The notes: generated by a model from the sequence alone, not told the origin. 64,000 nt of DNA from Bacteroidales bacterium (GCA_028282585.1 JANQHR010000142.1:13403-77402); one strand, 5' to 3'. Positions 1-64,000 are shown, counted from the first letter of the stretch. Translations and numbers: made by a program.

Positions 1-186
1 ATTAACCAGGTATTTGAAAGGTTTTATAAAATTGAAAATAACAAAAAACTCTATAGAGGAGCCGGTTTAGGTTTATCAATAAGTTATGAAATTATAAAGT
101 TACTTAATGGTAAAATAGAGATCGATTCAGAAATTAATAAAGGAACTACATTTTCTATTAGCTTGCCATTGAAAATGGAAGTGTAA
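1..186 (+). CDS. Sensor histidine kinase, C-terminal HATPase_c fragment (5' truncated by window edge)
   Basis: Frame 1 reads INQVFERFYKIENNKKLYRGAGLGLSISYEIIKLLNGKIEIDSEINKGTTFSISLPLKMEV*, containing the F box and the G2 box GxGLGL. Confidence 0.9.
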   Translation: MNQVFERFYKIENNKKLYRGAGLGLSISYEIIKLLNGKIEIDSEINKGTTFSISLPLKMEV

Positions 187-187
187 A

Positions 188-676
188 TTATTTCTGTTTT
201 AACCTATCAATGAGTAATTGCAATTGATTAGGTTTATTTGTTCCTATCAGAATTTTCTTTCCGTCCTTAAGTATTAATTGTAGACCTTTGCTTCCTGAAA
301 CAGTATAGGACCTGCCTTTCTTAATTCTAATTTGAATACCGTGTCCACCATATTCTCTAATTGGTTTAAAACTTCTTAAGTAAAATTCGGAAACTTCATC
401 CCATAAAATCTTCCTAGGTCGAATATGAAATGGTCTATATCGAAATGTAATTTTATTTTCATCAATTTCAGTATCTAATCTCATTAGTATTACTATTATA
501 TTAAATATAATGATTACCAGCAAACTAAATAGTATAGAAATAATAGCCTCTAATTCTTTTTCTTTTGAAAATTGCTCAACCAACGCCCAAAACATTAGAA
601 CATATAAACCAATAAAAAATATCCATTTCCAACCCAGATTAATATATTGACTCTCATTAAAGTTTATATTTACCAT
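188..676 (-). CDS. Membrane protein, DUF6141-like (2 TM plus PH-like domain)
   Basis: Two hydrophobic helices followed by LDTEIDE...FRYRPF...PIREYGGHGI...GLQL...LIGT. Confidence 0.55.
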   Translation of the reverse strand: MVNINFNESQYINLGWKWIFFIGLYVLMFWALVEQFSKEKELEAIISILFSLLVIIIFNIIVILMRLDTEIDENKITFRYRPFHIRPRKILWDEVSEFYLRSFKPIREYGGHGIQIRIKKGRSYTVSGSKGLQLILKDGKKILIGTNKPNQLQLLIDRLKQK

Positions 677-845
677 AACTTATATTCATTGTTTTAACGC
701 AATTTAAAAAACTATTTCTATAAATCAGTCTAATTCCCTGATTTGTTTAACAATTCTAACCAGAAAATAATTAATTATTGAACATTTAATTTTTTGTACG
801 GTTATTTAGTAATATTCGACTAAGCTTAAAACAAAAACTTTAAAC

Positions 846-1904
846 ATGGAACATGCTATCAAAACAATGCTAATCTACTTTAAATTTCTGTTGAAAGAAT
901 TTATTAGCCCATTAAACTACTTTATGGCATTTTTAATTGGAGTTGTAATTAACTATTTTCAGGGGATTGGGATTTTCGAATCTCCTGTCCCATTTATAGT
1001 TCCCATAATAGTTCAGTCGATTTCCAAAGCATCGGTAAAATTTGGTAACAGGAACCTTAATTTACTAGTAAGGCTGCCTATGGAAAAGAAAGACCCGGCT
1101 TTTGTAATAAATACAAGTGGTGAAATTGTTGCTTCAGAAGGAAAAACAAAAGATTTATTCACTAATAATAACATCGGCAATTTTCTGGATTTATTCGAAA
1201 ACCAGCAAGTATCTGATATAAAAGGAGCAATAAATGATAGCTATCATACAAAGCAACATGTTTCACAAGAATGGTATTCTCCCCGAATTGAAAAGTGGTA
1301 TTCAATAAATATGAAAGCAGATGAATTTAGCAATAATGTTTTGGTTTGGCTAGATGATATTTCCTTACGCAAAAAGTTAGATGAGCGATTAACAAAAGTA
1401 AGGAACTTTAGTACCCAAATGATGCTAAGCATTGATGAACAACTTAAAGCCAGTGACAGCTATGACCGTTTAGCACAATTTGTGCTCGACCAAGGCTATA
1501 AGGGAGTTTTCATTACCAGCAAAGAAAAAGAAGGTAACCTAAGAGGTTTTGTATATAAAACAGATTCAGGGCAAATCAGTAAATCGGATGAAATTGTAAT
1601 TTCAAAAAACTCCGAAGCCCCTATATGGAAATCCAGGAGAAGTTTAGGCATTGTTACAGATACTATTAAAAATTACACGGATTCGGAAGTGTTTTACCAA
1701 AATAACCGTTTTGACCCCCATGTTTTAGAATTCCTTAGCTTTAAAGTTGAGAATTTTGTTAACTACCACGAAGAAGATATATCCGTAATTACATTTAACA
1801 AACATTCGGATGTAACCCAACAAGATTTAACCTTAATGGAGGGAATTGTAAACTCTGCATTCACAATTAATTACCTGGTTAATATTATCAAAAATTGCAG
1901 TTAA
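846..1904 (+). CDS. Membrane-anchored sensor-like protein (TM, PAS-like, GAF-like) with no output domain
   Basis: N-terminal hydrophobic helices; DPAFVINTSGEIV...VWLDDISLRKK resembles PAS/PAC; C-terminal GAF-like region; stop is 1 nt before the next ATG. Confidence 0.55.
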   Translation: MEHAIKTMLIYFKFLLKEFISPLNYFMAFLIGVVINYFQGIGIFESPVPFIVPIIVQSISKASVKFGNRNLNLLVRLPMEKKDPAFVINTSGEIVASEGKTKDLFTNNNIGNFLDLFENQQVSDIKGAINDSYHTKQHVSQEWYSPRIEKWYSINMKADEFSNNVLVWLDDISLRKKLDERLTKVRNFSTQMMLSIDEQLKASDSYDRLAQFVLDQGYKGVFITSKEKEGNLRGFVYKTDSGQISKSDEIVISKNSEAPIWKSRRSLGIVTDTIKNYTDSEVFYQNNRFDPHVLEFLSFKVENFVNYHEEDISVITFNKHSDVTQQDLTLMEGIVNSAFTINYLVNIIKNCS

Positions 1905-1905
1905 A

Positions 1906-4032
1906 ATGGTTCAAGATATTAGATATTCTTCTGAAGAGGTTAAATCTATGGCATTGTTTGCTAAGTATAACCCTGCGCCTGTTTTTCGTTTCGATAAAGA
2001 GGGAAATATACTTCAGGCTAATTATGCTGCTGAAGAAACTTTCTCAGAAATTATCTCCAGAAATGGAAGAGCTTTTGAGATGATTAAGGGAATTGACCAA
2101 AGCAAAGTTGAAAAGTGTATTAAAAATGGCGATATTCTTTCGTTGGTTGAACATGTTAATGGCAAGAATTTCCGGTTTGAAATGCGAGGCATACCTGAAT
2201 TAAAAGTTATGCAGGTTTATGGCGCAGACATAACTGAAATAGTAGAAACGCAATATGAAAATGAGAAACTTTCAACTGCAGTCTCTCAAACGTCTAATTC
2301 TGTGATGATTACCGACCTTAAAGGCAACATTGAATTTGTAAACGGTGCATTTGAATTAAAATCAGGATATCAAAGAGAAGATGTACTTGGCAGAAACCCG
2401 CGCATTTTAAAAACCAATTACCTCTCAAAAGAGACCTACAAGAAAATGTGGGAAACCATTTCTTCTGGCCATGTTTGGAAAGGAGAATTTCATAACCGAA
2501 GAAAAGATGGTTCTACGTATTGGGAAGAAGCTACAATTAGTCCCATAAAAGATAGAAATGAGGAAATTCAAAACTACATAGCTGTTAAAGAAGATATAAC
2601 AGAACGAAAAAAAGCAGCGGAAAAATTGCATTCGATGGCTTTGTTTGCGGAATTAAACCCGGAGCCAGTAATGCGTTTAGCAGATAATGGTTTGATACTC
2701 CAATCTAACAAAGCAGCTAATGATATTTTTAACGAAGAATCTTTAATAGGGTTTGAAGTTCAGGAATTGATACAAGAAATAGCACAAATTGATTTTTCCG
2801 GTTTTATTAAAAACAATAAAATTGAAACGATTGATATCCAAATTAAAAATAAATTCTACCGGTTTATTTTAAAAGGAATTGCTGAAATCAATGTGTGCCA
2901 AATGTATGGGTCGGATATTACCAGCCGAATCGAAGCCCAAAAAGATGCAGAATCAATGGCACTCTTCGCAAAACTGAACCCGGAGCCTGTTTTTAGGTTC
3001 GATGCCCATGGCATTATATTACAGTCCAACCCGGCCTCAAATGAAGCATTTGGCTCACAAACTATTGTAGGAAAGGAAATTATAGAGCTAATACCCGAAA
3101 TTTCAGATATAAATTTTAAAGAATTTATAGAAAAAAACAGTTTATTAACTATAACAGCAGAGATTGGGCAAAGTATAATGAGATTTATTCTTCGTGGGCT
3201 ATCCCATTTAAACGTATGTCAGATTTATGGTTCAGATATAACTGAAAGAGTCAAAGCACAAAAAAAAATCGAAGAGCAAAAGCAAGCCATTACGGACAGT
3301 ATTCAGTATGCAAGTCGAATTCAAAATGCTGTTCTTCCAAAGCAAGATATAATGGATAATTATCTTTCCGATCATTTTATCTTTTTCAAACCCCGCGATA
3401 TAGTTAGTGGCGATTTTTACTGGATGACTGAGAAAAACAACAAGCTTGTATTAGTTGCTGCAGATTGTACAGGACATGGGGTTCCTGGTGCATTCATGAG
3501 CATGCTTGGTATTTCATTTTTAAATGAAATTGTAAACAAACATAGCTGTGAGAAAGCCAGCACAATTTTAGACGAATTACGCGACCTGTTAAAGTCAACC
3601 CTGGCACAATCGGGACAAGCCACTGATGATGGAATGGATGTAGCACTTGTTATTGTCGATAAAGAAAGTATGAAAATCAATTACGCAGGTGCCTATAATT
3701 CCTTTTATCTGGTAAGAGATGAAGAATTGCAAATAACCAAGGCCGACAGAATGCCTATAGGAAACTATATTAAAGATGATAAGCCATTTACTAACCACAC
3801 AATCGAAATTCGAAAGGGTGATTCGTTTTTTATTTATTCCGATGGCTACCCTGACCAGTTTGGAGAAAAAACAAAAGCAAAATTTTCTACCAAGAAATTT
3901 AAACAACTATTAACTGACATAAGTAAACATTCGGCAGAAATACAAACTCGCATACTTGAACAAGAATTTCAATCCTGGAAAGGAAATCACAGACAAATTG
4001 ATGATGTTTTGATTATAGGGGCTAAAATCTAG
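1906..4032 (+). CDS. Multi-PAS SpoIIE/PP2C (RsbU-like) protein serine phosphatase
   Basis: Four PAS domains, then SIQYASRIQNAVLP...PRDIVSGDFYW...ADCTGHGVPGA...DGMD...YSDGYPDQFG...QIDDVL. Confidence 0.9.
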   Translation: MVQDIRYSSEEVKSMALFAKYNPAPVFRFDKEGNILQANYAAEETFSEIISRNGRAFEMIKGIDQSKVEKCIKNGDILSLVEHVNGKNFRFEMRGIPELKVMQVYGADITEIVETQYENEKLSTAVSQTSNSVMITDLKGNIEFVNGAFELKSGYQREDVLGRNPRILKTNYLSKETYKKMWETISSGHVWKGEFHNRRKDGSTYWEEATISPIKDRNEEIQNYIAVKEDITERKKAAEKLHSMALFAELNPEPVMRLADNGLILQSNKAANDIFNEESLIGFEVQELIQEIAQIDFSGFIKNNKIETIDIQIKNKFYRFILKGIAEINVCQMYGSDITSRIEAQKDAESMALFAKLNPEPVFRFDAHGIILQSNPASNEAFGSQTIVGKEIIELIPEISDINFKEFIEKNSLLTITAEIGQSIMRFILRGLSHLNVCQIYGSDITERVKAQKKIEEQKQAITDSIQYASRIQNAVLPKQDIMDNYLSDHFIFFKPRDIVSGDFYWMTEKNNKLVLVAADCTGHGVPGAFMSMLGISFLNEIVNKHSCEKASTILDELRDLLKSTLAQSGQATDDGMDVALVIVDKESMKINYAGAYNSFYLVRDEELQITKADRMPIGNYIKDDKPFTNHTIEIRKGDSFFIYSDGYPDQFGEKTKAKFSTKKFKQLLTDISKHSAEIQTRILEQEFQSWKGNHRQIDDVLIIGAKI

Positions 4033-4059
4033 TTGTTGATCAATATTTATTAGGTTTTA

Positions 4060-4587
4060 TCAAAATTTAGGTATCCATCGCCTAGCCTTTTTCATATACT
4101 TAACATAATCATCCCCAAATTGCTTAAGCAACAATTTTTCTTCGTGTTTGGCAATAAAATTGTAAAAAAAGAAAATTAGTATAAACATGATTAATAAAGG
4201 TAATGAATACATTAAGATAGTTACTCCCAAATAAAATAACAAAGCCCCTAAATACATGGGGTGCCTTACTTTTTCATAAACTTTATGGTTTATTACTTGC
4301 GGATTCTCCGATTTAACTCCAAATATCATTTTCATGCTCCTACGAGCAAAATAAAATCCTGAAATTAATATAAATCCTCCCAATGCGATATGTAACCACA
4401 TCGGAACTTTAAAATATTCTGATTCCGGAAATTTAAAAAAGAATGTGTCTAAAACCCATAAACCAATAAAAAGCAATAAAAGGATTAGTTGGCCCAAATC
4501 ACCAAATGGATGTTCACCCGTTAAATCAGGCCTGTCAACGTGTTTTTTCACTTTATACGCTTGCATTTTTGTAAGTATTAAAAGCAA
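4060..4587 (-). CDS. Isoprenylcysteine carboxyl methyltransferase/PEMT-family membrane methyltransferase (start possibly ATG 4566)
   Basis: TM helices plus YEKVRHPMYLG...EEKLLLKQFGDDYVKY signature. Confidence 0.85.
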   Translation of the reverse strand: MLLILTKMQAYKVKKHVDRPDLTGEHPFGDLGQLILLLLFIGLWVLDTFFFKFPESEYFKVPMWLHIALGGFILISGFYFARRSMKMIFGVKSENPQVINHKVYEKVRHPMYLGALLFYLGVTILMYSLPLLIMFILIFFFYNFIAKHEEKLLLKQFGDDYVKYMKKARRWIPKF

Positions 4588-4631
4588 AGGCTACCAGCCA
4601 AAAATTAAGAGCTGGTAGCTCAAAACTACAT

Positions 4632-5048
4632 TTATTTTTGTTCTTGCTCCTTACGGCGTTCCATATATTCGTTATATGCTTTTTCTCCTTCGTCCCACCA
4701 AAAGTCATCAAAATGCCTCCAGTCCCTGCACTTGCGTTCTTTCTTATAATTATCTTTCCAATGATGAAAAAACTCTTTTTTTGGCGAACGTTTTTTGTAG
4801 TGGTTATCACTTCCGTGCTTAAAGCCGCCAAAAACTAAACGTGCAAGTAATACTATACCAGCTGCCTGCCAAAAGGTTATTGTTGTTAATCCGAATATTG
4901 ATGGCATTAACCAATTCCATAGCAACATTACAAAATAGCCAAATAAGAAGGCAAACCCTGCCGCTGCTATTGCCCCAAGTATTACAAAGCCTACTATCTT
5001 CAGCCCTTTTAATACCGGATGTGTCCTACGTCTGTATACTGTTTCCAT
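4632..5048 (-). CDS. Conserved small membrane protein downstream of ECF sigma factor
   Basis: VMLLWNWLMPSIFGLTTITFWQAAGIVLLARLVFGG motif; basic, aromatic-rich C-terminus. Confidence 0.7.
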   Translation of the reverse strand: METVYRRRTHPVLKGLKIVGFVILGAIAAAGFAFLFGYFVMLLWNWLMPSIFGLTTITFWQAAGIVLLARLVFGGFKHGSDNHYKKRSPKKEFFHHWKDNYKKERKCRDWRHFDDFWWDEGEKAYNEYMERRKEQEQK

Positions 5049-5069
5049 AATATTTAATTTTTATTGATT

Positions 5070-5630
5070 TCAATTTTCTATATATAAATCATCAAGCTTG
5101 ATCAATTTTTTTAGCTTTTTAACTCCCCTATGTTTCCATGAGAGGAGTGTCCCAATCGGTATATCTAGTTCATCCGATAATTCCTCAAATGTATATCCTT
5201 CTATTTCAGTAGCTACAAATATCATTTGTTGATTCGGACTTAATTTGCTTAAGGCATTATTTAATTCATTGTAAAACCTTTCGTCATCAATCTCAAAATG
5301 AATCGATTCGTCTAATACCGGTATGTTTCCGGAAAATGCATCCTCTCCTTCTTCATTCGAGAATTTTTCAAATGGAATTTCTTTCTTTTTCTTTCTCTGA
5401 AAATCGATAATCTTATTCTTTATTGACTGGTAAACATAGCCGGCAACATTTTCCAAATGCTCATCAAAATCCAGTTTAGAAAATAGATTCACTGCAACAT
5501 CTTGCACAACATCCTCAGCACTAACATTATAATACCTTTCGTTTAAGTACCTTCTTACATATGAAACCAGGTTTCTGTATTCAGAACTTATAAATGTTTT
5601 CAGCCCCCTATTTTCTTTTTTGCCTTTCAT
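5070..5630 (-). CDS. ECF sigma-70 factor
   Basis: Region 2 AEDVVQDV...IKNKIIDFQRK; region 4 LSPNQQMIF...EGYTFEELSDELDIPIGTLLSWKHRG; ATG 5630 preferred over the ORF-track start at 5648. Confidence 0.92.
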   Translation of the reverse strand: MKGKKENRGLKTFISSEYRNLVSYVRRYLNERYYNVSAEDVVQDVAVNLFSKLDFDEHLENVAGYVYQSIKNKIIDFQRKKKKEIPFEKFSNEEGEDAFSGNIPVLDESIHFEIDDERFYNELNNALSKLSPNQQMIFVATEIEGYTFEELSDELDIPIGTLLSWKHRGVKKLKKLIKLDDLYIEN

Positions 5631-5639
5631 ATTATACCT

Positions 5640-5664
5640 GACGGACACTTTAAATATTATTGCA
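5640..5664 (-). promoter_or_regulatory. Putative autoregulatory ECF promoter TGCAAT-N15-CGTC
   Basis: Minus strand tgcaat-aatatttaaagtgtc-cgtc lies about 10 nt upstream of the sigma ATG. Confidence 0.4.
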
Positions 5665-5702
5665 CTTTGGATTTGTTTTTTTGAAATTTGTTATGGTATT
5701 CC

Positions 5703-5729
5703 TGTAACTTTCTTTTTCTAGTCTCGTCT
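5703..5729 (+). promoter_or_regulatory. Putative ECF promoter TGTAAC-N16-CGTCT upstream of ABC permease
   Basis: tgtaac-tttctttttctagtct-cgtct matches the generic ECF AAC-N16-CGT pattern. Confidence 0.6.
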
Positions 5730-5788
5730 TACCTTAAATTTATATATTTACTTAACTAACCAATTACTAAGATATAAAATCAATCCAT

Positions 5789-8215
5789 ATGAGTAAAAAC
5801 ATTATAAAACACAGTATAAGGGCTTTAAACAGACAGAAAGGCTATGTATTTATTAATATTATTGGCTTATCAATAGGAATTGCATGTAGCCTTTTAATTT
5901 CGCTATTTGTAATTAACGAACTTAGTTACGATCAGTTTAATGTATTAAAAGACAGAATATACCGGGTTAATTTACATGGAAAAATAAGTGGCCAGGAAGC
6001 GCATGTTTCATCGACCAGCTCGCCACTCGGGCCAACAATGCTCCAAGAATTTCCGGAAGTTGAAGATTTTACACGCTTTGACAGCCGAGGAAAAACCGTT
6101 ATAAAATTTGAAGATAAGAGTTTTGCTGAAGAAGCGTTTGCCCTTGTTGATTCATCTTTTTTTAAAATATTTTCAATAAACCTGCTTAAGGGAGATAAAA
6201 ATGCTATTTTAAATGCACCATATCAAGTAGTTGTAAGCAAAACAACAGCCAAAAAATTCTTTGGGAACGATGAGCCCATTGATAAAATGATTCAAGTTAG
6301 CACGGATACGAATTTGTACAGGGTAGTTGGAGTTATGGAGGATATTCCCGAAAATTCGAGCTTTGAAGTAGATTTGTTCGGTTCATTTTTATCTAGCCGC
6401 CGGGCCAACGACGGTTATTGGTTATCGAATAGTTTCGAAACCTACATTCTGGCTAAAGAAGGCACTTCGGCTGATGCTATCAATTCGAAAATACACCCTA
6501 TGTTGGTTAAATACGTGGGTCCGCTCATCCAACAATATTTTGGAATTTCTTTCGATGAGTTTTTAAGTAAAGGCAACCAATATATATACCGCTTGCAACC
6601 TTTATTAAAAGTTCACCTGGACCCAAGCATCGAACATGAAGTTAAAAATGCCAGTGACCCAAAATTTCTTTACATTTTTGGTGGAATTGCAATTTTAATC
6701 ATTGTAATCGCTGCCATTAACTTCATGAATTTGTCAACTGCACAAGCTGCCAAACGAGCAAAGGAAGTTGGCATTAAAAAAGTAAGCGGGTCATCTAAGG
6801 GTATGCTGGTTCAACAATTTATTGCAGAGTCCATGGTTCTTGCATTTTTATCTTTAATTATAGCCATCTTGATTATGGAATTATCACTGCCATATTTTAA
6901 TAACCTCTTAAACTCAAACCTACACTTAGATTACCTGGGTGAATGGTATACAATTCCAGGCTTATTGGCTCTTACATTATTTATAGGTTTCCTTTCGGGA
7001 AGTTACCCGGCCTTTTACCTTTCAGCCTTTAAACCTGTTTCGGTACTTAAGGGAAATATAAAAGACAGCATGAAAAATGGTAAACTAAGGAGTATACTGG
7101 TAATCTTGCAATTTGGAATTTCAATCATCTTAATTGTTGGGACCCTCATTATTTTCAGGCAAATCAATTTTATGCTTAACAAAGATATGGGCTTTAACCA
7201 GGATCAATTAATGGTAATTTCAAGGGCAAACGTAGTAGGAAAGAAAATTAAACCGTTTAAAAATGAACTCTTAAACTTACAAGGAGTTGAAAGTGTTTCA
7301 GCCTCAACTGCGGCACCGGCACACAACAATAATGGCAATGGCTATACTATTGAAGGGAGAAACCAGGAATCCTATTTACTGGAAACAAACTGGGTTGACT
7401 ACGACTACTTTAAAACATATGGAATTTCTTTAGTATCGGGAAGACTCTTTGATGAAGAATTTAAAACCGATGAAGAAGCTTGTATTGTTAACCAAAGTGC
7501 AGTAAACAATTTCAATTTAGAGGATCCATTTGCTGTGAGGTTTATTGTTCCGGAAGATGACCCGGAAGCTGAAACCAAGTATATGCCAATCATTGGGGTT
7601 GTAAATGATTTCCATTTCAGGTCGTTGCATAGCCGTATTGAACCCTATATGTTCAGGTTTAAAAACGAAGATATTAACTGGGGCTATATAAGTGTGAGAA
7701 TTGCTAAAGATGCACCTGCAACTGTTTTAAAGGAAATTGAAAATGTATGGAACAACTTTACTTCCAATGAACCAATCCAGTATTTTTACATGGATGAATC
7801 GTTAAGGGAATTATATTTAGAAGAACAGCAAAATTCAAAACTTTCTATTATGTTTACCATACTTGCCATCATCATAGCCTCGCTGGGCTTGTTTGGCCTA
7901 ACATCATTCACCGTTGAACAGCGAACCAAAGAAATCGGCATTCGAAAAGCCATGGGGGCTTCCGTAGGAAGAATATTTTACATTATTTCGAAAGAAATCA
8001 TGGTATTGGTTGCTATCTCAACCCTGATAGCATGGCCCATTGTTTTCTTTATTGCAAAAAACTGGCTGCAAAATTACCACTATAAAATCCACCTTGGAAT
8101 TTTTGATTTTTTGATTGGTTTTGTAATTGCATTGAGCATCGCTTTATTAACAATAAGCTACAGGGCCTTAAAATCGGCACGAATGAACCCGGCAGAGTCG
8201 TTGCGTTACGAATAA
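5789..8215 (+). CDS. ABC transporter permease, MacB/FtsX family (duplicated MacB_PCD-FtsX)
   Basis: INIIGLSIGIAC; INFMNLSTAQAAKRAKEVGIKKVSG; EQRTKEIGIRKAMGAS; NPAESLRYE. Confidence 0.95.
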   Translation: MSKNIIKHSIRALNRQKGYVFINIIGLSIGIACSLLISLFVINELSYDQFNVLKDRIYRVNLHGKISGQEAHVSSTSSPLGPTMLQEFPEVEDFTRFDSRGKTVIKFEDKSFAEEAFALVDSSFFKIFSINLLKGDKNAILNAPYQVVVSKTTAKKFFGNDEPIDKMIQVSTDTNLYRVVGVMEDIPENSSFEVDLFGSFLSSRRANDGYWLSNSFETYILAKEGTSADAINSKIHPMLVKYVGPLIQQYFGISFDEFLSKGNQYIYRLQPLLKVHLDPSIEHEVKNASDPKFLYIFGGIAILIIVIAAINFMNLSTAQAAKRAKEVGIKKVSGSSKGMLVQQFIAESMVLAFLSLIIAILIMELSLPYFNNLLNSNLHLDYLGEWYTIPGLLALTLFIGFLSGSYPAFYLSAFKPVSVLKGNIKDSMKNGKLRSILVILQFGISIILIVGTLIIFRQINFMLNKDMGFNQDQLMVISRANVVGKKIKPFKNELLNLQGVESVSASTAAPAHNNNGNGYTIEGRNQESYLLETNWVDYDYFKTYGISLVSGRLFDEEFKTDEEACIVNQSAVNNFNLEDPFAVRFIVPEDDPEAETKYMPIIGVVNDFHFRSLHSRIEPYMFRFKNEDINWGYISVRIAKDAPATVLKEIENVWNNFTSNEPIQYFYMDESLRELYLEEQQNSKLSIMFTILAIIIASLGLFGLTSFTVEQRTKEIGIRKAMGASVGRIFYIISKEIMVLVAISTLIAWPIVFFIAKNWLQNYHYKIHLGIFDFLIGFVIALSIALLTISYRALKSARMNPAESLRYE

Positions 8216-8230
8216 TATATATTTTAACTA

Positions 8231-8256
8231 AAAAGCGAAGTTTAGGCTTCGCTTTT
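8231..8256. terminator. Bidirectional intrinsic terminator
   Basis: AAAAGCGAAG-tttagg-CTTCGCTTTT between convergent genes. Confidence 0.85.
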
Positions 8257-8695
8257 ACTTATTTAGAATTTCTTCGAGTAGCTCGACTGATTCTTTTACG
8301 TAATTAGAACACTTTTTGAAGAAGACATCTTCTTTTTCAGCTTGTTGCCTCCCTTCTTCTGTATTCAGATCAAAATCTATTAAAGCCTTACAGTTGATGC
8401 TATCGAATTTTTCTGTATACTTTTGAGAAAATTCCTGAATTAGTTCGTTAGTTTTTTCCTTGGCCTTCTCATCTCCGCGTTTATATTTTCCATTTAAAAA
8501 TCCTATAACCATAAATGCTCCTGTAACAGCACCACAAGTCTCTTGCATTCTTCCCATACCAGCACCAAAACCTGACGCTATTCTTAAAACAACTTCTTCA
8601 TCTATTTCTAATTTATCTGAAAAAGAGGCAATAACGGATTGCGCACAATTAAAACTATCAAAGTAATAATCGAGCGCTCTTTCTGATCTTAACAT
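8255..8695 (-). CDS. C_GCAxxG_C_C family putative redox-active protein
   Basis: FNCAQSV...GFGAGMGRMQETCGAVTG...SINCKAL...KKCSNYV. Confidence 0.92.
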   Translation of the reverse strand: MLRSERALDYYFDSFNCAQSVIASFSDKLEIDEEVVLRIASGFGAGMGRMQETCGAVTGAFMVIGFLNGKYKRGDEKAKEKTNELIQEFSQKYTEKFDSINCKALIDFDLNTEEGRQQAEKEDVFFKKCSNYVKESVELLEEILNK

Positions 8696-8699
8696 ATAA

Positions 8700-8945
8700 C
8701 TAGGCTAGTTTCTTTCTGTTAATTACCTGATAAAATTTTTTAGTAAAATGACCACCGCAATTTACCAAGTTATATTTTGGAACAAATGGTTCTGTTAAAT
8801 CTATTTCAACTCTTGCCTTAGGGTTAGATTCAAGATGTCCAATCAATTTAAGATAGTCCTTTACAACATCGTATTCAATATAATCCAAATCTAGCGGATC
8901 TTTTAGAGCAATTTCTTTTCCATTCTTTAAACAAGTAATTTTCAT
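8700..8945 (-). CDS. Small hypothetical protein (ATG 8945)
   Basis: 81-aa ORF MKITCLKNG... ending 4 nt upstream of the C_GCAxxG gene. Confidence 0.55.
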   Translation of the reverse strand: MKITCLKNGKEIALKDPLDLDYIEYDVVKDYLKLIGHLESNPKARVEIDLTEPFVPKYNLVNCGGHFTKKFYQVINRKKLA

Positions 8946-9244
8946 AGTAGTTGATTTTATTCTTTCTAGTCCGTTTTTTTGCAAAAACCAGACCAGAATA
9001 TTACCGAGATTAAATCTAAGATAAAAAAATATTTCCTAAACCAGAAAAACGTTTAATAAAAATAAACCATTCCTTACTTTGGTATTCATCTATTCCTATT
9101 GATGATATTTTTTTACATTAAGTTGCGTACGAACATTATTTTTACAAATCACTCCAATTGAACAAATTTATAGTTCTATAGTTCAACAAAGTAAAGTGTT
9201 AATTATGAAGCTAAAATGAAGTTGAATTTATTAAATAGTAAAAA

Positions 9245-9766
9245 ATGAAAAAACATTGGGCAATTATACTTGTATTTTTTATAAATATTAACCTTTTTGC
9301 ACAAACGAACATTAAAAAACTTGAACCCGAAAAGTATTTCGATTTTTGGGTAGGAGAATGGGAACTAATTTGGCAAACAACGGATAAGAAAGTGGGAGAA
9401 GGAGAAAATCATATTTTCAAAACCTTAAATGATCGTATTATTGAAGAAAACTTTAAAGTTATTAACGATGATAATATGAAGGGATTTGTTGGTAAAAGCT
9501 GGAGTGTGTATAATAAAAACAATAATACCTGGTATCAAACCTGGGTAGATAATCAAGGTTCTTACCTGGATTTTGTCGGTGAATTTGATGGAAACAAAAG
9601 AATTTTTAAAAGGGAATTTACCTTATCTAATGGTAGGTTGGTAAAACAACGCATGATTTTTTATAATATTAAAAAGGATTCGTTTACCTGGGACTGGGAA
9701 AGTTCAATAGACAATGGAAAAACCTGGGATTTGAAATGGAGAATTTTTTACTCAAGAAAGAAATAA
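9245..9766 (+). CDS. Secreted beta-rich protein, DUF1579-like
   Basis: Signal peptide; FDFWVGEW...WYQTWVDNQG...FTWDWESSIDNGKTW. Confidence 0.7.
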   Translation: MKKHWAIILVFFININLFAQTNIKKLEPEKYFDFWVGEWELIWQTTDKKVGEGENHIFKTLNDRIIEENFKVINDDNMKGFVGKSWSVYNKNNNTWYQTWVDNQGSYLDFVGEFDGNKRIFKREFTLSNGRLVKQRMIFYNIKKDSFTWDWESSIDNGKTWDLKWRIFYSRKK

Positions 9767-9825
9767 TTATTTAAGTTATATTTAGTAAAACATAATTTTA
9801 CAAAATTATTTCTAATATAATTTAT

Positions 9826-10461
9826 ATGTTGAGCTATTATCTTCTTTTAGGGATTAGTTATGCTTTTGCTGCAGGAATACAACCAGGACCTCTTCAAACT
9901 TACTTTATTTCTCAAACTTTAAAAAATGGTTGGAAAAAAACTTTACCGGCAACATTAGCTCCTCTTATAAGTGATATCCCAATTGCTATTTTAACTCTTT
10001 TTATACTCAAATCAGTTCCTGAAAATTTTACGTTCTTTTTAAGGCTAGCAGGTGGCCTATTTCTGTTGTACCTGGCTTATAAAGCGTTTAAATCATGGAA
10101 TAAATATGATTTAAACCAGGAAACTTCTGAGCTTTCTGGTAAACAAACTTTATATGGTGCAATAGTCGTAAACCTTTTGAATCCTAACCCATACTTGGGA
10201 TGGAGCTTGATTATGGGACCTTTACTTTTAGAAGGTTGGAAAATTGCACCTCTTAATGGAATTACATTAATTTTTGGATTCTATCTAACTTTGATTTTTA
10301 CTATGGCAGGTACAATAATACTATTTGATTTTGCCAGAAGACTTGGACCAAAAATTATTAAGATCTTGCTTGGCTTATCCGCGCTTGTGCTTTTTTTATT
10401 TGGTATTTATCAAATCTGGTTAGGAGTTGAGTTTCTTACACAATTTATGGTCAAGCATTAA
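9826..10461 (+). CDS. LysE/RhtB family translocator
   Basis: IQPGP motif; GGLFLLYLA; VNLLNPNPY; six TM helices. Confidence 0.88.
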   Translation: MLSYYLLLGISYAFAAGIQPGPLQTYFISQTLKNGWKKTLPATLAPLISDIPIAILTLFILKSVPENFTFFLRLAGGLFLLYLAYKAFKSWNKYDLNQETSELSGKQTLYGAIVVNLLNPNPYLGWSLIMGPLLLEGWKIAPLNGITLIFGFYLTLIFTMAGTIILFDFARRLGPKIIKILLGLSALVLFLFGIYQIWLGVEFLTQFMVKH

Positions 10462-10485
10462 AAAAGGAGCTGTTAAGCTCCTTTT
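10462..10485. terminator. Bidirectional intrinsic terminator
   Basis: AAAAGGAGCT-gtta-AGCTCCTTTT. Confidence 0.85.
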
Positions 10486-10524
10486 ACATATTCAATACGT
10501 TTTACTTTCATATTCTATATTCTT

Positions 10525-11271
10525 TTATTTTTCTTCACTTTTTACATTTCCTATTATGATTTCAATATTTTCTTTCGATTCGCCTTCTTTTCTAATTATA
10601 ACTTCTTTTATGATCTTATGCTTTCCATTTAAATCTTTAAAAATATCAGATGTACTTTCGTCATTGGAGTAAATAAATAACTTATTATTACCACTACCTA
10701 TTAAATTATCTAATGAATCAATAGACCAAACCTTTGATTTATCCAATTTCTTTTTTATTGCTTCTACATTTTCACCTTTTCCGCTTTTTAAGACAATAAT
10801 TCCGTCTTCATCATCAACATGTATGCCATGAATTACTTTAACAGAATCATCCATAATCCAGGTTAAGCCTTTATTAAATTTAATTTTAGAACTATTTTTA
10901 TCTCTATAAAAGTGCCATAATTCGTTTGATAAAGAATCTTTATCATATTCTCCATGAATATTCCAATACATATTCAAAATTGAATCACATGATTGGCCTT
11001 TATCCGAAATAGCAATAAATCTTGAACCTTTATTTGACAAAACTTTATATTCTCCCAAAATACTATCTAATCCATGATGTTCATGTAAACCTTTATCGGT
11101 AAGGTAATAAATTCCTTCTCCCTTTGAAATATGAACTGTATCAAACTCTTCTATTACTTTACCATCCTTTTCTTTTATAACTTTTAAATAGATCTTTTCT
11201 TCATGCTGTGCATGTAATTCTAATACGCTTGTTATGAAAACTGCAAGAATTGTAAATAAAATTTTTTTCAT
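10525..11271 (-). CDS. Secreted hypothetical protein divergent from rprXY
   Basis: Sec signal MKKILFTILAVFITSVLELHA; charged beta-rich segments such as KVIKEKDGKVIEEFDTV. Confidence 0.7.
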   Translation of the reverse strand: MKKILFTILAVFITSVLELHAQHEEKIYLKVIKEKDGKVIEEFDTVHISKGEGIYYLTDKGLHEHHGLDSILGEYKVLSNKGSRFIAISDKGQSCDSILNMYWNIHGEYDKDSLSNELWHFYRDKNSSKIKFNKGLTWIMDDSVKVIHGIHVDDEDGIIVLKSGKGENVEAIKKKLDKSKVWSIDSLDNLIGSGNNKLFIYSNDESTSDIFKDLNGKHKIIKEVIIRKEGESKENIEIIIGNVKSEEK

Positions 11272-11340
11272 AATTTTTTGTTTTAGTTATTTATTACAAA
11301 ATTTACTAAGCAAAGCTATAAGAGTTTGAATTTCAATTCA

Positions 11341-11412
11341 GTTAATGGTCTCTTAAAAACCGTTAAAGAAATGTTAAAGTTTCTATATCAGGTCGAATTA
11401 TATTTATCTTTG
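11341..11412 (+). promoter_or_regulatory. Four phased STTAA direct repeats plus Bacteroidota -7 box TATCTTTG
   Basis: gttaa 11341, cttaa 11352, gttaa 11362, gttaa 11373 (11/10/11 bp spacing); TATCTTTG at 11405-11412. Confidence 0.5.
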
Positions 11413-11429
11413 AATCAAATTCAATAAAA

Positions 11430-13067
11430 ATGAGAAAATATTCTCTGCAAATTTTAGTAGTTATTATGTCAATTTCTTTGGTCGGTATTGTAGTAGTTCA
11501 AGCTTTTTGGATAAAAAATGCCATTCAGGTTAAAGAAACAGAATATAAGGAAAATGTGCGGGAAGCTATTGCCAGTATTATTAAAAAAATTGAAAGAAAA
11601 CAAGCTGTAGTTTTCATTTCAGAAAATCTAGAAAGCTTTGATATACAAAGAATAGAAAATTCATCTATAATGAGTAAGGGATTCGTTGAATATTTCCACG
11701 GAGACACTATTTTACATTTCAATACCGACTCTTTTGAATATATAACTGATAATGAATTTAAAATAAATATTGCTTCAAATTCTACAGCAAAAACAAGAAA
11801 TGAACAGTTAAAAGTTTTAAGGGAAACTAAACACCAAAAAAAAACTAATAATCCCATAGTCTTATCTACAATAAAATACACGGGGAATGATAAAAATATA
11901 ATTGTTCTTCAGGACAGTGTAACGGTTAATTCAAATATTCTCTCTACCAGAGAGGTTTATTTAAATGTACTTGACGATATGATTCATGAATATGAAACAA
12001 GGTACAATCCTATTGAAGACAGGCTTGAAATCGAAAGATTAGATACGCTTATAAAAACTGAAATTCTCGAAAAAGGTTTAGATAAAGATTATGAATATGC
12101 TATCATTGATAATCGAAGAGATTCTATTTATAAAAAATCGGAGGGTTTTATTGATGGATTTGTTCCAAAATCATTTAAAGCCAGCTTATTCCCAGATGCC
12201 CTGGTTGATGAACCGATCCATTTATACCTATATCTACCTGGTATGAATAGTGTGATATATAAATCTATATCTTACATGCTTCTCGGTTCTATCACTTTTA
12301 CATTGGTCATCATTGTTATATTTTTTGTTACCGCAAGAATTACGTTTAAACAAAAAAAATTATCCGAGATTAAATCTGATTTTATTAACAACATGACGCA
12401 TGAGTTTAAAACTCCGATTGCTACTATTTCTTTAGCCGCTGATTCGATAATAAATCCAAGGATTATTTCCAACGAAGAAAAAATAAATGAATTTGTCAAA
12501 ATAATTAAGGAAGAAAATCGCCGAATGAATAACCAGGTTGAAAGCGTATTACAAATTTCATTATTAGAAAAAGAGAAATATAAGGTCAATCTGCAAAAGT
12601 TTGATTTACATGAATTAATACAAAAAGCAGTTAAAAACATCGAACTTAAAATAAAAGAAAAATCAGGAGTATTAAAAGTTTCTCTTGAGGCGGAAAACCC
12701 ATTTTCATTAGTAGATGAAACTCATTTTTTAAATATTATCCATAATTTATTAGATAATGCAATAAAATACTCTCCTGAGATTCTTGTTATAACCTTAAAA
12801 ACCCGAAATCAAAACGGAAATATTCATATCAGTATTGAAGATCATGGAATTGGGATCAAAAATGATGAGCTGGTTAGGATTTTTGATAAGTTCTATCGAG
12901 TACCAACAGGGAATGTTCATAATGTAAAAGGTTTTGGTTTGGGTTTAAGTTATGTGAAAGCAATAGTTACTGAATTTAATGGATCCATTCATGCTAATAG
13001 TGAATCTGGCAAGGGTTCCAAATTTGAAATGAATTTACCTGTAATACCTGTTAACAATGGAAAATAG
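11430..13067 (+). CDS. rprX: Sensor histidine kinase, RprX-like
   Basis: 2 TM; H box DFINNMTHEFKTPI; N box NLLDNAIKY; VHNVKGFGLGL. Confidence 0.85.
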   Translation: MRKYSLQILVVIMSISLVGIVVVQAFWIKNAIQVKETEYKENVREAIASIIKKIERKQAVVFISENLESFDIQRIENSSIMSKGFVEYFHGDTILHFNTDSFEYITDNEFKINIASNSTAKTRNEQLKVLRETKHQKKTNNPIVLSTIKYTGNDKNIIVLQDSVTVNSNILSTREVYLNVLDDMIHEYETRYNPIEDRLEIERLDTLIKTEILEKGLDKDYEYAIIDNRRDSIYKKSEGFIDGFVPKSFKASLFPDALVDEPIHLYLYLPGMNSVIYKSISYMLLGSITFTLVIIVIFFVTARITFKQKKLSEIKSDFINNMTHEFKTPIATISLAADSIINPRIISNEEKINEFVKIIKEENRRMNNQVESVLQISLLEKEKYKVNLQKFDLHELIQKAVKNIELKIKEKSGVLKVSLEAENPFSLVDETHFLNIIHNLLDNAIKYSPEILVITLKTRNQNGNIHISIEDHGIGIKNDELVRIFDKFYRVPTGNVHNVKGFGLGLSYVKAIVTEFNGSIHANSESGKGSKFEMNLPVIPVNNGK

Positions 13068-13743
13068 AAATAATATATTTTTACTTGAAGATGATGAGAA
13101 TTTTGGTTCGGTATTAAAATCATATCTTGAAATGAATGATTTTAATGTATCGTGGACGAAGGATGGTTCCCAGGCAATACTTAACTTTCAGGCAGGTCAA
13201 TTTGACTTTTGCATATTAGATATAATGTTACCAAATCTTGATGGTTTTACTATAGCTAAGAAGATAAAAACAATAGATCCGGAGATTCCTACCATTTTCC
13301 TTACTGCAAAAACATTAAAAGAAGATATTTTGCAAGGTTATAAAATTGGTGTCGACGATTATGTAACTAAACCTTTTGACTCTGAAGTGTTACTTTATAA
13401 AATTAAAGCAATTATAAAGCGTAAATCGGAACTAGATGATTCAACAGATTTTAAGATTGGTAATTATACATTCGATTCCGAGTTAAGAATACTGTCACAT
13501 GAGCATAATTCAATAAAACTTTCACCTAAAGAAAATGATTTGCTAAAAATGCTTTGTTTAAGTATGAACAAAATCCTGGACAGAGATAAGGCTTTAAATA
13601 AAATTTGGGGTGAAGAAGGTTACTTTACAGCCCGAAGCATGGACGTATACATCACTAAATTAAGAAAATATTTAAAAAACGATTCCTCCATAGAAATCGA
13701 AAATATCCATGGAAGCGGATTTATACTTAAAGTAACAGAGTAA
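13057..13743 (+). CDS. rprY: OmpR-family response regulator, RprY-like
   Basis: LLEDDENFG...LDIMLP...FLTAKTLKEDIL...DDYVTKPF...ARSMDVYITKLRKYLK; overlaps the kinase stop. Confidence 0.88.
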   Translation: MENRNNIFLLEDDENFGSVLKSYLEMNDFNVSWTKDGSQAILNFQAGQFDFCILDIMLPNLDGFTIAKKIKTIDPEIPTIFLTAKTLKEDILQGYKIGVDDYVTKPFDSEVLLYKIKAIIKRKSELDDSTDFKIGNYTFDSELRILSHEHNSIKLSPKENDLLKMLCLSMNKILDRDKALNKIWGEEGYFTARSMDVYITKLRKYLKNDSSIEIENIHGSGFILKVTE

Positions 13744-13908
13744 AATTTGTTCGTTAATTAAAGATTATACAAAATGTATTGTTGGAACCTCTATTACTGT
13801 TTAGTGGTTGCAAGCTCTTAGTTGTAAACACTCAAAAAATAAACAACATTTAGTTGAATACTCAATAATTAAACCGTATAATCGAAACTTTGAACTTCAA
13901 ACTAATTA

Positions 13909-14154
13909 CTAATCTTCACAATATTCGCCTAAAGTTTGCCCAACCTTTTGAAGATAAAAATTCTGATCTTTTTCCTTTAAATGTAATCCTTTGATATCGT
14001 GTTCGGCTTCTTCCTGGATTAAAGGCAGAATTGAGCGTGAACTACAGTATTCAAAAGGATCCTCTTCCCAAAAGATTTCCATTATGTTTTCTTTTAGGTT
14101 TTCAACGACCGTTTGGGCCGAATTGATTTTTGTGTGGTAACTTATTGATCTCAT
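13909..14154 (-). CDS. Small acidic hypothetical protein
   Basis: 81-aa ORF occupying an otherwise empty intergenic region. Confidence 0.5.
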   Translation of the reverse strand: MRSISYHTKINSAQTVVENLKENIMEIFWEEDPFEYCSSRSILPLIQEEAEHDIKGLHLKEKDQNFYLQKVGQTLGEYCED

Positions 14155-14400
14155 ACACTAATAATGAAACAATTACATATATGCAAGTTATATAATGTTA
14201 TTAATAAAGTAAATATTATAGAATATATATTTTTGTATTCTAGAACATAATTTTGGTATTGACTTTATTACCTAGATTTCGTATTGCGTTACACCTCAAA
14301 TTATTAAAGATTACTCTTACAACATTTTGATGCTTACCTATAATCACTAATAATCATTTATGACATAATTGCATATAATTTCCGGTTTTATATACTATCT

Positions 14401-14434
14401 TGTCACTAAATAATATTAGGAACAGTATTTGAAA
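14401..14434 (+). promoter_or_regulatory. Putative sigma54-like -24/-12 promoter with upstream TGTCA box
   Basis: tgtcac-taaataatatt-aGGaac-agtat-TTGaaa, with the same spacing as the htpG upstream motif. Confidence 0.5.
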
Positions 14435-14466
14435 ACATTACTAAAATTATTTGAAAAGGAGAAATA

Positions 14467-16701
14467 ATGAATTTTAAAGACATACAAAAAAAACACCAAC
14501 ATATAACCGATTTAATTTTAACAAATGAGATTATAGTCGCAATAAAAGAATTATTCAGTTTTGCAAGTAATGCTAAGAGGCAATATCATCAGGTTCAGAT
14601 TGAGAAAATTAAGGATACTTACTCAAATATTCTAAACCATTCATTTACTGGAGTTACTGATCCGGAGAGAGATAAAATATACAGATATGTGCAAAGATCT
14701 TTACTGGAATTAAATGATAAAATAAAAGAATGTGTTTTAACCGAAACTTCTGATCTTACTATTTACAAATTAAAATGGTTACTAGAAAAAGAAATTGAAG
14801 GGCAATCTGATGAAACTTATTCTTTAATCAACAACTTAACATTTGATAATGAACTTGATAGAATTCTAAAGGATAATGATATCGACCTTACTCCAGAACA
14901 AAAGGATGAATCTAAAGTGGTTTCGAGACAAGATGCTCTAAAAGAGCTTTTTAATATTCTTTGGCTTACCGATTCATATCATGAAACTGAAATCAATACT
15001 ATAAACTCTATTTGTAATTCGGAGAAAATTCCGTGGCATGATAAAAGTTTGATTGTAAGCTCAATTACATTAAGTCTTCTAAGAATATTTGATTCAAATA
15101 AATTTATTTCATTACTTAGTTTCTATTACACTGCAGAAAATCAGGTATGGCAACGTGCATTAGTAGGGATAATTTTAGCTTTGTATAAACATGATAAAAG
15201 GATAAACCTTTATCCTGAACTTGAAAAAGAAATTTTAAAACTATCTAAAGTAGAAGAAATAGATAAGCAGTTTGAAACTGTACTAATTCAGATTTTCAAA
15301 TCGAAGGAAACTGAAAAACTTACAAGAAAATGGGAAGAAGAAATACTCCCTGAAATGATGAAAATGCAGCCAAAGATCGAAAAAAATCTTGATCTTGAAA
15401 ATATACTTTCAGAAGATTTCTCGGAAGATAAAAATCCGGATTGGGAAAAAGTTTTTGAAGATTCTCCTGATTTATTGGATAAGCTTCAGGATTTTTCTAA
15501 AATGCAGATCGAGGGTTCTGATGTATTTATGAGTGCATTTTCAAAACTAAAACATTTCCCGTTCTTTAATGAAATAAGCAACTGGTTTACTCCTTTTTAT
15601 AAAGAAAATGAATATATAGATATGATTGTTGAAAAGGAAGAAACCAATTTGTCAACATTCGTCGAGCAACTAGAAAAGTCCTTCCACATGTGTAATTCGG
15701 ATAAATACTCATTTTGTTTGAACCTACAAATGATACCGGAATCTCATAAATCCATGATGATGGATATGTTTAATGAAGAAATGAAGAATTTGGAAGAAGT
15801 TCAAAAGGATGAAAATTTACTGAATCAATTTACCATAACAAAAAGTATAATAACTCAATACCTGCAAGATTTATATCGTTTTTATAAACTACATTCTTAT
15901 AAAAATGAGTTTTCCGACATTTTCAAATGGGAATTTAACGTTCAGTATTCTGAATTTTTTAACCAAATTATCACGAACAAACAAGTAATCAGAAATATTG
16001 CCGAGTTTTTCTTTGAAAATGAACATTATGATAAGGCTGTTGAGATATTCAGGATAATAGACAAAACGGAAGATAGTAATATAGAATTATTTGAGAAAAT
16101 CGGATATTGCTATCAACGATTGGGAAAATACGAAAAAGCATTAAAATATTATCAAAGAGCTGAACTTTTAGATGAAAATAAAGCCTGGATTATTAAAAAG
16201 ATTGCTTTATGCTATCGTAATCTAAATAATCATGAAAAAGCTCTAGAATATTATAAATCAGCCGAAAAACATGATCCTGAAAATCTTTATATACAAGCCT
16301 ACATTGGTCATACTTTAATGAGGCTAGAAAAATATGAAGAAGCTTTGAAGTATTATTTTAAGGTTGAATACCTGTCTCCTTCAAACGAGAAAATACAACG
16401 ACCAATTGCCTGGATCTCATTCATACTTGGAAAGTTTGATTCAGCAGTAAATTACTATAATAAAGTACTTGGGAAAAAGATAAATGGCTTTGATTTAATC
16501 CATTTAGGCCACTCTTATTGGTCTTCAAATCAAATTGACAAAGCTATAGAAACGTATAAAACAGCTTTCGAACATTTTAAGTATAACATTAAGGTATTTT
16601 CGCAATCTTTCATGGAAGATAATGAATATTTGGAGTTTCATGGTATTAAAAAACTAGACATTAAACTGATGAAAGATTTAATTACAAATATAAATCCTTA
16701 A
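14467..16701 (+). CDS. Cytoplasmic tetratricopeptide-repeat protein
   Basis: C-terminal TPRs (KIGYCYQRLGKYEKALKYYQRA etc.); FMSAFSKLKHFPFF and MCNSDKYSF blocks; no signal peptide. Confidence 0.9.
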   Translation: MNFKDIQKKHQHITDLILTNEIIVAIKELFSFASNAKRQYHQVQIEKIKDTYSNILNHSFTGVTDPERDKIYRYVQRSLLELNDKIKECVLTETSDLTIYKLKWLLEKEIEGQSDETYSLINNLTFDNELDRILKDNDIDLTPEQKDESKVVSRQDALKELFNILWLTDSYHETEINTINSICNSEKIPWHDKSLIVSSITLSLLRIFDSNKFISLLSFYYTAENQVWQRALVGIILALYKHDKRINLYPELEKEILKLSKVEEIDKQFETVLIQIFKSKETEKLTRKWEEEILPEMMKMQPKIEKNLDLENILSEDFSEDKNPDWEKVFEDSPDLLDKLQDFSKMQIEGSDVFMSAFSKLKHFPFFNEISNWFTPFYKENEYIDMIVEKEETNLSTFVEQLEKSFHMCNSDKYSFCLNLQMIPESHKSMMMDMFNEEMKNLEEVQKDENLLNQFTITKSIITQYLQDLYRFYKLHSYKNEFSDIFKWEFNVQYSEFFNQIITNKQVIRNIAEFFFENEHYDKAVEIFRIIDKTEDSNIELFEKIGYCYQRLGKYEKALKYYQRAELLDENKAWIIKKIALCYRNLNNHEKALEYYKSAEKHDPENLYIQAYIGHTLMRLEKYEEALKYYFKVEYLSPSNEKIQRPIAWISFILGKFDSAVNYYNKVLGKKINGFDLIHLGHSYWSSNQIDKAIETYKTAFEHFKYNIKVFSQSFMEDNEYLEFHGIKKLDIKLMKDLITNINP

Positions 16702-16775
16702 ACACTAGTTTTTACAGAGTCTCAAACATAATTTAGTTTGCTCTTATTTTTCCGATTATAATAACTTAGCATTAA

Positions 16776-16800
16776 AAAAACCGGATTTAATCCGGTTTTT
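16776..16800. terminator. Bidirectional intrinsic terminator
   Basis: AAAAACCGGATT-t-AATCCGGTTTTT. Confidence 0.85.
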
Positions 16801-16806
16801 AATTTC

Positions 16807-17364
16807 TTATAAAATTGGCTTTTTACGTTTGAAAGGTTTATAGTAAAATTTTTCCCAGTGCACAATTTCGTCTAAAGGTTTTCTTAGCTGCTCGTGTCTG
16901 TTTTTATCTGTTTTATCAGCCGGATAACCAATCGGAAGTAATGCAATTGGTTCAACACCATCGGGTAAATCAAGTGCTTTTACACATTTCAGAACATCGA
17001 ACTTACACACCCAACAAGTAGCTAATCCTAAATCAGTTGCTGCTAATGTCATATGATCAATTGCAATTGAAACATCCACATCCGTATGTATCTTTCCATC
17101 GGCGCGTCTCCAAGCTTCTCGATGATCTCCACATACAACTATAACACATTTTGCGCTCTCTATCCAATCTCTTTCATAACACTCCTTAATTATTTTAAGT
17201 GATTCTTCTTCAGTAATTACAACAAAATGCCAGGGTTGTTTATTTTTTGCAGATGGTGCCACTCTACCAGCTTCTAAAACTTGTAATAAAAGTTCTTTTT
17301 CAACCTTCTTGTCCTGATAATTTCGTGATGAATATCTTTTTTTAGCTAAATCAATAAAAGTCAT
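16807..17364 (-). CDS. Nitroreductase family protein
   Basis: RYSSRNY...APSAKNKQPWHF...LAATDLGLATCWV...IGYP. Confidence 0.93.
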   Translation of the reverse strand: MTFIDLAKKRYSSRNYQDKKVEKELLLQVLEAGRVAPSAKNKQPWHFVVITEEESLKIIKECYERDWIESAKCVIVVCGDHREAWRRADGKIHTDVDVSIAIDHMTLAATDLGLATCWVCKFDVLKCVKALDLPDGVEPIALLPIGYPADKTDKNRHEQLRKPLDEIVHWEKFYYKPFKRKKPIL

Positions 17365-17384
17365 ATTATTTATAATCTTTAAGT

Positions 17385-17594
17385 TTATTCTACAACAATA
17401 ATTTCATTAAAAACTTCAATTTTATCACCGGATCGGATTTTTGCTCTTTTTCTGCTCTCCAAATTTCCATTTAACTTTACTTCTCCTTCATCAACAATAT
17501 GCTTTGCTTCGCCTCCGCTTCCGCATATATTGGTAACTTTCAACAATTTAATAAGCTCAATGTATTCAGAACCTTCCAACCTAAATTTAATCAT
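17385..17594 (-). CDS. S4-domain RNA-binding protein (YbcJ/YaaA-like)
   Basis: YIELIKLLK...SGGEAK...VKLNG...RKRAKIRSGD. Confidence 0.9.
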   Translation of the reverse strand: MIKFRLEGSEYIELIKLLKVTNICGSGGEAKHIVDEGEVKLNGNLESRKRAKIRSGDKIEVFNEIIVVE

Positions 17595-18333
17595 ATTTTT
17601 GTTTTATTTCATTCAAAATTTCATTCATTACTTCAGCAGCCTTACCTTTTAAAAATATATCGGTAATTGACCCGGTAAATAAAGATTCTTCAGGATTAAT
17701 TTCGATTACATTTGCACCGTTTTGTTTTGCATATGGTGGTATTGATGCTGCCGGAACTACCTCTCCGGTTGATCCAATTATAATAACCAAATCTGCTTTT
17801 TGTGCTGCTTCAACAGATTTTTTATATGCTTCTTCCGGAATTCCTTCGCCAAAAAATATAAAATCTGGTTTTAAAACTGCATGGCATTTTTCACATAGCG
17901 GAATATAACTTAAATCTGCGTCCTCAGCTGCAATCTTTTTATCACAATAAGGACAAACTAACATTCTTGAATTCCCATGAAATTCGTAAACTTCCCTACT
18001 TCCGGCATCATAATGAAGATTATCTATATTTTGAGTAATAATTGCTTTTACTAAACCCTTCTTTTCTAATTCAGCTAAAACTAAGTGCGCATCATTGGGT
18101 TTTGCTTCTCCAAAAAAATCATAAAATATTTCTTTTATTACTTTCCAGGCCTCTACTGGATTTAAATGAAAATTGCCTAAATCTAAGGCATTCGGATCAT
18201 ATTTACTCCATAATCCATTTTCTCCACGAAAAGGGGGTATTCCACTTTCAACAGAAATTCCTGCTCCCGTAAAAGCTATTGTGTATTTGGAAGTTAAGAT
18301 TAAATCAACAGCTTTTTCCAAATTGTCATTCAT
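17587..18333 (-). CDS. cobB: NAD-dependent protein deacylase (sirtuin, CobB/NpdA)
   Basis: FTGAGISVESGIPPFRG; TQNIDNLH; HG; CxxC...CxxC; KPDFIFFGE; IGSTGEVVPAA. Confidence 0.93.
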   Translation of the reverse strand: MNDNLEKAVDLILTSKYTIAFTGAGISVESGIPPFRGENGLWSKYDPNALDLGNFHLNPVEAWKVIKEIFYDFFGEAKPNDAHLVLAELEKKGLVKAIITQNIDNLHYDAGSREVYEFHGNSRMLVCPYCDKKIAAEDADLSYIPLCEKCHAVLKPDFIFFGEGIPEEAYKKSVEAAQKADLVIIIGSTGEVVPAASIPPYAKQNGANVIEINPEESLFTGSITDIFLKGKAAEVMNEILNEIKQKYD

Positions 18334-18414
18334 TGGTCAATGATTTATCTACAAATTGCTTATAAAGTTATAAATAAATCCTTGATCATAATATTTTAAT
18401 TTTTATAAAAAAAG

Positions 18415-18444
18415 AAAACCCGAAAGTTGATACTTTCGGGTTTT
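18415..18444 (-). terminator. Intrinsic terminator of the pnt operon
   Basis: AAAACCCGAAAGT-tgat-ACTTTCGGGTTTT. Confidence 0.85.
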
Positions 18445-18460
18445 TTAAACATCTTGATCT

Positions 18461-19915
18461 TTACATATTTTCAACTTCTTTTACTACTCTTTGAAGTGTA
18501 TCCTTTGCATTACCGAACAACATTCTTGTTTTATCATGATAAAACAAGTTGTTCTCAATTGCAGCATAACCTTTACCCATACCACGCTTTAATACTATAA
18601 TATTTTTTGCTTTCAAAGCTTTTACTATAGGCATTCCATAAATAGGGCTTGAAGGATCTTCTTCCGCAGCAGGATTAACTACATCATTCGCTCCAACTAC
18701 AACTGCCACATCAACGTTATCCATATCTTCATTAGCCTTATCGCTTTCAACTAACTTATCATATGGAACATCAGCTTCAGCTAAAAGAACATTCATATGC
18801 CCGGGCATCCTACCCGCTACTGGATGAATAGCATATTTAACTTCCACTCCTTTTCCTTCTAATAATACATCTAATTCATGTGCTAAGAACTGTGCTTGAG
18901 CAACAGCTAATCCATAACCCGGAATAACAACCACTTTACGCGAATAACTCAACAATATAGCTAAATCTGTTTCAGATATTTCTTTTATGGTCCCTAACTC
19001 ATTTTGAACGGCTTCTCCTCCTCCGCCAAAGGCTCCAATTATTACATTAAATAAGGAGCGGTTCATTGCTTTACACATCAATATGGTAAGGATTGTTCCT
19101 GCCGAGCCTACTAAAATACCGCCTGTTAACATTGCCAGATTTCCATATAAAAATCCAGCCATTGCCGCTGTTACACCAGTAAATGAATTAAGTAGTGAAA
19201 TTACAACTGGCATATCAGCCCCACCAATTGGCATAACAAATAAAACTCCATATAATAATGAAACTCCTAATAAAATAAATACATATGGCATTAAATCTTT
19301 CGGATCTATTCTTCCTTGCATCATTAAAAAAGCAACAAATCCAAAAATCGCTAATAATAAAACCATATTAACATATCTTAGTGATTTAGATCTGATATCT
19401 TTAATAAAACCATCAAGTTTTCCAAATGCGATCATACTACCGGTAAAAGATACGCTACCAATGACTAAACTTAGAAATATAACCAATGTTTGAAAATTTA
19501 GCATTCCATGAAGTTCTATCAATTCCTTATCAATATTGGGAAATTCCATCAGAGCAATAATAGTTGCAACTGCTCCACCCATTCCATTAAAAAATGATAC
19601 TAACTCCGGCATTTTAGTCATCTTTACTTTACGAGCAATAACCAATCCTACAACGAGACCCAGCGTCAATGCTCCAAAAATATAACCCATATTTCCAATC
19701 CTTTGGCCGCCTTGCTTATGTAAAATTAACGTTCCCGCAATTGCTAAAATCATACCTATTGCAGCTATAAAATTACCGCGTCTTGCTGTATCCGGATGGC
19801 TTAACATTTTTAAACCCAATATGAAAAGTACCGCTGCAAAAAGGTATATAATCTCTAAAACTGAATCACCTAAGGTGAACTGTATATTCTTTGTGAATTC
19901 GATTATTTTATCCAT
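18461..19915 (-). CDS. pntB: NAD(P) transhydrogenase subunit beta
   Basis: PIGGADMPVVISLLNS; PGYGLAVAQAQ; IHPVAGRMPGHMNVLLAEA; GANDVVNPAA. Confidence 0.97.
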   Translation of the reverse strand: MDKIIEFTKNIQFTLGDSVLEIIYLFAAVLFILGLKMLSHPDTARRGNFIAAIGMILAIAGTLILHKQGGQRIGNMGYIFGALTLGLVVGLVIARKVKMTKMPELVSFFNGMGGAVATIIALMEFPNIDKELIELHGMLNFQTLVIFLSLVIGSVSFTGSMIAFGKLDGFIKDIRSKSLRYVNMVLLLAIFGFVAFLMMQGRIDPKDLMPYVFILLGVSLLYGVLFVMPIGGADMPVVISLLNSFTGVTAAMAGFLYGNLAMLTGGILVGSAGTILTILMCKAMNRSLFNVIIGAFGGGGEAVQNELGTIKEISETDLAILLSYSRKVVVIPGYGLAVAQAQFLAHELDVLLEGKGVEVKYAIHPVAGRMPGHMNVLLAEADVPYDKLVESDKANEDMDNVDVAVVVGANDVVNPAAEEDPSSPIYGMPIVKALKAKNIIVLKRGMGKGYAAIENNLFYHDKTRMLFGNAKDTLQRVVKEVENM

Positions 19916-19921
19916 AATTCA

Positions 19922-20233
19922 TTAATCTTTTTTAGGTTTCTTTTTGAACATTTCCAACATCCTGTCAGTTACCGCAAATCCTCCTACAACATTAAGTGTT
20001 CCAAGGAAAACTGCTAAAAATCCCATTACAATGCTGAATGTCGATTCTGCATGTCCAAGTATAATAATTGCACCTATTATTACAACTCCACTTAACGCAT
20101 TAGCTCCAGACATTAAAGGTGTATGTAAAACTGCTGGTACGTGCGATATTACCTCTATTCCCAGAAATATGGACAAAATAATTCCGAATATCGTTTCGGA
20201 GTTTACATATATAAATTCAAGAATTGCTTCCAT
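19922..20233 (-). CDS. pntAB: NAD(P) transhydrogenase alpha-2 (membrane part)
   Basis: VPAVLHTPLMSGANALSG...NVVGGFAVTDRMLEMF. Confidence 0.95.
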   Translation of the reverse strand: MEAILEFIYVNSETIFGIILSIFLGIEVISHVPAVLHTPLMSGANALSGVVIIGAIIILGHAESTFSIVMGFLAVFLGTLNVVGGFAVTDRMLEMFKKKPKKD

Positions 20234-20245
20234 TGCTTTTAATTT

Positions 20246-21367
20246 TTATTGATTCGATTTTACTCTTTCACTTATAATTTCACTTTTATGTGTAATGCAA
20301 GTACCTTTTACAACTTCATCTTCAAAATCAAGTTTCAGATTACCTTCTTCATCAATAATCAATTTCATAAAATTAATAAGGTTATTTCCGTACATTTTAC
20401 TTGCATCGGATGGCATTTCACTAGGAAAATTTGAATTTCCTACAATTTTCACATTATTTATTTCAACTATCTCATTATTCTTTGTTAGTTCACAATTACC
20501 GCCTGTTGATGCTGCAAGGTCAATAATTACTGATCCAGATTTCATATTTTCAATTGTATCTTTAGTGATTAAAATTGGAGCCTTTCGTCCAGGAATTTGA
20601 GCAGTTGTAATCACTACATTTGCTTTTTTTGTATGATCCTGTATTAGTTGTTGTTGTTTCTGCTTGTACTCTTCTGTTTGCTCCACCGCATAACCTCCAG
20701 CATTCGCATCATCCTTGGCCCCTTCTACCTCAACGAATTTTCCGCCTAAACTTTCAACTTGCTCTTTTACAGCAGTACGAACATCAAAAGCATCTACCAC
20801 AGCTCCTAGTTTTCTGGCTGTTGCAATCGCCTGCAAACCAGCTACTCCTGCACCTAAAACTAAAATCTTAGAAGGACGAATTGTACCTGCAGCAGACATA
20901 AACATTGGAAAAAACGAAGGTAAATGTTTTGCAGCTTCCAGTACGGCTTTATAACCTGCAATGGTTGCCATGGAAGATAATACGTCCATTGATTGCGCTC
21001 GCGTTATTCTTGGTACCATATCCATACTAAAACTTGTTAATTCATCATCAAGAAACTGTTTTAGTAAATCTTTATTAAACAAAGGCCCATAAGCAGTTAA
21101 AACAGCCTGAGTAGAATTTAAGTTTTTATATTCTGCCTTAGGTGCTGCATTTATACTGAGTATCAGGTCAGCATTGGAGAGGATTTTTCCTCTGTCAACT
21201 ATTTCTGCACCAACATTTTTATATTCTTCATCAGAATAGAAAGATCTTTCACCAGCCCCTTTTTCAAGTATAACAGAAGTTTTTAAATCAATCAGAGTTT
21301 TTACATTTTCAGGTAGTAATGCAACTCTGTTATCAAAGTCAGGTTCCTTTAAAATACCTATAATCAT
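20246..21367 (-). CDS. pntAA: NAD(P) transhydrogenase alpha-1 (soluble dI)
   Basis: PRITRAQSMDVLSS; GAGVAGLQA; GGYA; TAQIPG; DLAASTGGNCE. Confidence 0.96.
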   Translation of the reverse strand: MIIGILKEPDFDNRVALLPENVKTLIDLKTSVILEKGAGERSFYSDEEYKNVGAEIVDRGKILSNADLILSINAAPKAEYKNLNSTQAVLTAYGPLFNKDLLKQFLDDELTSFSMDMVPRITRAQSMDVLSSMATIAGYKAVLEAAKHLPSFFPMFMSAAGTIRPSKILVLGAGVAGLQAIATARKLGAVVDAFDVRTAVKEQVESLGGKFVEVEGAKDDANAGGYAVEQTEEYKQKQQQLIQDHTKKANVVITTAQIPGRKAPILITKDTIENMKSGSVIIDLAASTGGNCELTKNNEIVEINNVKIVGNSNFPSEMPSDASKMYGNNLINFMKLIIDEEGNLKLDFEDEVVKGTCITHKSEIISERVKSNQ

Positions 21368-21629
21368 TTTTAAAATTATTTGAATTTAAGTTTATTATAT
21401 TCGCGTTAAATTTTGTTAATTAAAAGTTTAATACTTGTAAACATTCTCTGATAATATTTGTTCAATGCTATAAAACCTATAAATAGTTGAATAAAAAGAT
21501 TAAAATATATGACTAACAGGCTAATTTAATTATATTTATGCGTATAGTAACATTAAACCTTAACTCCAATAAAGTTAAACAAAATTTAAAGACTTTTTAT
21601 TAAGCATTCTGGCTATTAAATAATTAATC

Positions 21630-24431
21630 ATGGATAAGTACTCTTATATAGGCAATACCGATATTGATACAATTGATAAACTTTACGAACAATATAAATC
21701 TGATCCTGATTCTGTTGATGTCCAATGGAGAAAATTCTTTGAAGGATTTGAATTTGCGCAAAAAAACTTCCCAATAAATAAATCTGCGGGTCAAATACTC
21801 GATAATGAATTTAAAGTAATAAATCTTATCGAAGGTTATAGAAAGCGAGGACATCTTTTTACAAAAACTAATCCTGTAAGAACGAGAAGAAGATACACAC
21901 CTACCTTAGACATTGAAAATTACGGTTTAGAAAAAAGTGATCTGAACAAAATATTTCAAGCTGGGAAAAACATTGGAATAGGACCTGCAACGTTAAAAGA
22001 AATTATTGATCATTTGGAAACAACTTACTGCCAATCGATTGGTGCGGAATATATGTTTATCCGAAATCCTGAAATTATTACTTGGTGGCAAAACAAAATG
22101 GAACCGGCAAAAAACATTCCGACCTTCACCAAAGATGAACGAAAGCACATTTATTATCATTTAAAACAAGCCGTTGGATTTGAAAATTTTATTCACAAAA
22201 AGTTTGTCGGGCAAAAACGTTTCTCATTAGAAGGTGCAGAATCATTAATTCCTGCGTTGGATGCAGTTATTGAAAAAGGAGCTGATCTTGGAATTGAAGA
22301 ATTCATCATTGGAATGTCACACAGGGGAAGACTGAATGTTTTAGCTAATATTCTCGAAAAGCCTGTTGAAGATATTTTTGCAGAATACCTGGGAGAAGAA
22401 TATGATGATGCGATTGCTCTTGGTGATGTCAAATATCATCTTGGGTATGGAAACACTGTAACAACCGATAAAGGTAAAAAAGTGCGGTTAAACTTAGCTC
22501 CTAACCCTTCACATTTAGAAGCTGTTGGTCCTGTTGTACAAGGCATTGCAAAAGCAAAGATTTGGAATAAATACAATCATGATTACGATAAGTTAGCGCC
22601 AATCATTATTCATGGAGATGCTGCAATTGCAAGTCAGGGTGTCGTTTATGAGACTATACAAATGTCTCAACTTAAAGGTTACAGAACAGGAGGTACTATA
22701 CATCTTGTAATTAATAATCAGGTAGGATTTACAACAAATTATTTGGATGGTAGGTCTAGTACTTATTGTACTGATATCGGCAAAGTTACCAAAGCTCCTA
22801 TATTTCATGTCAACGGTGATGATGTTGAAGCTCTGATTTACACCATTCAGTTGGCAATGGAGTACAGATATACTTTCCATACAGATGTTTTTATTGATAT
22901 ACTTTGCTATAGAAAATTTGGACATAATGAAGGCGATGAGCCTCGCTTTACACAACCTTTACTTTATAAAGCCATAAGTAAACATCCTAATCCGAGAGAT
23001 ATTTACGGGAATCATTTGATTGAACAAAACATTTTTACAAAGGATGACTTAAAAAGATTGCAATCGGAGTATAATGAATCTCTTGAAGAAAAATTAGATT
23101 TAGCTAAGAAATCAGAAAAACTTCATATAAAGCAATTTTTAATTGAAGATTGGCAGAAGTATCATTATGCAAAACTTGGAGAGTTTGATGAATCCCCGGA
23201 AACAGGTTTGGATAAAATGGTTCTAAAAGCCATTGCTCACAGGTTAAATCACCCACCGAAAGATTTAAAACTTTTTAAAAAAGCGGAAAAATTACTCAAG
23301 GATCGTAATGAAATGATTAAAAACGAGCAACTAGACTGGGCCATGGCAGAATTATTGGCATATGGAACTCTGGTTAACGAAGGTCACCCCGTTCGTTTAA
23401 GTGGACAGGACTCTGAGCGTGGAACCTTTTCTCACAGACATTCCGCAATTGTTTTAGAAGACTCTGGCAATAAATTTATCCCTTTAAAGCATATTAGCGA
23501 GGGCCAAGCAGACTTCCATGTATTCAACTCTCCGCTATCTGAATATGGAGTATTAGGATTCGAATATGGATACGCAATGGCAATGCCAAACGGACTAAAC
23601 ATTTGGGAAGCTCAGTTTGGCGACTTCTATAATGTTGCACAAGTAGTTATTGATCAATACATTAGTTCTGCAGAAGAAAAATGGGGTTTAATGAACGGAT
23701 TAACTCTTTTCCTCCCTCATGGTTATGAAGGACAAGGACCAGAGCATTCAAGTGCAAGAATAGAACGTTTTTTAATGCTTTGCGCTAATAATAATATGCA
23801 AGTAGCTAACATTACTAATCCAGCTAACTTTTTTCATATACTACGACGACAAGTCCATAGAAATTTTACTGTTCCTTTGATTATTTTCACCCCAAAAAGT
23901 TTACTTCGTCATCCCAGGTGTAAATCAACTTTAAATGAACTAGCTTCTGGCAAATTCCAAGAAGTTATTGATGATGAAGATGTTAACGTGAATGAAGTTA
24001 GAAGGGTAATATTTTGCGCAGGAAAGATGTATTATGATCTGCTTGCTAAAAAAGAAGAATTTGGTGCTAGTGACATTGCCCTGGTTCGAATTGAACAACT
24101 ATATCCCTGGCCTAAAAAACAAATTCAAAAAATTATCTATAAATATTCTAATACAAAAAGATGGATTTGGGCGCAAGAAGAACCTGTAAATATGGGAGCC
24201 TGGAAGTTTGTGAAGGAAAAAATAACAAATGTTAATTTACAAGTAGTTGCAAGGTTGGAAAGCGGCAGCCCCGCTGTTGGATTAAATAAACTTCATATAT
24301 TGGGTCAGGAAGAAATAATTGGAAAAATATTTAGAAAGTGTACCTGTGAACTAAAAAACAAGTATTGTGGTTTACAATGTGAAGTAGGAAGCTCAAGGGT
24401 TGAAATTAAAAAACAACATACTTATCTTTAA
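21630..24431 (+). CDS. sucA: 2-oxoglutarate dehydrogenase E1
   Basis: GQKRFSLEG; GMSHRGRLNVL; GDVKYHLG; NPSHLEAV; HGDAA; WEAQFGDF; LPHGYEGQGPEHSSAR. Confidence 0.97.
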   Translation: MDKYSYIGNTDIDTIDKLYEQYKSDPDSVDVQWRKFFEGFEFAQKNFPINKSAGQILDNEFKVINLIEGYRKRGHLFTKTNPVRTRRRYTPTLDIENYGLEKSDLNKIFQAGKNIGIGPATLKEIIDHLETTYCQSIGAEYMFIRNPEIITWWQNKMEPAKNIPTFTKDERKHIYYHLKQAVGFENFIHKKFVGQKRFSLEGAESLIPALDAVIEKGADLGIEEFIIGMSHRGRLNVLANILEKPVEDIFAEYLGEEYDDAIALGDVKYHLGYGNTVTTDKGKKVRLNLAPNPSHLEAVGPVVQGIAKAKIWNKYNHDYDKLAPIIIHGDAAIASQGVVYETIQMSQLKGYRTGGTIHLVINNQVGFTTNYLDGRSSTYCTDIGKVTKAPIFHVNGDDVEALIYTIQLAMEYRYTFHTDVFIDILCYRKFGHNEGDEPRFTQPLLYKAISKHPNPRDIYGNHLIEQNIFTKDDLKRLQSEYNESLEEKLDLAKKSEKLHIKQFLIEDWQKYHYAKLGEFDESPETGLDKMVLKAIAHRLNHPPKDLKLFKKAEKLLKDRNEMIKNEQLDWAMAELLAYGTLVNEGHPVRLSGQDSERGTFSHRHSAIVLEDSGNKFIPLKHISEGQADFHVFNSPLSEYGVLGFEYGYAMAMPNGLNIWEAQFGDFYNVAQVVIDQYISSAEEKWGLMNGLTLFLPHGYEGQGPEHSSARIERFLMLCANNNMQVANITNPANFFHILRRQVHRNFTVPLIIFTPKSLLRHPRCKSTLNELASGKFQEVIDDEDVNVNEVRRVIFCAGKMYYDLLAKKEEFGASDIALVRIEQLYPWPKKQIQKIIYKYSNTKRWIWAQEEPVNMGAWKFVKEKITNVNLQVVARLESGSPAVGLNKLHILGQEEIIGKIFRKCTCELKNKYCGLQCEVGSSRVEIKKQHTYL

Positions 24432-24562
24432 TTACGAGTAGCGAAATATGTATTATGAGTTAAAATTTATAAGCTAAATGCTATTGGTTTAAGACCTAAA
24501 CTGGAAATTAAAATCATAAAAAAATAAAAGTAAGAAAGACTTAAATATATAAGAAGAATACT

Positions 24563-25798
24563 ATGGTTGAAATCAAAATACCAAGTCCCGGAGAATCAAT
24601 AACAGAAGTTGAAATATCTAACTGGCTGGTTGAAAATGGTGATTATGTAGAAAAAGATCAGGAAATAGCTGAAATAGAATCTGATAAAGCAACGTTACCT
24701 TTAATGGCATCGGAAAATGGCACAATTGAAATCTTAGCAGAAGCCGGCGAAACGATAGAAGTTGGAGCAATTGCATGTAAAATAGATACAAATGGAGTAG
24801 CTTCTTCAAAACCCGCAGAAAACGAAATAGAACCAAACGAAGTTAAAACCAAGAAAAAGGAACATACAAGTCAAGCCGAGCAGGTTAAAGCTGGTTCAGA
24901 GTATCAAAATGTTAAATTATCTCCTGTTGCCAAAAAATTAATGCAAGAGAATAATCTTAGTATCGACGATGTTATCAAAGGTTTAAAACGAATTGGCAAA
25001 AATGAAATTGAACAAGTTTTATCCCAAAAAACTACAGGAATAACTCAAACCAAAAATCCAGAAGTTTCAAGAAAAGTTGAACGTAAAAAGATGACTCAGC
25101 TTCGAAAGAAATTAAGTGAACGTTTAGTTTCAGTTAAGAATGAAACTGCAATGCTTACAACGTTTAACGAAGTTGATATGACCGAAATAATGGCTTTACG
25201 TAATAAATATCAAAAACAATTTATTGAGAAACATAACATTAAGCTGGGATTCATGTCTTTTTTCACAAAGGCTGTTACCATTGCTTTAAAAGCTTTTCCA
25301 ACCATAAATTCACAAATAGATGGTAATGATATAATTTATCCGGATTACACTGATATTGGAATTGCAGTGCAAACTCCAAAAGGATTAATGGTACCTGTAA
25401 TAAGAAATGCAGAAACCATGAATTTAGCAGAACTTGAATCAGAAATTAAACGATTGGCAGACAAAGGTAGAACTGGAAAAGTATCACTCGATGATTTGTC
25501 AGGTGGAACATTTACTATAACAAATGGAGGTGTTTTCGGGTCATTGTTATCAACACCAATTTTAAATCCTCCTCAATCTGCTATTTTGGGAATGCATAAC
25601 ATACAAGAAAGACCAGTTGCAATAAATGGTAAAGTAGAGATAAGGCCGATGATGTACATCGCTCTATCCTATGATCATCGGACTATTGATGGTAAAGATT
25701 CAGTAGGATTCTTAAAAAAAGTTAAAGAGCTACTTGAGTTTCCTTACAAAATGTTATTGGGAGAAAAAAATGCTGATGAATTATTATTAAACGTTTAA
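24563..25798 (+). CDS. sucB: 2-oxoglutarate dehydrogenase E2 (dihydrolipoamide succinyltransferase)
   Basis: Lipoyl motif ESDKAT; [12 protein letters not shown]; [10 protein letters not shown]. Confidence 0.97.
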
Positions 25799-25908
25799 AT
25801 ATATAAGTTTAATACAACCTTATAAACAAAAGAAGTTCTAAAACCTTTCAGATTTTAAAACCTTTTTTATAAATTTATGTACAATAAAATATTGTATTCA
25901 GAATTAGC

Positions 25909-26529
25909 ATGTTAAAAAGATTTATTTCAATAAGCATATTTCTAATCATTTGCTTTCAAGGGTTTTCTCAGATCCCTGGATTAACTTTCTCAAGTCAAAA
26001 AGATCAACCCGATCTTTACTTAAAAACTAAAACGGTTTGGATTACGGCAACTCCATTCTTTTTTGTCGATCGTAAATTTTCACCCGATCAAGGCTCTACC
26101 TATATTAAAGTTGGAATGTTCGGTGGGAATGTAAAGCCCTATGTTCTGGAAGATTCAGTTGCTTTGCACAATATAAATAATTATAAATTAACACGTATTT
26201 TCGGCATTGCTCAGATGGGCGTTATAGCTCCTCTTTTAGCATATTTACATTTTAATCCCGCAGATCCAACTTCTACCGGTGACGAAGATATTGATAACAG
26301 TATCACTCAGGAGGAACAAACAGGATACCTTGCCGCTGCGATTATTATTTTTTGCACTGGCACCCTTACCTATCACGTTTTTTCAAAGGGATTCTTATTC
26401 GATGCATTGGAAAGGTACAATTATATCTTAAATGGAAGTCCTATTTTTGAAGATGTTTCGTTTAACATGAATCTCCGGTTAGATCCGGTATCACAAACTC
26501 CTCAATTATCGTTAGTCTGGACATTTTAG
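25909..26529 (+). CDS. Exported/membrane hypothetical protein
   Basis: Signal peptide; two hydrophobic segments; aromatic C-terminus LSLVWTF. Confidence 0.6.
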   Translation: MLKRFISISIFLIICFQGFSQIPGLTFSSQKDQPDLYLKTKTVWITATPFFFVDRKFSPDQGSTYIKVGMFGGNVKPYVLEDSVALHNINNYKLTRIFGIAQMGVIAPLLAYLHFNPADPTSTGDEDIDNSITQEEQTGYLAAAIIIFCTGTLTYHVFSKGFLFDALERYNYILNGSPIFEDVSFNMNLRLDPVSQTPQLSLVWTF

Positions 26530-26539
26530 GCAACCTTAT

Positions 26540-27403
26540 ATGACTTGGATACTGTTTGCATTTCTCACAGCCTTATTTCGATCATTAACGGATGTTGCAG
26601 GAAAAATTGGCCTAAAAAACATGGATGAGTATGTAGTTGCCTGGGCGTTAAACTTTTTTGCTCTACCACTGCTCTTGCCTTTACTGTTTTTTATCGAAAT
26701 TCCGGAAATTACACCTGGATTTTGGCTGGCTATATGCGTGAGCGGATCATTAAATATCGCAACAGCCATACTTTACTTAAAAGCAATCAAATCAGCAGAT
26801 CTTTCCCTGGTGATTCCGTTATCCACTTTTACTCCCTTATTTTTATTAATTACCTCTCCAATAATTATAGGTGAATTCCCAAACATATTCGGCTTAATTG
26901 GAATATTTTTAATCGTTTTTGGATCTTATATTCTTAATATTAAAGAAAAAAGGAATGGCTTTTTTGCTCCTTTTAAAGCATTATTGAACAATAAAGGAGC
27001 TCAACTAATGTTATTGGTTGCATTTATTTGGAGTATAAGTTCAAATTTCGATAAAATTGGTTTACAAAACTCATCTCCTGTTTTCTATGGCATAATTGTA
27101 AATGTCTTCATAACAATAGGAGTTACTCCCTTTTTATTGATCAAATCTACAAAAAGTCTCAAGCAAATACCTAAAAATCTAAAATCATTAATACCAGTTG
27201 GGTTATTTCATGGTTTAATGATGATATTTCATATGATTGCTATAAGTATGACACTCGTAGCTTACCTCATATCAATTAAAAGAACCAGCGCAATACTTAG
27301 CGTTTTGTTTGGAGCTCTCATTTTTAAGGAGAAGGGATTACAAGAAAGAATTTTAGGAGCTATTATTATGATCTTAGGCGTTTTGTGTATTACTCTTTTT
27401 TAA
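26540..27403 (+). CDS. EamA/DMT family transporter
   Basis: About 10 TM helices with internal duplication; KAIKSADLSLVIPL; LIFKEK. Confidence 0.9.
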   Translation: MTWILFAFLTALFRSLTDVAGKIGLKNMDEYVVAWALNFFALPLLLPLLFFIEIPEITPGFWLAICVSGSLNIATAILYLKAIKSADLSLVIPLSTFTPLFLLITSPIIIGEFPNIFGLIGIFLIVFGSYILNIKEKRNGFFAPFKALLNNKGAQLMLLVAFIWSISSNFDKIGLQNSSPVFYGIIVNVFITIGVTPFLLIKSTKSLKQIPKNLKSLIPVGLFHGLMMIFHMIAISMTLVAYLISIKRTSAILSVLFGALIFKEKGLQERILGAIIMILGVLCITLF

Positions 27404-27472
27404 ATAATTAATAAAAAGACCTATATATCTTTTATTTTTTTTAGTTAAATTTCTGATCTTAAAAGTTGAGCC

Positions 27473-28030
27473 GTGGAAAATAATCAACTAAATCCTTCCG
27501 AATGGATTAACAAGTACGGTGATTACTTGTATAATTATGCTATAACTCGAACACAATCTCAAGAAATAGCTAAAGACTTAATTCAGGATACGTTTCTATC
27601 CGCATTAAAAGCTAAAAAGACTTTTAAAGGTAATAGTTCGGAACGAACCTGGTTAATTGCAATCCTAAAACGAAAAATAATTGATTATTACAGGAACATT
27701 TCTAAACAGAAAGAAGATAAAACATTAAGTAATAAACCTTTTAGGGATTCAGGCTTTTTTAGTGGTCATTGGTTAGATAACAAAACACCAGCCAACTGGA
27801 ATATTGAAAAATCAATTGAAACTGAAGAACTACTTGAGACCTTAAAATATTGTTTATCTCTTCTACCAGAAAAATTGAAAGCTTGTTTTAACTTAAAAAA
27901 TATGGAAGATGTTCCTAATAAAGAAATTTGTAAGGAATTGGAAATTTCTGAGTCTAATTTATGGGTAATGTTACACAGAGCTCGCTTACAATTAAGAGAA
28001 TGCCTGGAAATAAATTGGTTTAGAAAGTAA
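27473..28030 (+). CDS. ECF sigma factor (GTG start) heading the MNIO cluster
   Basis: AKDLIQDTFLSA...FKGNSSERTWLIAILKRKIIDYYR...EICKELEISESNLWVMLHRARLQLRECLE. Confidence 0.93.
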   Translation: MENNQLNPSEWINKYGDYLYNYAITRTQSQEIAKDLIQDTFLSALKAKKTFKGNSSERTWLIAILKRKIIDYYRNISKQKEDKTLSNKPFRDSGFFSGHWLDNKTPANWNIEKSIETEELLETLKYCLSLLPEKLKACFNLKNMEDVPNKEICKELEISESNLWVMLHRARLQLRECLEINWFRK

Positions 28031-28032
28031 TT

Positions 28033-28332
28033 ATGGTTCATAATCATCACAATAAATTAATAAGAGATAAAATGCCCATGATGATTTCATGTGATGAAGC
28101 AACCTATATTATTTCAAAAAATCAACATCAAAAATTAGGTTTTATAAAGCGGATTCAGCTGAAAATACATTTACTTATGTGTAATTATTGTAGAAGGTAT
28201 GAAAATCAAATTCGATTTATAACCGGAATTATTAATAAACTCAAATTATTTCCGGAAAACAATAATTCTAATTATCGACTGGATAACCAGCAAAAAGAGA
28301 ATCTCCAAAAGGAAATAAGTAAAGCTTCTTAA
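28033..28332 (+). CDS. Soluble zf-HC2 (ZAS) anti-sigma factor
   Basis: ISCDEAT...HLLMCNYC (HxxxCxxC); no TM segment; 2 nt after the sigma stop. Confidence 0.88.
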   Translation: MVHNHHNKLIRDKMPMMISCDEATYIISKNQHQKLGFIKRIQLKIHLLMCNYCRRYENQIRFITGIINKLKLFPENNNSNYRLDNQQKENLQKEISKAS

Positions 28333-28348
28333 AAAAACACTCTTTTCT

Positions 28349-28377
28349 TGTAAGGTATTTTCAAACATTACGTCTAA
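28349..28377 (+). promoter_or_regulatory. Putative ECF promoter TGTAAG-N16-CGTCTAA for the RiPP precursor
   Basis: tgtaag-gtattttcaaacatta-cgtctaa about 50 nt upstream of ATG 28427. Confidence 0.7.
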
Positions 28378-28426
28378 ATCTAAATTGTTATTTTTATTAA
28401 ATCTAAATTAATTTAAGCTAACTGTT

Positions 28427-28828
28427 ATGGAAGACAATTCAAAAAAGAAAGCCAGTATCCTTAAAGGAGCTATTCTAACAGGAGTAATAGCAGGCTTAAC
28501 TCCATTATCCGTAAATTCTTCTGCACTATTTTCTTATCATGTACTTGGTTCTGGTGCTGAAGTAAGAACACAAATTTTAGAGGAAAAATCTGTTTCAGGA
28601 ACAGTTTATGAACTAAAATGCGGAAGTGAAAAAGAAGAATCAAAGAAAAAAAGTGAAACCAAAAAAGGTGAGGCAACCAAGGCAGAAAAAGGTAAATCAA
28701 CTGAAGCCAAATGTGGTGAAGGAAAGTGTGGTTCTGAAAAGAAAGAAGGAAAAAGCGAAGAAAAAAAAGAAGGCGAAAGTAAGTCTACCGAAGCAAAGTG
28801 TGGGGAAGGTAAGTGCGGTGTAGAATAA
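28427..28828 (+). CDS. Secreted RiPP precursor with five ExKCG motifs (HvfA/oxazolin or EGKCG-bufferin-like)
   Basis: Sec-type signal; ELKCG plus two copies of KSTEAKCGEGKCG in a K/E-rich matrix; directly upstream of DUF692. Confidence 0.88.
   Translation: MEDNSKKKASILKGAILTGVIAGLTPLSVNSSALFSYHVLGSGAEVRTQILEEKSVSGTVYELKCGSEKEESKKKSETKKGEATKAEKGKSTEAKCGEGKCGSEKKEGKSEEKKEGESKSTEAKCGEGKCGVE
28694..28819 (+). repeat. Two copies of the KSTEAKCGEGKCG coding repeat (28694-28732 and 28781-28819)
   Basis: Identical peptide; 8 of 13 codons differ synonymously. Confidence 0.9.
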
Positions 28829-28840
28829 CATCTTACATTG

Positions 28841-28970
28841 CCTGAGAGCTGTATAACAATAATTCTTATTCAACAGTAATTCACAAACAGCTCAGGGCCC
28901 GGGAATTGGCAGGTTAGTTAGGTTGATTCGAATACATAGTGATATACATTTCCAATTCCTGGGCTTTTTT
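28841..28970 (+). terminator. Double long-loop hairpin ending in U6 (leaky terminator or stabiliser) between precursor and MNIO
   Basis: 28841-52 pairs with 28887-96 (2-nt bulge); 28897-909 pairs with 28952-64 (13 bp, one G-U), then TTTTTT. Confidence 0.6.
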
Positions 28971-28982
28971 AAAACTATAATT

Positions 28983-29822
28983 ATGAAATCAAATATTAAT
29001 ATAGGACTGGGTTTTCGACGGGATCTTACTGAAGAATTCATGTCTCAAAAAACAATCAAACCTGGATTTATTGAGTTTGCACCGGAAAACTGGATTGATA
29101 TGGGTGGCTACTGGGGAAAAGTATTAAGAGAGATTGAAACGAAATATCCAGTTACATGTCACGGATTATCATTATCACTTGGAAGTCCTGAAGAACTAGA
29201 CTGGGAGTTTATTAAAAAACTCAAAATATTTCTTGATGAGCATCATGTTGAAATATACTCTGAACACTTATCCTATACCAAAGCTTCAAATGCTCATTTA
29301 TATGATTTACTGCCAATTCCGTTTAGAGAAGATGCTATTCATCATGTTTCGAAAAGAATAAAACAGGTACAAGATTATTTGCAACGTAAAATCGCAATAG
29401 AAAATGTTTCATATTACACTTCAGTAGCTGCTGAAATGGATGAAGCAACCTTTATTAACAGCATTGTTGAGGAAGCAGATTGTAACTTGTTACTGGATAT
29501 AAATAATGTTTATGTAAATGCATTTAACCATAACTATGATCCAAAGAATTTTATAAAAAAGTTACCACTTGATAAAGTAGCATATATTCATATGGCCGGA
29601 CATGAAAGGGTAGCTCCTGATCTAATTATAGATACTCATGGTGAAGCAATTATTGATCCTGTATATGAATTATTCGAATGGACGATTCAAAGAATGAAAC
29701 CAGTTCCGGTTTTATTGGAAAGAGATTTTAATTTTCCAGAAATAACAGAACTACAATCGGAACTAACTCAACTTGAGTCAATTTGCAAAAGACATTGGGA
29801 GGTTCATTATGAAATTAAGTAA
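28983..29822 (+). CDS. Multinuclear non-heme iron oxidative enzyme (MNIO, DUF692; HvfB/BufB-like)
   Basis: GLGFRR; FAPENW; HGLSLSLGS; SEHLSY; IENVSYY; LLDINNVYVN; HMAGH; IDTHG; LLERD; ATG 28983 preferred. Confidence 0.95.
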   Translation: MKSNINIGLGFRRDLTEEFMSQKTIKPGFIEFAPENWIDMGGYWGKVLREIETKYPVTCHGLSLSLGSPEELDWEFIKKLKIFLDEHHVEIYSEHLSYTKASNAHLYDLLPIPFREDAIHHVSKRIKQVQDYLQRKIAIENVSYYTSVAAEMDEATFINSIVEEADCNLLLDINNVYVNAFNHNYDPKNFIKKLPLDKVAYIHMAGHERVAPDLIIDTHGEAIIDPVYELFEWTIQRMKPVPVLLERDFNFPEITELQSELTQLESICKRHWEVHYEIK

Positions 29823-30570
29823 AGAAACAGAAGCTATTCAAAACTCTTTGGCTCTTTATTGCCGAAGCGGAGTGGAACCTCCAATTCCCGTTTCGCGTCC
29901 CGAGAATTTACCACATTACAGAAGGCTTGTTTTTAATATAGTTTTAAATACTATGCAACAAGCATTTCCAATTGCTTATAAGAATATACCAGCCGATGAA
30001 TGGAAGGATTTGGTGCATAATTTCTTTTTAAAACATGATAGTCAAACTCCTCAAGTATGGAAACTTCCTTTTGAATTTTACCAATTTGTTTCTCAAAATA
30101 ACTATTCGGAACGTTTAAAGAAACCATTTTTAGATGATCTTCTTTTTTTTGAATGGATCGAGATAGAGGTACACACCATGCCAGATATTAAAGCAACCAA
30201 ACATAAAACCAAAGGTAACTTATTTACTGATGTTTTAGTTTTAAACCCTGAATTTAAACTCTTTAAACTAAATTATCCTGTTCATATACATCCACCTGAT
30301 AAGGCTTTGGAACTTCATGGTGACTACTTTGTGATTGCATATCGGCATCCCAATGATTTAAATGTGAGATTCCTTAATTTATCTATTTTACACACTTTTA
30401 TTATAGAAAAATTAATTGAAGAAGAATACACTTTAAATCAAATAGTTGATGATATGTTATCTTTATTTAACATCAACAAGAACGAACTAATAACCAATAT
30501 ATCAACCTTTTTAAATGACCTTTTCAACCAAAAACTAATTTTAGGTTATAAGATTAGTCCTGGCCTATGA
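29809..30570 (+). CDS. MNIO partner protein (DUF2063; HvfC/BufC-like)
   Basis: YRRLVFNIV...AFP...W..LVHNFF..H.SQTPQVW..PFEF...DLLFFEWIE; overlaps the MNIO stop. Confidence 0.88.
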   Translation: MKLSKETEAIQNSLALYCRSGVEPPIPVSRPENLPHYRRLVFNIVLNTMQQAFPIAYKNIPADEWKDLVHNFFLKHDSQTPQVWKLPFEFYQFVSQNNYSERLKKPFLDDLLFFEWIEIEVHTMPDIKATKHKTKGNLFTDVLVLNPEFKLFKLNYPVHIHPPDKALELHGDYFVIAYRHPNDLNVRFLNLSILHTFIIEKLIEEEYTLNQIVDDMLSLFNINKNELITNISTFLNDLFNQKLILGYKISPGL

Positions 30571-30914
30571 TTTTTAAGGCCTGACAACTATGAAATGATC
30601 GGAAATAAATAATTTAGCATCTTGGTTTTAAGGCATGAGTTATCCTTTGCCAAGAATAAGCGCTTACATGGCAGCAAGCATTGAACTATTAGGAGTATTT
30701 TTATTGTTTTTTGGTTTGGGAACAAGAATAATTTCAATTCTTCTAATGTTCATAATGCTTGTTGTTATTTTTACGGTCCATCTCAAAGGAGGACTCAAAG
30801 CTGCAAATAATGGATTTAAAATTCCTCTTTACTACTTTATTATGTTATTCGTTCTACTAATATTAAGGACCCGGTAAAATGAGCGTTGATCGCTTCTTTG
30901 CTAAAAGAAGATAA
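30548..30914 (+). pseudogene. doxX (HvfX-like) pseudogene
   Basis: In-frame IRLVLAYDF*GLTTMK*SEINNLASWF*GMSYPLP...GLGTR...VH...NNGFKIPLYY, then a +1 frameshift to GPGKMSVDRFF; no start codon or N-terminus. Confidence 0.85.
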
Positions 30915-30927
30915 GCCTGTATATAAA

Positions 30928-30962
30928 AAAGAGGCCATCTTGTAAAAAGATATGACCTCTTT
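30928..30962. terminator. Imperfect bidirectional terminator
   Basis: aaagaggccatctt-gtaaa-aagatatgacctcttt between convergent genes. Confidence 0.55.
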
Positions 30963-30991
30963 AGGCAAAACTACAATAATGAAAATCAAAG

Positions 30992-31528
30992 CTATTTAAA
31001 ACTATTTCCTTCTACATAATCGACTAATTGTTCCGGTTGATAAATTTTCGCAATATTATCCCAAATATCATATAGATTCTCCACATCGTCTTTCCCACCT
31101 TCAAAACCGTCTCTATTATAATCACTTAAATCAAAATATTCTTTTTCACCAGTATTAACTATCATTACCTCCTGACCTTTTAAATCAATAAACAATTTAA
31201 ATTCCGGGTCATTAGTACCCATTATTTTTTCGAGAAAATTGCGTGAAACTTCAATTGTTAGAATACCATAATTAATTGCTTTGGCATTAAATAAATCTGT
31301 AAAAACATCCGAAATAACTATCCTAAATCCTAAGTCCGATATTGATTTTACCAACTCATCGTAATTACCTACTTTTTCACTGGCAACATCAACAACCAAA
31401 ATTTTTTCTTTATTATCCGGATCAGCTTTTACAATTTTAATGTCTAATGATTCTTGTTCATTTCTTTTAACATCCGTTGCAATTGCAAGCACCCCGGAAG
31501 TTAAAGTACTGTCTTTTGAGATACTCAT
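30992..31528 (-). CDS. Degenerate LeuD/aconitase swivel-domain homologue lacking active-site motifs
   Basis: KILV...GFRIVISDVFTDLF..KAINYGIL.IEVS..FLEK...DP...IDLKGQ...TGEKEYFDL..Y.......GKDD aligns by eye with Bacteroidota LeuD; DTD.I.P and FG.GSSRE are absent. Confidence 0.7.
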   Translation of the reverse strand: MSISKDSTLTSGVLAIATDVKRNEQESLDIKIVKADPDNKEKILVVDVASEKVGNYDELVKSISDLGFRIVISDVFTDLFNAKAINYGILTIEVSRNFLEKIMGTNDPEFKLFIDLKGQEVMIVNTGEKEYFDLSDYNRDGFEGGKDDVENLYDIWDNIAKIYQPEQLVDYVEGNSFK

Positions 31529-31580
31529 AACAATTAGATTTGTATTTTACAATTTTTGTTTACATTTGTTTATCCGCCTG

Positions 31581-31620
31581 AAATACTAGCCAAAAGTATT
31601 TTTAAAATGCTTTGATCAAA
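31581..31620 (-). promoter_or_regulatory. Bacteroidota primary-sigma promoter (TTTG-N18-TACTTTTG) overlapped by inverted repeat AAATACT-N7-AGTATTT
   Basis: -7 box at 31591-31598, -33 box at 31617-31620, inverted repeat at 31581-31601. Confidence 0.5.
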
Positions 31621-31733
31621 AACTAAATATGTAATTTTTTACGATACCTAAAATTGATATCAGCATAGAGTTAACTTAAATAATATATTTAATGCTAGCA
31701 ACTTAATACTAATTTAACTTAAAAGATATTACA

Positions 31734-33290
31734 ATGCCCAATAAAAATAATGATCCACTTTTTCAACTTATAAAATCTCTTACAAAGTCGGAAAAAAGAT
31801 ACTTTAAGTTACATGTAAACAAACAAATAGCTGGAGAGGATACTAAATATTTAAAACTTTTTGATTTAATAGATAAACAAAAAGTTTATGACGAATCTAA
31901 AATTTTAGAAAAGGATAAAACAATTAAAAGTTCTCAATTATCAAATTTAAAGGCTCATCTCTATAAACAAATTCTGCAAAATCTGCGAAGCCTAAATTCT
32001 GATGAAGATATGGACTTGATTATACATGAAATGATTGACCATTCGACAATCCTTTATAATAAATGTCTTTACGATCAATGTATTAAAATGCTTGACAAAG
32101 CAAAAAATCTTGCTGAAAAATATGATAAAAACACATTACTTCTTGAGATTATCGAATTTGAAAAGAGATTGGTAACTAAATATATACGATCAAATATCGA
32201 AAACAAGGTCAGTAAGTTAATTAAAGCTTCCGATGAAATAAATGAACAAATTAATAGTATCAATACGTTCTCGAACCTAACCATTAAACTTTATTCTTTT
32301 TATTTAAATATTGGCTTTTTGCGAAACCATACCGATTTTGAATTAGTTAATAGCTTTTTGTATTCAACCTTACCCGTTTTTCAAGAAGAACAACTTTCTT
32401 TTGACGAAAAAATGTATTTGTACAATTCTTTTGTTGGCTACTATTTCTTTATTCAGGATTTTGATCGTGGTTATGAGTACGCAAAAAAATGGGTAAATCT
32501 TTTTGATGAAAATCCAACTCTAATTCCGTCAAAAATTGAAATGTATATTAGGTCGGTAAATAATTTACTGGTATCTCAATCAAAGCTATTTAAATACGAA
32601 GAGTTCAAAACAACTGTACAAAGGTTAGATGAAATCCTAGATCAAAAAGATTTAAAACTTACTGAAAATATTAGATTATTAGTATTTAAATATTCATCAA
32701 CACATAAAATTAACCGTTATTTTATGACCGGTGAATTCACAGAAGGGTCTAAAATTATACCTGAAATTGCCGAAAGCCTGGAGAACTTTGAACGTTTATT
32801 AGATGTACATTACATCCTTATCTTTTATTATAAGTTCGCTTGCATGTATTTTGGTAATAGTGACTATCAGAATGTAGTTTTTTGGCTCAATAAGATCATT
32901 AATATGAAAGATTTTGACATCAGATCGGACATTCATAGTTTTGCTCGCATCCTTAACCTGATAAGTCATTATGAACTTGGTAATCTTGATTTGATTGACT
33001 ATTACATACGTTCAACTTACCGTTTCCTTATTAAAAAAAATGATTTACATTTGTTTCAGAAAATTATCATGAAATTCTTAAGAAAACTTAGTTCTATAAC
33101 TCGCGACCAACTAATTGACGCATTTAAAGAGTTAAGAGAACAGCTAATTCCTTTAAATGATAAATTTTATGAACGCAGGCCTTTTATTTATTTCGATATT
33201 TTATCCTGGCTTGAAAGTAAAATTGAAAATCGAAATGTTCAGGAAGTAATTCGTGAAAAGGCATTGAAGAAAATAAGTCATAATGCTTAA
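31734..33290 (+). CDS. Conserved all-alpha Bacteroidota protein of unknown function (possible HTH plus TPR-like regulator)
   Basis: LFQLIKSLTKSEKRYFKL...QLSNLKAHLYKQIL; TPR-like helices; ERRPFIYFDILSWLESKI. Confidence 0.75.
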   Translation: MPNKNNDPLFQLIKSLTKSEKRYFKLHVNKQIAGEDTKYLKLFDLIDKQKVYDESKILEKDKTIKSSQLSNLKAHLYKQILQNLRSLNSDEDMDLIIHEMIDHSTILYNKCLYDQCIKMLDKAKNLAEKYDKNTLLLEIIEFEKRLVTKYIRSNIENKVSKLIKASDEINEQINSINTFSNLTIKLYSFYLNIGFLRNHTDFELVNSFLYSTLPVFQEEQLSFDEKMYLYNSFVGYYFFIQDFDRGYEYAKKWVNLFDENPTLIPSKIEMYIRSVNNLLVSQSKLFKYEEFKTTVQRLDEILDQKDLKLTENIRLLVFKYSSTHKINRYFMTGEFTEGSKIIPEIAESLENFERLLDVHYILIFYYKFACMYFGNSDYQNVVFWLNKIINMKDFDIRSDIHSFARILNLISHYELGNLDLIDYYIRSTYRFLIKKNDLHLFQKIIMKFLRKLSSITRDQLIDAFKELREQLIPLNDKFYERRPFIYFDILSWLESKIENRNVQEVIREKALKKISHNA

Positions 33291-33344
33291 ACCAAATTAT
33301 ATCAAAACTGTCCTATTTAAAATTCACCTCTAAAACCTACTCAC

Positions 33345-35036
33345 ATGAAAAAAACTATTTACATTTTACTTATCACAATTCTAACTATCAATACAATGTA
33401 TGCTCAAGACAGGTTAACAGGCAAGTCATTTGCAACACGATCCGAAGTAATTGCTGAACATGGAATGGCAGCTACCAGTCAGCCTTTAGCAACGCAAATT
33501 GCCATCGACATTCTTAAAAAAGGAGGAAATGCTATTGATGCAGCAATTGCTGCAAATGCAGCCCTTGGTTTAATGGAACCTACCGGCAACGGTATCGGCG
33601 GAGATCTTTTCGCAATAATCTGGGATGCTAAGACAAAGAGATTATATGGGCTAAATGCAAGTGGAAGATCACCAAAATCGCTAACTCTTGACTATTTCAT
33701 TGAAAATGGATACGAAAAGATACCAGCCTTTGGACCTTTACCTGTATCAGTACCCGGTTGCGTTGACGGGTGGTTCGAAATGCATAACAAATTCGGCTCA
33801 CTTGAAATGGCTGAGGTTCTGGAACCTACAATAAATTATGCTCGTGAAGGATTTCCTGTAAGCGAACTAATTGCTTATTATTGGAATAGTAATGCAAAAA
33901 GACTTGAAAAATACCCTGGATTTAAAGAAGTGTTTACACCAAATGGAAAAGCTCCTCAAAAAGGCGAAATATTTAAAAATCCTTATTTAGCTAATACTTT
34001 GGAAAAAATTGCAAAAGAAGGTCGTGACGTTTTTTATAAAGGAGAAATAGCAAAAGAAATTGCTAAATATATGGAAGAACAAGGGGGCTTCCTATCCTAT
34101 GAGGATATGGCAAATCATAAATCAGAATGGGTTGAACCTATTTCAGCGAACTACAGAGGTTACGATGTTTGGGAATTACCTCCGAATGGACAAGGAATTG
34201 CAGCATTACAAATTTTAAATATTCTGGAAGGCTATGATATTGCCAAAATGGGTTTTGGAAGCGTTGAATATATCCACACATTTACAGAAGCCAAAAAGCT
34301 GGCTTTTGAAGATAGAGCAAAATATTATTCCGATCCCGATTTTAATGATATTCCCGTGGAAGAATTAGTCTCAAAGGAATACGCTAATGAAAGAAGAAGC
34401 TTAATAGATCCAAACAAAGCGGCAAAAAATTATCCTGCAGGTGAGTTAGAACAAGGTAATACGATCTATTTAACAGTTGCAGATCAATATGGAAATATGG
34501 TTTCATTAATTCAAAGTAATTATCGTGGAATGGGTTCGGGAATGACACCGGGTAAACTTGGTTTTATTCTTCAGGACAGAGGTGAATTGTTCAGCTTAGA
34601 TAAAAATCATATGAACTGCTACGAACCAGGGAAAAGACCTTTTCAAACAATTATTCCGGCATTTATAACCAAAGATGGAAAACCTTTTATGAGTTTTGGA
34701 GTTATGGGTGGATCAATGCAACCTCAAGGTCATGCTCAAATTGTTGTTAACATGATTGACTTTGGAATGAATTTACAAGAAGCTGGTGATGCTCCACGAA
34801 TGAGACATGGAGGCAGTTCACAACCAACAGGTGAAATTATGACAGATGGAGGGATACTTCAATTGGAGAGTGGAATAGATTACGAAGTAATTCGTGAATT
34901 AATGAAAAAAGGACATAAGGTTAAATTCAGTGTGGGAGGCTTTGGAGGTTATCAGGCAATAATGTTTGACATTGAAAATAAAGTTTACTATGGTGCCTCG
35001 GAATCACGTAAAGACGGACAAGCTGCAGGCTATTAA
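33345..35036 (+). CDS. ggt: Gamma-glutamyltransferase (Ntn hydrolase), secreted
   Basis: GGNAIDAAIA; GIGGDLF; autocleavage site GN|TIYLTVAD; GVMGGSMQPQGH; SESRKDG. Confidence 0.95.
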   Translation: MKKTIYILLITILTINTMYAQDRLTGKSFATRSEVIAEHGMAATSQPLATQIAIDILKKGGNAIDAAIAANAALGLMEPTGNGIGGDLFAIIWDAKTKRLYGLNASGRSPKSLTLDYFIENGYEKIPAFGPLPVSVPGCVDGWFEMHNKFGSLEMAEVLEPTINYAREGFPVSELIAYYWNSNAKRLEKYPGFKEVFTPNGKAPQKGEIFKNPYLANTLEKIAKEGRDVFYKGEIAKEIAKYMEEQGGFLSYEDMANHKSEWVEPISANYRGYDVWELPPNGQGIAALQILNILEGYDIAKMGFGSVEYIHTFTEAKKLAFEDRAKYYSDPDFNDIPVEELVSKEYANERRSLIDPNKAAKNYPAGELEQGNTIYLTVADQYGNMVSLIQSNYRGMGSGMTPGKLGFILQDRGELFSLDKNHMNCYEPGKRPFQTIIPAFITKDGKPFMSFGVMGGSMQPQGHAQIVVNMIDFGMNLQEAGDAPRMRHGGSSQPTGEIMTDGGILQLESGIDYEVIRELMKKGHKVKFSVGGFGGYQAIMFDIENKVYYGASESRKDGQAAGY

Positions 35037-35058
35037 TTCAACCAAATTTTATATTAAG

Positions 35059-35089
35059 AATCTCTGATCAATTAATCAGAGATTTTTTT
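35059..35089 (+). terminator. Intrinsic terminator
   Basis: AATCTCTGAT-caatta-ATCAGAGATT followed by a T run. Confidence 0.8.
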
Positions 35090-35113
35090 ATACTTGCATT
35101 TAAATATTATATT

Positions 35114-35665
35114 ATGACTGGAAAAGAATTACTTGATTTAATAAATACACGGCAAAGCGACAGAGCTTATATATCAACCTCAATTGAAAAAGAGAAAATA
35201 AATAGAATCATTGAAGCTGGCAGATTAGCTCCATCTGCCTGCAATTCACAACCATGGAAGTTTATTATTGTTGATGAAACCGAATTAAAAAATAAAATCG
35301 CTGATTGTACATCAAGTAAAATATTAGGATTAAATCATTTTACAAAACAAGCTCCGGTGCATATTGTAATAGTTGAAGAAAAAGCAAAATTTACAGCAAA
35401 TGCAGGAGGATTGATCAAGTCTAAACATTTTCCTTTAATTGATATCGGTATAGCTGCAGAACACATTTGTTTGCAAGCTGCAGCTGAAGGGTTAGGTTCT
35501 TGTATGTTAGGGTGGTTTGACGAGCCAAAGGTTAAAAAACTCCTGAATATTCCAAAATCAAAAAGAGTTCCATTGATAATTACCATAGGTTATCCGGCAA
35601 GTGAAACAAGAGAGAAACGAAGAAAAGATATGGAAACAATTGTTAGTTATAACCGGTACAAATAG
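35114..35665 (+). CDS. Nitroreductase family protein
   Basis: RQSDRAY...APSACNSQPWKF...GLGSCMLGWF...IGYP. Confidence 0.93.
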   Translation: MTGKELLDLINTRQSDRAYISTSIEKEKINRIIEAGRLAPSACNSQPWKFIIVDETELKNKIADCTSSKILGLNHFTKQAPVHIVIVEEKAKFTANAGGLIKSKHFPLIDIGIAAEHICLQAAAEGLGSCMLGWFDEPKVKKLLNIPKSKRVPLIITIGYPASETREKRRKDMETIVSYNRYK

Positions 35666-35690
35666 GCTTTTCTAATAATTTGAAAATGAG

Positions 35691-36704
35691 TTATATAACA
35701 TTTACTTCCATTTCCAGTTTTATATCAAATAATATAATGATAGCTTGTTGAATGTTTCTTGCTAAATGAACTATCTCCTCCCCCGTTGCATTGCCCTGGT
35801 TTATCAGCACCAATGCTTGCTTATCATGCACTCCAGCATTCCCCATTTGTTTTCCTTTAAAACCAGCTTTTTCAATTAACCAACCAGCAGGTATTTTCAC
35901 TAAATTATTATTTACCTTGTAATTAGGAATTTCGGGCCACCTTTCTTTTAACTGATCTGCTTTATGTTTAGTTATTACCGGATTCTTAAAGAAACTCCCG
36001 GCATTCCCTATTTCTTCCGGTTTAGGTAATTTTGATTCCCGAATCGCAATAACAGCTTGTCGAATGCTATTTAAATTTACTTCGTTATATTCCATTAACT
36101 TCTCGTTCAAATTTCCGTAATCTAACTTAAAAATCGGCTGTTTTTTTAAACGAAATGTCACATATGTAATAATTTGCTTTCCTTTTAGTTTACGTTTAAA
36201 AATACTATCCCTATAGCCAAATTCACACTCTTCATTTTTATAACAAATTCTTTTTTGTGAATCGATTTCAATTACTTCAACATTTGTAATAACATCTTTT
36301 ACCTCAACACCATAAGCTCCAATGTTTTGAATTGGGCTTGTTCCAATGTTTCCCGGAATTAAAGATAAATTTTCCACTCCTCCCCAACCATTTTCAACAC
36401 AAAATCCCACAAACTCATCCCAATCTTCTCCTGCACCTACTCTAACCTCAATTTCATCTTTAGTTTCATAAATAGTTTCGATTCCTTTGATCTTTGGATG
36501 AAGAATATAACCTTCATAATCTCTGGTAAATAAAACATTGCTACCTCCTCCAAGTATCATTAAGGGTAAATCCTTATTTTTGTGTATATTTAGAAACTCC
36601 TTAATATCATTCTCTGAATTACAGAAAACAAAATATTTTGTTTTTGCATTAATACCGAAAGTATTATGATTTTTTAACGCAAAATTTTCTTTAATTTCAA
36701 ACAT
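35691..36704 (-). CDS. murB: UDP-N-acetylmuramate dehydrogenase
   Basis: LGGGSNVLF; ENLSLIPG; PIQNIGAYGVE; FGYRDSIFK; GNAGSFFKNP; QALVL. Confidence 0.97.
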   Translation of the reverse strand: MFEIKENFALKNHNTFGINAKTKYFVFCNSENDIKEFLNIHKNKDLPLMILGGGSNVLFTRDYEGYILHPKIKGIETIYETKDEIEVRVGAGEDWDEFVGFCVENGWGGVENLSLIPGNIGTSPIQNIGAYGVEVKDVITNVEVIEIDSQKRICYKNEECEFGYRDSIFKRKLKGKQIITYVTFRLKKQPIFKLDYGNLNEKLMEYNEVNLNSIRQAVIAIRESKLPKPEEIGNAGSFFKNPVITKHKADQLKERWPEIPNYKVNNNLVKIPAGWLIEKAGFKGKQMGNAGVHDKQALVLINQGNATGEEIVHLARNIQQAIIILFDIKLEMEVNVI

Positions 36705-36779
36705 AAATTGTTAATTTATCTTCCAAAGATAAGTATACAATTATTAAATATTGGACAAAATCTAACTAAACTAACTAAG

Positions 36780-37892
36780 TTGAAACGAATTTATATAACC
36801 GCTTTAAATGATTTGGTTACAGATAACAGAGTGCATAAAGTAGCATGTACATTACTTGAATCTGGTTCAAAAGTAACTGTTGTTGGTATTCAGAAAAAAC
36901 ATAGCTTAACTATTGAAAACAGACCGTATCAAACTAAAAGATTTAGATTATTTTTTAAAAATGGTCCCGCTTTTTATTTAGAATTTAATATTCGAGTCTT
37001 GCTTTACCTGTTATTAAGAAAGTTTGACTATATTGTATCTAATGATCTTGACACATTGTTAGGGTCTTTTTATGCTTCTAAATTAAGACTTAAAACCTTA
37101 GTTTATGATAGCCATGAATATTTTACTGAATTACCAGAACTGGTTAACCGCGAATTTCCAAAAAAGATTTGGAAATTATTAGAAAGCAAGATTTTACCAA
37201 AATTAAAGTATACATATACTGTTTCAGAATCTATTGCTAAAACATATAAGAAGCAATATGGTATTGAAATGAAGGTTGTAAGGAATGTTCCATATAAAAT
37301 TTCAACCGGCTTAAAGGATGAATCAATAAAAAATGGAACTAAACAAATACTATATCAGGGTTCTTTAAATATTGGTCGTGGATTGGAACATATGATTGAT
37401 GCAATGGAATTCCTTGATGATACAAAACTTCATATTATTGGTGATGGGGACATTACGGAAGATTTAAAAGAAAGAATAATAAAAAAGGGGGTTGCTGACA
37501 AAGTTGAGCTTATGGGCCGAATACCTTTTGATGAATTACCTTCTATAACTAACAAAGCAGACTTAGGAATAGCCTTAGAAGAAAATATTGGCTTAAATTA
37601 TTATTATGCACTTCCAAATAAATTATTTGATTACATACAGGCACGAATTCCAGTATTAGTCTCACCTTTTCCCGAAATGCAAAAAATAGTAAACAAGTAC
37701 GAAATTGGTACGGTTTACGATCACAAAACACCGGAAGCTTTAGCCGAAAAAATAATAGAAGTTTTTAAGTTAAAAAACCGCTACAATAAGTGGAAAAAAA
37801 ATACTTCCAAAGCTGCAGAAGAACTATGTTGGGAAAATGAAAAAATTATTCTTAAAGAAGTTTATAACAATGCAGGATTAATATTTAATTAA
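36780..37892 (+). CDS. Glycosyltransferase family 4 (probable TTG start 36780)
   Basis: NDLVTDNRVHK; SNDLDTL; VYDSHEYF; YQGSLNIGRGLE; LPNKLFDYIQA. Confidence 0.9.
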   Translation: MKRIYITALNDLVTDNRVHKVACTLLESGSKVTVVGIQKKHSLTIENRPYQTKRFRLFFKNGPAFYLEFNIRVLLYLLLRKFDYIVSNDLDTLLGSFYASKLRLKTLVYDSHEYFTELPELVNREFPKKIWKLLESKILPKLKYTYTVSESIAKTYKKQYGIEMKVVRNVPYKISTGLKDESIKNGTKQILYQGSLNIGRGLEHMIDAMEFLDDTKLHIIGDGDITEDLKERIIKKGVADKVELMGRIPFDELPSITNKADLGIALEENIGLNYYYALPNKLFDYIQARIPVLVSPFPEMQKIVNKYEIGTVYDHKTPEALAEKIIEVFKLKNRYNKWKKNTSKAAEELCWENEKIILKEVYNNAGLIFN

Positions 37893-38926
37893 CGCCATAT
37901 TCGTTCTCTGTTTAACGCTCGCTGATACTCGCGGGCATTAATGTTGTGCTGAGAAAGTGTTTTAGCAAAATTATGATATCCTGAAAAATCAGGTTTTGCG
38001 CAAAAGTATAGGTACTGATGCTTTTCATAATTCAACACCGCCTCGATAGCTGCGATAGACGGAATTGAAATTGGCCCTGGGGGTAAGCCATAATTTTTAT
38101 ACGTATTATATGGCGAATTTATACGTTTATGAACATTTAAAACTCTTTTTATCGAGAAATCTCCAATAGCAAATTTAAGTGTTGGATCTGCTTGCAGATG
38201 CATTCTTAGTCTTAACCTATTGATATATACGCCCGCAATCCGTGGCATTTCATCATTATATAAAGTCTCTTCATCAACGATAGAAGCTAAAGTTATTACT
38301 TCTTCTTTAGTTAAGTTCAATTTAGCCGCTCTAATCTTTCTATCTTCATTCCAAAAACGCTGATATTCAACATTCATACGACTAACAAACTTTTCTCCTG
38401 ATGTATTCCACCAAAACTCATATGTATTAGGCAAAAAGATACATGTAAAGGTTTCTTGAACTAAACCCAAATCAGAAATTAACGAATCATCATAAAACAA
38501 TTTAACAAGTTCAATAGAATCAGGCTCAATTTGTTTGGCAATCTTTCCTGCTAATTGTTCCCTTGTCCTGACACTATTAAAAATTACTTTAACCGGATCT
38601 TGAAATCCTGATCTTAATTTGTTTACGATATCATTATTACTCATTGTAGAATCCAACTTGTACCGCCCAGGGTAAACATGATTAGGGTAGTTCTTCTTCT
38701 CTGCCACCCATTTGAAAGAATCTATGTTTTTTAATAATGAATCCTCCAATAATAACCCAACTACATCTTCATATCCGGAACCGGTTGGTATATATAAATA
38801 AGTGTTAGAAGCATTAACATTAGGGGCATAAATCCTACTATAGGTTTTATAGCCAATAAAAATTATAAAGAATACTAATAATAATAACGGTGTAACTATA
38901 TATTTACTTAAAAAAGATTTTTTCAT
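37889..38926 (-). CDS. mltG: Endolytic transglycosylase MltG
   Basis: N-terminal TM; LASIVDEET; LQADPT; SPYNTYKNYGLPPGPI; YLYF. Confidence 0.95.
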   Translation of the reverse strand: MKKSFLSKYIVTPLLLLVFFIIFIGYKTYSRIYAPNVNASNTYLYIPTGSGYEDVVGLLLEDSLLKNIDSFKWVAEKKNYPNHVYPGRYKLDSTMSNNDIVNKLRSGFQDPVKVIFNSVRTREQLAGKIAKQIEPDSIELVKLFYDDSLISDLGLVQETFTCIFLPNTYEFWWNTSGEKFVSRMNVEYQRFWNEDRKIRAAKLNLTKEEVITLASIVDEETLYNDEMPRIAGVYINRLRLRMHLQADPTLKFAIGDFSIKRVLNVHKRINSPYNTYKNYGLPPGPISIPSIAAIEAVLNYEKHQYLYFCAKPDFSGYHNFAKTLSQHNINAREYQRALNRERIWR

Positions 38927-39140
38927 TTTTACTTTCAATTTCTATGTTAAAATTAGAACAAAAGTAAATTTATTTTGGTTTCTTTACTTTATAAAAATTA
39001 CATTATTATGTACAAATAATAACATTCAATCAATCTTTTTATATATATTTATAAATAAGTTGTAAATTAGTATTGATTTTTACGCTTTATTACAAGTTTT
39101 TTTTTAAATTGGGTTAAACTTTTAGATTAGGATTTTGAAT

Positions 39141-39509
39141 ATGAAAGATTTAATAATTAAGGAAACAGAAAAAACCCCTTCCGTAACACTTAGTTCAAAT
39201 GGCATATTAAAAATTGAAGGACGTTCTATTCCTGAAGATGCAGCTAAATTTTTCAAACCTCTCCTTGATTGGACTAAAGAATTCACAGCTAACGAAATAC
39301 GTGTTGATATTAAACTTGAATACTTCAATACCAGTTCATCCAAGTTTATTTTGGAAATGCTTAGGTTACTGGAAAATAATCCGGAAAATAGTAACATACT
39401 TGTTAACTGGTTTTATGAAGAAGGAGATTTAGACGTTCTTGAATCCGGTCAATATTTTGAATCCATTATCGGAATTCCTTTCAAATACATTGAATACGAA
39501 GAATTATAG
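39141..39509 (+). CDS. SiaC-family (DUF1987) phosphoprotein
   Basis: TEKTPSV...IEGRSIPED...LEYFNTSSSK...VNWFYEEGD. Confidence 0.9.
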   Translation: MKDLIIKETEKTPSVTLSSNGILKIEGRSIPEDAAKFFKPLLDWTKEFTANEIRVDIKLEYFNTSSSKFILEMLRLLENNPENSNILVNWFYEEGDLDVLESGQYFESIIGIPFKYIEYEEL

Positions 39510-39746
39510 TTTTTGTACTGCCTCTCGTTAGGTACTTTTTCACTAAAATATATGTTCATGAAAAAAAATGTTGTATTAATGGTAATTTCAGCATTTAAGT
39601 TCTTTTTGTATATTAAAATTATACTCGAAAATACAAACAATAATAGTCTTCTATATGTTAATAATTATTTAAATCCTATCTCATTTATAAGTTTGAAAAC
39701 AAATTAATTTTTATCAATCTTAAGTTTTAAAAAGACTTAAATAATT

Positions 39747-40115
39747 ATGGAAAAAATAGTTCTAATAGTTGACGACTCAAATACAAACAATTTTCTTTTA
39801 CAGAGTATTCTTGAAACAGAAGGAATTAAATCTGTAATAGCTTTTAGTGGAAAAGAAGCTTTTGAATATCTTAAAATTGAAAAACCCGCCCTTATACTAT
39901 TGGATATAATGATGCCTTACGTAGATGGTTTTTCAGTATTGGAAAAATTAAAAAACGATGAGAAACTGAGTGAAATACCGGTTATCTTTATTACTGCAAA
40001 ACACGACAATAATATAAAGCAGAAAGCTCTTGACGCTGGAGCTGTTGATCTAATACAAAAACCTATTGATGTTAACGAAGTGGTTAATCTTGTAAAACAC
40101 CTAATTATTAACTAA
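39747..40115 (+). CDS. Single-domain response regulator
   Basis: IVDD...LLDIMMPYVDG...FITA...QKP. Confidence 0.92.
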   Translation: MEKIVLIVDDSNTNNFLLQSILETEGIKSVIAFSGKEAFEYLKIEKPALILLDIMMPYVDGFSVLEKLKNDEKLSEIPVIFITAKHDNNIKQKALDAGAVDLIQKPIDVNEVVNLVKHLIIN

Positions 40116-40118
40116 AGT

Positions 40119-41966
40119 ATGCCAGAAGAAAAAACAAATAAGAATCAATTAAATCTTAGCTATGAAAAAATATATTATGTTATTTCATCTCTTTCTGATT
40201 TTCTTTTTGTTCTCGATCCAGATGGTTATTATTTAGACGTAAAGTTTCCTGAAAATAATAATGCCATTGATCTTGACCCCAAATTTTTAGTTACCAAACA
40301 TTACAATCAGCAAAAAATTGGTAATGATTTCAATAAAAGACTACATAAATATTTAACAAAAATAAAGGAAACTTCTATAAATCAAGAATTTGATTTCAGC
40401 ATTACGAACGAACTGGATACTTTTTATTTTGATGCCAAGTTATCGGAGTTTAAAACTGAAAAAGGAGAAATTCTTGGATATATCCTTTTAGCTCATGATG
40501 TTACAAAAGTTACAGATAATGCAGAGGTTTTAAAAAAAGAACTCGAAGAACAAAATAAAAAAATTGCAACGCTTGAAAAAGAAGTTAACTTTTATATTAA
40601 ACAGGGAGATGTTATTACTAACCAACGAGCTAAAGTTCAAAAAGAAAGAGATAATTTAGCTGTTGAAAAAGATGAAATGGCCAAACAAAAAGCCATTATG
40701 GAAAAAGATCTTGACTTTATTATGAAGCAAGGTGATAAAATTGCTGAGCAAAAACATAAAATCAAAAAACAACATGATCTGGTTCGAACGCAAAAAAAGA
40801 AAATAGAAGATAGTATTTTATATGCTAAACGCATCCAATCTGCTGTTTTACCTCCTAATCGTTTTATTCAGCACTTGCTTTCTGAACATTTTATATTTTA
40901 TAAGCCTCGTGACATTGTTAGTGGTGATTTTTACTGGACAAAACAGGTAGATGACAGAATATTTATAGCAGCTGCCGATTGTACTGGACACGGTGTTCCC
41001 GGTGCATTAATGAGTATGTTGGGTATTACTTTTTTAAACGAAACAGTTAATAAGAACCCAAACATACATGCTAATGAAATTTTAAATGAGCTTAGAATAC
41101 ACATTATTAGCTCTTTACGCCAAACGGGTTCAACAGGTGAAAGTCGTGACGGATTGGATATTGCGCTATGTATTATTGACCATAAGAAACGAACCATGGA
41201 ATATGCAGGTGCAAATAACCCAATGTATCTAATTAGAAATGGGGAGTTAAGTGAAATAAAGGCAGATAGAATGCCTATTGGAATTCATAGAAGAGCCAAA
41301 GAATCATTCCATAATCATTTTATAAACCTGGAAAAAGACGATTTAATATATTTATTTTCTGATGGTTTTGTTGATCAGTTTGGAGGTGAAAGCGGAAGAA
41401 AATTTCTTTCAGCGAATTTCAAAAAATTATTAATTGATAATAATACCAGCTCACTAAATGATCAAAAAAATGTTTTAGAAAATACATTTAATGAATGGAA
41501 AGGGGAAAGAAAACAGTTAGATGATATATTGGTTATTGGATTTAAAATTGCATTTGATAAGGAAGAGATAAAATCTGTTACTGATTATGATTGGGCCGAC
41601 AAGACAGTTTTAATTGCTGAAGATGATCCTGCAAATTTATTATTACTTAAAAAGGCTCTTGAAAAAACAAATGCAGATATCATCCATGCGGAAAATGGTA
41701 AAGACGCTGTAAAATTATTTAGAACAAACCCTGACATTGATGTTATTTTAATGGATATTAGAATGCCAATAATGGATGGTATTGAAGCTACTACACAAAT
41801 AAAACAAATTGATAGAGACGTACCTATTATTGTCCAAACTGCATTTACCATGTCATCTGAAAAAGAAAAAAGTTTTAAGGCAGGCTGTGATGATTACATT
41901 TCAAAACCAATAAATATTAAAGAACTTTATGCAACTGTTTGCAAATATATAGAGAAAAGTAATTAG
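40119..41966 (+). CDS. PAS, coiled coil, SpoIIE/PP2C phosphatase and C-terminal receiver fusion
   Basis: PAS (FVLDPDGYYL...AHDVT); coiled coil; VSGDFYW, ADCTGHGVPGA, FSDG, QLDD; receiver IAEDD...MDIRMP...SKP. Confidence 0.9.
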   Translation: MPEEKTNKNQLNLSYEKIYYVISSLSDFLFVLDPDGYYLDVKFPENNNAIDLDPKFLVTKHYNQQKIGNDFNKRLHKYLTKIKETSINQEFDFSITNELDTFYFDAKLSEFKTEKGEILGYILLAHDVTKVTDNAEVLKKELEEQNKKIATLEKEVNFYIKQGDVITNQRAKVQKERDNLAVEKDEMAKQKAIMEKDLDFIMKQGDKIAEQKHKIKKQHDLVRTQKKKIEDSILYAKRIQSAVLPPNRFIQHLLSEHFIFYKPRDIVSGDFYWTKQVDDRIFIAAADCTGHGVPGALMSMLGITFLNETVNKNPNIHANEILNELRIHIISSLRQTGSTGESRDGLDIALCIIDHKKRTMEYAGANNPMYLIRNGELSEIKADRMPIGIHRRAKESFHNHFINLEKDDLIYLFSDGFVDQFGGESGRKFLSANFKKLLIDNNTSSLNDQKNVLENTFNEWKGERKQLDDILVIGFKIAFDKEEIKSVTDYDWADKTVLIAEDDPANLLLLKKALEKTNADIIHAENGKDAVKLFRTNPDIDVILMDIRMPIMDGIEATTQIKQIDRDVPIIVQTAFTMSSEKEKSFKAGCDDYISKPINIKELYATVCKYIEKSN

Positions 41967-41967
41967 C

Positions 41968-41996
41968 AGAATCCGGAATTTCCGGATTCTTTTTTT
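41968..41996. terminator. Intrinsic terminator
   Basis: AGAATCCGGAA/TTCCGGATTCT followed by T6. Confidence 0.8.
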
Positions 41997-43191
41997 AACT
42001 TAATTTGTCAAGAGCATTCTGCATTCTTTTCATTGCCTCCTCCAATTTTTCATCAGAAGTTGCATACGAAAACCTCAAGTAATTATCTAATCCAAATGCT
42101 GATCCCGGAACTGTTGCAACATGAGCTTTTTCCAAAATGTACATCGCCAAATCAGATGAATTAGTTATGGTTACTTCTCCAGCAGATTTTCCGAAAAACG
42201 AACTCACTTCCGGGAACAAGTAAAATGCTCCTTGAGGTACATTCACTTTCATCCCTTTTATTTCTGAAGCCAATTTTACTACTAAGTCTCTTCTTCTTTT
42301 AAATGCTACTACCATATTTTCAATATCATCTGTTTCGATATTTAATGCAGCTATTGATGCCATTTGCGATATAGAAGAAGCTCCGGAAGTTAACTGTCCC
42401 TGAATTTTGTTACAAGCCTTAGCTATCCATTTTGGTGCAGCAATATAACCAATTCTCCAACCTGTCATAGCATAACCTTTTGAAACTCCATTGATAATTA
42501 TTACTTTATCTTTAATATAATCAAACTGAGCTATACTTTCATGTTTTCCAATAAAATTGATATGTTCATATATTTCATCAGATAAAATATACATTTCTAC
42601 CCCGCTTTCATGAATAACCTTTGCCAAAGCTTCTAATTCATCTTTCGTATATAAACTTCCGGATGGATTTGAAGGAGAACACAAGAACATTGCCTTTGTT
42701 TTTGGTGTTATTGCAACCTTTAATTGTTCCGGTGTAATTTTAAAATCATTATCTATAGAAGTCTCAATTACTACATTAGTTCCTTCAGCTAATTTAACCA
42801 ACTCTACATAACTCACCCAATATGGCGCAGGCACAATAACTTCATCACCTTTATTTACAAGAGATAAGATTAAATTAGCCAAGGAATGTTTTGCCCCATT
42901 TGAAACAATAATTTGGCTTGTTTCATAATCCAGATTATTTTCTCTTTTTAGTTTATTTGAAATTGCTTTTAATAATTCCGCATATCCGGGGACCGGTGTA
43001 TAGTGACTATAGTTTTCATTAATTGCCTTAATCGCAGCTTCCTTAATGTGTTGTGGTGTATTAAAATCAGGTTCGCCCACGCTAAGATTAATAACGTCTA
43101 TTCCCTGAGCTTGCATCTCACGGCTTTTTTGGCTCATTGCTAATGTTTGTGATATAGCTAAACTTGCTACTCTTTGCGAAATATTTTCCAT
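41995..43191 (-). CDS. aspC: Aspartate aminotransferase (class I/II PLP)
   Basis: LSVGEPDF; PSNPSG; SDEIY; NGVSKGYAMTGWRIGY; ATG 43191. Confidence 0.88.
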   Translation of the reverse strand: MENISQRVASLAISQTLAMSQKSREMQAQGIDVINLSVGEPDFNTPQHIKEAAIKAINENYSHYTPVPGYAELLKAISNKLKRENNLDYETSQIIVSNGAKHSLANLILSLVNKGDEVIVPAPYWVSYVELVKLAEGTNVVIETSIDNDFKITPEQLKVAITPKTKAMFLCSPSNPSGSLYTKDELEALAKVIHESGVEMYILSDEIYEHINFIGKHESIAQFDYIKDKVIIINGVSKGYAMTGWRIGYIAAPKWIAKACNKIQGQLTSGASSISQMASIAALNIETDDIENMVVAFKRRRDLVVKLASEIKGMKVNVPQGAFYLFPEVSSFFGKSAGEVTITNSSDLAMYILEKAHVATVPGSAFGLDNYLRFSYATSDEKLEEAMKRMQNALDKLS

Positions 43192-43370
43192 ACTCAAAAA
43201 ATTAAAAAAGGTTAATGCTATTACATCAACCAATATGTTTATTTTTAATTTTGATAACTAGATTTAAAATCTTTTTCTTTGAGACGTAAAGATAAAATAA
43301 ATAAAAGTATTAATTTGTGTTGTAAAGCAACATCTTGTAAATTACAAGCAAATCATTAAAAATCAATATT

Positions 43371-43892
43371 ATGATTGAGGTATTAGAAATACTTAAATAC
43401 ACACTTCCAGCTATTATTGTTCTTATTGTAGCGGTGGTTTTTATTAAACAAATTGTTAAAAATGATCAAAATAGAAGAAACTATGATATTCTTGCTAAAA
43501 ACCAGCAATTAATAACCCCCGTTCGATTACAGGCTTATGAAAGATTAACATTATTGCTTGAAAGAATTTCTCCTGAATCATTAATAATGAGAATAAATAA
43601 GCCGAATATGACAACTAAACAACTTCAAACCGAACTATTAAGCACTATTCGATCTGAGTTTGACCATAATGTATCACAACAAATTTATGTTACACCTCAA
43701 GTTTGGGAGATCATAAAAAATGCGCGCGCAAAAATTACTCAGTTAATAAACATTTCAGCAACCAAGGTTAAACCAGAAGCTCCGGCGATTCAACTCAGTA
43801 AAATTATTTTAGAGGATTTAATGAAAATTGATAAATCGCCTGTTAGCCTGGCGTTAGATGCGTTAAAAGCTGAAGTAAAACATTTATATTAA
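43371..43892 (+). CDS. Conserved Bacteroidota membrane-anchored hypothetical protein
   Basis: N-terminal TM; RLQAYERLTLLLERISP...EFDHNVSQQIYV. Confidence 0.75.
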   Translation: MIEVLEILKYTLPAIIVLIVAVVFIKQIVKNDQNRRNYDILAKNQQLITPVRLQAYERLTLLLERISPESLIMRINKPNMTTKQLQTELLSTIRSEFDHNVSQQIYVTPQVWEIIKNARAKITQLINISATKVKPEAPAIQLSKIILEDLMKIDKSPVSLALDALKAEVKHLY

Positions 43893-43913
43893 TATTAAAA
43901 ATCGGAAACACTT

Positions 43914-44612
43914 ATGTTTAAAAATATTAAGGTCGTTGGTTTTGATGCTGATGATACCTTGTGGGTAAATGAGCCATATTTTAAAGAATTGGAAATCGAA
44001 TTTTGCGAATTATTATCCGAATATATGCCAAAGGAAAAGATTTCAGAAGAACTATTTAAAACTGAAATCCAAAACCTGCAATTATATGGTTATGGCGTAA
44101 AAGCATTTATGCTATCTTTGATAGAGACTGCATTAAGAATTAGTAATCATGAAGTTCCTACAAGTAGTATTGATAAAATTATTAATCTAGGCAAAAATCA
44201 GCTGGAAAAAGCTGTAATTTTATTGGATGGTGTTGAGAATGTGCTTAAAGAGTTATCTGCTGATTACAAACTTATTGTGGCAACAAAAGGAGACCTTTTA
44301 GATCAGGAACGAAAATTACAAAAATCAGGACTAGAAAAGTATTTCCATCATATTGAAATAATGAGTGACAAGAAAGAGTCTGATTATGAAAAACTTTTAA
44401 ATCACTTAGAGATTAAACCTGAAGAATTTATCATGATAGGAAACTCAGTAAAATCTGATATTATTCCTGTCGTAAACATTGGCGGTCAGGGTATACATGT
44501 TCCTTTTCATACAACCTGGCAACATGAAACTCAGATACCTGATAACTTATCTGATATTCAATACTACTCAATAGAAGCAATATCTGAATCCATTAACTTA
44601 TTTAAAAAATGA
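43914..44612 (+). CDS. HAD-family hydrolase
   Basis: FDADDTLW; ATKGDLLDQ; MIGNSVKSDI. Confidence 0.92.
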   Translation: MFKNIKVVGFDADDTLWVNEPYFKELEIEFCELLSEYMPKEKISEELFKTEIQNLQLYGYGVKAFMLSLIETALRISNHEVPTSSIDKIINLGKNQLEKAVILLDGVENVLKELSADYKLIVATKGDLLDQERKLQKSGLEKYFHHIEIMSDKKESDYEKLLNHLEIKPEEFIMIGNSVKSDIIPVVNIGGQGIHVPFHTTWQHETQIPDNLSDIQYYSIEAISESINLFKK

Positions 44613-45238
44613 AAAAAACAATTGATTACAATAACTGGATACGAAAAGAGCACTACGAATGGTTTAAAAATTTTGATGAACCATTCTTTGGGTTAGTATC
44701 AGAGGTGGATTGCAGTATTGCCTATATTAATTCTAAAAAAAATAATGTACCTTTCTTCCATTACTATCTTCACAAATCGCTTAAGGCTGCAAATTTGCTA
44801 GAGAGTTTCCGATTAAGAATAGAAGAAGACCAAATTGTTTGCTACGAATCAATACACGCTTCCGCAACTTTGAACAATGCTGTTGGCTTATTCGCAATGT
44901 CATTCATTAATTACGATGAAGATTTAATAAAATTCAGTAAAAATGCTAAAAAAGAAGAAGAGAGAGTTAAAAGAATTAAAGGTTTAGGTGTTAATTCCGA
45001 TACTGCAAGAACAGATACTATCCATTATTCATCGGCGCCATGGTTTAAAATTACAGGTTTAACTCATGCTCGAAATTTTAAATTTCAAGACAGTGTGCCC
45101 AAAATTACTTTTGGTAAGTTTGAAACTATTGGTAGCAAGAAAATAATGAATATTTCAATTAATGGGCATCACGGTTTAATGGACGGTTCTCATGTAGCCG
45201 AATATTTAAAGCTATTTCAAGATTTACTAAATGGATAG
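44609..45238 (+). CDS. CatA-like (chloramphenicol acetyltransferase family) O-acetyltransferase
   Basis: WIRKEHY.WF; YSSAPW; PKITFGK; catalytic HHGLMDG. Confidence 0.88.
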   Translation: MKKTIDYNNWIRKEHYEWFKNFDEPFFGLVSEVDCSIAYINSKKNNVPFFHYYLHKSLKAANLLESFRLRIEEDQIVCYESIHASATLNNAVGLFAMSFINYDEDLIKFSKNAKKEEERVKRIKGLGVNSDTARTDTIHYSSAPWFKITGLTHARNFKFQDSVPKITFGKFETIGSKKIMNISINGHHGLMDGSHVAEYLKLFQDLLNG

Positions 45239-45239
45239 T

Positions 45240-45983
45240 TTAACGGGGAATCAGATAAATCAAAATACCGGTTGTTAGCATAAAACCTTTGTTTTTGGGC
45301 CTATCTACATTTTGTTCTGGCCAAAATGGTTCATGATTAAAATTATATCGGTATTCAGCTGTTCCATTATCCAGGTTAACAAATCCATAATAATACCTAA
45401 AATCAAGAAATAAATCAATACGACGATTAAACCTTCCCTGAACACCCAAACCTCCAACTAATCCAACATCAAAGCTATTCAAGTAAGAAGATATATCTTC
45501 GTTTATTGACTCCGTAATATTATCTTCACTGATAACTATTTCATATGTTCCTGTTGTATTTGCAGAAAGTAAATATGAACCATATCCGCCTCCATAAATA
45601 TAAATCTCAGGATCGATGGTAAAGTTAAATTTAAGATATAAGGGCAAACTTATATAATTAAGATTCATTTTCATATCATGATTCACGAATTTACCGCCCT
45701 TTGATTCGTAAAGAATCTCGGCTTTTATCGATAACATTGGATGAAAATATAAAGCTCCAGTGACTCCTATTTGCGGGCTAATTTTTTTTGCAAATTCATC
45801 GATAGCTTCATCTCCTTTAACTGTTGACAACAATGCTCCTCCCTTAATACCAATGGTTGGGCTTTTCCTAACATTGTATGCAAAAACCTGAGGATTACGT
45901 GGGTTTTGCGCATATAAAATATCAACCTGAAGAATGCAGATTAATCCAATTAAAAGAATTGATGTTTTATGCTTTAATTTCAT
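45240..45983 (-). CDS. Outer-membrane beta-barrel (porin/OMP_b-brl_2 family)
   Basis: Signal peptide; GIKGG; EILYESKG; LNYISLP; alternating beta strands. Confidence 0.82.
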   Translation of the reverse strand: MKLKHKTSILLIGLICILQVDILYAQNPRNPQVFAYNVRKSPTIGIKGGALLSTVKGDEAIDEFAKKISPQIGVTGALYFHPMLSIKAEILYESKGGKFVNHDMKMNLNYISLPLYLKFNFTIDPEIYIYGGGYGSYLLSANTTGTYEIVISEDNITESINEDISSYLNSFDVGLVGGLGVQGRFNRRIDLFLDFRYYYGFVNLDNGTAEYRYNFNHEPFWPEQNVDRPKNKGFMLTTGILIYLIPR

Positions 45984-46018
45984 CGTTTGTTAATACTAAA
46001 ATACAAAAATAAATAATA

Positions 46019-46046
46019 AAAAAAGCCTGTCAAGTATTTGACAGGC
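46019..46046 (-). terminator. Intrinsic terminator of htpG
   Basis: GCCTGTCAA-gtat-TTGACAGGC with an A run on the left (U run on the minus strand). Confidence 0.8.
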
Positions 46047-46069
46047 AAGTAAAAACAATAACTATGCTA

Positions 46070-48118
46070 TTATTTTATTAAATCTACGCTTCTTTTAACA
46101 AATTTTGTTAAGTCTTCACCCTTAAGCATATTGTTTGCAAGTAACGCTAAATCAGTCAATTGCTTAACATATTTATTTTCTGATCCATATTTAACCAGTA
46201 CTTCCTTTTTCTTTGATTTTATTTCTTCAATTTTCTTATCAACATCTGTCAATTTATCTTTTTCTTCCTGGTTAATTTCTTCTTCTTTCTTACCTTCCTT
46301 AGCTTTCTCTAAAGCTGTCTTTTCTTCCTCAAAAGGCTTAAGTTCTTCCAAAATTTTCGAAACTTTAGTACCTACTTTTTTGTCCTTTTGTTCAAGAACC
46401 TTCTCAATTAATCTGTGATTTGTATTTAAAACAACGTTATAACTATCTGGCATCTCACCATAAAAATTCATTCCTCCGCCTCCCATAGCAGCCATATCTT
46501 TCATACGACGCATAAATTCCGACTGAGTAATCATAACCGGATCATCGTCTTCCCTTAAATTTTCAAAAGCCACCGTAAAATTAGCAAAACCAGGCAATTG
46601 GCTTTCAAACATATGCGTTAACTGATCTTTATCCTCAACTGATAATTTAGATTCTTCCGAATCTTCTTTTCGAATCAATTTGTCAACCACATCAGCATCA
46701 ACTCTCATAAATCTTGAATTACTGAATTTTTGCTCAATCTGGTTAATAAAATGAGTATCTAACTGCCCATCCATAAGTAATACATCGTAACCTTTCGCTT
46801 TGGCATTTTCAATGAATGTGTATTGCTTGTCCTTATCAGTTGCATATAAATAAATTAGATTCTTGTCCTTATCTGTTTGATTCTCCTTAATTAATTTTTC
46901 ATATTCTTCGAAAGTGAAATACTTTCCATCAGTATTCTTAAATAAAGAAAACTTCTCTGCTTTTTCGTAGAATTTTTCTTCGGTTAACATTCCATATTCA
47001 ATAAATACTTTTAGATCATCCCATTTATTTTCAAATTGTTCACGATCATTTTTAAATATTTCATCAAGTCTGTCAGCTACCTTTTTAGTAATATGATTTG
47101 AGATTTTCTTTACGTTCGAATCGCTTTGTAAATAACTTCTTGAAACATTTAATGGAATGTCAGGTGAATCAAGAACTCCATGTAACAGAGTTAAAAATTC
47201 CGGCACAATACCTTCAACCGAATCAGTTACAAAAACTTGGTTTGCATATAATTGTATTTTATTCTTTTGAACCTCAACGTTGTTCTTAAGCTTTGGAAAA
47301 TAAAGAATTCCTGTTAAATTAAATGGGTAATCAACATTTAAGTGTATATGAAACAAATGTTCTTCATTAAACGGATATAACTTATTATAAAATTCCTTAT
47401 AATCTTCATCTTTTAATTCAGATGGCGTTTGGGACCACAAAGGCTTTGTTTCATTTATTATATTTAATTTATCCGTTTCAACTTCCTTACCATCTTTCCA
47501 TTCCTTTTGTTTTCCAAATGCTATTTCGATTGGTAAGAAACGACAATATTTATTCAATAAATCGTTAATTCTTTTTTCTTCGGTAAATTCTTTCGATTCA
47601 TCATCTATATGTAAAATAATGTCAGTACCTCTATTCTCTTTTTCGACCTCTTCTATCTTATATTCCGGACTTCCATCACATGACCATTTTACTGCTTTAG
47701 CATCATCTTTGTAAGATTTTGTAATGATTTCAACTTTTTTCGAAACCATAAAAGACGAATAGAAACCTAAACCAAATTTACCAATAATTGTAGTTTGATC
47801 TTTGAACTTATTAATAAACTCCTCAGCACTAGAAAATGCAATTTGATTAATGTATTTATCGATCTCTTCATCAGTCATTCCAATACCCCTGTCACTAATC
47901 GTTAGAGTCTTCTTTTTACTATCTAACGAAACATTTATCGTTAAATCACCTAATTCGCCTTTGTAATCACCAAGAGATGCAAGTTTTTTCATTTTTTGTG
48001 TTGCATCAATTGCATTAGATACTAGCTCTCTTAAAAATATTTCATGATCAGAATAAAGAAATTTTTTAATAATTGGAAATATATTCTCCGTTGTTACTCC
48101 AATTTTACCTTTTTGCAT
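46070..48118 (-). CDS. htpG: Molecular chaperone HtpG (Hsp90)
   Basis: LYSDHEIFLRELVSNAIDA; DRGIGM; IGKFGLGFYS; DIPLNVSRSYLQ. Confidence 0.97.
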   Translation of the reverse strand: MQKGKIGVTTENIFPIIKKFLYSDHEIFLRELVSNAIDATQKMKKLASLGDYKGELGDLTINVSLDSKKKTLTISDRGIGMTDEEIDKYINQIAFSSAEEFINKFKDQTTIIGKFGLGFYSSFMVSKKVEIITKSYKDDAKAVKWSCDGSPEYKIEEVEKENRGTDIILHIDDESKEFTEEKRINDLLNKYCRFLPIEIAFGKQKEWKDGKEVETDKLNIINETKPLWSQTPSELKDEDYKEFYNKLYPFNEEHLFHIHLNVDYPFNLTGILYFPKLKNNVEVQKNKIQLYANQVFVTDSVEGIVPEFLTLLHGVLDSPDIPLNVSRSYLQSDSNVKKISNHITKKVADRLDEIFKNDREQFENKWDDLKVFIEYGMLTEEKFYEKAEKFSLFKNTDGKYFTFEEYEKLIKENQTDKDKNLIYLYATDKDKQYTFIENAKAKGYDVLLMDGQLDTHFINQIEQKFSNSRFMRVDADVVDKLIRKEDSEESKLSVEDKDQLTHMFESQLPGFANFTVAFENLREDDDPVMITQSEFMRRMKDMAAMGGGGMNFYGEMPDSYNVVLNTNHRLIEKVLEQKDKKVGTKVSKILEELKPFEEEKTALEKAKEGKKEEEINQEEKDKLTDVDKKIEEIKSKKKEVLVKYGSENKYVKQLTDLALLANNMLKGEDLTKFVKRSVDLIK

Positions 48119-48162
48119 TTTTATATGATTTTGTGTTCAACATCAAGTTAACATCTGCCCAA

Positions 48163-48205
48163 TTTCAATATATATGCCATAATTGTTTTACTGCCAATTA
48201 GACAG
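48163..48205 (-). promoter_or_regulatory. Putative sigma54-like promoter TGGCA-N6-TTGA with upstream imperfect palindrome CTGTCTAATTGGCAG
   Basis: Minus strand ctgtctaat-tggcag-taaaacaatta-tGGcat-atata-TTGaaa. Confidence 0.6.
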
Positions 48206-48248
48206 GATTTAGTTACATTAGATATAAATTAAGTGAAAAAAATGCAGA

Positions 48249-48794
48249 TTATGATAAAAACCACTCGGGAAAGATCATATAAAGTATAATTAATAAAATT
48301 GCAATACAAGCAATAAATATTAGAAATACTCTTGTAAACCTTCTACTTGCATCTTTTTTTATTAGAAAATTTTTCTGACTTATAATTCCTTTTATATTAT
48401 TTTCTATACGTAAAATAATGTTTTCGTTCTTTTTTATAAAGGTATATGCCCCATAATGAAAAGCAGAAGAAACCAAATTAATATCGTCATTATCAGAATA
48501 TAAAACTACTTCAGAATTAGCGTTAATTTGTTTAATCCTTTTGAGAACATCCAATACATCTACCTGATTATTATCTTCATCAAGCTCTAATGTAGTTGCA
48601 AGGAAAATTATATAAATCTCATTTCTGGATCTTTCTATCAACCTAAAATCTTCAAAAAACTCCCTACTTCTTGAATAAATCTTTATGTTATATTCATTTA
48701 CCTCTTCGAATTTTGCCAAAACATCCCTGATGTATGAATCATCGTTATCTATAAATATAACATTTGTATTATTTCTGGAAAATCTTCGATTCAT
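48249..48794 (-). CDS. Atypical receiver-domain protein with C-terminal TM helix
   Basis: IFIDNDD...IIFLATTL...VVLYS...GAYTFIKK followed by a 20-aa hydrophobic tail. Confidence 0.7.
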   Translation of the reverse strand: MNRRFSRNNTNVIFIDNDDSYIRDVLAKFEEVNEYNIKIYSRSREFFEDFRLIERSRNEIYIIFLATTLELDEDNNQVDVLDVLKRIKQINANSEVVLYSDNDDINLVSSAFHYGAYTFIKKNENIILRIENNIKGIISQKNFLIKKDASRRFTRVFLIFIACIAILLIILYMIFPEWFLS

Positions 48795-48846
48795 AAGAAA
48801 TGAATTTAAGCTCTAAAATAAGCTAATATGCTATACGAGTCAATAG

Positions 48847-49692
48847 CTAAAATGCATCAATTGAGTAATCTCTTACATCGATATCTGTATATGAATTCCA
48901 AATTCCTCGTTCAAACTTTAATCCATCATATGAAAAATCAGGACCGTAAAATTCGAACTGCCCTGTTAAACTTGGCTTCGAGGGAGATAAATGATCGAAT
49001 ACAATCATCTCTTTTTCATCATCATAAGCTAGCGTCATATTAGTTTGCCCGTTAAACTCAAATATTACTCGCGCTACAGGTGGAACCCTATTTTTAAAAA
49101 CCTTATCTCCAAAAACAGGTAAATCATTCTTATCGAAATATAAAATATCGATTACTTTCTTTTTAGTAAGTAAGTTATTTAAATCTGCTCCAAGAAGCGT
49201 ATAATAATCTCTTCCTTTGCTTTTAGTTGTAATTATTTTATAATATAAAGCCCCATACCAATTCGAAGAACTCAGGATAACCAATTCAGGATTCTTAATC
49301 TCTTCGGAGCGATCTTTTAACTCATAAAATACATAATCTTTTTTATTTCTTTTATACTGAATGAATCCAAAATATTTATGAGTTCTATCACTGTAAGGCA
49401 GATTCCAGGTAATTATTCTTAACTTATAGTCATCTGATCTAATAAATCCGACATTTTTTAAATTAAAAAAAGGGTAATAAAAAGAATCTTTTTGCTTCAA
49501 TGCTTCCTTAAACAAGCTAACGATCCTATTATTTATTTTAATTTTATTCTCATCCGTGTTCTCTTTTAAAAGCATTGAAAAATAAAGATTCAAGGAATCC
49601 TCAAGTTGCTTTAAATGATCATCTTCATTAGCAATGATTTTAGAACTAAAAAAAGACAAGAAAATTAGTATTATTAAGAATGTTTTCTTCAT
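48847..49692 (-). CDS. Conserved secreted hypothetical protein
   Basis: Signal peptide; WYGALYYKI; IVFDHL; YGPDFSYDG. Confidence 0.75.
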   Translation of the reverse strand: MKKTFLIILIFLSFFSSKIIANEDDHLKQLEDSLNLYFSMLLKENTDENKIKINNRIVSLFKEALKQKDSFYYPFFNLKNVGFIRSDDYKLRIITWNLPYSDRTHKYFGFIQYKRNKKDYVFYELKDRSEEIKNPELVILSSSNWYGALYYKIITTKSKGRDYYTLLGADLNNLLTKKKVIDILYFDKNDLPVFGDKVFKNRVPPVARVIFEFNGQTNMTLAYDDEKEMIVFDHLSPSKPSLTGQFEFYGPDFSYDGLKFERGIWNSYTDIDVRDYSIDAF

Positions 49693-49731
49693 TTTGGTTC
49701 GGATTAAAATAAAAACTCAGATTATTACTAA

Positions 49732-50922
49732 TTATTTTAAAGATTCTGTAATTGATTCATTTAAAATATCACAAGCTTCTTTTATTTGAACATTTGAAAT
49801 TGTTAATGGCGGTGCAATTCTAAAAGCACTATCATGAAATAAGAACCAGTCTGTTACTAAACCTTTAGTTATTGCAATATCAATTACTTTTTTCACTTGA
49901 TTAAAATCACTAAGTTCAACTGCCATAAATAATCCATCACCTCTAATTTCCTTAATTCCAGAATGATTTAAATACCTTTTGAACAACTTTCCTTTATGTT
50001 CAACTTTACTAATTATATCTTCTGCTATTAACGTATTAAGCGAAGCTTTCGCAGCGGCACAAGAAACCGGATGACCTCCAAATGTTGTAATGTGTCCCAA
50101 AATTGGATTGGTTTTAAAACTCGACATGATCTCATTAGATGAAACAAATGCTCCAATGGGCATTCCTCCTCCCATACCTTTTGCTATGGTAAAAATATCC
50201 GGTAACACATTATATTTCTGAAAAGCAAATAAAGTACCAGTTCTACCAAATCCGGTTTGAATCTCGTCAAAAACTAATATTACGCCATGATCATCACATC
50301 TTTCTCTTAACTTTTTTAAATAACCATCCTCTGGTAAACGAATTCCAGCTTCACCTTGAACAGTTTCTACAAGCACACAGGCTGTTTTATCAGAAATCTG
50401 CTCAATATCTTCAACTGAATTAAAATTTATAAATTTTATATCTGGCAATAATGGTCTGAACGAATTCTTAAATTCTTCATTACCCATTACACTCAAAGCA
50501 CCATGAGTACTTCCATGATATGCATTTTTAAATGAAATAATTTCTGATCTTCCGGTGTATCGTTTAGCTAGTTTTAATGCTCCTTCAATTGCTTCACTTC
50601 CTGAATTTACAAAATACGTAGAATTAAGCTTTTCCGGTAATAGGTCTGATAATTGCTTGGCGAACTCAACCTGTGGTGCTTGAACATATTCTCCATAAAC
50701 CATTAAGTGCATATATTTATCAACCTGATTTTTAACAGCTTTAACAACTTCAGGATGAAGATGACCTATATTACTTACGGACACCCCTGAAATTAAATCT
50801 ATATATGATTTCCCTGTTCTGTCATACATATAAATTCCTTCTGCTCTTTCAACCTCAAGTTGAAGCGGAAAATCAGAAGTTTGTCCTACATGTTGTAAAA
50901 AAAGTTGTCTTTGAGAAATCAT
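49732..50922 (-). CDS. Class III PLP aminotransferase (acetylornithine aminotransferase-like)
   Basis: NSGSEAIEGA; YHGST; ETVQGEAG; FDEIQTGFGRTG; AKGMGGG; TTFGGHP; ATG 50922. Confidence 0.92.
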   Translation of the reverse strand: MISQRQLFLQHVGQTSDFPLQLEVERAEGIYMYDRTGKSYIDLISGVSVSNIGHLHPEVVKAVKNQVDKYMHLMVYGEYVQAPQVEFAKQLSDLLPEKLNSTYFVNSGSEAIEGALKLAKRYTGRSEIISFKNAYHGSTHGALSVMGNEEFKNSFRPLLPDIKFINFNSVEDIEQISDKTACVLVETVQGEAGIRLPEDGYLKKLRERCDDHGVILVFDEIQTGFGRTGTLFAFQKYNVLPDIFTIAKGMGGGMPIGAFVSSNEIMSSFKTNPILGHITTFGGHPVSCAAAKASLNTLIAEDIISKVEHKGKLFKRYLNHSGIKEIRGDGLFMAVELSDFNQVKKVIDIAITKGLVTDWFLFHDSAFRIAPPLTISNVQIKEACDILNESITESLK

Positions 50923-50991
50923 ATCACAAAATTTTATAAAACAAAAAAAGGGGATAAACCCCAAAATTAAATATTCTATAGAAGGATTAAA

Positions 50992-51696
50992 CTATTTTCC
51001 CATTAAATTTATGTCCCCCATAAACCTATCCTTATATGCTTTTCCTATAGGTATAGCTTTTACTCCTTCGTTACTTTTAATAAAAACCGAATTATCTTCA
51101 ATTCTGTTAATCTTGCGAACGTTAACAATATAAGATCTGTGGACACGCTTAAATTGAGAATCAGGCAGTTGACTTTCGATTGATTTCATGGTAAAATGAA
51201 TAGTGAATTTTTCATTATAAGAATTTACTATTACATAGTTTTCCAATGCCTCAACCCAAAGTATGTCATCATATTTTAATTGTACCAATGCTGAATTCTT
51301 TTTAATAAAAATCTCATCAGATTCTTTTTTACTTCTGGCTTCATGAATATTTTTAGATTTTAAAACCGCTTTGTAGAATCTACCATAAGTAACGGGTTTT
51401 AATAAATAGTCAGTAACATCATAATCGAATGCTTCGAGTGCATATTTCTCCTTAGAGGACACTATTATAACCTGAGGTAGATTCTTAAGAGTATTTAAAA
51501 AATCAATTCCATCCATCTCAGGCATCTCAATATCCAAAAAAATCAAATCAATATCTTCAGGGTTTTTATCTAAAGAATTAATTGCTTCAACTGCATTTTG
51601 AAACGAATTATTTAAATCAAGAAATTCTGTTCGCGTTATAAATTCTTCAATTACCCGACGAGAGAGAGCATCATCATCAATTACAATACATTTCAT
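50992..51696 (-). CDS. LytTR-family response regulator
   Basis: VIDDD...FLDIEMP...DYLLKP; LytTR motif FKRVHRSYIVN. Confidence 0.93.
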   Translation of the reverse strand: MKCIVIDDDALSRRVIEEFITRTEFLDLNNSFQNAVEAINSLDKNPEDIDLIFLDIEMPEMDGIDFLNTLKNLPQVIIVSSKEKYALEAFDYDVTDYLLKPVTYGRFYKAVLKSKNIHEARSKKESDEIFIKKNSALVQLKYDDILWVEALENYVIVNSYNEKFTIHFTMKSIESQLPDSQFKRVHRSYIVNVRKINRIEDNSVFIKSNEGVKAIPIGKAYKDRFMGDINLMGK

Positions 51697-51790
51697 ACTT
51701 TTTGTCTTTGTACTCAAAAATAGAAAAATTCTAATAAGTTTTACAACCAATTAGTCTAAAAAATTTACATTAATATACGAAAATAAATGA

Positions 51791-52468
51791 TTAATTGTTA
51801 TTTTTCTTAGATAAAAACTCTTCAATAAGCAAAGATGAACTTTTTATTGTTTTTTTCAGCCATTCTAACGTAAGTTCCACTTTTTCATCATCATCAATTC
51901 TCCAATTGATATTTGATTTCCGCAGTTTACTAGTTAAATGGTATAAAATTATTGCGGCAGAAACAGAAATATTGAAACTCTCAGTAAATCCATACATTGG
52001 TACTTTAAGATATTCATCCGCATTTTCAATCATTAAATCAGACAAACCGTTTAGTTCAGTACCAAAAAATAGAGCTACCTTACCTTTTGTTAAGTCAAAA
52101 GTTTCAAGATCAACATCATCGGTGTGTGGTGTTGTTGCTACGATTCTATAGCCGTTTTTACGAAGATTCGTAATAGCTTCCAAAGTATTATTTTCTTTTT
52201 CATTATATTTTTTAAGGCTTAACCACTTTGAAGAACCTAAAGCTACATCTGGATTTATGTTATACTGATTTTTATTTTCAATAATATGAATATCCTGTAA
52301 GCCAAAACAATCGGATGTTCTTAAAACAGCACTTGCATTCTGTGATTGATAAATATCCTCCAAAACCACGGCTATATATCGAGTTCTATAATTAAGTACC
52401 TTTTCAAAAACTTCAAGTCTGTTAACCGTAACAAATTGTTTAAGATGTTGAACAAGTTCCTTACTCAC
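51791..52468 (-). CDS. TrmH/SpoU family RNA 2'-O-methyltransferase
   Basis: QNASAVLRTSDCFG; FGTELNG; VPMYGFTESFNISVSAA. Confidence 0.92.
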   Translation of the reverse strand: MSKELVQHLKQFVTVNRLEVFEKVLNYRTRYIAVVLEDIYQSQNASAVLRTSDCFGLQDIHIIENKNQYNINPDVALGSSKWLSLKKYNEKENNTLEAITNLRKNGYRIVATTPHTDDVDLETFDLTKGKVALFFGTELNGLSDLMIENADEYLKVPMYGFTESFNISVSAAIILYHLTSKLRKSNINWRIDDDEKVELTLEWLKKTIKSSSLLIEEFLSKKNNN

Positions 52469-52484
52469 CTTTCCAGTTTTTTAT

Positions 52485-52516
52485 AAAAAAAGGGAGTACA
52501 CTTTCATGCACTCCCT
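52485..52516 (-). terminator. Intrinsic terminator of hup
   Basis: AGGGAGTACA-ctttca-TGCACTCCCT with an A run on the left. Confidence 0.75.
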
Positions 52517-52536
52517 ACTTATTTTAATCAATATTT

Positions 52537-52809
52537 TTATTGAACAGCATCAGCTAAATCGCTACCAGCTTTAAATTTAACTACGTTTTTAGCTTTAATA
52601 GTAATTGGTTTTCCAGTTTGTGGATTTCTACCAGTTCTTGCATTTCTTTTAGCTACTGAGAAAGATCCGAAACCAACTAAAGCTACTCTATCACCTTTTT
52701 TCAAAGATGCTGTAGTACTTGTAATAAATGCGTCTAAAGCTTTTTTAGCGTCAGCTTTTGTTAAGTTAGCTCCTCCAGCAATTGCATCAATTAATTCTGC
52801 TTTGTTCAT
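52537..52809 (-). CDS. hup: DNA-binding protein HU
   Basis: [11 protein letters not shown]...GFGSF...[10 protein letters not shown]...KFKAG. Confidence 0.97.
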
Positions 52810-52861
52810 AATAAAAAATTTTTAGGGTTAGTAAAATAAATATTTTTTTAGCTTCTACATA

Positions 52862-52892
52862 CAAATATAGACTATTTCTAGTGTTTAGCAAA
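52862..52892 (-). promoter_or_regulatory. Bacteroidota primary-sigma promoter of hup
   Basis: Minus strand TTTG-N19-TATATTTG. Confidence 0.7.
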
Positions 52893-53048
52893 TGTTCTGC
52901 AAAAAAAATTAGCGAAATATTAATAAAAAAGGGCATTTTGTTAATAATTATATAAAAATTGAGTTGTTTTAGATCAAAATCCTATGGAAAAGGTGATTCA
53001 GCAGGTTAAAAGTCTAAAATAAAAATCTAAAAATATTTTTTAAGAAAA

Positions 53049-53080
53049 TTTTGCACAAATAAAAATTTAATATACTTTTG
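53049..53080 (+). promoter_or_regulatory. Bacteroidota primary-sigma promoter of tRNA-Ser
   Basis: TTTG at 53050-53 and TACTTTTG at 53073-80, directly before the tRNA. Confidence 0.7.
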
Positions 53081-53085
53081 CCCCC

Positions 53086-53173
53086 GGAGAAATGGCAGAG
53101 TGGTCGAATGCGGCGGTCTTGAAAACCGTTGTACCGCGAGGTACCGGGGGTTCGAATCCCTCTTTCTCCGCCA
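53086..53173 (+). tRNA. tRNA-Ser(UGA)
   Basis: GGAGAAA acceptor stem paired with TTTCTCC-G-CCA; anticodon loop CT-TGA-AA; long variable arm GTACC-gcga-GGTAC; GTTCGAATC T loop. Confidence 0.97.
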
Positions 53174-53181
53174 AAAAGCAT

Positions 53182-53211
53182 AAGCTGTCTTAATACAAGG
53201 CGGCTTTTTTT
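53182..53211. terminator. Intrinsic terminator after tRNA-Ser
   Basis: AAGCTGTCTT-aatac-AAGGCGGCTT followed by a T run. Confidence 0.7.
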
Positions 53212-53214
53212 ATT

Positions 53215-55035
53215 TCACGCAAGTTCCAGGTCAAACAATTCTTTATAATATCCGTCTAATTCCAGAAGCTCTTCATGCCTTCCTTGTTCCACAATTCTTC
53301 CCTGATTTAAAACTAATATCTTATCAGCTTTTCTTACAGTTGATAATCTATGTGCAATTATTACTGTAGTTCTATTTTGAGTTAACTCCTTTATTGCCTT
53401 CCTGACAATTAATTCAGAATTATAATCTAATGCTGAAGTTGCTTCGTCTAAAATCATTATAGGAGAATCCTTTAACAAAGCTCTGGCAATACTAATTCTT
53501 TGCTTTTCTCCAAGAGATAGTTTTCCCCCATCTTCGCCTAATTGATATTCAAATCCTGATTCTTTTTCCATAATAAAATCATATGCATAAGCTTTTTTAG
53601 CTACCTCAATTAATTGATCTTTACTTGAAGATGGCTTACCATAAAGAATATTATTAGATATGGTATCATTAAATAAAATGGGTTCTTGATTAACATAACC
53701 AATCAATTTCCTTAAAGAATTAATATCATAATTTTTAATTGGAACATCATCTATTAGTATATTTCCTGAATCGGGATCAAAGAAACGCGGCAGTAAATCT
53801 ACAATTGTAGACTTACCTGAACCAGATTTACCAACAATAGTGACTGTTTGCCCTTTTTCTATAGTAAAATTTACATTTTTAATAACAGATTCGTCTTCAT
53901 TCTCATAAGTAAATTCAACATTTCTAAACTCAATCCTTTTATTAAAATTCTCTAATATTTTAGCATCCGGTTCATTCTTTATTTTAAACTGATGAATTAA
54001 AATAGTGTTTATTCTATCAAAAGATGCAATTCCTTTAAGTATATTATAATAACCACTAGACAAAGATTTAGAAGGTGCTATAACCTGCGTAAATACGGCC
54101 AAATATCCAATAAATAATTGAGAAGAAATCCCTTCTCCTGATAATACTATTTTCCCGCCAAACCACACAATCATTAAAATGGAGATTGTAGCAATGATAT
54201 CCATAACAGGATTAATTAGTATTCTTCGTCTCCAAACCTTACTAAAAAGATTACTGAAATAGGTATTTTGATCTTTAAACCTGTTTTCAATAAATTTTTC
54301 GGCACTAAAAGCTTTAATTATCTTTATTCCGGAAAGAGCTTCTTCCAGCATCCCAATCAAGGCGCCTATTCTTTCCTGTCCTCTAAATGTATCTTTCTTG
54401 AGATTTTTCCCTACAATACCAATGACAAGTGCAGAAACAGGAAATATAATTATCACGATTAGGGTAAGTTTTGTACTCATAAAGAATAAAGCATATAAAT
54501 ATACCGTTATAAGAATCGGATCTTTAAAAATCATTTCCAATGAAGAAATTATGGACATTTCGATTTCCTTGACGTCAACGATCATTTTTGAAATGATATC
54601 CCCCCTTCTTTGATCAGAAAAATAACTTAAATCAAAATCCAAAATTTTACTCATTAATTCATTTCTAATATCCTGAACTACATTAGTTCGGATATGAATT
54701 ATGAGTGATTTACTTATATATAGAAAAACATTCTTAAGAATTGTAAAAATTAATACAATTAATATGATGAACATTAATGCATTTAAATGTCCTTTATTTT
54801 CAACTATTTGTCCCAAATAATAATTGAAATTATGCTGAACTAATTGGGCTGAAATTTTAAACGGAAGCAAATCCGAAACAAATTGCTGGGTAGAAAATAG
54901 TAATCCTAGAATAGGAATCACCATAGTAAATGAAATAACCGAAAATAAGGCCACCAATAAGTTGCTAATAACACTTAATAAAGCTGCAATCCAATAGGGA
55001 GCAACATATTTGAGTATTACTATTAGTTTTTTCAT
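53215..55035 (-). CDS. ABC exporter, fused permease/ATPase (MsbA-like)
   Basis: TM domain; Walker A GKSGSGKST; LSLGEKQR; ILDEATSALD; IAHRLST. Confidence 0.93.
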   Translation of the reverse strand: MKKLIVILKYVAPYWIAALLSVISNLLVALFSVISFTMVIPILGLLFSTQQFVSDLLPFKISAQLVQHNFNYYLGQIVENKGHLNALMFIILIVLIFTILKNVFLYISKSLIIHIRTNVVQDIRNELMSKILDFDLSYFSDQRRGDIISKMIVDVKEIEMSIISSLEMIFKDPILITVYLYALFFMSTKLTLIVIIIFPVSALVIGIVGKNLKKDTFRGQERIGALIGMLEEALSGIKIIKAFSAEKFIENRFKDQNTYFSNLFSKVWRRRILINPVMDIIATISILMIVWFGGKIVLSGEGISSQLFIGYLAVFTQVIAPSKSLSSGYYNILKGIASFDRINTILIHQFKIKNEPDAKILENFNKRIEFRNVEFTYENEDESVIKNVNFTIEKGQTVTIVGKSGSGKSTIVDLLPRFFDPDSGNILIDDVPIKNYDINSLRKLIGYVNQEPILFNDTISNNILYGKPSSSKDQLIEVAKKAYAYDFIMEKESGFEYQLGEDGGKLSLGEKQRISIARALLKDSPIMILDEATSALDYNSELIVRKAIKELTQNRTTVIIAHRLSTVRKADKILVLNQGRIVEQGRHEELLELDGYYKELFDLELA

Positions 55036-55097
55036 GAATATTTTACCTTCGGATTATACCAAAGGTAAAATAAATTCATTTATATCAGAAATCTCGA

Positions 55098-56441
55098 TTA
55101 AATTCCGGTATAATTAAATGGAGTAATCTTTTTTAATTCATCTTTTATATCAGAAGATAGATTTAATCCATCAATAAACTGATATATGCTTGATTTTGTA
55201 ATTTTATCGCCTGTTCGTGTCAAATCTCTGAGTGCTTCGTAAGGTTTTGGATAACCTTCCCGGCGCAAAATTGTTTGTATTGCTTCAGCAACTACTGCCC
55301 AGTTTTCCTCTAAATCAACATTGATAGCAATTTCATTAACCAAAACCTTTCCTAATCCTTTTAACAAAGATTTAAACGCAATTATTGTATGTGCTACCGG
55401 AACACCAATATTTCTTAATACAGTTGAATCGGTTAAATCTCTCTGTAATCTTGAAATAGGAAGTTTTGCTGATAGATGCTCAAATATGGCATTTGCAATT
55501 CCAAAATTGCCTTCAGCATTTTCAAAGTCAATTGGATTTACTTTATGAGGCATAGCTGATGAACCCACTTCTCCTTTTACAACTTTTTGCTTAAAATAAT
55601 TCATTGAAATATAGGTCCAGAAATCGCGCGCTAAATCGATTAAAACATTATTAATTCTTTTCATAGCATCAAACATAGCTGCCATGTTATCGTAGTGTTC
55701 AATTTGCGTAGTAGGCTCCGATCGCTTTAATTTTAGAATATTATTAACAAAGTGATCTCCAAATGCGTTCCAATCAATATCCGGATATGTTATATGATGT
55801 GCATTAAAATTCCCGGTTGCACCTCCAAACTTAGCTGAATATGGAATAGCTTTCAGTTGTTCCAATTGTTTGTCCAACCTTTCGATATAAACCAATATTT
55901 CTTTCCCTAAACGAGTTGGTGATGCCGGCTGTCCATGCGTACGAGCTAGCATTGGAATTAACTTCCATTCTTCCGCCAACGATTGTAATTTTTCTTGTAA
56001 TTCATTCATAACAGGATAATAAACTTCTTCAACAGCATCTTTTAAAGAATTTGGAGTTGCTGTATTATTAACATCCTGAGAGGTTAATCCAAAATGAATA
56101 AACTCTTTATATTTTTCAAGATTTAAATCATCAAACTTTTCTTTGATAAAGTATTCTACTGCTTTAACATCATGATTTGTTACTTTTTCAATGTCCTTTA
56201 TTTTTCTCGAGTCATCCGAATCAAAATTTGCATATATAGCTCTCAAATCACAATATAATCCTTTATTAAAATCTGCCAATTGTGGTAACGGAACTTCACA
56301 TAGTGCAATAAAGTATTCTATTTCCGTAAGCACTCTATACTTTATTAAACCAAATTCGGAGAAGAATTTTCCGAGCTCATTAACTTTATTTCTGTAACGT
56401 CCGTCAACTGGTGATATAGCTGTAAGTGAAGTTATACTCAT
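55098..56441 (-). CDS. purB: Adenylosuccinate lyase
   Basis: AISPVDGRY; TNHDVKAVEY; HFGLTSQD; GSSAMPHKVNPIDFEN. Confidence 0.97.
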   Translation of the reverse strand: MSITSLTAISPVDGRYRNKVNELGKFFSEFGLIKYRVLTEIEYFIALCEVPLPQLADFNKGLYCDLRAIYANFDSDDSRKIKDIEKVTNHDVKAVEYFIKEKFDDLNLEKYKEFIHFGLTSQDVNNTATPNSLKDAVEEVYYPVMNELQEKLQSLAEEWKLIPMLARTHGQPASPTRLGKEILVYIERLDKQLEQLKAIPYSAKFGGATGNFNAHHITYPDIDWNAFGDHFVNNILKLKRSEPTTQIEHYDNMAAMFDAMKRINNVLIDLARDFWTYISMNYFKQKVVKGEVGSSAMPHKVNPIDFENAEGNFGIANAIFEHLSAKLPISRLQRDLTDSTVLRNIGVPVAHTIIAFKSLLKGLGKVLVNEIAINVDLEENWAVVAEAIQTILRREGYPKPYEALRDLTRTGDKITKSSIYQFIDGLNLSSDIKDELKKITPFNYTGI

Positions 56442-56574
56442 GATGATTATTTTTTATTTAAGTCTTTGTTCCGATTCATAATTTTTCAAGCACAAAATAA
56501 ACAAAAACAATTTATTTTACTATTATAATAGTAGCATCAATTGTATATTTGTTAAACATAATTGTAACTATAAA

Positions 56575-57333
56575 ATGTCAAAGATTAAAATATCTGCAGT
56601 TTCATATACAAACACATTTCCATTTATATATGGATTAGAGAAAAGTAACATTATAAACCATATTGAGTTAACTAAAGATATTCCTTCTGTTTGTGCTCAA
56701 AAATTGTTGGATGGTAAAGTTGATATAGGACTAATTCCTGTAGCTATAATTCCAAAGTTACACCATGCGGAAATAATCTCCGATTATTGTATTGGAGCTT
56801 CAGGACCAGTTAGATCTGTAATATTAGCATCGTTCAAACCTATAAATGAAATAAACACAGTATATTTAGATTATCATTCAAAATCATCGGTAATGTTAAC
56901 CAGAATCTTAGCAAAAAAATTTTGGAACATTGATGTTAAGTGGACAAGTACAACAGAAGGTTTTGAAAATAATGTAAAAGAAAATGAGGCTGCGGTTATT
57001 ATTGGTGATAAGGCCTTAGTTGCAGAAAAAAAATTTCCGTATGTTTATGATCTTGCAGAGGAATGGATTAAATATACCAAATTACCTTTTGTTTTTGCAG
57101 CCTGGGTAAGTAAAAGAGATTTTGGTGAAAATTTTAGAAATGAGTTTAACAGCGCCTTACAATATGGGTTAGATCATTTAGATGATATGATTGACTCGTA
57201 TGACTTAACTTTTTTACCTGCATATATTAATCCAAAGACATACCTTGAAAAAAACATTGACTATAAATTAGATGATGAGAAGGTAAAAGGGTTAAATTTA
57301 TTTTTAGATTACACCAGTGAATTCGAATTATAA
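56575..57333 (+). CDS. mqnA: Chorismate dehydratase (futalosine menaquinone pathway)
   Basis: VSYTNTFPF; IGASGPVRSV; SKSSV; IIGDKAL; DLAEEW; LPFVFAAW. Confidence 0.85.
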   Translation: MSKIKISAVSYTNTFPFIYGLEKSNIINHIELTKDIPSVCAQKLLDGKVDIGLIPVAIIPKLHHAEIISDYCIGASGPVRSVILASFKPINEINTVYLDYHSKSSVMLTRILAKKFWNIDVKWTSTTEGFENNVKENEAAVIIGDKALVAEKKFPYVYDLAEEWIKYTKLPFVFAAWVSKRDFGENFRNEFNSALQYGLDHLDDMIDSYDLTFLPAYINPKTYLEKNIDYKLDDEKVKGLNLFLDYTSEFEL

Positions 57334-57356
57334 ATAAAGTATAAAAATTACAAACA

Positions 57357-58781
57357 ATGAAAAAGCTATTTTCCATTTTATTTTTAATTGGAGTTGTTTT
57401 CCATACAAACAATATAATTGCACAAAATGATACCATTATTGATAATAACTCAAAAATAAAAGTATTTGTATACGATATTAACCGAAACATTGAGCCAGCA
57501 ATGTTACGTCAAACTCAGAAGAGTTTTGAACGAGCTAATGAAATAGGTGCTGATTATATCATAATAAATATGAACACATACGGTGGAATGGTAAATATTG
57601 CAGATTCGATTCGTACAAAACTATTAAATAGTCCAATTCCAGTTTATGCTTTTATAGTTAATAATGCCGCATCTGCTGGCGCGTTAATTTCGATAGCAGC
57701 TGATAAAATTTATATGAAAAGTGGTACCCAGATTGGTTCTGCAGCTGTTGTGGACCAAACAGGGAAAGTTATGCCGGAGAAATATCAATCGTATATGCGC
57801 GCGACCATGAGAGCTACAGCTGAAGCGCATGGAAAGGATACAACCATTACCGAAAAGGGTGATACGATAATTCAATGGCATCGTGATCCAAGAATTGCTG
57901 AAGCCATGGTTGATCCAAGAATATACATTGAAGGAGTAACTGATACTGGCGAAATAGTTGCATTTACTGCAAATGAGGCTCTTCAAAATGGTTATTGCGA
58001 AGCAATTGTAGAAGACATAGATGAACTACTGGAACATGCCAAAATTAAGAATTATGAAATAACTAAGTATGAACCAACTAAATTGGAACAATTTATTGGT
58101 TTTCTTGTAAGCCCGGCAATTCAAGGTATTCTTATTATGATCATCGTTGGAGGAATTTATTTTGAATTACAAAGTCCGGGAATAGGATTTCCAATTGGGG
58201 CTGCTGTTCTAGCTGCAATACTGTACTTTGCACCACTTTATCTTGAAGGACTAGCAGAAAATTGGGAAATGGTAATCTTCATTTTGGGATTAATACTAAT
58301 AATTCTCGAAATATTTGTCATCCCCGGGTTTGGAGTTGCCGGTATAAGTGGAGTAATTTTAGCCTTAACAGGCCTGGTTCTTAGTATGGTTGATAACATT
58401 ATTTTTGAATTTGAATTTCATGGGACAGAAGCTTTGGCAATGGTGTTAAAATCTTTAGCCATCGTAGTCTTCTCAATGTTTTTAGCATTAATAACTTCGT
58501 TATATCTAAGCAAAAAAGCCCTTACATCGCATGCATTTTCGTGGATAGTATTAAATTCAACTGAAAAAAAAGAAGAGGGTTTTATAGGTGTGGATAGTAG
58601 ACAAAAAGAATTGATTGGTAAAATTGGTAATGCTTTCACAGATCTACGACCAAGTGGCAAAGTTGAAATAGAAGATGAAACGTATGACGCAAAATCAGAA
58701 ATTGGTTTTATTGAAAAAGGTCAAAAAGTAAAAGTTATAGATTATAGATCTGGACAAGTATATGTTATGAAAGCCGAGTAA
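57357..58781 (+). CDS. NfeD-family membrane-bound serine protease (long form)
   Basis: NTYGG; NAASAGALI; IGSA; TM bundle; C-terminal OB fold TDLRPSG. Confidence 0.92.
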   Translation: MKKLFSILFLIGVVFHTNNIIAQNDTIIDNNSKIKVFVYDINRNIEPAMLRQTQKSFERANEIGADYIIINMNTYGGMVNIADSIRTKLLNSPIPVYAFIVNNAASAGALISIAADKIYMKSGTQIGSAAVVDQTGKVMPEKYQSYMRATMRATAEAHGKDTTITEKGDTIIQWHRDPRIAEAMVDPRIYIEGVTDTGEIVAFTANEALQNGYCEAIVEDIDELLEHAKIKNYEITKYEPTKLEQFIGFLVSPAIQGILIMIIVGGIYFELQSPGIGFPIGAAVLAAILYFAPLYLEGLAENWEMVIFILGLILIILEIFVIPGFGVAGISGVILALTGLVLSMVDNIIFEFEFHGTEALAMVLKSLAIVVFSMFLALITSLYLSKKALTSHAFSWIVLNSTEKKEEGFIGVDSRQKELIGKIGNAFTDLRPSGKVEIEDETYDAKSEIGFIEKGQKVKVIDYRSGQVYVMKAE

Positions 58782-58782
58782 T

Positions 58783-59223
58783 ATGACTTATTATTCCATA
58801 CGTGATTATAAAAATGAGGATTATAATCATTTAAATGAACTTTGGCAAGAAACCGGATTAGGTGGTGCACTGCGAGGAGATAATAAGGAGATTATAGCAG
58901 ATAGTATTGAAATGGGAGGAAAACTAATACTCTTAGAAAACAATGAAAATGGTGAAATATTTGGTTCTTCGTGGATAACATTTGATGGCCGCAGACTTCA
59001 CTTGCATCATATCGGGGTAAAACATTCATATCAGAATAAAGGATTTGGCACTTTACTGACAAAAGAATCTTTAAAGTATGCAAAATCTAAAGGTTATCAA
59101 ATAAAATTAGAGGTTCACCAAACCAATAAAAAAGCAATAGAAATTTATAAAAAACTTGGTTTTTCATATTTAGGTGATTATAATGTTTATATCGTTAGAG
59201 ACCTTGATTCTATTAACTTTTAA
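58783..59223 (+). CDS. GNAT N-acetyltransferase
   Basis: HHIGVKHSYQNKGFG; NKKAIEIYKKLGF. Confidence 0.9.
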   Translation: MTYYSIRDYKNEDYNHLNELWQETGLGGALRGDNKEIIADSIEMGGKLILLENNENGEIFGSSWITFDGRRLHLHHIGVKHSYQNKGFGTLLTKESLKYAKSKGYQIKLEVHQTNKKAIEIYKKLGFSYLGDYNVYIVRDLDSINF

Positions 59224-59328
59224 TGTTAAATTTTATTAAATTCCGTTTTAAATCTCTTTTAAATTTTTTTGTACCATTAATAATTTCTAATTTTATGGTT
59301 CATGGCTAACCTTAAAAAATAAACAGTT

Positions 59329-59583
59329 ATGACATTAACATTCAACGAGTTACGAGAAATTAAAGATCGTTTACCTCATGGTGCAATTAGAAAAATTGCT
59401 GAAGATTTAAATATGAATGAGGAAACAGTAAGGAATTATTTTGGAGGTGCTAATTACCGAGAAGGAGAATCAGTAGGAATCCACTTTGGCCCAGGTCCAA
59501 ATGGAGGAATTGTAACAATTGATGATACTACAATATTAGATATGGCTAAACAAATGACCGAAGAAACTGTATCTCAAAACTAG
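59329..59583 (+). CDS. Small Bacteroidales HTH DNA-binding protein
   Basis: TFNELREIKDRLPHGAIRKIAEDL...ETVRNYFGG...GPNGGIVTIDDTT. Confidence 0.8.
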   Translation: MTLTFNELREIKDRLPHGAIRKIAEDLNMNEETVRNYFGGANYREGESVGIHFGPGPNGGIVTIDDTTILDMAKQMTEETVSQN

Positions 59584-59600
59584 TATTGAAGAAATTCCTT

Positions 59601-59635
59601 AAAAAAGCAGAAAAGAAATCTTTTCTGCTTTTTTT
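59601..59635 (+). terminator. Intrinsic terminator
   Basis: AAAAAAGCAGAAAAGA-aa-TCTTTTCTGCTTTTTT. Confidence 0.85.
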
Positions 59636-59660
59636 ATTTTTCGACATTTCTAATTTTGCA

Positions 59661-60320
59661 ATGATGGAATCCATTGAGAATAATATTAAAAAAGCTGAAG
59701 AAAAATGGTTAAATAAGCTAAGCTTATTTTGTCAAAACCTATTTATTGGAAATAAAATACCTTCCCACGACCACACTCACCATTTAAGGGTTTGGAATTG
59801 TGCAAAAAAAATCCTTTTTGCCATTAACCAAACGACCAAAATAAATTACGAATTAATTGAAGGGATTTTAATTGCTTGCATGTTTCATGATACTGGTTTA
59901 ACAGTAACCCTTGATGAATACCACGGATTAGAAAGCAAAAAAATATGTGAACAATATTTTCTTGAAAATAACTTTAGCAAACCATCCAATTTTAATGAAA
60001 TATTAAATGCCATCCAACTACATGATGATAAGGATTACAAGAAAAAAGCAGGTAATCCGGCTTCAATTTTATCAGTTTTATGTAATGCCGATGATTTGGA
60101 TGCCTTTGGTAGAATTGGTGTTATTCGATATACTGAAATCTATTTACTTCGTGGAATTAACACAACTGATTTACCAAAAAAAGTAATTCAAAACTTAGAT
60201 AAACGTTTTTCTAATTTTGAAAAAGCATATCGGTTTTTTCCAAGCTTAATTAAAGGTCATAGAGAAAGATATTTAATAACAAAAAACTTTTTTGAAGAAT
60301 TACTAAAAGAATCTACTTAA
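59661..60320 (+). CDS. HD-domain protein
   Basis: SHDHTHHLRV; FHDTG; H; ADDLDAFG; ATG 59661 lies after the terminator. Confidence 0.85.
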   Translation: MMESIENNIKKAEEKWLNKLSLFCQNLFIGNKIPSHDHTHHLRVWNCAKKILFAINQTTKINYELIEGILIACMFHDTGLTVTLDEYHGLESKKICEQYFLENNFSKPSNFNEILNAIQLHDDKDYKKKAGNPASILSVLCNADDLDAFGRIGVIRYTEIYLLRGINTTDLPKKVIQNLDKRFSNFEKAYRFFPSLIKGHRERYLITKNFFEELLKEST

Positions 60321-60924
60321 CAACAAAGTCCAACATTTTTTCTTCTTCAATATAAGCGGTAAGCCTATCCCCTATTTTTACCGGGCCAACACCTGACGGT
60401 GTTCCAGTAAATAAGTAATCTCCAATTTTTATCGTCATGTATTTGGTAACATGCTCAATTAACTCATCAATTTTAAAAATCATCTCTTTTGTATTACCCT
60501 TCTGAACAATCTCTCCATTCACTTCTAATCGGAAATTTATGTTATTTACATCTTGAAATTTATCCAGCGAAATAAAATTACTTATTGGTGCTGCTCCATC
60601 AAAACACTTTGAAACCTCCCATGGTAAACCTTTCTCTTTGCATTTTTGTTGTAGGTCCCGAGCCGTAAAATCAATACCGACGGCTATTTCGTTATAATAA
60701 CGATTCGCAAATTTAGTTGCTACATTTTTTCCCAATCGATTTAATTTAACAACAATTTCAACTTCAAAATGAATATCATTTGAAAAATCCGGATAAAAAA
60801 AGGGTTGATTATTTCTTAGTAAAGAAGAATCGGGCATTAAAAAAAATATGGGCTCCTTTGGAACTGGATTATTTAATTCTTTTGCATGATCGATATAATT
60901 TCGTCCTATTGCAATTATTTTCAT
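60313..60924 (-). CDS. Fumarylacetoacetate hydrolase family protein
   Basis: IGRNYIDHAKEL; HFEVE; DFTARDLQ; FTGTPSGVG. Confidence 0.93.
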   Translation of the reverse strand: MKIIAIGRNYIDHAKELNNPVPKEPIFFLMPDSSLLRNNQPFFYPDFSNDIHFEVEIVVKLNRLGKNVATKFANRYYNEIAVGIDFTARDLQQKCKEKGLPWEVSKCFDGAAPISNFISLDKFQDVNNINFRLEVNGEIVQKGNTKEMIFKIDELIEHVTKYMTIKIGDYLFTGTPSGVGPVKIGDRLTAYIEEEKMLDFVVK

Positions 60925-60997
60925 TTCGCTAGATTTTAGATAGTAGCATTAAGACTCAATCTTGACCTTGATATTATCCAATGTCTTAATCCTATTA

Positions 60998-61765
60998 TTA
61001 AGAGTTAAACTTTCTCAATTTGATAGCAGTTAGTACTTTCTTCGTATAAAGTGGAAAATCACTATTTAACATCCAACCAAAATAACCTTGGTCTTTTTCT
61101 AAAACTGATTCAACGGTTTGTCCTTTGTATTTTCCAAAGTTAAAAACTTCCTCTCCTTTATCATTAAAAACAATACGTCCTGCAAAGTCAGCATTTTTGT
61201 TATGTGAAGAAAACTTTGAAAGGTCCTCAATATCGTTATTTAGGTCGCTGTAGCGTTCAATTTGTGCTTTTAAAATTTCATAAGTTGCTTTTGTATCAGC
61301 TTCAGCACTATGCGCATCATCTAAATTCTTTTCACAATAAAATTTATATGCAGCGCTTAACGTTCTTTGTTCCATTTTGTGGAAAATAACCTGAACATCC
61401 ACAAATCTATGCTTCTTTAAATCTATATCAACACCCACACGAAGAAACTCTTCGGCTAATAATGGAATATCAAATTTATTTGAATTATATCCCGCAAGAT
61501 CACAACCAGAAATAAACTTGGCAACATCTTTTGCAACAATATTAAAAGCAGGCTCATTTTTTACATCCTCATCTGTTATTCCATGAACCTCAGTTGCGTG
61601 ATTCGGAATTGGCATTTCAGGATTAATTCTCATTGTTTTGGTTTCTTCTTTTCCGTCAGGATTGATTTTTAACAAAGAAATTTCAACAATCCGATCATTC
61701 GCAACGTCAATTCCAGTAGTTTCAAGATCAAAAAAAACAATTGACTTTTTTAAGTTTAATTCCAT
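60998..61765 (-). CDS. DEDDh 3'-5' exonuclease (DNA Pol III epsilon-like)
   Basis: FFDLETTG; YNSNKFD; AHSAEAD; C-terminal FNFGKYKG. Confidence 0.92.
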   Translation of the reverse strand: MELNLKKSIVFFDLETTGIDVANDRIVEISLLKINPDGKEETKTMRINPEMPIPNHATEVHGITDEDVKNEPAFNIVAKDVAKFISGCDLAGYNSNKFDIPLLAEEFLRVGVDIDLKKHRFVDVQVIFHKMEQRTLSAAYKFYCEKNLDDAHSAEADTKATYEILKAQIERYSDLNNDIEDLSKFSSHNKNADFAGRIVFNDKGEEVFNFGKYKGQTVESVLEKDQGYFGWMLNSDFPLYTKKVLTAIKLRKFNS

Positions 61766-61789
61766 TACAATTAGTTTATCATTTTATTG

Positions 61790-61820
61790 AAAAAAAAAGA
61801 GTTTCAAGCGAAACTCTTTT
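61790..61820 (-). terminator. Intrinsic terminator after dnaN
   Basis: AAAAGAGTTTC-aagc-GAAACTCTTTT. Confidence 0.75.
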
Positions 61821-61841
61821 CAGGTTTATATTTTGTAAATT

Positions 61842-62972
61842 TTAAACATTAATCATCATTGGCATTAATAACATCAATACATCTTCATCATCATTCTCTT
61901 TCTCAGCTGGAAATAATATACCTGCACGAGAAGGATCTGATAGTTCAACTAATACATCTGTTGATGCTATATTTGAAAGTATCTCGATTAAGAAAGAAGA
62001 TTTAAATCCTATTTCCATATCATCACCCTCATACTGACAATTTAGCCTTTCATTCGCGGAAATTGAGAAATCAATATCCTGGGCAGAAACATTTAACTGG
62101 TTTCCTTTTAAATCTAGCTTTACTAAATTACTTGCCTGATTTGAGAATAACGCAACACGTTTAAGTGCATTATATAGTTCTAACCGATCAATAGTTAATT
62201 TATTAGGGTTATTGGTTGGAATTACGGAATTATAACTTGGATAATTACCTTCAACTAATCTTGAAACCAATTTATAATTTGATAATGTGAAAAACGCATT
62301 TTTATCATCAAACTCAACCATTACATCATTCTCTTCTTTAGGAAGAATTGATTTAAGCAATCCGGCCGGTTTCTTTGGTAAAATAAAAGAAGCTTCCTGT
62401 TCTGCCTTAACATCCATTCTTCTAAAACGAACAAGCTTATGAGCATCTGAAGCTACAAAAGTCATATTATCAGGATATAATTCTATGAAAATACCGTTCA
62501 TTACAGGACGTAACTCATCATCGGCTGTTGCAAATAAGGTTTTAGAAATACCACTCAATAAAACATTGGCCGAAAGTTGAATTGAATTCTTCTGATCTTC
62601 CTTAATTACCGGTAACTGAGGAAAATCTTCCCCATTTTGACCAACCACATTATATTTACCATTTTCTGTTGTAATTACAACACCAAATGTTTCGTTATTA
62701 ATATCAAATGTTAGTGGTTGATCTGGAAATTCTTTTAATGTATCAGTTAATATTCTTGCAGGAATAGCAATACTACCTTCGTCAGTTGCATTTTCTAACT
62801 GTATTGTAGTTATTAAGGTAGTTTCTAAATCCGATGCTGTTATTTTTAATTCATTATCTGATAATTGGAAAAGAAAATTATCAAGAATAGGCAAAGTATT
62901 TTTGTTACTTATAACTCTACTTATTGCCTGCAAATGACTTAATAATTCTGTACTGGAAATAACAAATTTCAT
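61842..62972 (-). CDS. dnaN: DNA polymerase III beta sliding clamp
   Basis: TLPILDN; ASDLE; DELRPVMNG; ASDAHKL; GNYPSY; LLMPM. Confidence 0.97.
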   Translation of the reverse strand: MKFVISSTELLSHLQAISRVISNKNTLPILDNFLFQLSDNELKITASDLETTLITTIQLENATDEGSIAIPARILTDTLKEFPDQPLTFDINNETFGVVITTENGKYNVVGQNGEDFPQLPVIKEDQKNSIQLSANVLLSGISKTLFATADDELRPVMNGIFIELYPDNMTFVASDAHKLVRFRRMDVKAEQEASFILPKKPAGLLKSILPKEENDVMVEFDDKNAFFTLSNYKLVSRLVEGNYPSYNSVIPTNNPNKLTIDRLELYNALKRVALFSNQASNLVKLDLKGNQLNVSAQDIDFSISANERLNCQYEGDDMEIGFKSSFLIEILSNIASTDVLVELSDPSRAGILFPAEKENDDEDVLMLLMPMMINV

Positions 62973-63085
62973 CTGTCTTTATTTATTTAAACATTAGATT
63001 TCAACGTATGTATTATCCTCATAATTAACTTATCAATAATACGAAAAAATATTCAAGAAGCCAATAAGCCTGCATGAATTTATTG

Positions 63086-64000
63086 TTAGCGAAAATAATC
63101 AATTTCTTTGAATAAAGGATCAAAAATATAATATTCAATGACGATTAATTCTTTGTTGTCATTCAACGTTGCATAGGCCATGTCATAATCAAATTTCATT
63201 TGATTACCAAATTCATCTATTTCATTATCTGAAGGTTTCCTGTAGATTGTAATTTTATTCTCAACTCCTGATTCATCTTTTATTGCTATTACGCAATATG
63301 GTTTAGAAGCTAAAATTGAATCTGTTTGAGTTTGATTTAAATTCTTAACAATATCATCAAATACAATTCTTTGATAATAAGTGAAGTATCTCGCCAGTCT
63401 ATCTACATTAAAATCGTTAAGAAATTTATTACTATTTAACATCCGGATTGCGAAAGTACCATCATTATAATTAATTGCCATAAATGATTTTATCTTATTC
63501 TGAGGATACTCTACGGTTATACTCTCAATATTTTGTGGTTCATAATCAAAAACCATTTTATTACGCCAGTAATTCTCATCCAGAATAAACAATTCTGCTA
63601 ATAATCCTTTAAAAGCCGGAATTCGGACAATAAAAGGATCAGTGGATCTTTCCATCATCATATAGGTCTTTTCCCTATTCATCGATGGTTTACTAACATA
63701 AAACTTTTTAAGGCTTTTTCTGTTTCTATATACTTCAACTAAAATTCCATCTTTCTGAAGTATTGAAGCTACCTGCTCCCGTTCTGCTTTCGAAACAGGA
63801 GAAAAAACCGTTATTCTGCTAAGAACAAGGTTAAGGTTTTCTACATAATTATGCGTAGCTCGATATTTGTTATTTACTTTCCAATGATTAGATTCTTTTT
63901 CCAGAAGTAAAACTTCATTATTAGACTTTAATTTAATCTTTGTTATTTCGTTCGGAGAATCTATAGCAAAGGACGTATTTCGAAGATTAAGAGTTCCTTT
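63086..64000 (-). CDS. DUF4340-like protein (5' truncated by window edge)
   Basis: Frame stays open from 64000 (KGTLNLRNTSFAIDSPNEITKI...HWKVN...) into the 198-aa ORF; WRNK...IESITVEY. Confidence 0.7.
   Translation of the reverse strand, partial: KGTLNLRNTSFAIDSPNEITKIKLKSNNEVLLLEKESNHWKVNNKYRATHNYVENLNLVLSRITVFSPVSKAEREQVASILQKDGILVEVYRNRKSLKKFYVSKPSMNREKTYMMMERSTDPFIVRIPAFKGLLAELFILDENYWRNKMVFDYEPQNIESITVEYPQNKIKSFMAINYNDGTFAIRMLNSNKFLNDFNVDRLARYFTYYQRIVFDDIVKNLNQTQTDSILASKPYCVIAIKDESGVENKITIYRKPSDNEIDEFGNQMKFDYDMAYATLNDNKELIVIEYYIFDPLFKEIDYFR

Follow-up and report, generated by a model that had tools for sequence, protein, structure and literature searches.

A probable hvf/oxazolin-type RiPP cluster that carries genes for an ECF sigma factor and a ZAS anti-sigma factor in a Bacteroidota genome

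Described systems and the Bacteroidales locus

The characterised examples of the hvf/oxazolin family come from Haemophilus, Neisseria and Fontimonas. In nontypeable Haemophilus influenzae, the hvfX-hvfA-hvfB-hvfC operon (oxazolin) is controlled in trans by RpoE2/HrsE and is reported to be induced by HOCl via RpoE2 (PMC7907618); HvfBC is reported to modify the cysteines of the EGKCG motifs, and the product to bind Cu(I) (PMC11252979). In Neisseria meningitidis and Neisseria gonorrhoeae, the operon NMB2140-NMB2145 (doxX, precursor, MNIO, DUF2063, sigmaE and MseR) is described as being under sigmaE/MseR control (PMC2893595), and sigmaE is autoregulated because the promoter precedes the whole operon. 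Fontiphorin (FonABC) and gonophorin, of the captophorin class of 5-thiooxazole metallophores, likewise combine an EGKCG-type Lys-Cys precursor with an MNIO and a PME1 partner. Their 5-thiooxazole chemistry, Cu binding and stress induction are reported in PMC13097082, according to which all characterised MNIO-PME1 systems install 5-thiooxazoles, and such pathways are induced by oxidative stress and also by excess copper and gold. The HvfA-type modification has been reported as reassigned from oxazolone/thioamide to 5-thiooxazole, with the change of -4 Da per Cys unchanged and absorbance at about 302-305 nm (10.64898/2026.07.17.739211; 10.64898/2026.06.05.730506; PMC13097082).

We analysed a window of 64,000 nucleotides from a Bacteroidales bacterium (GCA_028282585.1 JANQHR010000142.1:13403-77402). 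The seven elements listed in a first-pass annotation of this DNA (sigma, anti-sigma, promoter, precursor, DUF692, DUF2063 and a doxX relic) were all found, co-oriented on the + strand within positions 27473-30914, counted from the first nucleotide of the window (Table 1). Profile models of Pfam and NCBIfam, together with the conserved promoter, supported the core claim of that annotation, namely an MNIO RiPP cluster of the EGKCG (HvfA) type under sigma/anti-sigma control, and the locus is very probably an hvf/oxazolin ("captophorin") RiPP cluster with its own switch of an ECF sigma factor and a ZAS anti-sigma factor. It is a well-kept, ordinary copy of a known system in a Bacteroidota genome, in which one accessory gene has decayed.

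Table 1. Features of the cluster, in window coordinates
Feature	Position	Strand	Remarks
ECF sigma gene	27473..28030	+	185 aa, GTG start; Sigma70_r2 and Sigma70_r4_2
Degenerate sigma-type promoter copy	27930..27957	+	Inside the sigma gene, codons CKELEISESN
Soluble ZAS-type anti-sigma gene	28033..28332	+	99 aa; NF052368 and ZAS motif
Sigma-dependent promoter of hvfA (predicted)	28350..28378	+	-35 GTAAGGTAT, 12-nt spacer, -10 CGTCTAAA
hvfA, precursor	28427..28828	+	133 aa; signal-like N-terminus, LGSGAEVR box, Lys/Glu-rich region, five ExKCG
Hairpin then T-run, candidate attenuating terminator	28895..28970	+	Between hvfA and hvfB
hvfB, MNIO (DUF692) maturase	28983..29822	+	279 aa; NF003818, PF05114
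hvfC, DUF2063 / RRE-type partner (PME type 1)	29809..30570	+	253 aa; 14-nt overlap with hvfB
hvfX (DoxX-family) pseudogene	about 30556..30914	+	DoxX-matching open remnant

The present locus and the Haemophilus operon both have an HvfB-family MNIO above the same cut-off, a DUF2063/RRE partner, an E-x-K-C-G precursor (here probably secreted), a DoxX-type fourth gene, and an ECF sigma factor with a small cytoplasmic ZAS anti-sigma factor for control. However, the genes of the latter two lie elsewhere in the Haemophilus genome, whereas here they stand directly upstream in the cassette; here, moreover, hvfX is the last gene of the cassette and a pseudogene, and the promoter is carried neither by msrAB nor by another regulon member. 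The likeness to the Neisseria sigmaE/MseR locus pointed out in the first-pass annotation holds, when judged by family: the same six gene families form one co-oriented cluster there, the promoter consensus is essentially the same, and MseR has the ZAS motif as the anti-sigma factor here does, although the gene order is permuted and the sigma and anti-sigma genes here lie upstream of the promoter. Fontiphorin and gonophorin are Pseudomonadota systems. The bufferins (BufABC) resemble the present locus in their closely related MNIO, DUF2063 partner and DoxX, in a Sec signal peptide, for which the precursor here has a signal-like N-terminus, and, in some clusters, in an ECF sigma factor, but they have DUF2282 or Buf2 precursors and an NrsF-type anti-sigma factor instead of the ZAS type. 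Methanobactin (MbnABC) shares the MNIO fold and the nine iron-ligand positions, but differs in its partner protein, in the leader peptide (not a signal peptide) of MbnA and in its oxazolone/thioamide product.

The same six-gene cassette recurs among related loci. When enough upstream flank was available, an adjacent sigma gene was found in 47 of 66 loci and the sigma and anti-sigma genes together in 45 of 66; hvfC was found in all 66 loci with enough downstream flank. The search for relatives of the MNIO gave 118 sequences, and nearly all of the 80 that were kept have Bacteroidota-type names. The characterised examples had been noted to be Proteobacterial; the cluster is not unusual for the phylum Bacteroidota. 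The stem 'Bacteroid' occurs nowhere in the main text of PMC13097082.

Maturation enzymes, precursor and hvfX pseudogene

The hvfB product exceeded the cut-off of the HvfB equivalog model in NCBIfam (NF003818; 394.6 against 360) and matched PDB 3BWW with 234.8 bits; its earlier assignment to DUF692 was borne out by the Pfam profile (PF05114, 340.4 bits). The same annotation had described a full set of iron-ligand motifs, and in the alignment all nine ligand positions of MbnB (His54, His90, Glu133, Asp163, Asn166, His192, Asp208, His210 and Glu239) are conserved, as H60, H95, E140, D172, N175, H203, D217, H219 and E246. Other assignments within the superfamily were rejected: the scores with the models of the methanobactin enzyme MbnB (TIGR04159; 51.9, cut-off 325) and the bufferin enzyme BufB (NF050167; 278.8, cut-off 310) were below the cut-offs, the precursor had no DUF2282 match, and those with the NCBIfam models of ChrH and ApyH were far below.

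For the hvfC product, the DUF2063 assignment likewise agreed with the profile search, in which both the DUF2063 (46.6 against 27.2) and NGO1945_C (33.9 against 27) models of Pfam were above their cut-offs; the HvfC equivalog model of NCBIfam (NF050145) scored 119.4, below its cut-off of 142. A complex model of HvfC with precursor residues 30-70 gave an ipSAE of 0.80, with 0.02 for the best control, and placed precursor residues 33-54 against HvfC residues 159-165 and 185-195 (contact agreement of at least 94% and partner pLDDT of at least 65 in the docking runs). Of the solved complexes in the benchmark 58 of 80 reach that mark, and of the mismatched pairs 2 of 110; these counts are only approximate as a calibration because our own alignments were used. 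In the model, the conserved N-terminal box of the precursor docks on HvfC, although the high score may stem from a resemblance to RRE-leader complexes of solved structure and not from this particular pair.

The precursor has all of its five Cys residues in ExKCG motifs, which start at residues 62, 93, 98, 122 and 127 and are arranged as one single motif (ELKCG, residues 62-66) and two doublets with Lys/Glu-rich linkers. Basic residues and then a hydrophobic stretch (residues 11-26) make up its N-terminus, as judged from hydropathy only, ahead of the conserved box around LGSGAEVR (residues 40-47), in which G41 and R47 are invariant in 63 sequences. The structure model of the precursor had low confidence (pLDDT 51). 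No Pfam family, DUF2282 included, matched the precursor, and the scores with the HvfA models of NCBIfam were below the cut-offs (NF050188, 29.5 against 95; NF050137, 18.6 against 19.5); a related precursor from Prolixibacter bellariivorans is named 'HvfA family' in RefSeq. Among 63 related precursors, Gly follows Cys at 342 of 345 sites and Lys precedes it at 309 of 345. The different architecture previously ascribed to this precursor is real in comparison with the three tandem AEGKCGEGKCG repeats of Haemophilus HvfA, but the N-terminal box and the Lys/Glu-rich linkers are common to 62 related precursors, of which the present one is typical. The hairpin and T-run that follow hvfA lie in a region (28820-28990) with a predicted fold of -36.9 kcal/mol (z = -2.37). 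Such an element was found in 44 of 66 hvfA-hvfB spacers, compared with 23 of 66 reverse complements and 1 of 64 regions upstream of hvfA as controls.

The last gene had been taken for a doxX relic, and comparison with the intact 143-aa gene of a congener (L006/L009) confirmed this: about the first 22 codons are lost, and the remnant has three in-frame stops and a frameshift near 30867. The DoxX model of Pfam still gave 40.2 bits, and the HvfX model of NCBIfam (NF050144) gave 65 bits, below its cut-off of 80. An intact HvfX of the DoxX type is no longer encoded in this lineage. Among the loci with enough downstream flank, hvfX was found in 47 of 66 and was not detected by BLAST in 19 of 66, so hvfX is accessory rather than defining; should the system depend on HvfX, its function here would be impaired. 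The five other genes are under purifying selection, with dN/dS of 0.035-0.105 against a 93%-identical relative (L008) at dS of 0.53-1.25, including 0.035 for hvfA and 0.05 for the sigma gene.

Promoter, sigma factor and anti-sigma factor

The sigma protein exceeded the cut-offs of Sigma70_r2 (53 bits) and Sigma70_r4_2 (45.5 bits) in Pfam and of TIGR02937 (92.4 against 42.9) in NCBIfam, the top match in the latter being TIGR02943 with 146.7 bits, below the cut-off of 162.2. The anti-sigma protein exceeded the cut-off of the 'antisigmaE' model (NF052368; 59.5 against 50) and has the ZAS motif as C20-x25-H46-x3-C50-x2-C53, which is also found in 48 of 48 relatives and agrees with the definition C/H-x23-26-H-x3-C-x2-C given for small cytoplasmic anti-sigma factors in PMC7907618. 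It has no membrane or hydrophobic segment (best 19-mer hydropathy 0.75), and its true start may be at Met14-17. No Pfam family matched at E<=0.01; of the zf-HC2 anti-sigma factor proposed before, accordingly, the anti-sigma identity with its ZAS motif stands, but the zf-HC2 profile itself is unmatched.

The predicted hvfA promoter has its 3' end 48 nt upstream of the start codon of hvfA and is the sole perfect match to the pattern in the window and in the whole 4.9-Mb genome; neither an msr gene nor any other gene elsewhere in that genome carries it. The sequence GTAAGGTAT-N12-CGTCTAAA fits the Neisseria sigmaE consensus reported in PMC2893595 (GTMAGBWTT and CGTCTAAH with a spacer of 12-13 nt), its -35 element agreeing at 8 of 9 positions and its -10 element at 8 of 8. 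Of 64 regions examined upstream of hvfA, 46 keep the promoter with a fixed 15-nt spacer; these are 43 of the 49 with an adjacent sigma gene and 3 of the 15 without one. The copy inside the sigma gene has one mismatch to the pattern (GAGTCTAA for CGTCTAA), in which the first base of the -10 element is mutated. Of 49 related sigma genes, 44 retain GTAAGG-N15-CGTC at this site by codon choice; most relatives have a second sigma-type promoter embedded in the sigma gene, and in this window it is degenerate.

Neither in the window nor in the 47 related loci whose sigma gene is adjacent was a sigma-type promoter found 5' of that gene. When the locus was called self-regulated, the dedicated switch was rightly recognised, but positive autoregulation is unsupported because the promoter lies downstream of the sigma and anti-sigma genes and none lies upstream of the sigma gene. 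As for the proposed induction by metal or redox stress, an oxidant signal is better supported than a metal signal because of the ZAS anti-sigma factor here and the HOCl induction of the Haemophilus operon via RpoE2.

Proposed function and alternative readings

The product is probably a secreted, modified, copper-binding peptide made under a dedicated stress switch, by analogy with the characterised systems. At rest, the soluble zinc-thiolate anti-sigma factor would hold the sigma factor, as judged from its family, and a thiol-reactive stress, most likely HOCl or H2O2 from the work on Neisseria and Haemophilus, would free it. The sigma factor would then start transcription at the hvfA promoter, where the site is conserved and its activity is presumed, and the hairpin and T-run 3' of hvfA probably let the precursor outnumber the enzymes. 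As the complex model suggests, HvfC would bind the precursor at the conserved box that follows the predicted signal peptide, and, as in characterised homologues, it would present the Lys/Glu-rich tail to HvfB, a diiron MNIO that with O2 would convert the five K-C-G cysteines to 5-thiooxazole (-4 Da each). Of the expected conversion of Cys to a heterocycle, the shift of -4 Da per Cys stands, and the literature on homologues now identifies the ring as 5-thiooxazole. After export by Sec, the peptide would bind periplasmic Cu(I).

The same cluster and chemistry could serve mainly in periplasmic defence against HOCl and H2O2, the thiooxazole thiols being sacrificial or redox-active and copper incidental. 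This is possible, though we consider it unlikely: the ZAS class of anti-sigma factors answers to thiol oxidation, the Haemophilus operon is reported as HOCl-induced via RpoE2 (PMC7907618), the Neisseria sigmaE regulon is described as an hvf-type operon plus msrAB (PMC2893595), and oxidative stress is listed among the inducers of such pathways (PMC13097082), but the characterised members considered are all reported to bind Cu(I) (PMC11252979; PMC13097082), and the lack of the promoter on msr and all other genes means that there is no wider oxidant regulon here. The two roles are also compatible with each other. It seems doubtful, and distinctly less probable, that HvfB installs another modification (oxazolone/thioamide as in methanobactin, or the outcome of another MNIO reaction) or modifies only some of the cysteines. 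MNIO reactions are described as many and varied, and the single ELKCG lies outside the doublets, which recalls the report that FonBC modified a two-repeat test peptide and left a single-repeat peptide unmodified (PMC13097082); however, the HvfB equivalog cut-off was exceeded while those of MbnB, ChrH and ApyH were far from reached, the characterised MNIO-PME1 systems are uniformly reported as 5-thiooxazole (PMC13097082), and the Cys-Gly and Lys-Cys pairs are nearly constant among the related precursors (342 and 309 of 345).

Compared with a secreted copper-binding peptide made under stress, a decaying remnant whose mature product is no longer made is very improbable. The hvfX gene has at least five lesions, the first -10 base of the promoter-like site in the sigma gene is mutated, and a search of 24 further genomes of the genus found the MNIO in only 1. 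On the other hand, the five other genes are open and have the low dN/dS given above, the iron ligands, the five Cys motifs and the ZAS motif are all intact, the main promoter matches the pattern perfectly, and the 19 of 66 related loci without hvfX keep the remaining genes.

Gene content, family assignment and distribution

The cluster consists of six co-oriented genes and gene remnants, which are summarized in the table together with their surroundings. The first-pass annotation had read this locus as a self-regulated MNIO RiPP cluster of the ExKCG type, and all of the elements it named were recovered within the same interval; the reading itself is supported, with corrections concerning the autoregulation and the architecture of the precursor.

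Features of the hvf cluster and its surroundings in the window
Feature	Coordinates	Strand	Position and size	Assignment or sequence
Two-mismatch promoter-like site	796-823	+	ends 22 nt before the 352-aa ORF	GTACGGTTATTTAGTAATATTCGACTAA, with the permitted CGACTAA -10 variant
ORF	846-1904		352 aa	no assigned family
ORF	1906-4032		708 aa, after the 352-aa ORF
EamA/DMT-family transporter gene	26540-27403	+	directly upstream of the sigma gene
Whole cluster	27473-30914	+
ECF sigma		+	gene 1	Pfam regions 2 and 4 over cut-offs
Embedded site	27930-27957		inside the sigma gene	GAGTCTAA
Anti-sigma		+	gene 2, 99 aa, begins 2 nt past the sigma stop	NCBIfam 'antisigmaE', 59.5 vs 50
Main promoter	28350-28378		before hvfA	GTAAGGTAT, 12 nt, CGTCTAAA
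hvfA, precursor		+	gene 3, 133 aa	five Cys, all ExKCG
hvfB, MNIO		+	gene 4	HvfB equivalog, 394.6 vs cut-off 360
hvfC		+	gene 5, 14-nt overlap with gene 4	DUF2063 and NGO1945_C domains
hvfX	30556-30914	+	sixth element	DoxX-family remnant
LeuD-like small-subunit fragment	30992-31528	-		below family cut-offs
BT2802-family-like gene	31734-33290	+		188 bits vs cut-off 550

The HMM searches confirmed DUF2063 in hvfC and placed the MNIO in the HvfB family, below the NCBIfam cut-offs for BufB, MbnB, ChrH and ApyH; it is the only MNIO in the whole genome. The zf-HC2 assignment of the anti-sigma factor was not recovered, since no Pfam family, zf-HC2 included, matched this protein at E<=0.01. Its ZAS identity is based on the NCBIfam match and on the motif itself (C20-x25-H46-x3-C50-x2-C53), which agrees with the definition of ZAS proteins given in PMC7907618. 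Hydropathy analysis found no hydrophobic segment in the anti-sigma factor, and it is therefore predicted to be soluble, of the MseR / HrsE kind. As claimed for the DUF692 protein, the iron-ligand set is complete: the nine MbnB ligands (His54, His90, Glu133, Asp163, Asn166, His192, Asp208, His210 and Glu239; PMC9060507) correspond to H60, H95, E140, D172, N175, H203, D217, H219 and E246 of the window HvfB in the HMMER alignment to 7tcr_A, and these residues were confirmed in the translation. The closest solved structure is 3BWW (234.8 bits), which serves as the HvfB proxy for the Rosenzweig group.

HvfBC was reported to modify the EGKCG cysteines of HvfA to a product that binds Cu(I) (PMC11252979); the modification was later reassigned as 5-thiooxazole (10.64898/2026.07.17.739211, 10.64898/2026.06.05.730506, PMC13097082), and the class was named captophorins (PMC13097082). 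In the MNIO landscape paper, the collected Buf_EGKCG / oxazolin proteins number about 2,000 and are 'mostly' of Pseudomonadota origin; its accessible text mentions sigma/anti-sigma genes for Buf1 clusters only (PMC12452194). The string 'Bacteroid' is absent from the main text of PMC12452194, PMC11252979 and PMC13097082, whose supplements may already list Bacteroidota members, and in a full-text search of the literature on MNIO, Bacteroidota, EGKCG and thiooxazole, Bacteroidota came up solely in connection with the ChrH subfamily (PMC13056109). In RefSeq, the precursor of Prolixibacter bellariivorans is named 'HvfA family oxazolone/thioamide-modified RiPP metallophore'. The window cluster is a further member of an already published family, with its chemistry, partner and sigma/anti-sigma control all published; by itself it is of little consequence, as the family has been described and NCBI models name its relatives. 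The Pseudomonas fro operon was not relied on as a homologue; DUF692 is unmentioned in the accessible text of the fro paper.

Relatives of the MNIO were searched with one genome per species, and the best 80 of 118 (58-93% identity) were retained. Nearly all of these 80 were titled Bacteroidales, Bacteroidia, Flavobacteriales, Bacteroidota or Chlorobiota, and their cultured hosts included Prolixibacter bellariivorans, Puteibacter caeruleilacunae, Brumimicrobium and Lishizhenia. HvfB was over its cut-off in 9 of 401 genomes in an even draw of the phylum, and the same MNIO was found in 3 of the 40 nearest genomes searched and in 1 of 24 within the same genus. The gene neighbourhoods were compared by BLASTP with the window proteins in the 66 loci whose sequence reaches 1800 nt or more upstream of hvfB: a co-oriented sigma gene lay directly upstream in 47, both sigma and anti-sigma genes were present in 45, and hvfA was matched in 59. 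The cassette is patchy across genomes, yet the layout of the window is the commonest in the clade, and hvfABC is accompanied in more than one phylum by the sigma factor, the ZAS anti-sigma factor and the promoter consensus.

Some loci depart from this layout. At L013 hvfA had no BLAST match, yet the promoter pattern is present between the anti-sigma gene and hvfB (L013:3387-3412), which suggests a divergent precursor missed by the search. At L007 (G035:C85), from the same order, hvfB and hvfC are present and the sigma and anti-sigma genes are absent (4915-5166); no Cys-rich ORF of at least 20 aa was found within 250 nt upstream of hvfB, and a 413-aa ORF of unassigned family adjoins on the upstream side. 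RpoE2-regulated dmt adjoins rpoE2 in Haemophilus. The EamA transporter gene of the window was ruled out as a conserved partner of the cassette, being common only to the closest relative, L008 (1 of 80 loci).

The promoter before hvfA and a putative second promoter in the sigma gene

In the 130 nt before hvfA, the pattern GTAAG-N-N15-CG[AT]C[TAC] was found in 46 of 64 regions (43 of the 49 with an adjacent sigma gene and 3 of the 15 without), and the spacer was exactly 15 nt in every match, 14 to 16 nt being permitted by the pattern. The window site matches a fuller pattern perfectly and is the only match in the 4.9-Mb genome under either of two patterns, where reversed-pattern controls gave 2 and 1. 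The Neisseria sigmaE consensus (Hopman et al., PMC2893595) consists of a -35 element GTMAGBWTT and a -10 element CGTCTAAH with a spacer of 12-13 nt, and the window promoter agrees with it at 8 of 9 and 8 of 8 positions, respectively. Because it is conserved before hvfA, unique in the genome and consistent with this consensus, the ECF promoter of the first-pass annotation is judged real and of the Neisseria type, and the predicted pairing of sigma factor and promoter is that already described in Neisseria.

With two or fewer mismatches allowed, the window contained four matches against 0.73 expected, and none of 100 shuffles gave four. Two of them, the 2-mismatch sites at 796 and 15055, were not accepted as regulon members and are probably chance matches. 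No second site that would indicate further regulon members was found in the 4.9-Mb genome with the two patterns, and the single genomic site makes a test of the regulon inexpensive. In a generic promoter and terminator scan, sigma-70-like sites occurred at the chance level (24 vs 22.2 expected). Among sequencing runs containing this DNA, no RNA run was listed; one DNA run contains it and may be its source.

The self-regulation proposed for the cluster is unsupported in its Neisseria form. In Neisseria the promoter precedes the entire six-gene operon, rpoE included (PMC2893595), whereas in the window it is placed after the sigma and anti-sigma genes, and no sigma-type site was found upstream of the sigma gene either in the window or at those related loci whose sigma gene adjoins the cluster. 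The gap between the anti-sigma stop and the -35 element is 17 nt and contains no hairpin, and read-through into hvfA is therefore possible.

The 80 loci contained 50 pattern matches outside the upstream regions of hvfA, and 40 of these fell at one place in the sigma gene, about 100 nt before its stop and about 75 nt before the anti-sigma start, in the form GTAAGG-N15-CGTCT. This embedded site spans the codons of C-K-E-L-x-I-x-x-S-N in the helix-turn-helix of region 4.2. We compared codon usage in 49 sigma genes (those of the window and of 48 of 49 loci; L058 was excluded because of a motif misfit) with background rates, for which the sigma, hvfB and hvfC genes at those loci were used. The Lys codon was AAG in 48 of 48 (background 0.26) and the Cys codon TGT in 46 of 49 (background 0.51). 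Codon 8 was xCG in 44 of 49 genes while its residue varied among Ser, Pro and Ala (all 26 Ser codons were TCG, background 0.16; all 16 Pro codons were CCG, background 0.26; and both Ala codons were GCG), codon 9 was TCN in 49 of 49, and the neighbouring synonymous sites varied freely. This codon usage shows that the DNA itself is constrained, the embedded site being kept by codon choice and not by amino-acid conservation. On a maximum-likelihood tree of 47 sigma proteins from a quick search, the state of codon 8 requires 11 changes; therefore, the embedded pattern is not one inherited accident, although the sequences are related and do not count as independent.

We give about even chances to the interpretation that this region-4.2 DNA is a second promoter of the sigma factor, from which the anti-sigma gene would be driven and the sigma gene would not, resulting in negative feedback, the opposite of the positive autoregulation in Neisseria. 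The five exceptions at codon 8 (the window, L008, L009 of the congener G015, L013 and L017) have GAG, for which reason the embedded site of the window has one mismatch. We read the site as retained in most of the clade and probably lost or weakened in the window lineage (the window, L008 and L009), where the CG of the -10 element is lost in all and hvfX in two of three; the switch may therefore run without feedback in this lineage. No mention of a promoter embedded in the sigma gene was found in two Neisseria papers, PMC2893595 among them. It might be the one new feature here, belonging to the clade and degenerate in the window, and this probable promoter is testable in cultured relatives, e.g. 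Prolixibacter bellariivorans.

GTAAG-N15-CGTCT also occurs downstream of hvfX in four loci (L052:6897-6922, L057:6897-6922, L077:6160-6185 and L083:6895-6920). The extra site in L052 precedes a second, unrelated ECF sigma gene (186 aa) followed by a 270-aa ORF taken as its anti-sigma, and the pattern is therefore common to at least one other ECF system.

The precursor, its modelled docking on HvfC and the hvfA-hvfB spacer

The N-terminus of the window precursor is basic and then hydrophobic, and its Cys motifs are ELKCG followed by two copies of EAKCGEGKCG, so that the five ExKCG motifs noted previously account for all five Cys; Lys and Glu make up 52% of residues 61-133. The architecture had been called different, which holds in comparison with the three tandem AEGKCGEGKCG repeats of Haemophilus HvfA (PMC11252979) and does not hold within the clade. 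In an alignment of 63 precursors (the window and 62 loci passing the motif filter), a conserved box around LGSGAEVR directly follows the hydrophobic N-terminus, with G41 and R47 invariant and L40 at least 90% conserved. Beyond the box, the precursors contain 3 to 8 Cys (median 5), followed by Gly at 342 and preceded by Lys at 309 of 345 sites, with a commonest Cys-Cys spacing of 5 and a median Lys + Glu + Asp fraction of 0.45. Two NCBIfam HvfA models matched 60 and 53 of the 63 precursors at E<=0.01; the window hvfA scores slightly below the HvfA domain cut-off and far below the equivalog cut-off. When residues 24-66, the box region, were used as query in a word-indexed homologue search, only 6 close relatives were returned.

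The AlphaFold2 model of the precursor is of low confidence (pLDDT 51.3, pTM 0.16) and contains a single helix (43-56). HvfC, with a 63-sequence alignment, was modelled together with residues 30-70 of the precursor; three runs gave an ipSAE of 0.80, and the best of three controls gave 0.02. Of 80 solved complexes, 58 reached this mark, as did 2 of 110 mismatched pairs, counts that hold only roughly because the docking alignments were self-made. At least 94% of the contacts agreed between runs, and the partner pLDDT was at least 65. The modelled interface includes precursor residues 33-54 and, among others, HvfC residues 159-165 and 185-195, of which H159 and V186 are invariant or nearly so. The modelling supports the likely docking of the precursor box on the C-terminal RRE-like domain of HvfC, and the cluster points to this conserved box as the probable HvfC docking site. 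Related leader-RRE complexes have already been solved, and the docking result may therefore reflect likeness to them.

The 154-nt spacer between hvfA and hvfB contains a long hairpin followed by a T-run, which was unlisted in the generic scan. A 171-nt stretch over the spacer folds with -36.9 kcal/mol (z = -2.37), and 2 of 200 shuffles fold as well. A crude detector (a hairpin of -12 kcal/mol or better, then a T-run) was positive in 44 of 66 hvfA-hvfB spacers, compared with 23 of 66 reverse complements and 1 of 64 controls upstream of hvfA. An attenuating terminator favouring the precursor over the enzymes is plausible.

Decay of hvfX

The doxX relic of the first-pass annotation proved to be a pseudogene with 5' loss, stops and a frameshift. 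In the congener G015 (L006 and L009), of the same genus, the cassette is syntenic with that of the window and hvfX is intact (143 aa). Compared with this copy, the window hvfX lacks about 22 codons at its start as well as the intergenic spacer and has three in-frame stops, two of which replace Trp and Asp of the congener; its C-terminal GPGK..SVD motif lies in another frame because the frame shifts near 30867. In L008, whose HvfB is 93% identical to that of the window, about the first 25 codons of hvfX are followed by unrelated DNA (L008:5576-6100), while the window copy is left with its middle and end, which contain stop codons; the lesions of the two therefore differ. Purifying selection acts on the other five genes (dN/dS 0.035-0.105, dS 0.53-1.25 between the window and L008). 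Sixty-six related loci extend 1500 nt or more downstream of hvfB; BLASTP matched hvfC in all 66 and hvfX in 47. Since the lesions of hvfX differ between two close relatives and 19 of these 66 loci lack the gene, HvfX (DoxX) looks dispensable in nature, in agreement with the literature, where it is regarded as non-biosynthetic (PMC11252979). The LeuD-like and BT2802-like genes downstream of hvfX are syntenic in the congener G015 and lie outside the cluster.
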